Source: Calditrichaceae bacterium
Lineage (GTDB): Bacteria > Calditrichota > Calditrichia > Calditrichales > JBFXGD01
NCBI GenBank assembly: GCA_050173015.1
Contig: JBFXLE010000045.1
Span: 1-14,460 of the forward strand
Reading direction: 5' to 3'
Length of the DNA: 14,460 nucleotides
Made by a program: the position numbers and the translations under genes. Each line of letters opens with the position of its first letter. Within the stretch, counting starts at the first letter, position 1. Below the pieces are notes generated by a model. It was not told the origin of the DNA and ran no database searches. It saw nothing but the letters and a program-made list of their open reading frames with translations. This document shows positions 1-14,460 of this stretch, piece by piece.

Positions 1-93
1 TTAAATTGCCCTTAGTTTATCAATGAGTTCTGATGCTGTAAATATACATAACTTCATGTTAATTAGAAAGTTAAAAGAAACTGCAACATCCTG
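1..93. mobile_element. Terminus of an insertion sequence (IS1182/IS5-like TIR), truncated by the window edge
   Basis: 82-93 TGCAACATCCTG (reverse complement CAGGATGTTGCA) matches CAGGCTGTTGCA at 14343-14354 at 11/12 positions. It is followed directly by TGGT and the right half of the palindrome TCCCCCTT-TGGT-AAGGGGGA. No transposase is visible, so the family is inferred from TIR style only. Confidence 0.7.
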
Positions 94-210
94 TGGTAAG
101 GGGGAAACTGCCCGTTCTTACTCTTTTATCTTTTATCTTAATTTCCACCCGAAGGGGTCGCGGGGTTACGTGGTATGTGTTTACTACAATAATTTCATCC
201 CTCCGGGATT
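94..210 (+). repeat. Mosaic intergenic repeat, copy A (right half only)
   Basis: 117 bp matching 11168-11284 with 2 mismatches. It starts at the TGGT loop of the CCCCCTT-TGGT-AAGGGGG hairpin and includes the CCCGAAGGG...CCCTCCGGG inverted pair. Confidence 0.95.
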
Positions 211-529
211 GGGAAACGGATTAAAGCCTTTGGTAAAACATCTGTATAACGCCAGCCTCTTGATATTTTCATTCCTATTGTTTAAAATGATAACGTTTTT
301 AGTTTTATCTTTTGTTTTTTCTTCAATCATTGTAAATGATTACAAAGTTGAGTTTAGTATAAATTGATGTCGCTTATTATTTGGATATTGTCCCATGCCG
401 GTTTTATAAAAACAAACAGTTTTGGTATAGGGAGTGGTTCAAAAAGCCTTATTCTATTGAACGGAGGCGTGACCGGTTTTCGACGGTTAATTTTTCCAAT
501 ATTTGAATGGAATGAAAATTAGCAGAGAC

Positions 530-552
530 AACTAATCGATATGTTAGATGCA
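530..552 (+). other. Integron-type core site (G^TTAGATGCA), possibly an attI-like simple site
   Basis: GTTAGAT (543-549) fits GTTRRRY. GTTAGATGCA (543-552) is the exact reverse complement of TGCATCTAAC (2193-2202) at the cassette end. It is preceded by AACTAAT plus a 6-bp spacer, which resembles an L box. Confidence 0.6.
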
Positions 553-579
553 ATGATATTTTAACAATTGTGATCTGTT

Positions 580-2187
580 ATGATAAACGTAAATAAAATT
601 TTTGATGATTTTTTCCAACACGATGAAAAAAAAGTAATCGTGTTTAAAGGTAAATGGGGCACTGGAAAAACTTATTATTGGAAAAAATATATTAAATCCA
701 AAAAGGATTTTACCGAAAAAATTATATCTTATGTTTCCTTATTTGGATTGGAAAATATAAATGAAGTTAAAGCCATGATTTTTGAAAATGCAGAGTTTGT
801 AAATCCAGACACATATAAAGACACTATTAAATCGATGGCTAAAAAATCTTATTCTCTGGTACGCCATTTACCAAAAGTTAAAGAATTCAAAAACTTAGCA
901 TCTAAAATTGAAAATTCCTTAATTAAGAATTTTATTATATGTTTGGATGATTTAGAACGCAAATCAGACAAATTAAGGCTCTCACAAATATTAGGTTTGA
1001 TATCAGTATTAAAAGAAGAAAGTCAATGCAGATTCATATTAATTTTTAATGAATATTCATTATCAGAGCAGGACCTAAAAGACCTAAATATTTATAGAGA
1101 AAAAGTGATAGATCTGGAAATATTATATAATCCGAATATTAGCGATAATGTCAAATTAATATTCACACACCACAGGTTCCATATTCTTATAGAAGATTTA
1201 TTTAATAAATTACAAATAAAAAATATTAGAGTTATGAAACAGACTCAATGGAACATAGATTACTTTGCCAAACATATGGATGATGTTGAAGAAACTTTGG
1301 TTGAACGAATAATTAGTAATGTAATATATATATCTTGTTTTCATTATCATGATCAATTTAATTTCGATATTACAACTCTAAAAAAATTAACAGAACAAGA
1401 ATTTCTACGTTCACTTGATAGGGAAAATAAATCTGATGTTGTTTCTGTAACATCATTTGGATATAGATATTTGGAGATCGATGAATTTATCATTGAATAC
1501 ATTAGATATGGATTTATAAATAATAATGATTTTGAGGTAATGTTAAAAGATTTGAACGAAAAAGAAGTAAAATATAAAATTTCTGAAACACTTGGAGAAA
1601 TCTGGAGAATTTATAATTCAAATTTTATTGGAACTTCAGATCGATTTATTAATAAGGCTACTGAATATTTAAATGAATATTCAGGTGGACTTTCAGAACG
1701 CGATTTAAATCAAATATGTACATTTCTTCAAGAACTAGATAATTCAATCGATACAACTCGTTGGAAAGATAATTTTATTAAAACTAATATTGAAAAATTT
1801 AAATTTGATGATTTAAATAGAATCATGAGTATGACCAATGATCAAAATATTATTAAATATTTAACTGATAAGATCGATGAATTGAAAGAATCAAAAACAA
1901 TTAAAAGCATAGTTTATTATATTGTTGAACACAGTGGTTGGAATCCGACAGATCTAATTTTTCTAGACAATTATTCAGAAGATGATTATTTAAATTGGTT
2001 GAGAAATGAAAGTGATCAAAATTTACTTATTTACTTAAGAGATTTTTTAAAAACTTTTAATAGTAATAGTGCAGAAAAAATTTATAGATCAATAGGAACA
2101 AAATTAGAAAATTCAATCAAAATACTTGCAAAAGAAAACAAATTTAATCTAATACGGGCACAAAATTTATTTAAAATGGATATATAA
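580..2187 (+). CDS. KAP-family P-loop NTPase (PifA-like fold), integron cassette gene
   Basis: Walker A VIVFKGKWGTGKT with the typical G-x-W-G-x-GKT signature, YVSLFG strand, Walker B IICLDDLER and YREKVID motif. Very AT-rich. The C-terminal ~300 aa has no recognisable motif. Confidence 0.85.
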   Translation: MINVNKIFDDFFQHDEKKVIVFKGKWGTGKTYYWKKYIKSKKDFTEKIISYVSLFGLENINEVKAMIFENAEFVNPDTYKDTIKSMAKKSYSLVRHLPKVKEFKNLASKIENSLIKNFIICLDDLERKSDKLRLSQILGLISVLKEESQCRFILIFNEYSLSEQDLKDLNIYREKVIDLEILYNPNISDNVKLIFTHHRFHILIEDLFNKLQIKNIRVMKQTQWNIDYFAKHMDDVEETLVERIISNVIYISCFHYHDQFNFDITTLKKLTEQEFLRSLDRENKSDVVSVTSFGYRYLEIDEFIIEYIRYGFINNNDFEVMLKDLNEKEVKYKISETLGEIWRIYNSNFIGTSDRFINKATEYLNEYSGGLSERDLNQICTFLQELDNSIDTTRWKDNFIKTNIEKFKFDDLNRIMSMTNDQNIIKYLTDKIDELKESKTIKSIVYYIVEHSGWNPTDLIFLDNYSEDDYLNWLRNESDQNLLIYLRDFLKTFNSNSAEKIYRSIGTKLENSIKILAKENKFNLIRAQNLFKMDI

Positions 2188-2195
2188 TTTAGTGC

Positions 2196-2325
2196 ATCTA
2201 ACAAACGGCTTAAACGGGAAGCGAACAACGTGGCATGAATTTCAATAATTTCATGTTTTGGAAACACATTTGTAATTCAAAAATTGTGTTTCGATGTTCG
2301 CTCCCCTCAGCCTGAACCGTTTTAT
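2196..2325 (+). other. attC recombination site (about 130 bp)
   Basis: R'' ATCTAAC begins 9 nt after the stop codon, followed by a 5-bp spacer and L'' GCTTAAAC. Arms GGGA-A-GCGAACA / TGTTCGC-TCCC have an extrahelical base. There are two internal hairpins (CATGAA/TTCATG; GAAACACA/TGTGTTTC), a degenerate L' CCTCAGC, and R' GTT at 2319-2321 (GTTTTAT, non-consensus). Confidence 0.8.
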
Positions 2326-2390
2326 TGCGGGTTATAATTAATTGTCTTCACCTTGATCTTAATTTTTAGTAAATTTAATTCCCATAAAAT

Positions 2391-2409
2391 TCGCCCGCTA
2401 TCCGGGCGA
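2391..2409. promoter_or_regulatory. GC-rich hairpin upstream of hsdM
   Basis: TCGCCCG-CTATC-CGGGCGA, a 7-bp stem with no U tract, about 40 nt before the hsdM ATG. Function unknown. Confidence 0.3.
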
Positions 2410-2448
2410 GCACATGAAAATTAATCTTTTGCGAAATGAAGGACATAC

Positions 2449-4902
2449 ATGGCAGTAAAAAAATCGGATTTATACAGTTCACTTTGGGCAAGTTGTGATG
2501 AGCTACGCGGAAGTATGGATGCCAGCCAATATAAGGATTATGTATTGGTGATGCTGTTCATGAAATATGTATCCGACCGTAAAGACCCGTTAATTGAAAT
2601 CCCCGAGGGTACCAGTTTTTATGATATGCTCAAACACCGGGGCAAATCAGACATTGGCGACCAGATCAATAAAATCATTGGGGAGTTTGCCAAAGTAAAC
2701 GGGCTGACCGGTATCATCACCGAAGCGGATTTTGACGATAGTGCCAAACTGGGCAGCGGAAAAGACAAAGTTGATCTACTGACAAACCTGTTAAATATCT
2801 TTAATAAACCGGAACTCAATTTCAGTAAAAACCGCGCCGAGGGGGATGATCTGCTGGGCGACGCATACGAATACTTGATGCGTCACTTTGCTACGGAAAG
2901 TGGTAAAAGTAAAGGACAGTTTTATACACCGGCTGAAGTTTCACGTATTATGGCGCAGGTTATCGGTATCGAGAAATCGGTGAGTCAAACAGAATCAATT
3001 TATGACCCGACATGCGGATCGGGTTCTCTTTTGTTAAAAGTTGCCGATTTAGCGCCGCATGGGATTACCATTTACGGACAGGAAAATGAAAATGTTAACC
3101 GTGCCTTAGCCGTGATGAATATGTGGCTGCATAATTTTTCCGACGCCGATATTCAGCAGGGCAATACAATGGCCAATCCCCTGTTCACCGATGAAACCAC
3201 TGGAGAACTGAAACAATTTGATTATGCTGTGGCCAATCCGCCTTTCAGTTATAAAAAGTGGATGAACGGTTTGGACCCGCTGAATGATGTCTATAAACGC
3301 TTTGAAGGCTATGACGCCATCCCACCCAAAAAGAATGGCGACTTTGCCTTTCTGCTGCATCTGATCAAATCTTTAAAATCCAAAGGAAAGGCGTGTATTG
3401 TTTTGCCGTTGGGTGTGCTGTTTCGAGGCAATGCGGAAGCAACGATCCGGAAAAAAATCATTCAAAAGGGGTACATTAAAGGCATTATCGGCTTGCCGCC
3501 CAACCTGTTTTACGGCACCGGAATCGCCGCCAGCCTGATTGTGATTGACAAGGAAGGAGCCGACCAACGCGACACTATTTTTATGATTGACGCCAGCCGT
3601 GGGTTTATCAAAGACGGCAATAAAAACCGCTTGCGCGAGCAGGACATTCATAAAATTGTGGATACCTTTAACAACCGCATCACCACTGATCCCAAATATG
3701 CCCGTGACATACCCATTGAGGAAATTTCCGACGCCAGGAATGATTACAATCTGAATATCCCGCGTTATATTGACAGTCAGGAGGTGGAAGATATCCAGGA
3801 TATTGAAGCCCACCTACTGGGCGGCATTCCCAAACGGGATATTGAGGCACTCGAAAAATACTGGGCGGTTTACCCATCGCTGAAAAAACATCTTTTTAAA
3901 CAAATAGCAGCGCGTCAGGATTACTATCAATTAAACTGTGGCACCGAAGAAATAAAGAGCATTATATTCGGTCACCCCGAGTTCAGCGCTTTTGGGAAAT
4001 CAATGGATGAGGTTTTTAAGGAATGGAAAACAGAAATCGCTGCCTACACCAAAGCATTTGAAAAAGACATAAAACCCAAATTAGAAATCGCAAGAATTTC
4101 CGAGAGGATTTTATTCTATTACAACGATAAGCCCCTTACCGACAAATATGCCATGTTCCAGCATTTAATGGATTACTGGGCGGAAACAATGCAGGACGAT
4201 TTTTACGAACTGGCCGCCGAAAGCTGGGAGGCAGGCAACCAGGTGATACGCATGGAAAAGAAAACCAAAAGGGGCGATAAAGAAATTTCCAAACCGGTAG
4301 CCGGTCTGGATGGACTGGAAGGCAGGCTGATTCCCCCGCAACTCATTATTAAAAAATACTTTGCCGTTGAACAAAAAGCTATCGATGATTTGGAAGCAGA
4401 GGCGGAACGCTTGAATGCCGTGATGGAAGAAATTCGCGAAGAGCACGGCGGCGAAGAGGGATTGCTTACTAACGCGCTAGACGACAAGGGCAAAATAAGC
4501 AAAGGCAATTTGGGCAAAGCACTGAAAGAACTGGGCAAACGGGATGAAGACATTGCCGAAGAGTATGACAAGCTCATGCAGTATAAAAAACTGCTGGATG
4601 ATGAAAAGGCGGTAAAGGACAAAATTAAAACCGCCAATTCAGAATTAGAAAAAAAAGTAATTGCCCAATATCCAAAACTAAGCATTGACGAAATTAAAAC
4701 ATTGGTTGTGGATAAAAAATGGCTGACGGAAATGGAAAGCCGCATCCGCAATGAAATGGACAATATCAGCCACCGGCTGACCCAGCGCATTAAGGAACTA
4801 GCGGAACGCTACGAAATGCCCTTTCCTAAATTAAGTGAGGATGTGGAGAATTTTACCGGTAAAGTTGAACAACACTTAAAAGAGATGAATTTCAGATGGT
4901 AG
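2449..4902 (+). CDS. hsdM: Type I restriction-modification methyltransferase subunit M (long form with C-terminal helical extension)
   Basis: N-terminal LWASCDELRG, GQFYTPAEV, SAM-binding YDPTCGSGSLL, catalytic NPPF (m6A), GVLFRG and YNLNIPRY. RBS-like AAGGA upstream. Confidence 0.97.
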   Translation: MAVKKSDLYSSLWASCDELRGSMDASQYKDYVLVMLFMKYVSDRKDPLIEIPEGTSFYDMLKHRGKSDIGDQINKIIGEFAKVNGLTGIITEADFDDSAKLGSGKDKVDLLTNLLNIFNKPELNFSKNRAEGDDLLGDAYEYLMRHFATESGKSKGQFYTPAEVSRIMAQVIGIEKSVSQTESIYDPTCGSGSLLLKVADLAPHGITIYGQENENVNRALAVMNMWLHNFSDADIQQGNTMANPLFTDETTGELKQFDYAVANPPFSYKKWMNGLDPLNDVYKRFEGYDAIPPKKNGDFAFLLHLIKSLKSKGKACIVLPLGVLFRGNAEATIRKKIIQKGYIKGIIGLPPNLFYGTGIAASLIVIDKEGADQRDTIFMIDASRGFIKDGNKNRLREQDIHKIVDTFNNRITTDPKYARDIPIEEISDARNDYNLNIPRYIDSQEVEDIQDIEAHLLGGIPKRDIEALEKYWAVYPSLKKHLFKQIAARQDYYQLNCGTEEIKSIIFGHPEFSAFGKSMDEVFKEWKTEIAAYTKAFEKDIKPKLEIARISERILFYYNDKPLTDKYAMFQHLMDYWAETMQDDFYELAAESWEAGNQVIRMEKKTKRGDKEISKPVAGLDGLEGRLIPPQLIIKKYFAVEQKAIDDLEAEAERLNAVMEEIREEHGGEEGLLTNALDDKGKISKGNLGKALKELGKRDEDIAEEYDKLMQYKKLLDDEKAVKDKIKTANSELEKKVIAQYPKLSIDEIKTLVVDKKWLTEMESRIRNEMDNISHRLTQRIKELAERYEMPFPKLSEDVENFTGKVEQHLKEMNFRW

Positions 4903-6101
4903 AGGAATTTAAACATACAGAATTAGGATGGATTCCGAAAGAATGGGAGGTTAAAACTCTTGGTGAAGTTGGTGAAGTTAGAATGTGCAAGAGAGTATTT
5001 AATCGCCAAACTAATCAAACAGAGCAAGTTCCTTTTTATAAAATTGGAACGTTTGGCAAAGAACCAGATGCATTCATTCCAGAATCACTATTTAAGAATT
5101 ACAAAAAAAAGTTCGCTTATCCTAAAAAAGGAGACATACTCATATCAGCATCAGGCACAATTGGCAGAACTGTGGTATTTGATGGGAAGCCAGCATATTT
5201 CCAAGATTCTAATATTATTTGGCTTGCCAATAATGATCAACTTATATCAAATGAATTTTTGTATCACATTTATCAAGTCGTAAAATACAATACTGAGGGT
5301 GGAACAATTCAAAGGTTGTATAATGATGTTATAAATACTACTAAGTTTATATGCCCCCCCACCAAAGCCGAGCAAACAACCATTGCCACTGCCTTAAATG
5401 ACGCCGACAACCTTATTGCCGCGCTGGAAAAACTGATTGCCAAAAAACGGGCCATAAAACAAGGCGCCATGCAGGAGTTGCTGCGCCCGAAGGAAGGGTG
5501 GGAGGAGAAAGAATTGAGTAAAACGGCAATACTGAAAGCACGAATTGGCTGGCAAGGGCTAACGACCGCTGAATACAGAGATTCAGGTGATTATTATTTG
5601 ATAACAGGGACAGAATTTGAAAACGGTTTTATAAATTGGGATAAATGTCATTATGTTGATTATGAGAGGTATAAGCAAGATAAAAATATTCAAATACAAA
5701 ATCGTGATGTATTAGTAACAAAAGATGGAACGATCGGGAAAGTAGCACTAATAAGAAATAGGTTAAAACCAGCAACCCTTAATAGCGGTGTCTTTGTCAT
5801 CCGACCAATAGATAATTCATTTTATCCAGAGTTTTTCTATTATTTATTAATGTCTGAAGTATTTTTGACTTTCCTTTCACAATTAAGTGCTGGTTCAACG
5901 ATTCACCATCTTTATCAAAAGGATTTCGTTACTTTTAAATTTATGATACCGAATTCAATTGATGAACAAAGGAATATATCAAGAATTCTTGCCGATATGG
6001 ACAACGAAATCACCGAATTAGAAAAGAAACTGGCTAAATACAAACTTCTCAAACAAGGGATGATGCAGGTGTTGTTGACGGGGAAAATACGGTTGGTGTG
6101 A
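4896..6101 (+). CDS. hsdS: Type I restriction-modification specificity subunit S
   Basis: TELGWIPKEWEV start. Two TRDs separated by the conserved PPTKAEQTTIATALND...KQGAMQELL helix. C-terminal EQRNISRILADMD...KQGMMQVLLTGKIRL. Overlaps the hsdM stop. Confidence 0.96.
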   Translation: MVEEFKHTELGWIPKEWEVKTLGEVGEVRMCKRVFNRQTNQTEQVPFYKIGTFGKEPDAFIPESLFKNYKKKFAYPKKGDILISASGTIGRTVVFDGKPAYFQDSNIIWLANNDQLISNEFLYHIYQVVKYNTEGGTIQRLYNDVINTTKFICPPTKAEQTTIATALNDADNLIAALEKLIAKKRAIKQGAMQELLRPKEGWEEKELSKTAILKARIGWQGLTTAEYRDSGDYYLITGTEFENGFINWDKCHYVDYERYKQDKNIQIQNRDVLVTKDGTIGKVALIRNRLKPATLNSGVFVIRPIDNSFYPEFFYYLLMSEVFLTFLSQLSAGSTIHHLYQKDFVTFKFMIPNSIDEQRNISRILADMDNEITELEKKLAKYKLLKQGMMQVLLTGKIRLV

Positions 6102-6123
6102 TGGTTTGGTTGTTGTGGTTAAC

Positions 6124-6261
6124 GTAGAGACGCAATGTTTTGCGTCTCTACCCAATACGACAAAACCGGATTCAACACGTAGAGACGCAATGTTTTGCGT
6201 CTCTACCCAATACGACAAAACCGGATTCAACACGTAGAGACGCCATGCATGGCGTCTCTAC
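6124..6261 (+). repeat. Three GTAG-family REP palindromes (28 bp, 55-bp period) upstream of RAYT
   Basis: GTAGAGACGCAA-TGTT-TTGCGTCTCTAC at 6124-6151 and 6179-6206, and the perfect palindrome GTAGAGACGCCATGCATGGCGTCTCTAC at 6234-6261. The two 27-bp linkers are identical. Confidence 0.95.
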
Positions 6262-6318
6262 CACGGGGTGACCCAATAACCCAAACAACCGATTCAACAA
6301 TAAATTGGCGGATGACAA

Positions 6319-6948
6319 ATGGATAAATTTAAAAACAAATACCGCATTCCATCGGCTCGGTTGCCCCATTGGGATTACGGCGCCAACGCCGCATATTTTG
6401 TCACCATTTGCACAGCGCACCGCGTTTGTTTTTTCGGGGATATCCAAAACCATGAAATGCAATTATCACCCATCGGTAAAATCGTGGAAACCGAATGGCG
6501 GAAAACGTTTGAATTGCGACGGGATATGAATCTGGAAATGGATGTGTTTGTGGTGATGCCCAATCATTTTCACGCCATCATTATTATCGGTGAAAACGAA
6601 TTTAACACAAATCCGGAAAACCAACGTAGAGACGCCATGCATGGCGTCTCTACCAATACGATAAACCCGGAAAATCCACGTAGAGACGCCATGCATGGCG
6701 TCTCTACAGGCAAACCACCCCAAAACAAATTCGGGCCGCAATCAAAAAATTTATCATCGATCATCCGAGGATTTAAATCGGCGGTCACCATTGCCGCCCG
6801 GCAAATCGATGCGGAATTCGCCTGGCAATCCCGGTATTACGACCACATCATCCGCGACGAAAAAACCTATTTTAACATTCATGAATACATCATCAATAAT
6901 CCCCGACAATGGGATCGGGACGATTATTATAACAGGCGGGAACAATGA
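6319..6948 (+). CDS. rayT: REP-associated tyrosine transposase (RAYT, Y1/HUH, IS200-related)
   Basis: RLPHWDY..YFVTICT, HUH motif VVMPNHFHAII, LSSIIRGFKS, WQSRYYDHIIR and catalytic YIINNP. GTAG REPs lie upstream and within the gene. Its TGA overlaps the hsdR ATG (ATGA 6945-6948). Confidence 0.93.
   Translation: MDKFKNKYRIPSARLPHWDYGANAAYFVTICTAHRVCFFGDIQNHEMQLSPIGKIVETEWRKTFELRRDMNLEMDVFVVMPNHFHAIIIIGENEFNTNPENQRRDAMHGVSTNTINPENPRRDAMHGVSTGKPPQNKFGPQSKNLSSIIRGFKSAVTIAARQIDAEFAWQSRYYDHIIRDEKTYFNIHEYIINNPRQWDRDDYYNRREQ
6626..6707 (+). repeat. Two in-frame REP palindromes inside the RAYT coding sequence
   Basis: GTAGAGACGCCATGCATGGCGTCTCTAC at 6626-6653 and 6680-6707. The 54-bp period equals 18 codons, translated as RRDAMHGVST twice. 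Confidence 0.95.
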
Positions 6949-9900
6949 CATCTAATATCGGCAAAAAAGAACGCGAAACCCAGAATCGCATCGTGACGCT
7001 CTTCCAAAACGAACTCAAATACCGCTATCTGGGTAACTGGGAAGAAAGAGAAGATAACAGCAATCTGGAAGAAGACATTTTAGAAGATTGGCTGCTGAAC
7101 AAACAGAAGATTGACAGTAATTTGGTGGTAAAGGCAATCTATGAATTCGGAAAAGCCGTAAACGACCAGAGCCGTTCGCTTTATGATGTGAATAAAGAAG
7201 TTTATTCCATGTTGCGTTACGGCGTAAATGTTCAGCCCGAAACCGGGCAGAAAAAACAAACGGTGGATCTGATCGATTGGGAAAATCCGATGAACAATGA
7301 TTTTGCCGTCGCTGAAGAAGTCACTATCAAAGGAATGCATGAAAAACGCCCCGATATTGTTCTTTATGTTAATGGAATTGTTTTAGGTGTTCTGGAATTA
7401 AAACGCAGCACTGTTTCAGTATCTGAAGGTATCCGCCAGAATCTTGATAACCAGAAACACATTTTTATTAAATCCTTTTTTAATACGATTCAATATGTCA
7501 TGGCGGGCAACGACATTGAAGGTATTGCCTACGGCGTAATCGAAACCAAAGAAAAATATTTTCAGAAATGGAAAGAGGTCAGCGAAGAAAATAATAAAGA
7601 TCATCATTATCTTTTAGAACTTACAAAGCCCATTCGTAACTGTGCTGCGAAATACGAATATCCTTTAGACCGGAATGTGGTAGAGTTGCTGAATAAAGAG
7701 CGTTTCCTTGAATTGATTCACAATTTTATTGTGTTCGACCGCGGTATAAAAAAACTGGCGCGTCCCAACCAGTATTTTGGCGTGAAAGCAGCACAGGATT
7801 TTATCCGGCGAAAAGAAGGAGGTATCATCTGGCATACTCAGGGCAGTGGTAAAAGTTTGACCATGGTCTGGCTGACTAAATGGATTCGTGAGTTTAATGA
7901 TAACGCCCGTGTTTTGGTAATCACCGACCGTGAAGAATTGGACGAGCAAATTAAAAAGGTTTACACTGGCATTGATGAAGATATTTATCGCACAAAAAGC
8001 GGTAAGGATTTACTGCATAAATTAAACGATACCACCCCTTGGCTGATGTGTTCTTTGGTCCACAAGTTTGGCGGCAAAGAGGAAATAGATGACAAGGATA
8101 TGGACGCCTATCTGAATGAACTGCGCAGCAATATCCCGTCTGATTACAAAGCCAAAGGGGATGTTTACGTTTTTGTGGATGAATGCCATCGCACCCAATC
8201 AGGAAAACTGCACGAAGCAATGAAGCAATTTTTGCCTAATGCTCATTTTATCGGATTTACCGGAACGCCGCTATTAAAAACAGACAAACAAACCAGTCTG
8301 GAGGTTTTTGGCAAATATATTCACACCTATAAATTTGATGAAGCCGTAAAAGACAAAGTGGTTTTGGATTTACGCTATGAAGCGCGTGATATTGAGCAGA
8401 ATATTACTTCTGAAGACAAAATTGACGAATGGTTTGAAATTAAAACCCGTGGACTTACAGATTTTGCCAAAGCGGAGTTGAAACAAAAATGGGGTACTCT
8501 GAAAAAGATATTCAGTTCCAGGTCTCGTTTGGAAAAAATAGTTCTTGATATTGTCATGGATATGGAGAAAAAGGAACGCTTGCAAAACGGCAGAGGGAAT
8601 GCACTGTTAATTTCTGATAGTATTTACAATGCTTGCCGTTATTTTGAATTGTTCCAGAATGCCGGGTTAAAAAACTCTGCCATTATCACTTCGTATGTTC
8701 CGACACATACAGATATTAAAGGTGAAGAATCGGGAGAAGGCTATACTGAAAAACTACAGCGTTTTGAGATATACCGCAAAATGCTGGCAGTGTATTTTAA
8801 TGAGGATCCGGATACCGCCATCAATAAAGTGGAACAGTTTGAAAAAGAAGTGAAGAAAAAGTTTGTGGAAGAACCGGCGCAGATGAAACTGCTCATTGTG
8901 GTCAACAAACTGCTCACCGGTTTTGATGCTCCCCCTGCGACTTATTTATACATCGATAAAAAATTGAGAGATCATGGATTGTTCCAAGCGGTATGCCGGG
9001 TTAACCGTCTGGATGGCGACGATAAAGATTATGGCTATATTATAGACTACATGGATTTATTTAAAAGTCTCGAAAAGGCTTTTGAAGATTATACATCCGA
9101 AGCCTTAAGCGGTTATGAGGAATCGGATATTAACGGACTGCTGAAAAACAGGCTGCAAAAAGGTAAAGAAAGACTGGAAGAAGCGATAGAAGCCATCAAA
9201 GCATTGGTTGAACCAGTTGATCCACCCAAAGACACTTTAGCACATATTCGATATTTCTGCGGTAAGGATACCGGAAATCCAGATGAACTCAAAGATACGG
9301 AACCGAGACGGGCTTCATTATACAAGCTTACCATTGCCCTAATGCGTGCTTATGCTAACGTCGCCGATGAAATGAAAGAAGCCGGTTATTCGGACAAGCA
9401 AATTGATGAAATTAAAACCGACATTAAACATTTTGAAAATCTGAGGAAAGAAATTCAACTTGCCAGTGGTGACTATATCGACTTGAAGCAATATGAGCCA
9501 GCCATGCGTCATTTGATAGACAGTTACATTGGTGCGGAAGAAAGCCGCATGCTGGCCAATTTTGATGATTTGACTCTGGTCGAATTGCTGATCGAAAAAG
9601 GTGAGGATGCGCTAAAGGATGTTCCTAAAAATATACGGGATGATAAAGATGCAATGGCGGAAACTATTGAAAACAATTTACGCCGGGTGATTATTGAAGA
9701 GAGTCCGACCAACCCTATGTATTATGAAAAGATGAGTGTTTTACTGGAAGAGTTAATAAAGCTCAGGAAAGCACAAACGGAAGAATATGAACAATACCTG
9801 AAAAAGATCATCGAACTTTCAGGTAAAATAAAACGACCCTCGACTACTGTGGACTATCCTTCAGCGGTTGATACCGATGCAAAAAGAGCCTTATATGATA

Positions 9901-10100
9901 ATCTTCAAAAGAATGGAGACCTGGCAGCCCAATTAGATCAAAAAATCCTGACAACAAAAAAAGATGGCTGGCGGGATAACCTTCAAAAATCAAAAGCTGT
10001 TAGACTCGCTATAAAAGACGTGTTGCAGGATTTCGGAATATCCAGGGAAGAAGATATTCATCGGATATTCGATCTTGTTAAGAATCAAAGAGATTATTAA
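6945..10100 (+). CDS. hsdR: Type I restriction endonuclease/translocase subunit R
   Basis: Nuclease motif RPDIVLYVNG...ELK, Walker A WHTQGSGKS, ITDREELDEQ, DECHR, GFTGTP, LLTGFDAP and QAVCRVNR. Confidence 0.97.
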   Translation: MTSNIGKKERETQNRIVTLFQNELKYRYLGNWEEREDNSNLEEDILEDWLLNKQKIDSNLVVKAIYEFGKAVNDQSRSLYDVNKEVYSMLRYGVNVQPETGQKKQTVDLIDWENPMNNDFAVAEEVTIKGMHEKRPDIVLYVNGIVLGVLELKRSTVSVSEGIRQNLDNQKHIFIKSFFNTIQYVMAGNDIEGIAYGVIETKEKYFQKWKEVSEENNKDHHYLLELTKPIRNCAAKYEYPLDRNVVELLNKERFLELIHNFIVFDRGIKKLARPNQYFGVKAAQDFIRRKEGGIIWHTQGSGKSLTMVWLTKWIREFNDNARVLVITDREELDEQIKKVYTGIDEDIYRTKSGKDLLHKLNDTTPWLMCSLVHKFGGKEEIDDKDMDAYLNELRSNIPSDYKAKGDVYVFVDECHRTQSGKLHEAMKQFLPNAHFIGFTGTPLLKTDKQTSLEVFGKYIHTYKFDEAVKDKVVLDLRYEARDIEQNITSEDKIDEWFEIKTRGLTDFAKAELKQKWGTLKKIFSSRSRLEKIVLDIVMDMEKKERLQNGRGNALLISDSIYNACRYFELFQNAGLKNSAIITSYVPTHTDIKGEESGEGYTEKLQRFEIYRKMLAVYFNEDPDTAINKVEQFEKEVKKKFVEEPAQMKLLIVVNKLLTGFDAPPATYLYIDKKLRDHGLFQAVCRVNRLDGDDKDYGYIIDYMDLFKSLEKAFEDYTSEALSGYEESDINGLLKNRLQKGKERLEEAIEAIKALVEPVDPPKDTLAHIRYFCGKDTGNPDELKDTEPRRASLYKLTIALMRAYANVADEMKEAGYSDKQIDEIKTDIKHFENLRKEIQLASGDYIDLKQYEPAMRHLIDSYIGAEESRMLANFDDLTLVELLIEKGEDALKDVPKNIRDDKDAMAETIENNLRRVIIEESPTNPMYYEKMSVLLEELIKLRKAQTEEYEQYLKKIIELSGKIKRPSTTVDYPSAVDTDAKRALYDNLQKNGDLAAQLDQKILTTKKDGWRDNLQKSKAVRLAIKDVLQDFGISREEDIHRIFDLVKNQRDY

Positions 10101-10816
10101 TGGAAAAAATTACAATCAGTAATATTACTATCGATGTGGTCCGGAAGGATATTAAAAATATACACCTGGCTGTTTACCCGCCAATGGGCAGAGTTCGTAT
10201 TTCTGCGCCATTGCATGTAAATGATGATGCCATTCGATTGTTTGCCATTTCGAAATTGGGTTGGATTAAGCAGAATCGACGAAAATTTGAAGGACAGGAA
10301 CGAATACCTAAAAGAGAGTATAAACAGCGTGAAGGACATTATTTTGAAGGTAAGAGATTTCTTTTGAATATTATTGAATTGGACTCTAAACCAAAAGTTG
10401 AAATTAAAGGGAAAAAACGCATTGATTTGTATGTCCGGCCAAATTCAACAACAAAAAAGAAACATGAAGTATTAACCGAGTGGTATCGATCTCATCTTAA
10501 AAAACAAATCCCGCCTATTCTGGAAAAATGGGAAAAGATACTAGACTTAAAAGTGGATTACTGGCAGGTCAAACAAATGAAGACCAAATGGGGTTCATGC
10601 AACATCGAAAAAAAGCGCATTTGGTTAAATCTGGAGTTAGCGAAAAAACCGGTTAGGTGTTTAGAATACATTATTGTTCATGAAATGATTCATTTCAAGG
10701 AAAGACATCATAATGAGAAATTCCTTTATTATATGAATAATTACCTGCCAAATTGGAAACAAGTAAGAAAAGAACTGCAAAGTTTACCAGTGAGTCATGC
10801 AGACTGGTCATATTAA
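10100..10816 (+). CDS. YgjP/DUF45-like zinc metalloprotease-fold protein
   Basis: MKTKWGSC, LNLEL and zinc motif EYIIVHEMIH...HNEKF. The start overlaps the hsdR stop (TAATG). This family is a typical last gene of type I RM operons. Confidence 0.9.
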   Translation: MEKITISNITIDVVRKDIKNIHLAVYPPMGRVRISAPLHVNDDAIRLFAISKLGWIKQNRRKFEGQERIPKREYKQREGHYFEGKRFLLNIIELDSKPKVEIKGKKRIDLYVRPNSTTKKKHEVLTEWYRSHLKKQIPPILEKWEKILDLKVDYWQVKQMKTKWGSCNIEKKRIWLNLELAKKPVRCLEYIIVHEMIHFKERHHNEKFLYYMNNYLPNWKQVRKELQSLPVSHADWSY

Positions 10817-11050
10817 TGCTTTACCGCCTTCGCCATCAGGGCTCAAACTAGATTTATTAGTTACAAATCATATAACGAATAATGTGAAATAGTCTGAGCC
10901 AATCAGGTGGTGAAAAGATTTTTGTGGAAACAATTACACAGGGTATTGGGAAATGTAAATTCCGATTTACGATTCCGCCCGCTATGATTCCGGCTGATGT
11001 GAAACTTTTTAAGCGTGTAAATTGTCATGATTTTTTATGTTTAAACCGCC

Positions 11051-11284
11051 GGCCGCCCAAATGGGGACGCCCCTACTCTTAACTCCCAACGCATAACTCT
11101 TAACAATTCTTACTTCCAACTTCCCACTTCTTACTTTGCCCCGAAAACAACCCCCTTAGTCCCCCTTTGGTAAGGGGGAAACTGCCCGTTGTTACTCTTT
11201 TATCTTTTATCTTAATTTCCACCCGAAGGGGTCGCGGGGTTACGTGGTATGTGTTTACTACAATAATTTCATCCCTTCGGGATT
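11051..11284 (+). repeat. Mosaic intergenic repeat, copy B (intact hairpin at 11160-11179)
   Basis: Degenerate reverse GTAG-REP head (...GGGGACGCCCCTAC), AACTCTT/ACTTCTT heptamers, CCCCCTTAGTCCCCCTTTGGTAAGGGGGAAACTGCCCGTT core, then the segment shared with 94-210. Confidence 0.93.
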
Positions 11285-11374
11285 TTGATTGACTGGTGCA
11301 TTGAAAACCCCGAATTAATGATAAATATTGATAATTTGATAAAAACCCTGACGATGTCTCAGGTGATGTGGTGT

Positions 11375-11457
11375 CTTTTTTTTTCTTTTTTCTTTTATCT
11401 TTTATCTTTTTTCTTAACCTTCCTACTTCTTACTTCTTACTTCCTACTTCCTACTTT
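11375..11457 (+). repeat. Pyrimidine-rich heptamer tandem repeats (TCTTTTA/TCTTTTT, ACTTCCT/ACTTCTT)
   Basis: About five ACTTCYT units preceded by TCTTTTW units. Closely similar to the tail of copy C (12583-12640). Confidence 0.85.
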
Positions 11458-11527
11458 GTATTGAATCAGTTGAAAATGGACTCCCTGTTAGTTTAAATTT
11501 AACAAAAAAAAAGGAGTCGCAGCGCTG

Positions 11528-12400
11528 ATGAAAACCCGCAAAACACACCCCATCAATCAAAATTATCGAAGAACTATTCGAAATCTGATGATTTTTATAA
11601 TTTTAGTACTGGCGAGTGGATGGATTGGTCGGGCACTGGATTTGGCAACGGACAGTCCCGCTCAGGAGGGTCCCGGAATTCTTTTGTGGATAATTACCCC
11701 ACTTTTGGTTTCTCTGCTGCTGAGGACATTTGCAGGAGACGGCTGGAAGGATTTTGGTCTCAGGCCACACTTCAAAAAAAATGTTTCCTGGTATGTGGTC
11801 GCGCTACTTATCTATCCTGTTCTGACAGCTCTCGTTCTGATAGCAGGCCGTGGATTGAGTTTGATTTTATTTCCCGATTTCTCACTAAATTCGCTTTGGC
11901 TGATATCCCAAACCTTTGCGCTGGGCATCCTGCCGCAATTCATAAAAAATATCTTCGAAGAGGCCGCCTGGCGCGGCTATCTCGCTCCAAAGGTGTATTC
12001 GCTTAATCTGAACGATTACTCCGGGCACCTGATCGTCGGTCTTGTCTGGGGGGCATGGCATATCCCCTACTATCTGTTTTTTCTTGATCAGACTATTCTC
12101 CAAAACTTTACAACATTAGATTTATCCGTCTTCATCCCCTTGTCAATCATCGTGATGATCTCCTGGGCAATGGTGTATGGTGAAATTCTGCTTCTCACAA
12201 AATCATTTTGGCCCGCGGTTTTAATGCATATGGTAGAAGACGCCTTTCTTAACCAGCTTTTTACCGACCATCATATACGGATTACCGCCGGAACGGACTG
12301 GTTGGTTTCACCGGTGAATGGATTGATGAGCATCGCCCTGTTTGTTCTTACCGCGGCTGTCTTGCGTAATATTAGATTGAGAAGAGCAGCAGTTTTATGA
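11528..12400 (+). CDS. CPBP (CAAX/Abi) family intramembrane glutamic endopeptidase
   Basis: Multiple hydrophobic helices. Motif 1 FEEAAWRG, motif 2 GLVWGAWH, motif 4 SFWPAVLMHMVED. RBS AAGGAG at 11511-11516. Confidence 0.92.
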   Translation: MKTRKTHPINQNYRRTIRNLMIFIILVLASGWIGRALDLATDSPAQEGPGILLWIITPLLVSLLLRTFAGDGWKDFGLRPHFKKNVSWYVVALLIYPVLTALVLIAGRGLSLILFPDFSLNSLWLISQTFALGILPQFIKNIFEEAAWRGYLAPKVYSLNLNDYSGHLIVGLVWGAWHIPYYLFFLDQTILQNFTTLDLSVFIPLSIIVMISWAMVYGEILLLTKSFWPAVLMHMVEDAFLNQLFTDHHIRITAGTDWLVSPVNGLMSIALFVLTAAVLRNIRLRRAAVL

Positions 12401-12444
12401 AAAAGTCAGAACGCGCGTGAACAAAAAATATCCGAGACAGGCGC

Positions 12445-12647
12445 GGGAGCCCAAATTGTGCCGCCCTACCCTTAACTCATAACTCATTTCACTTAACGCT
12501 TTTAAATTCTTACTTCTCGCTTTGCCCCAAAAAACAACCCCCTTAGTCCCCCTTTGGTAAGGGGGAAACTGCCCGTTCTTACTCTTTTTTCTTTTATCTT
12601 TTTTCTTAAACTTCTTACTTCCTACTTCTCACTTCCTACTTTTTTCC
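12445..12647 (+). repeat. Mosaic intergenic repeat, copy C (intact hairpin at 12547-12566)
   Basis: Same head (CCCAAATTGTGCCGCCCTAC), heptamers and core hairpin as copy B, followed by an ACTTCCT heptamer tail. The left part is nearly identical to 14249-14342. Confidence 0.93.
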
Positions 12648-12689
12648 CAAGCAAGCAGAAGATCCCTCCTGGATGTCTATTGAGAAAAA

Positions 12690-12695
12690 AGTCAA
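12690..12695 (-). promoter_or_regulatory. -35 box (TTGACT) of the IS circle-junction promoter; the -10 TAAATT is at 14205-14200
   Basis: Joining the two IS ends gives TTGACT-tttttctcaatagacgg(17 nt)-TAAATT, pointing into the transposase gene. Confidence 0.7.
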
Positions 12696-12814
12696 TAGGG
12701 CGTTTTTCTCCATTATGAATTTTAATTCATTTTTTTTTACTCTGACTTTTGGTCGAACGGTCTGCCAATGCCGATAATCTTCTTTTTTGTTTTGTGTATT
12801 TATTATTTACCTGT

Positions 12815-13035
12815 TTTTATAAACTTTATACTATGCGTCTATTTGAGCTTTGCCATTTTCCATGAAAAGGCGGCTATGGCAAATTTCGAGTTTTTTTATT
12901 GATGGGGACGGGTTAACCGACACATGGGCACTTTATCTTTGTGCATCATCCAGAATGAACTCTCATCCCCAAACTCTTAAATACACCTAGAGCGCTCCTG
13001 GTCTTTATGGGCCTAACAGCGACCGCACCATATTT
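12815..13035 (-). ncRNA. Putative bridge RNA / seekRNA of the IS1111-type element
   Basis: Structured region downstream of tnp. The stem GGGGATGAGAGTT/AACCCGTCCCC encloses CTGGATGA (12953-12946) and TGTC (12922-12919) around a GCAC/GTGC hairpin, matching the reconstructed target. A second domain contains AATAGACG (12843-12836), matching the reconstructed donor junction. RNA ends are approximate. Confidence 0.72.
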
Positions 13036-14112
13036 CTAGGCAGCTGTTATTTCATCCTTTCTCCAACGATACGGTTCATATTTCCGACCATTTTTAAGCA
13101 TACTTAAACTTACCTTTGCCAGGTAACGACTTACCATCTGGTGCGCCTGCTTATCGGTCAGTCCTTTTGCAATCAGGGTCTGATAATATTCATATACCGG
13201 ATTATGGCCACCCTGAATGGCGGTGTATGCCGCATTTTTATAAACTTCTTTTAACAACCGGTTATAACGGGGGCGGCGTTTGCCATAGTTCTTATTGCCG
13301 CTGCTTTTTTCCAGCCAGACCAGTCCGCAATACGAAAGGTAAGAGCCTTTTTTGGCAAAACGTTGTGGCTGAATAACCACCGCTAATATCTTAAAGGCAT
13401 TGATGTAACCTATGCCCGGCAAAGCCATGATATTTTTCACCGCGCTTTGACCATTTACTATTTTTTTTATCTCTGCTTCAAATGCGGCTTTATCTTCACG
13501 GTATTTTTCTATCATGCTCTCCTGCCAGTCAATGATTATTTTATAGTGACCGGGGTGACTAAGAAGCGCCTGATGTTCCGTTTTGTCACATTTGCTGTAT
13601 CGCATACCCCGGGCTCTGTAAAGGGCGCTACGTTGATTTTGCACGCGAACCCCTGCCTTGACAAGATCCTCATAAGCGCTTAAAAGGTGGCGCAGGTGAT
13701 ACAACCTGTCACAACTGTGAAATACTTCCTTTAGGAAACCACCCCGAAGAAGACTGCATAATTTCATCGCATCATATTTATCTGTTTTGGGGCCATCGCT
13801 TAAAAGATGATTGTAATAGGGATCACATATAACTATTCTGTCCACCACATCTGTTAGCTCCACATATAGCCAATGTGATGAAGTGGTCTCCTCAATGGTG
13901 AGTATCTTTTTTCCTTTCAAAGAAAACAGATGCTCTTTTAGCTCCTTTAAATTACTCTTCCTCCATTCAACGACTTTTATCCTGGGACTCTTTTGAGTCA
14001 TACGGGCCAGGGCAACGCTTTCCTGTGACCAGTCCAAAGCAAGGTAGTGATCATAATAATCCAAATTATCCTTGTAATTGCTCTTTGGGCTATTTAACAT
14101 TGAGGTGTTCAT
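13036..14112 (-). CDS. IS110-family transposase/recombinase (DEDD RuvC-like domain plus Tnp20 domain)
   Basis: LALDWS, IEET and KTDKYDA form the DEDD tetrad; LPGIG and YCGLVWLEKSSG carry the conserved serine. The start is placed at ATG 14112 (358 aa) rather than 14160 because AGAAAGGAG lies 6 nt upstream. Confidence 0.93.
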   Translation of the reverse strand: MNTSMLNSPKSNYKDNLDYYDHYLALDWSQESVALARMTQKSPRIKVVEWRKSNLKELKEHLFSLKGKKILTIEETTSSHWLYVELTDVVDRIVICDPYYNHLLSDGPKTDKYDAMKLCSLLRGGFLKEVFHSCDRLYHLRHLLSAYEDLVKAGVRVQNQRSALYRARGMRYSKCDKTEHQALLSHPGHYKIIIDWQESMIEKYREDKAAFEAEIKKIVNGQSAVKNIMALPGIGYINAFKILAVVIQPQRFAKKGSYLSYCGLVWLEKSSGNKNYGKRRPRYNRLLKEVYKNAAYTAIQGGHNPVYEYYQTLIAKGLTDKQAHQMVSRYLAKVSLSMLKNGRKYEPYRWRKDEITAA

Positions 14113-14240
14113 AAAGGTCTCCTTTCTTTTTTGAGATGTCATTTTACAAATGTATTTCATACATTTCTACACCATTAAAGATTGTGAGACCTTTTTCTCA
14201 ATTTACCGACAGGCCGGATTTTTCGAGGTTAACAGTATTC

Positions 14241-14342
14241 GGGATGTCCTTACTCTTAACTCATAACTCTTTTCTCTTAACGCTCTTAAATTCTTACTTC
14301 TCGCTTTGCCCCAAAAAACAACCCCCTTAGTCCCCCTTTGGT
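14241..14342 (+). repeat. Mosaic intergenic repeat, copy D (left half only, cut at the TGGT loop)
   Basis: Near-identical to 12465-12558. It ends CCCCCTTAGTCCCCCTTTGGT, followed immediately by an IS TIR. Confidence 0.93.
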
Positions 14343-14460
14343 CAGGCTGTTGCAAAATCAACTCATGCCAAAGCACTGTTGGGGATTAAAAAGAAATAAA
14401 ATTTTTCAAGATAACGTATGATTGTTCTTTGACATGAAGTTTTTAGAGAATTGACAGCGG
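14343..14460. mobile_element. Terminus of an insertion sequence (IS1182/IS5-like TIR CAGGCTGTTGCAAAA), truncated by the window edge
   Basis: It interrupts the repeat exactly after TGGT (14339-14342). The TIR is the inverted match of 82-93. Confidence 0.72.

Follow-up and report, generated by a model that had tools for sequence, protein, structure and literature searches.

Class 1 integrons take up gene cassettes at attI1, a double-stranded recipient with a GTTRRRY core at its end, and the promoterless cassettes, which enter by crossover between G and TT, are expressed from the upstream promoter Pc. The platform at the locus described here is similar to attI and Pc in each of these respects: a double-stranded recipient, an end that forms a GTTRRRY core, G|TT crossover, promoterless cassettes and an upstream promoter. 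It differs in occurring as 14 dispersed copies, in having no adjacent intI, in placing its promoter about 250 nt from the core, in carrying TTC-N8-GAA palindromes, and in having no similarity in sequence to the regions beside the integrases of related genomes (G040, G047 and others).

That single integron cassettes occur outside integrons is already known, as is the role of integron cassettes as a store of anti-phage genes. With SALINs and with cassettes inserted at attG sites (10.1101/2022.09.11.507474), the locus shares a single attC with one gene, the lack of a nearby integrase, G|TT insertion outside a classical integron, and a resident promoter that is expected to drive expression. The 14.46-kb contig, with one attC plus gene and no intI, would itself be classified as a SALIN. 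The attG sites are described there as highly numerous and dissimilar to att sites, whereas here the recipient is a fixed nucleotide that ends a conserved repeat and is used by at least six cassettes. Sedentary chromosomal integrons have been described as biobanks of defence genes (10.1101/2024.07.02.601686). In that study compact defence or candidate genes are likewise carried as cassettes and the cargo includes RM and single-gene systems, but the cassettes stand in one long array by an integrase and not singly on scattered platforms. The terms KAP, NTPase and PDC have 0 occurrences in its main text, to which this count is confined.

The present analysis adds two elements. A soluble KAP-like NTPase family (PDC-S49), encoded by a compact single gene, is carried by cassettes at no fewer than 9 of 80 loci, which span several phyla, and a repeated promoter-bearing platform that lacks an attached integrase seems to have received different cassettes at a single nucleotide position in six of its copies. 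Taken as a whole, the locus is likely to be a promoterless cassette that was captured at such a platform, is now frozen, and carries a candidate anti-phage NTPase.

Anatomy of the cassette

The window, by which we mean the whole analysed stretch of 14,460 nt, contains the following features.

259..543, + strand: type B platform, a non-coding repeat of about 285 bp ending in ...CGATATG, the last base of which (G543) is the recombination junction
543..552, + strand: left junction GTTAGATGCA, the exact complement of 2193-2202
544..2319, + strand: integron-type gene cassette, 1776 bp, 25.6% GC
580..2187, + strand: gene for a KAP-family P-loop NTPase, 535 aa, stop TAA at 2185-2187
2196..2325, + strand: attC site, 130 bp, with R'' at 2196-2202, L'' at 2207-2213, stem 2217-2228 / 2295-2306, L' at 2307-2312 and R' at 2319-2325
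2449..10100, + strand: type I RM operon, with hsdM at 2449-4902, hsdS at 4896-6101 and hsdR at 6945-10100

A first-pass annotation of this DNA had proposed a complete cassette signature, and all of its elements were found. The left junction lies 37 nt upstream of the ATG at 580, its complement TGCATCTAAC at 2193-2202 lies 3' of the stop codon and forms a 10-nt exact inverted repeat with 543-552, and the attC follows. At the left junction the G comes from the platform, and the cassette opens with the 9 nt TTAGATGCA. R'' (ATCTAAC) fits the inverse core RYYYAAC, and in the circular form the joining of G2319 to 544-549 restores a consensus GTTAGAT core. The linear R', GTTTTAT, consists of a G that belongs to the cassette and a TTTTAT that belongs to the recipient; it keeps GTT and has lost the RRRY of GTTRRRY, so that its earlier description as non-consensus was correct. 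The KAP gene had also been called much more AT-rich than hsdM, which agrees with a GC content of 24.5% for the KAP ORF, 44.1% for hsdM and 41.9% for the whole genome. As a control for chance, all genome ORFs of at least 150 aa (n=3214) were inspected for a GTT-initiated inverted repeat of at least 9 nt in the same geometry; four have one, and an attC-like site follows each of the four. It is practically certain that 544-2319 is an integron-type gene cassette.

The cassette is solitary at this locus, as had been noted, and a search of the 14.46-kb window showed no other attC. The accompanying statement that no further attC is visible held for the window and failed for the genome, which contains at least seven additional attCs. 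The position immediately 5' of a type I RM operon was confirmed as well, hsdM beginning at 2449. For the hsdM-side core GTTTTATTGC a search showed no matching R'' with a complement of at least 10 nt; the RM operon is therefore unsupported as a cassette and serves as context only. Neither a joint that skips the cassette, nor an empty site, nor an excised form occurred among the contigs of the sequencing data. The stretch is present in one sequencing run only, probably that of the source sample, and no RNA dataset is listed as carrying it.

The KAP-family NTPase and its relatives

KAP-family proteins are described as having transmembrane helices inserted in the NTPase domain, and PifA of plasmid F, a classical KAP NTPase, is involved in phage exclusion. 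The cassette-encoded protein is, like PifA, a KAP-family P-loop NTPase by Pfam: KAP_NTPase (PF07693) matches residues 16-87 only, with 25.5 bits against a gathering threshold of 20. Both a Walker A motif (GKWGTGKT, residues 24-31) and a Walker B motif (CLDDLER, residues 121-127) are present, which upholds the earlier assignment as a KAP NTPase, and G24, G27, G29, K30, D123, D124, E126 and R127 are invariant across 32 relatives. Unlike the classical members, the protein lacks a membrane segment, and its highest 19-residue Kyte-Doolittle mean is 1.15. In PADLOC, the library of which presumably includes a PifA model, it matched three PDC-S49 models (E 1.6e-22, 5.5e-18 and 1.7e-07) and nothing else at E <= 0.01. 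The PADLOC comparison thus places the gene in a candidate phage-defence family, and the analogy to PifA that had been drawn found no support. Resemblance to PDC-S49, itself a candidate system, is limited to the N-terminal half of the profile, the best match aligning residues 20-301 with positions 27-326 of 624. A literature search returned no publication that names PDC-S49.

The AF2 model (pLDDT 88.3) predicts a soluble alpha/beta core and a helical C-terminal half. Foldseek aligned the model with the ATPase cores of ORC/Cdc6, MuB, TnsC, NACHT and Avs5, and in an Atlas search the C-terminal half resembled other KAP-family proteins only. An effector domain was not detected by PDB sequence search, Foldseek, Atlas or NCBIfam; the PDB sequence search gave nothing relevant, and NCBIfam has no family for the protein.

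Among 80 loci of KAP relatives, seven have a GTTAT... sequence 10-25 nt before the start codon with its complement over the stop codon or at most 4 nt from it, and four have an IntI homologue (44-51% to the IntI of G040) within 6 kb. A cassette signature or a nearby IntI is therefore found at no fewer than nine distinct loci of the 80, all from other phyla, which bears out the family as integron cargo. Its distribution across phyla is patchy. PADLOC matches with E <= 1e-10 around KAP homologues were limited to 17 of 142 flanking ORFs at 13 of 36 loci, a raw count without a matched background, and several of these matches are generic.

The cargo is an intact, soluble KAP/STAND-like P-loop NTPase of the candidate family PDC-S49. 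Its likeliest role is that of a single-gene anti-phage sensor-NTPase, in which the helical C-terminal half may sense a phage cue. Judged from sequence, we regard an anti-phage function of the protein as evenly balanced. It is possible, if somewhat improbable, that the cassette is real but that the NTPase has a selfish or addiction-type, regulatory or other function and is ordinary integron cargo. The function of most integron cassettes is obscure, and for this protein the missing effector domain, the lack of an experimental record, a label that is only that of a candidate and the modest defence context of the homologues would all agree with such a role. The strength of the best PDC-S49 match argues for defence, as do the patchy distribution, the repeated occurrence in integron cassettes, the RM neighbours at this locus, and the RM, PDC-S14 and PsyrTA genes on sister platforms.

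A repeated platform as recipient of cassettes

The platform upstream of the cassette contains a conserved sigma70-type -35/-10 pair (TTGATA at 260-265 and TAAAAT at 283-288; the promoter-like site scores 10/12) and a TTC-N8-GAA palindrome, TTCCAATATTTGAA, at about 494-507. Near-matches to this palindrome number 33 in the genome, and 17 of them lie inside platform copies. Fourteen copies of the platform were found in the genome, of which 10 were aligned. Nine end in ATATG|TTA; the other five are without the G|TTA core yet still lie upstream of genes. The genome is rich in interspersed repeats, and truncation or rearrangement affects some platform copies, such as the one at C5. Among the genomes searched the platform is confined to one genus, and a metagenome scan with the platform end returned five stretches, of which only L147 is related, being the same unit as C20:79836. 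Stop codons interrupt every one of the six frames of the platform, which was therefore rejected as a coding remnant; it was rejected as a structured RNA leader too (RNAalifold consensus of only -2.2 kcal/mol). Nor does its terminal ATG act as a start codon, since stops occur within the next 4-8 codons. An HsdR-like fragment upstream of the C7 platform proved unrelated to the downstream hsdR.

Six of the 14 copies carry cassettes that are joined at the same nucleotide, the terminal G, and have matching attCs. In each of these units the opening bases of the cassette have a 9-11-nt complement right where the last ORF ends, and behind it comes an attC with R'', L'', L' and R'. Chance alone would give about 0.5 such matches of at least 9 nt in 14 x 9 kb. 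In a mismatched-pair control, matches of this length were found in 10 of 182 pairs; four were overlaps of neighbouring units, and the others fit chance (about 6 expected) except for one further real attC on C1. The remaining eight copies have no recognisable cassette signature. Genes beside the platforms include PDC-S14, a type II RM pair, an RM-like RadC-MTase-S trio, PsyrTA and HerA. Defence or candidate defence genes are present in 6 of 13 scanned platform units, a count that includes the KAP unit and one unit that is based on a weak PDC-S51 match plus HerA.

These observations suggest a mechanism of insertion. The promoterless cassette 544-2319 would have been circularised and then inserted by a tyrosine recombinase of the integron type, through recombination of the folded attC with a double-stranded recipient site and crossover at G|TT. 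The recipient would be the terminal G of the promoter-bearing platform and not a random GWT site. Transcription of the cassette, if any, would start from the platform promoter and might continue into hsdM. That no fewer than six of the 14 platforms hold different cassettes, all joined at one shared nucleotide position, points to a site where cassettes dock and are expressed in an attI-like way, with no integrase linked to it. That the platform is a preferred docking site is very probable; whether it is recognised in an attI-like manner by a dedicated integrase is a question on which we see the balance as level.

The first-pass annotation had implied an arbitrary secondary insertion site, and this part of its interpretation was not borne out, the junction being the terminal G of a 14-copy platform that has received cassettes at the same nucleotide in six copies. 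In such a scenario a solitary cassette would have entered by chance at a non-consensus, attG-type site upstream of the type I RM operon, where it would act as an abortive back-up to RM. Integrases do insert cassettes at genomic 5'-GWT-3' sites, where these are expressed if a promoter is near, and SALINs are common (10.1101/2022.09.11.507474); the single attC, the missing intI and the downstream GTTTTAT core at this locus would fit. However, with about 10 GWT sites per leader it is very unlikely that six different cassettes would be joined at the same nucleotide of a 285-bp repeat, and other platforms hold cassettes without adjoining RM. We consider chance insertion combined with an RM back-up unlikely, and the abortive back-up role as such is pure conjecture.

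The order of events could also be reversed. IS1111-attC elements and class C-attC group II introns target attC sites, and the platform might similarly be a small promoter-bearing mobile element directed at the 5' boundary (the G|TT core) of resident cassettes, in which case it would have arrived after them. Its multi-copy, non-coding nature, its restriction to one genus, the repeat-rich genome and the truncated or rearranged copies such as that at C5 would be consistent with mobility. Against this, no attC body was present upstream of the inspected platform copies, neither a transposase nor terminal repeats of the platform were seen, and five of the 14 copies precede genes despite missing the GTT core. 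We regard a mobile platform as quite improbable, and return to capture of the cassette at a resident platform.

The recombinase that would have carried out this capture was sought in the source genome. No intI was found there, the best TIGR02249 score being 87.6 bits against a cut-off of 265, and all that turned up in place of an intact integron integrase were decayed recombinase ends. The C16 recombinase was rejected as an integron integrase, as it is of the phage/ICE type and has an excisionase-like neighbour. No integrase able to use the platform was detected in the source genome or in one genome of the same genus. G040 encodes an IntI that exceeds the curated cut-off with 473.9 bits, and G013 one that does so with 368.3 bits. 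Any integrase must therefore have acted in trans or have been lost since, in line with the earlier proposal of action in trans, and because only decayed ends remain the cassette is now probably frozen.

A wider interpretation can be offered tentatively. This genus may have a distributed integron, in which at least 14 identical promoter-operator platforms, each terminating in a G|TTA core like that of attI, would draw promoterless cassettes (RM, PDC-S14, the KAP NTPase and others) from a class-wide pool, one common regulator would bind the TTC-N8-GAA palindromes, and the integrase would act in trans or have been lost. If this is true, captured defence genes would form a genome-wide co-regulated regulon instead of one array beside one integrase. 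If an integrase recognises the platform, capture of the integron type could spread over many expression sites per genome. This would also bear on the origin of integrase-less cassette clusters and on the expression and regulation of captured defence genes.

The attC site and its relatives

In the attC, L'' (GGCTTAA, 2207-2213) stands opposite L' (TCAGCC, 2307-2312), the 5' arm having one additional base, and 2217-2228 pairs with 2295-2306 in a stem of 12 bp; the identity of the extrahelical bases was read by eye. The bottom strand, the fold of which had been predicted, folds at -26.8 kcal/mol (z -4.60), a value that 0 of 200 shuffles equalled, and the top strand at -24.5 (z -3.54). A heuristic attC scanner also ranked this site top in the window (-25.9 kcal/mol), but it was not used for counts because it missed known sites and confused strands.

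Similar attCs were found elsewhere, as the first-pass annotation had suggested checking, both in the same genome and in four others. The homologue in G040:C163 is 80% identical over 128 nt and lies behind an unrelated 319-aa gene. This gene is flanked by GTTAGCATGT and ACATGCTAAC, an inverted repeat altered in a compensating manner relative to that at 543-552 / 2193-2202. Further homologues occur in G047:C360 (79%) and G049:C38 (74%). The site in G013:C94 was recognised only by a covariance model, R1, built from four attC homologues; it scored 60.3 bits and was absent from the R1 training set. All four sites lie within runs of attC-like sites, behind unrelated genes. When applied to related arrays with filters off, R1 was too specific, its sole addition being a weak match beside the L123 KAP gene.

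That there is no cassette, the hairpin being a terminator or REP-like element and the inverted repeat a product of chance, is suggested by the hairpin's position 3' of a stop codon in a repeat-rich genome, but is contradicted by the homologous sites behind unrelated genes with compensating core changes, by the genome control (4/3214), and by a hairpin with no T-run after it and no + strand terminator listed at 2196-2330, and we consider it extremely improbable.

An Rfam scan of the window gave no relevant match, only spurious ones to miRNA families at 6127-6710, and no tRNA was found in the window. The first 16 nt 3' of the attC resemble the start of the RM-like cassette on C1 at 12 of 16 positions, a mere hint.

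Cassette structure of the KAP unit

The KAP unit lies on contig C45, which the window of 14,460 bp covers completely, in a genome (G000) of 4.34 Mb, 54 contigs and 41.9% GC. Reading of the sequence bore out the complete cassette signature described by the first-pass annotation, every element being found as claimed.

Features of the KAP cassette in the window
543-552, + strand: left junction word GTTAGATGCA
580-2187, + strand: KAP ORF, 535 aa (ATG at 580, TAA at 2185-2187)
2193-2202, + strand: right-hand word TGCATCTAAC
2196-2325, + strand: imperfect palindrome of 130 bp, from ATCTAAC (2196-2202) to GTTTTAT (2319-2325)
2207-2213, + strand: GGCTTAA opposite TCAGCC (2307-2312), with one additional base in the 5' arm
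2217-2228, + strand: 12-bp stem paired with 2295-2306, inside the palindrome

The unit has the structure of a cassette with its junction at G|TT, and as a cassette it is a further member of an already known class. Folding of the attC gave -26.8 kcal/mol for the bottom strand (z -4.60), a value equalled by none of 200 shuffled sequences, and -24.5 kcal/mol for the top strand (z -3.54). Rfam returned no relevant family for the 130-bp site. The gene is much more AT-rich than hsdM, as had been stated (24.5% against 44.1% GC).

In a genome-wide control, all 3214 G000 ORFs of at least 150 aa were scanned for the same geometry, that is, a GTT-initiated word of at least 9 nt within 60 nt upstream and its reverse complement between -12 and +40 of the stop. 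Four ORFs showed it: the KAP ORF, two more that sit on a platform like that of the KAP ORF, and one at C4:7431-8411. An attC-like site then follows in all four. The C4 ORF forms a single-gene cassette (326 aa) between GTTAGGTTT and AAACCTAAC, with an attC; it lies off the type B platform described below and is preceded by the apparent end of another attC.

On its 3' side the cassette is followed, in order, by hsdM, hsdS, a 209-aa ORF, hsdR, a YgjP-like gene, an Rce1-like gene and an IS110-family transposase gene (13036-14160, - strand) close to the contig end. The 209-aa ORF (6319-6948, + strand), between hsdS and hsdR, resembles REP-associated tyrosine transposases (NF047646, 61 bits; cut-off 80); matches to Rfam miRNA families at 6620-6710 fall within it and are spurious. 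Platform, KAP cassette, type I RM operon and YgjP-like gene are enclosed by a 121-nt direct repeat (90-210 and 11164-11284, 98% identical). This repeat belongs to families of short interspersed elements present in dozens of copies, many of them located at the ends of contigs (C30, C35, C48, C49).

A repeated docking platform

The stretch 259-549 of the window is homologous to other places in G000, and in all cases the homology ends at the junction. The final 33 nt of this platform (type B, 259-543), used as query in a fuzzy search, gave 14 copies in the genome. Nine end in ATATG|TTA, with complete divergence beyond. In six, the 9-11 nt that come after the G have their exact reverse complement where the last ORF of the unit ends. 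In each of these six, a hairpin follows the complement; it has R'', L'' and L', and its R' is of the GTTA type. By chance, about 0.5 matches of at least 9 nt would be expected over 14 x 9 kb. When mismatched pairs served as a control, 10 of 182 gave a match; overlap between neighbouring units accounts for four, and the remainder is consistent with the approximately six expected by chance, except for one that is an additional real attC.

Units joined to the platform in G000
C1:72671: RadC, a 796-aa methylase and a 483-aa specificity subunit (4.5 kb)
C4:36247: transglutaminase-like gene, unknown gene and FGE-sulfatase-like gene (2.9 kb)
C7:75004 (L135:5073-5975 of the G000 stretch, - strand): cassette with a 300-aa gene, PDC-S14 candidate
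C20:76582: methylase and MjaI-type endonuclease, then a second cassette, 410 aa
C20:79836: Rce1-like gene
C45:543: KAP gene

One nucleotide of the platform has been used repeatedly as the junction. The first-pass interpretation is supported in part; it changes chiefly at the insertion site, where the cassette is joined to the end of a platform with 14 copies in G000. This repeated, promoter-bearing docking platform sets the KAP cassette apart from known cassettes as a variant.

All six reading frames of the platform contain stops, its terminal ATG meets stops a few codons later, and no convincing conserved RNA fold was found in it. It starts with a conserved promoter of the TTGAAA-17-TATAAT type (10/12 in the window copy). 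Palindromes of the form TTC-N8-GAA occur one to four times per platform, and 17 of the 33 near-matches in the whole genome fall within the 14 copies. In the genomes searched the platform is confined to G000, apart from a degenerate form in one other genome of the same genus, and a metagenome scan gave only one related contig, carrying the same unit as C20:79836. It shows no resemblance to the integrase-proximal regions of G040 and G047, two other genomes of the class. A literature search, which was not exhaustive, turned up no account of multi-copy attI-like sites that lack an integrase.

A PADLOC scan of the platform units, with the C4:32400 unit left out, returned PDC-S14 (E 1.9e-54), a type II RM pair, the RM-like trio of RadC, methylase and specificity subunit, PsyrTA and HerA. 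According to one report, chromosomal integron cassettes carry many defence systems (10.1101/2024.07.02.601686). The PsyrTA pair at C1:58062 (L141:2900-6027 of the G000 stretch, - strand; PsyrT E 2e-259, PsyrA E 5e-80) lies directly behind a platform copy that has no GTT core. The PDC-S14 cassette at C7:75004 lies immediately 5' of a gene for a type I restriction subunit (801 aa), a layout equal to that of the KAP cassette and hsdM.

attC relatives, integrases and a possible mechanism

DNA searches of 41 relatives, and subsequently of every one of the 86 genomes in the class, recovered the 128-nt site in G040:C163 (80% identity), G047:C360 (79%) and G049:C38 (74%). Five further matches (22-43 nt, E 2e-4 to 1e-2) were too short and were treated as noise. 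The adjoining gene differs in each of the three genomes. In G040 it encodes 319 aa without a family, with GTTAGCATGT upstream and ACATGCTAAC past the stop; the architecture is that of the KAP cassette, both flanking words being altered in concert, and the next unit is an alpha/beta hydrolase between GTTATATGG and CCATATAAC. The G049 homologue follows a 107-aa gene among several small ORFs in a row; the one in G047 is about 120 nt away from the 5' end of a divergent tyrosine-recombinase gene, truncated by the contig end (58 bits to TIGR02249; 32% to the G040 IntI). A covariance model (R1) built from the four bottom strands, with 22 pairs, recovered one site outside its training set, the last of several attC-framed units in G013:C94 (60.3 bits, E 3.6e-11), and gave a weak match in G081 (27 bits). 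The KAP attC type is shared with arrays of other genomes. The attC after the 410-aa gene on C20 of G000 (L136:2448-2547) is homologous to one in the G040 array (L019:6165-6263), so more than one attC type is common to both lineages. The first-pass statement that no further attC is visible stands for the window; elsewhere in the genome attCs occur on platform units and on C4. Of the KAP type, neither BLAST nor R1 found a second site in G000.

Bona fide IntI was defined by a TIGR02249 score above the curated cut-off of 265 bits, which was exceeded in G040 (473.9 bits) and G013 (368.3 bits, split in two pieces). A short integrase-like ORF beside the G040:C163 array was not counted, having the N-terminal SAM-like domain only, followed by IS91-like motifs in another frame. 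The integrase is absent from G000: the best of nine TIGR02249 matches scored 87.6 bits, and tblastn with the G040 IntI found only XerC/D-like and phage-type recombinases. The absence of a visible intI, remarked on earlier for the window, extends throughout the genome. G000 does contain five decayed tyrosine-recombinase 3' ends, none intact, as C-terminal remnants: three on C9 (about 105.8, 110.3 and 119.1 kb), C5:153625-153789 and C43:2557-2685. About 110 nt after each remnant comes ACG(A/C)AC|GTT and then unrelated sequence. Such a remnant with its attI-like junction is a second, integrase-linked kind of docking platform; the C5 remnant adjoins the 5' half of a type B platform.

In the mechanism that we propose, an integron-type recombinase would have folded the attC bottom strand and recombined it with the end of the platform in double-stranded form. 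Only 36 nt separate the junction from the ATG, too few to hold a promoter; the KAP gene should therefore be driven by that of the platform, and transcription may continue into hsdM. No promoter-like site was found on the + strand at 2326-2448. A study on cassette insertion states that cassettes can insert at GWT genome sites, that nearby promoters can drive their expression, and that SALINs are widespread (10.1101/2022.09.11.507474). The literature on GWT insertion, SALINs and defence cassettes supports the overall frame.

The KAP NTPase and its relatives

Pfam assigns KAP_NTPase to residues 16-87 (25.5 bits, cut-off 20), and three PDC-S49 models of PADLOC match the protein (best E 1.6e-22, residues 20-301), with no match outside PDC-S49 at E <= 0.01. 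The literature search found no paper that names PDC-S49. Among 8000 scored candidates from a large protein collection, 231 relatives at E <= 1e-3 were found, representing many phyla; the closest is 53% identical and those after it at most 33%. Across 32 aligned relatives, the Walker A residues G24, G27, G29 and K30 and the Walker B residues D123, D124, E126 and R127 are invariant. In the AlphaFold model (pLDDT 88.3, pTM 0.72), an all-helical half comes after the alpha/beta core of the NTPase. Foldseek against the PDB matched ATPase cores only (ORC/Cdc6, RFC, MuB, TnsC, NLRP3 NACHT, Avs5; E from 2.7e-5, TM by query at most 0.32), and the helical half resembles only the same half of other KAP-family proteins. 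The protein has no membrane segment, no recognisable effector domain and no sequence relative in PDB or NCBIfam. An anti-phage role for this NTPase is a testable hypothesis, in which the protein may act as a nucleotide-dependent infection sensor.

The context of the relatives was followed at 80 KAP loci on contigs representing one genome per species; of 600 candidate stretches, 586 had been confirmed. A flanking GTT-word match of at least 7 nt was present at ten loci, and seven of these (L050, L073, L075, L105, L119, L123, L128) have the canonical geometry, with GTTAT 10-25 nt before the start and the complement over or at most 4 nt from the stop; most of the seven fold into attC-like hairpins. 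The other three were discounted, their words being distant from the gene ends. An IntI homologue (44-51% to the G040 IntI) lies within 6 kb at four loci (L123, L105, L080, L070), and integron context was found at 9/80 overall. The defence neighbourhood, counted without a matched background, gives modest support: with two ORFs taken per side around 36 loci, after two duplicate loci were dropped, 17 of 142 flanking ORFs matched PADLOC models at E <= 1e-10, in 13 loci. These matches include Gabija GajA, RM enzymes and several PDC candidates, as well as generic MotB-, RtcR- and RecD-like proteins.

Follow-up and report, generated by a model that had tools for sequence, protein, structure and literature searches.

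RNA-guided recombinases of the IS110/IS1111 type are intensely studied as genome-editing tools, and few of them have been tested. The IS110-group element IS621 works with a bridge RNA (Durrant et al. 2024, PMC11208160; Hiraizumi et al. 2024, PMC11208158), and seekRNAs have been described for the IS1111-family elements ISEc11, ISPa11, ISKpn4 and ISPst6 (Siddiquee et al. 2024, PMC11187229). According to PMC11208160, IS621 prefers an identical dinucleotide core, and in the IS1111 group the inverted repeats are subterminal, 7-17 bp long and followed outward by short terminal extensions. PMC12288879 and bioRxiv 10.64898/2026.03.19.712850 describe ISPpu9 and ISPpu10, IS110-family elements of Pseudomonas that target REP sequences.

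We analysed a 14,460-nucleotide stretch of DNA (the window) that holds a whole insertion sequence of this kind on its minus strand, with the following parts and flanks.

12675 to 14207, minus strand: whole insertion sequence of IS110/IS1111 type, 1533 bp (1.5 kb), delimited by five left and five right junctions
14188 to 14207, minus strand: left end, with terminal extension GGTAA and then the subterminal inverted repeat ATTGAGAAAAAGGTC
12675 to 12693, minus strand: right end, with the subterminal inverted repeat and then the terminal extension ...TAGAC
13036 to 14112, minus strand: transposase gene, 358 aa, DEDD/IS110, with PF01548 and PF02371
14208 to 14211, minus strand: left target half TGTC (flank), identical to the predicted 3' target guide UGUC
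12667 to 12674, minus strand: right target half ATCCAGGA (flank), part of a host repeat and complementary to the predicted 5' target guide

The limits of the element were established as the extent of sequence common to five left and five right junctions in its own genome, with a 1-nt ambiguity (C at 14208 or C at 12675). The host genome holds about five copies, and homologous elements measured 1456-1753 bp. The left end matched the reverse complement of the right end perfectly over 11 bp, and over 15 bp with one mismatch. Between the subterminal repeat ATTGAGAAAAA and the tips there are 5 nt on the left and 4 nt on the right, so that repeat length and extensions agree with those of the IS1111 group; homologues showed the same right-end layout of subterminal repeat and extension. 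As in the seekRNA-bearing IS1111 elements (PMC11187229), the longer non-coding region is downstream of the transposase gene (361 nt, 13036 to 12675, vs 95 nt before the gene, 14207 to 14112). The ten junctions also gave the reconstructed circle junction, ...AATAGAC joined to GGTAAATT, which bears out the junction proposed in the first-pass annotation.

The likeness to the seekRNA-bearing IS1111 elements extends to the mode of insertion, which uses a specific short site and a single orientation, with host repeats often as targets. It also includes a top-strand guide match that lies 5' of the bottom-strand match and overlaps it in the target (PMC11187229), and relatives that retain the stem and swap the loops, a natural re-direction. 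We consider it very probable that the element is active and is a member of the IS110 family in the IS1111 style.

IS621 (PMC11208160; PMC11208158) also uses a single RNA in which one part binds the target and another the donor; in each part, two guides read opposite strands on the two sides of the crossover. Its guides likewise overlap at the crossover, its promoter arises on the RE-LE junction, and its enzyme combines a DEDD domain with a serine-bearing C-terminal domain (the latter aligned here at 3.8e-9). The RNA of IS621 lies in the left end, that predicted here in the right end. Our element has the opposite guide order: the top strand is matched by the 5' arm, and the right flank is read by the long guide, the left flank by the short one. 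Donor and target have one base in common here, in contrast to the CT dinucleotide of IS621. Like ISPpu9 and ISPpu10, our element occupies the same position of a repeated intergenic host sequence in multiple copies, and ISPpu9 has a similarly placed small RNA gene downstream of its transposase gene. Our element differs from them in host repeat and in phylum, and the likeness is one of description.

The transposase reading frame is open from 14160, and the ATG at 14112 is preceded by AAAGGAGA. Both IS110-family domains scored above their Pfam cut-offs: the N-terminal DEDD/RuvC-like PF01548 (34.4 bits; cut-off 29) and the C-terminal PF02371 (46.8 bits; cut-off 21.3). The NCBIfam model NF033542 ('IS110 family RNA-guided transposase') scored 134 bits, just below its cut-off of 140. 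This near miss was full length (23-343 on 1-342 of 343, E 6.8e-39) and thus indicates divergence, not absence of homology, in agreement with the divergent IS110 recombinase proposed from the sequence at first sight. Annotated plasmid-borne IS110 transposases, among those compared, were at most 26% identical. A phmmer search with the single protein gave no IS621 match and no PDB chain at E<=0.01. The family profile aligned with the IS621 transposase at 3.8e-9 (C-terminal domain) and with ISCro4 at 1e-8, with the SG motif, located in GLVWLEKSSG, aligned to the SG of IS621. Compared with the IS1111 motif GL-P----S(t)G, this sequence keeps GL and SG and has W at the P position; the protein is also longer (358 aa vs the stated 330-350 aa). 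D27, E74, E75, D111 and D114 were invariant among 28 relatives; the N-terminal domain gave no significant alignment with IS621. At least 1209 proteins were related at E<=1e-3, mostly metagenomic, with host labels of Ignavibacteria, Bacteroidota, Desulfobacterota and others. A single-protein query of the genome contigs gave 41 pattern matches, 0 of them confirmed; homologous loci were then retrieved from the genome contigs with the alignment as query.

The insertion point lies between TGTC and ATCCAGG, within an abundant host repeat whose empty copies read TGTCATCC.GG. In this genome the unoccupied repeats have the sequence ...GTCAT (GTCAA in one, GTCAC in another) CC.GGA.GGATCTTCTGC, and the empty target that had been reconstructed as CTGGATGACA (TGTCATCCAG in element orientation) therefore exists in them. 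The exact 10-mer TGTCATCCAG occurred 13 times in the genome. Contigs from other metagenomes matched the window as far as 12675 and then continued with ACA.... Four of the five left flanks ended in TGTC and one in TTTC, and 4/5 right flanks read ATCCAGGAGGGATCTTCTGC. The repeat motif was present in 53 copies at <=2 mismatches, 10 of them exact and 4 of those occupied. All four occupied copies carried the rarer CCAGG variant, the one specified by the predicted guide (C(10,4)/C(53,4) = 7e-4 for all four being exact, by our own arithmetic). One copy in the genome stood at a site where the match to the 5' guide covers just 6 bases. At the end of contig C6 is a copy with UUUC instead of UGUC, and the sole TTTC-flanked left junction is at the end of contig C13; this variant copy and flank in the same genome would speak for target guiding.

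The non-coding region downstream of the gene contains the proposed RNA, whose predicted parts are as follows.

About 12824 to 12986, minus strand: proposed bridge/seek RNA, a conserved structured non-coding region (alignment A2, covariation)
12970-12958 with 12914-12904, minus strand: outer stem of the target-binding loop, GGGGAUGAGAGUU with AACCCGUCCCC (helix 1)
12928 to 12944, minus strand: inner hairpin of the target-binding loop, GCAC-loop-GUGC, 12944-12941 / 12931-12928 (helix 2)
12971 to 12976, minus strand: GAGUUU, probable closure of the first domain with AAACUC (12893-12888), from the centroid fold and clade changes
12846 to 12875, minus strand: inner stem-loop of the donor domain, AGC 12875-12873/GCU 12848-12846 and GCC 12871-12869/GGC 12854-12852 (helix 3)
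12946 to 12955, minus strand: 5' target guide UUCUGGAUGA, pairing with top-strand TC+ATCCAGGA with one G.U
12917 to 12922, minus strand: 3' target guide UGUC (12922-12919) then GG, equal to the left flank plus the first two left-end bases
12876 to 12886, minus strand: left-end donor guide AAAUUUGCC(AU), pairing with left-end GGTAAATTT with one G.T wobble
12836 to 12843, minus strand: right-end donor guide AAUAGACG, equal to the last 7 right-end bases plus the first left-end base

All of the strings cited in the first-pass annotation proved correctly placed on the minus strand. The fold of the single sequence was no better than chance (MFE z = -0.48; 61/200 shuffles folded equally well), and an Rfam scan of 12400-14460 at E<=10 returned four chance-level matches, none near a gathering score, so that the RNA scaffold has no Rfam family match. 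Since neither supports the fold, the case for more than chance is comparative. The scaffold, with fixed anchors, was present in 88/158 homologous loci (157 loci and the window). We aligned 56 homologous regions (alignment A2). RNAalifold on this alignment returned the first domain only, and the second-domain helix was added to the structure by hand and then counted. The stems had 95.1% of cells paired vs 82.1% in shuffles, with 0/500 shuffles as good and 31-55% paired when partners were slid. Compensatory changes on both sides occurred in 13/16 pairs: in 7 of the 9 pairs of helix 1 (95.6% paired; one pair was UA in 28 sequences and CG in 27), in 3/3 pairs of helix 2 (97% paired), and in helix 3, where one pair was GC in 48 and AU in 8. 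One homologue (L117) has ACA/UGU in the donor-domain stem where the window has GCC/GGC. G.U pairs were seen at three stem pairs in 8, 10 and 7 sequences; they would be A.C on the other strand, and the folded strand is thus the transposase-sense strand. Together with the guide-flank matches given below, these data establish a conserved structure whose loops covary with the target flanks, as in bridge RNAs and seekRNAs.

The closure of the two domains differed from the initial proposal. In the centroid fold, 5/6 GAGUUU bases paired with AACUC, and other clades showed matching changes (GAGGUCUU/AAGACUC, AGUAU/AUACU, AGAAU/AUUCU); we hold with moderate confidence that GAGUUU/AAACUC closes the first domain. 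An AAACU/AGUUU closure of the second domain had been proposed; its strings are present and are not conserved, and AAACUC pairs with GAGUUU upstream of the first domain. A conserved outer closing helix of the second domain was not found among the homologues compared. The region before the left-end guide paired about equally with the 5' leader (mean 5.41; shuffled 4.76) and the 3' tail (5.10; shuffled 4.48).

We observed that the loop at the 5' target guide varies among homologues and is complementary to their right flank. The first-pass annotation had placed an 8-mer, CUGGAUGA, at 12953-12946; the position stands, and the guide is probably 10 nt long. In the 58 non-identical elements whose flanks were known on both sides, pairing runs had a median of 9 at the 5' guide with G.U allowed (null median ~4) and of 6 at the 3' guide (null mostly 1); in 16/58, one of the guides had a low score. 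When each distinct guide pair was represented by a single element (n = 51), mean guide-flank matches were 8.29 (5') and 5.33 (3') vs 4.53 and 1.95 after permutation, and 0/2000 permutations reached the observed match for either guide. The covariation of guides and flanks that the annotation had named as its check was therefore found. The GG or GA that trails the 3' guide tracked left ends starting with GG or GA. The last flank base faces loop position 9, 10 or 11 depending on the clade, and because this register of 5' guide and crossover differs, exact cleavage points are not readable.

Both donor guides followed the element ends. The annotated left-end string AAUUUGCC at 12885-12878 (minus strand) was confirmed. 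It had been ranked as the weaker assignment, with a 7/8 match and a competing stem UUUGCCAU/AUGGCAAA; that ranking did not hold, the mismatch being a G.T wobble that is the commonest form in the family (UUUGCC with GGTAAA; UUUAUC goes with GATAAA) and the competing stem being present in the window and not conserved. The right-end guide AAUAGACG is identical to the reconstructed circle junction, as had been claimed. With right ends located by the inverted repeat alone, which avoids circular use of the RNA 5-mer, the guide 5-mer followed the end in 46/56 elements, including TACAC (ATACAC) in 3/3 and TAGGC (ATAGGC) in 7/9. Three end variants were followed in all, with few independent changes. The crossover reads TC/A in the target and AC/G in the donor, which agrees with the single base in common that had been deduced for the two cores.

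We therefore weighed what else could produce these matches. The idea that an AT-rich non-coding region resembles nearby flanks by chance and without function draws on the shortness of the single matches (just 4 to 8 nt) and on the fold z of -0.48. It is refuted by the guide-flank permutations (0/2000 over 51 guide pairs) and the stem covariation (0/500 shuffles), and we give it next to no credence. In IS200/IS605 elements, subterminal guide sequences pair as DNA. The folded single-stranded DNA of the right end might guide in the same way here: covariation in sequence does not by itself distinguish an RNA from a single DNA strand, DNA also allows G.T wobbles, and no guide RNA was seen, the two RNA runs covering part of the transposase gene only. 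We regard this as very improbable, given that the transposase is a DEDD/PF02371 IS110 protein of a family whose guide RNA co-purifies with the enzyme (PMC11187229; PMC11208160), that the region is internal, 130-310 nt into the element and away from the cleaved end, and that frequent G.U pairs are typical of RNA stems.

A different division of labour deserves somewhat more weight, and we still judge it unlikely. The first domain alone could be the guide, a target-seeking seekRNA, with the donor recognised by the protein and the subterminal repeats; the second-domain matches would then be copies of the end sequences that act at DNA level, as additional sites for the transposase to bind, or would serve the structure or regulation of the 3' end. 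An 82-nt seekRNA of ISEc11 was at least as good in transposition as the 154-nt form (PMC11187229), and the missing outer helix of the second domain points the same way. So do the donor guides, which vary little and whose covariation rests on few changes, and the mismatch of the window's left-end guide at the first core base. On the other hand, the changes go together (ATACAC 3/3, ATAGGC 7/9, UUUAUC with GATAAA), and one donor guide is a reverse complement and the other same-sense, the polarity of the target loop, with both flanking the compensating helix 3. The right-end guide, moreover, spans a junction present after excision only, and PMC11208160 reports a predicted right-end bridge RNA with donor loops for 93% of IS1111 elements. 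An IS1111-style bridge/seek RNA system with all four guides covarying, which is the programmable RNA-guided recombinase first proposed for this locus, is accordingly our strongly favoured reading of the sequence evidence.

The reconstructed circle junction also carries a promoter motif, its two halves lying at opposite ends of the element.

12690 to 12695, minus strand: TTGACT, -35 half of the predicted junction promoter, complete on the circle junction only
14205-14200, minus strand: TAAATT, -10 half of the predicted junction promoter, the counterpart of TTGACT

The pattern TTGAC[A/T/G]-17 nt-TA..TT was found in 57/57 distinct reconstructed junctions. A promoter scan gave 6 promoter-like sites vs 4.0 +/- 2.0 in shuffles, none convincing before the RNA, and a terminator scan found none on the minus strand. 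Of 20 sequencing runs holding part of the element, none had half or more of its words; two RNA runs (shares 0.07 and 0.04) had contigs over 13695-14073 only and are uninformative on expression.

By analogy with the published family, we propose that the element would excise as a circle, joining ...AATAGAC to GGTAAATT..., and that the junction would assemble the promoter TTGACT-17-TAAATT, from which transcription would run through the transposase gene to the non-coding region at the 3' side. This region would yield a structured RNA of ~160 nt with two guide-bearing domains and target guides overlapping on TC. Held by the DEDD/serine recombinase, this RNA would bring the circle to the target, and the strands would be exchanged at the common C, giving one-orientation insertion at TGTC^ATCCAGG. 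The RNA nature of the guide, its binding by the transposase, the circle intermediate and the chemistry are all carried over from the published family.

In grading the bridge/seek RNA reading, we counted against it the single crossover base in common, the single-sequence fold, the low-scoring guides, the one 6-base site, the clade-dependent register of the 5' guide, the outer closure of the second domain, and the lack of an RNA-proximal promoter and of any transcript in the runs found. We also counted the short seekRNA of ISEc11, in view of which the need for a second domain is not a given.

The system is a divergent member of a class known since 2024. It had been called probably uncharacterised, which is fair for the element and does not hold for the class, and the finding brings no new principle. 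The branch is probably undescribed so far. More tentatively, and with the odds against this reading as a whole, the homologues may form a deep-branching IS1111-like clade with a compact two-domain RNA and rules unlike those of IS621. These would be a guide of 9-11 nt for the top strand with one of 4-8 nt for the bottom strand; a left-end guide whose G.T wobble is conserved; a donor and target with a single common crossover base in about half of the elements; and one and the same small helix-plus-arms module GYU-CA... / ...GU-ARC in both domains, with permuted order. If these rules hold in experiments, the clade would provide a scaffold for programmable recombination that is orthogonal and less strict about the core, and more than 50 natural guide/target pairs would already be at hand as a training set.

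Our analysis delivers a complete element with exact ends, target, guides and a covariation-backed RNA fold, together with ~50 naturally reprogrammed relatives on a branch far from the tested ones. For the host, the element accounts for the assembly breaks at these places and for its own spread through the host repeat family.

We searched the window's own genome (4.34 Mb, 54 contigs) with blastn and observed left-end junctions of the element on contigs C45 (the window's contig), C9, C13, C24 and C37, and right-end junctions on C45, C6, C27, C53 and C54. Element ends were found at contig ends, and the junctions suggest that this genome has about five copies, at which the assembly breaks. When lined up, the junctions have in common a sequence that begins GGTAAATTGAG... 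and stops ...CTCAATAGAC. These limits define the IS110/IS1111-type element in the window:

12675-14207, minus strand: whole element, 1533 bp, from the common limits of the junctions; one C is ambiguous (14208 or 12675)
14160-13036, minus strand: transposase open reading frame, 374 aa open frame
12695-12690 and 14205-14200, minus strand: halves of a candidate sigma-70-like promoter, complete only on the reconstructed circle junction

The left flanks differed from one another and ended in TGTC at four of five junctions (TTTC on C13). The right flank was ATCCAGGAGGGATCTTCTGC at four of five junctions (ATCCCTCCGGGAT on C6) and is part of an abundant host repeat, whose 18-mer CCAGGAGGGATCTTCTGC has 10 exact occurrences in the own genome and 53 with up to two mismatches. 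In 49 unoccupied repeat copies the 18-mer is preceded by ...GTCAT (one GTCAA, one GTCAC), so the empty site reads TGTC/ATCC.GG with the insertion point at the slash, in agreement with the plus-strand target CTGGATGACA reconstructed in the first-pass annotation. Contigs from other metagenomes follow the window plus strand to 12675 and continue with ACA..., giving the same reading. All four occupied repeat copies carried the CCAGG variant, compared to 10 of 53 copies overall (C(10,4)/C(53,4) = 7e-4; the insertions are perhaps not fully independent, though their left flanks differ). This genome has 13 exact matches to the 10-mer TGTCATCCAG, so free targets remain.

Flanks 12440-12674 and 14208-14420 belong to this host repeat, which was also found on C29, C15, C46, C34, C38, C10, C17 and C27; most of the 174 own-genome matches to the window were to the flanks alone. 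Repeat units, which end ...GTCAT CC.GGA.GGATCTTCTGCTTGCTTGGGAAG and lead into purine-rich runs of AAGTAAGAAGT, are often tandem, with a spacing of 130-460 bp, and their left parts vary among arrays.

The likely transposase start is the ATG at 14112, 3' of AAAGGAGA, which gives a protein of 358 aa. Both IS110 family domains were present (PF01548, 34.4 bits, cut-off 29; PF02371, 46.8 bits, cut-off 21.3), and the NCBIfam 'IS110 family RNA-guided transposase' model matched over its full length at 134 bits, 6 short of its cut-off of 140. Among 3665 candidates, 1209 relatives were found at E<=1e-3; the nearest were 95, 74 and 67% identical, and almost all were metagenomic. The best plasmid-borne IS110 transposases were <=26% identical (288 records, all <60%), and phmmer against PDB chains gave no match at E<=0.01. 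The family profile matched the C-terminal domains of the IS621 (3.8e-9) and ISCro4 (1e-8) transposases with the SG motif aligned. Characterised relatives are distant, and the description 'divergent IS110 recombinase' is fair. The NCBIfam 'TIGR-Tas system RNA-guided endonuclease' model also matched residues 140-312 (3.9e-12; 46.6 bits, cut-off 100), presumably through common ancestry of that domain with IS110 transposases.

We performed profile searches using an alignment of 28 relatives as query, which confirmed 128 of 138 pattern hits on genome contigs and 545 of 580 on metagenome contigs; the best 80 of each were kept. Host labels among the best 80 of 128 genome loci include Ignavibacteria, Melioribacteraceae, Bacteroidales, Calditrichaceae and Desulfobacterota. 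In a comparison with 30 related genomes, the same-genus genome (94% complete) had no match, a fragment of 48% identity was present in only one genome of the order, and identity of the other hits was 22-26%; the element is thus patchy in the host lineage. Three homologous loci, L037 (Candidatus Syntrophoarchaeum MAG), L069 and L108 (Chlamydiia MAGs), lie on short contigs in very distant bins, one archaeal, and these placements may reflect binning of multi-copy IS contigs, not true hosts.

We assessed the proposed guide RNA region 3' of the gene. Every string quoted by the first-pass annotation was found in place on the minus strand. The window region alone did not fold better than chance (minimum-energy fold z = -0.48; 61/200 shuffles as good), and an Rfam 15 scan gave nothing above chance. 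We followed the gene to its stop codon in 157 of 160 fetched homologous loci and, with fixed anchors, observed the same scaffold 3' of the gene in 88 of 158 loci, the window counted among them (91 in a first, looser anchor pass). Most loci without a match seemed either truncated at a contig end or so diverged that the anchors failed. The scaffold reads GAGAG[C/U]UCA, ~10 variable nt, a hairpin (UGCA...UGCCA), ~7 variable nt and CGGUUA[A/G]CC, followed by a linker, AAAUUU[G/A]CC[G/A]U, AGCC-hairpin-GAGCUCA and A.AUAGACG. It starts 237-280 nt past the stop in loci L122, L123 and L124, compared to 60-85 nt in their nearest relatives, so that the stretch separating stop and RNA is ~150-220 nt longer in these loci and includes a long hairpin. 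Locus L155 (1051-1225) has a 20-nt GC-rich palindrome between the RNA domains.

We aligned 56 of 73 non-redundant RNA regions. The 17 others were left out by hand (L138, L183, L086, L037, L175, L090, L185, L151, L048, L036, L047, L178, L139, L077, L083, L159 and L069), most having the guide family of a kept row; the exceptions, L083 and L069, were just not selected. In the first, target-binding domain, RNAalifold recovered both the outer and the inner stem, with double changes at 10 of their 12 pairs. We added the second, donor domain's inner helix by hand and counted the three helices together. Standard pairs filled 95.1% of 895 cells, compared to 82.1 +/- 0.7% in shuffles, and double-change cells numbered 121, compared to 32.9; both sides changed in 13 of 16 pairs, and 0/500 shuffles attained the observed value for either pairing or covariation. 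With partners displaced by 1-3 columns, pairing fell to 31-55%. Individual pairs are informative: UA:28/CG:27 in the outer stem, GC:37/AU:16 in the inner stem and GC:48/AU:8 in the second domain. G.U pairs occurred at three positions (8, 10 and 7 sequences) and would be A.C on the opposite strand, which identifies the transposase-sense strand as the folded one.

A common module was present in both domains: a 3-bp helix GYU/ARC (window 12960-12956/12914-12910 and 12877-12872/12848-12844; alignment columns 31-33/117-119 and 173-175/216-218), in which CA and then a guide follow the GYU strand, and a guide and then GU(U) lead into the ARC strand. This helix is outer in the first domain and inner in the second, with coupled C/U and G/A changes in both. 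The domains may have arisen by duplication, or the protein may hold both alike.

In the first domain, both variable stretches vary from relative to relative, each fitting the insertion site of the relative that carries it. The 5' guide loop is complementary to the right flank, and the stretch 5' of CGG, the 3' guide, is a copy of the 4-8 bases with which the left flank ends.

Target guides and flanks at homologous loci
L116: loop CGCAAU; right flank ATTGCG
L117: loop GGGAAU; right flank ATTCCC
L125: loop UCCUAU; right flank ATAGGA
L157: loop AUCCCUUCG; right flank (C)GAAGGGAT
L136: loop AACGGCGUU; right flank AATGCCGTT; one G.T
L115: loop CGGGAU; right flank ATCCCG
L114: loop AGGAAU; right flank ATTCCT
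L148: 3' guide CCUGUCC; left flank CCTGTCC
L104: 3' guide AUGGGGUC; left flank ATGGGGTC
L168: 3' guide CCUGCAC; left flank CCTGCAC

Right flanks were definable in 69 elements, left flanks in 75 and both in 58 non-identical ones. For these 58, the 5' guide's longest paired stretch had a median of 8 (Watson-Crick) or 9 (with G.U), compared to ~3-4 in mismatched guide/site pairs, and the 3' guide match had a median of 4 or 6 bases, compared to mostly 1. Sixteen of the 58 scored low on one guide, and some of these look like insertions at imperfect sites. When each distinct guide pair was represented by a single element (n = 51), observed means were 8.29 (5' guide) and 5.33 (3' guide), compared to permuted means of 4.53 (maximum 5.35) and 1.95 (maximum 2.59); 0/2000 permutations reached either. 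The target guides therefore covary with the flanks, the check that the first-pass annotation had proposed.

The own genome holds one variant guide. The copy at the end of C6 (C6:211100-211664) has UUUC for the window's UGUC in the 3' target guide, and the sole TTTC flank among the five left junctions is at the end of C13 (C13:1-200). These ends are probably one copy, which probably sits at TTTC|ATCCCTCC, where only 6 bases fit the unchanged 5' guide; it is possibly a half-matched insertion. The UUUC guide with its TTTC flank points the same way as the guide-flank covariation.

The right-end donor guide AAUAGACG comprises the last seven bases of the right end and the first base of the left end, so as DNA it exists only on the circle junction, to which it is identical, as had been claimed. 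Because the first search had used the RNA's own 5-mer, we relocated right ends by the inverted repeat alone in 56 distinct elements. The guide 5-mer lay directly behind the repeat in 46 of 56. Right-end variants were followed by the guide, TACAC in 3/3 and TAGGC in 7/9 (the other two TAGGT); the remaining eight of the 56 mostly look like wrong repeat hits, and two read TAGAT, one base off the guide.

The left tip carries GGTAAATTT, the complement of the left-end guide AAAUUUGCC save for one G.T wobble. This assignment had been considered weaker, which was not borne out: UUUGCC opposite GGTAAA, the wobble form, is commonest, UUUACC is next, and left ends starting GATAAA go with UUUAUC; in the latter elements, CGA replaces CGG behind the 3' target guide. 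The UUUGCCAU/AUGGCAAA stem, an apparent competitor of this guide, is unconserved, and in its place GGC 12854-12852 pairs with GCC 12871-12869 (ACA/UGU in relatives such as L117). The proposed AAACU/AGUUU closure of the second domain is not kept either; locus L111 (95% identical) and the C6 copy read AAUUU. There is modest support for AAACUC (12893-12888) pairing with GAGUUU (12976-12971) instead. The centroid fold pairs 5/6 bases of this putative helix, and other clades show matching changes (mean helix 5.41, compared to 4.76 in shuffles).

These data, which show the element limits, target, fold, guide covariation and junction motif, fit the published IS1111-type model. As described for that type, the element has a long non-coding region 3' of the gene and subterminal inverted repeats, and in the RNA the top-strand match lies 5' of the bottom-strand match, the two overlapping in the target (PMC11187229). 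In the window, the overlap of the target guides is TC and that of the donor guides is the junction G; the latter becomes ACG where a relative's left-end guide reads ...GCCGU. A single nucleotide shared by target and donor cores had been predicted, and it is C; judged from these sites, strand exchange would have to occur at the C common to target (TGT-C-A) and donor (AGA-C-G). In about half of 51 representatives the target C is followed by G, giving a CG dinucleotide identical to the donor's; in the other half, window included, it is followed by A. Whether position 9, 10 or 11 of the loop faces the last flank base varies with clade and loop length. As in the family, the guide would act as RNA, bind the enzyme and recombine through a circle intermediate with the family's chemistry.

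Joining right end to left end gave TTGAC[A/T] (one TTGACG), 17 nt and TAAATT or a close variant in 57/57 distinct elements. For IS621, too, a promoter confined to the RE-LE junction has been described (PMC11208160). In the present element the junction promoter would read through the transposase gene towards the RNA region. The integrated element has a weaker candidate 5' of the gene, TAGAAA-17-TAAAAT (9/12), and a promoter/terminator scan gave no convincing promoter or terminator bracketing the RNA region.

Bridge RNAs have been predicted in the right end of 93.0% of ISfinder IS1111 elements (PMC11208160), and seekRNAs were demonstrated at the bench for four IS1111 members (PMC11187229), so this kind of guide RNA is already known. 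The branch appears to be new, its transposase falling below the NCBIfam naming cut-off. The collections searched contained no close annotated transposase relative, the RNA scaffold is absent from Rfam, and none of the papers listed in a literature search linked IS110 or bridge RNAs with Ignavibacteria. The element's clade may nevertheless be among the mined orthologues in the supplements of PMC11208160 and PMC11187229. Overall, the first-pass observation was confirmed and its interpretation supported, with the second-domain fold corrected. These data support a divergent IS1111-style system, unsurprising to specialists, which natural variation defines unusually well and which can now be taken to the bench.
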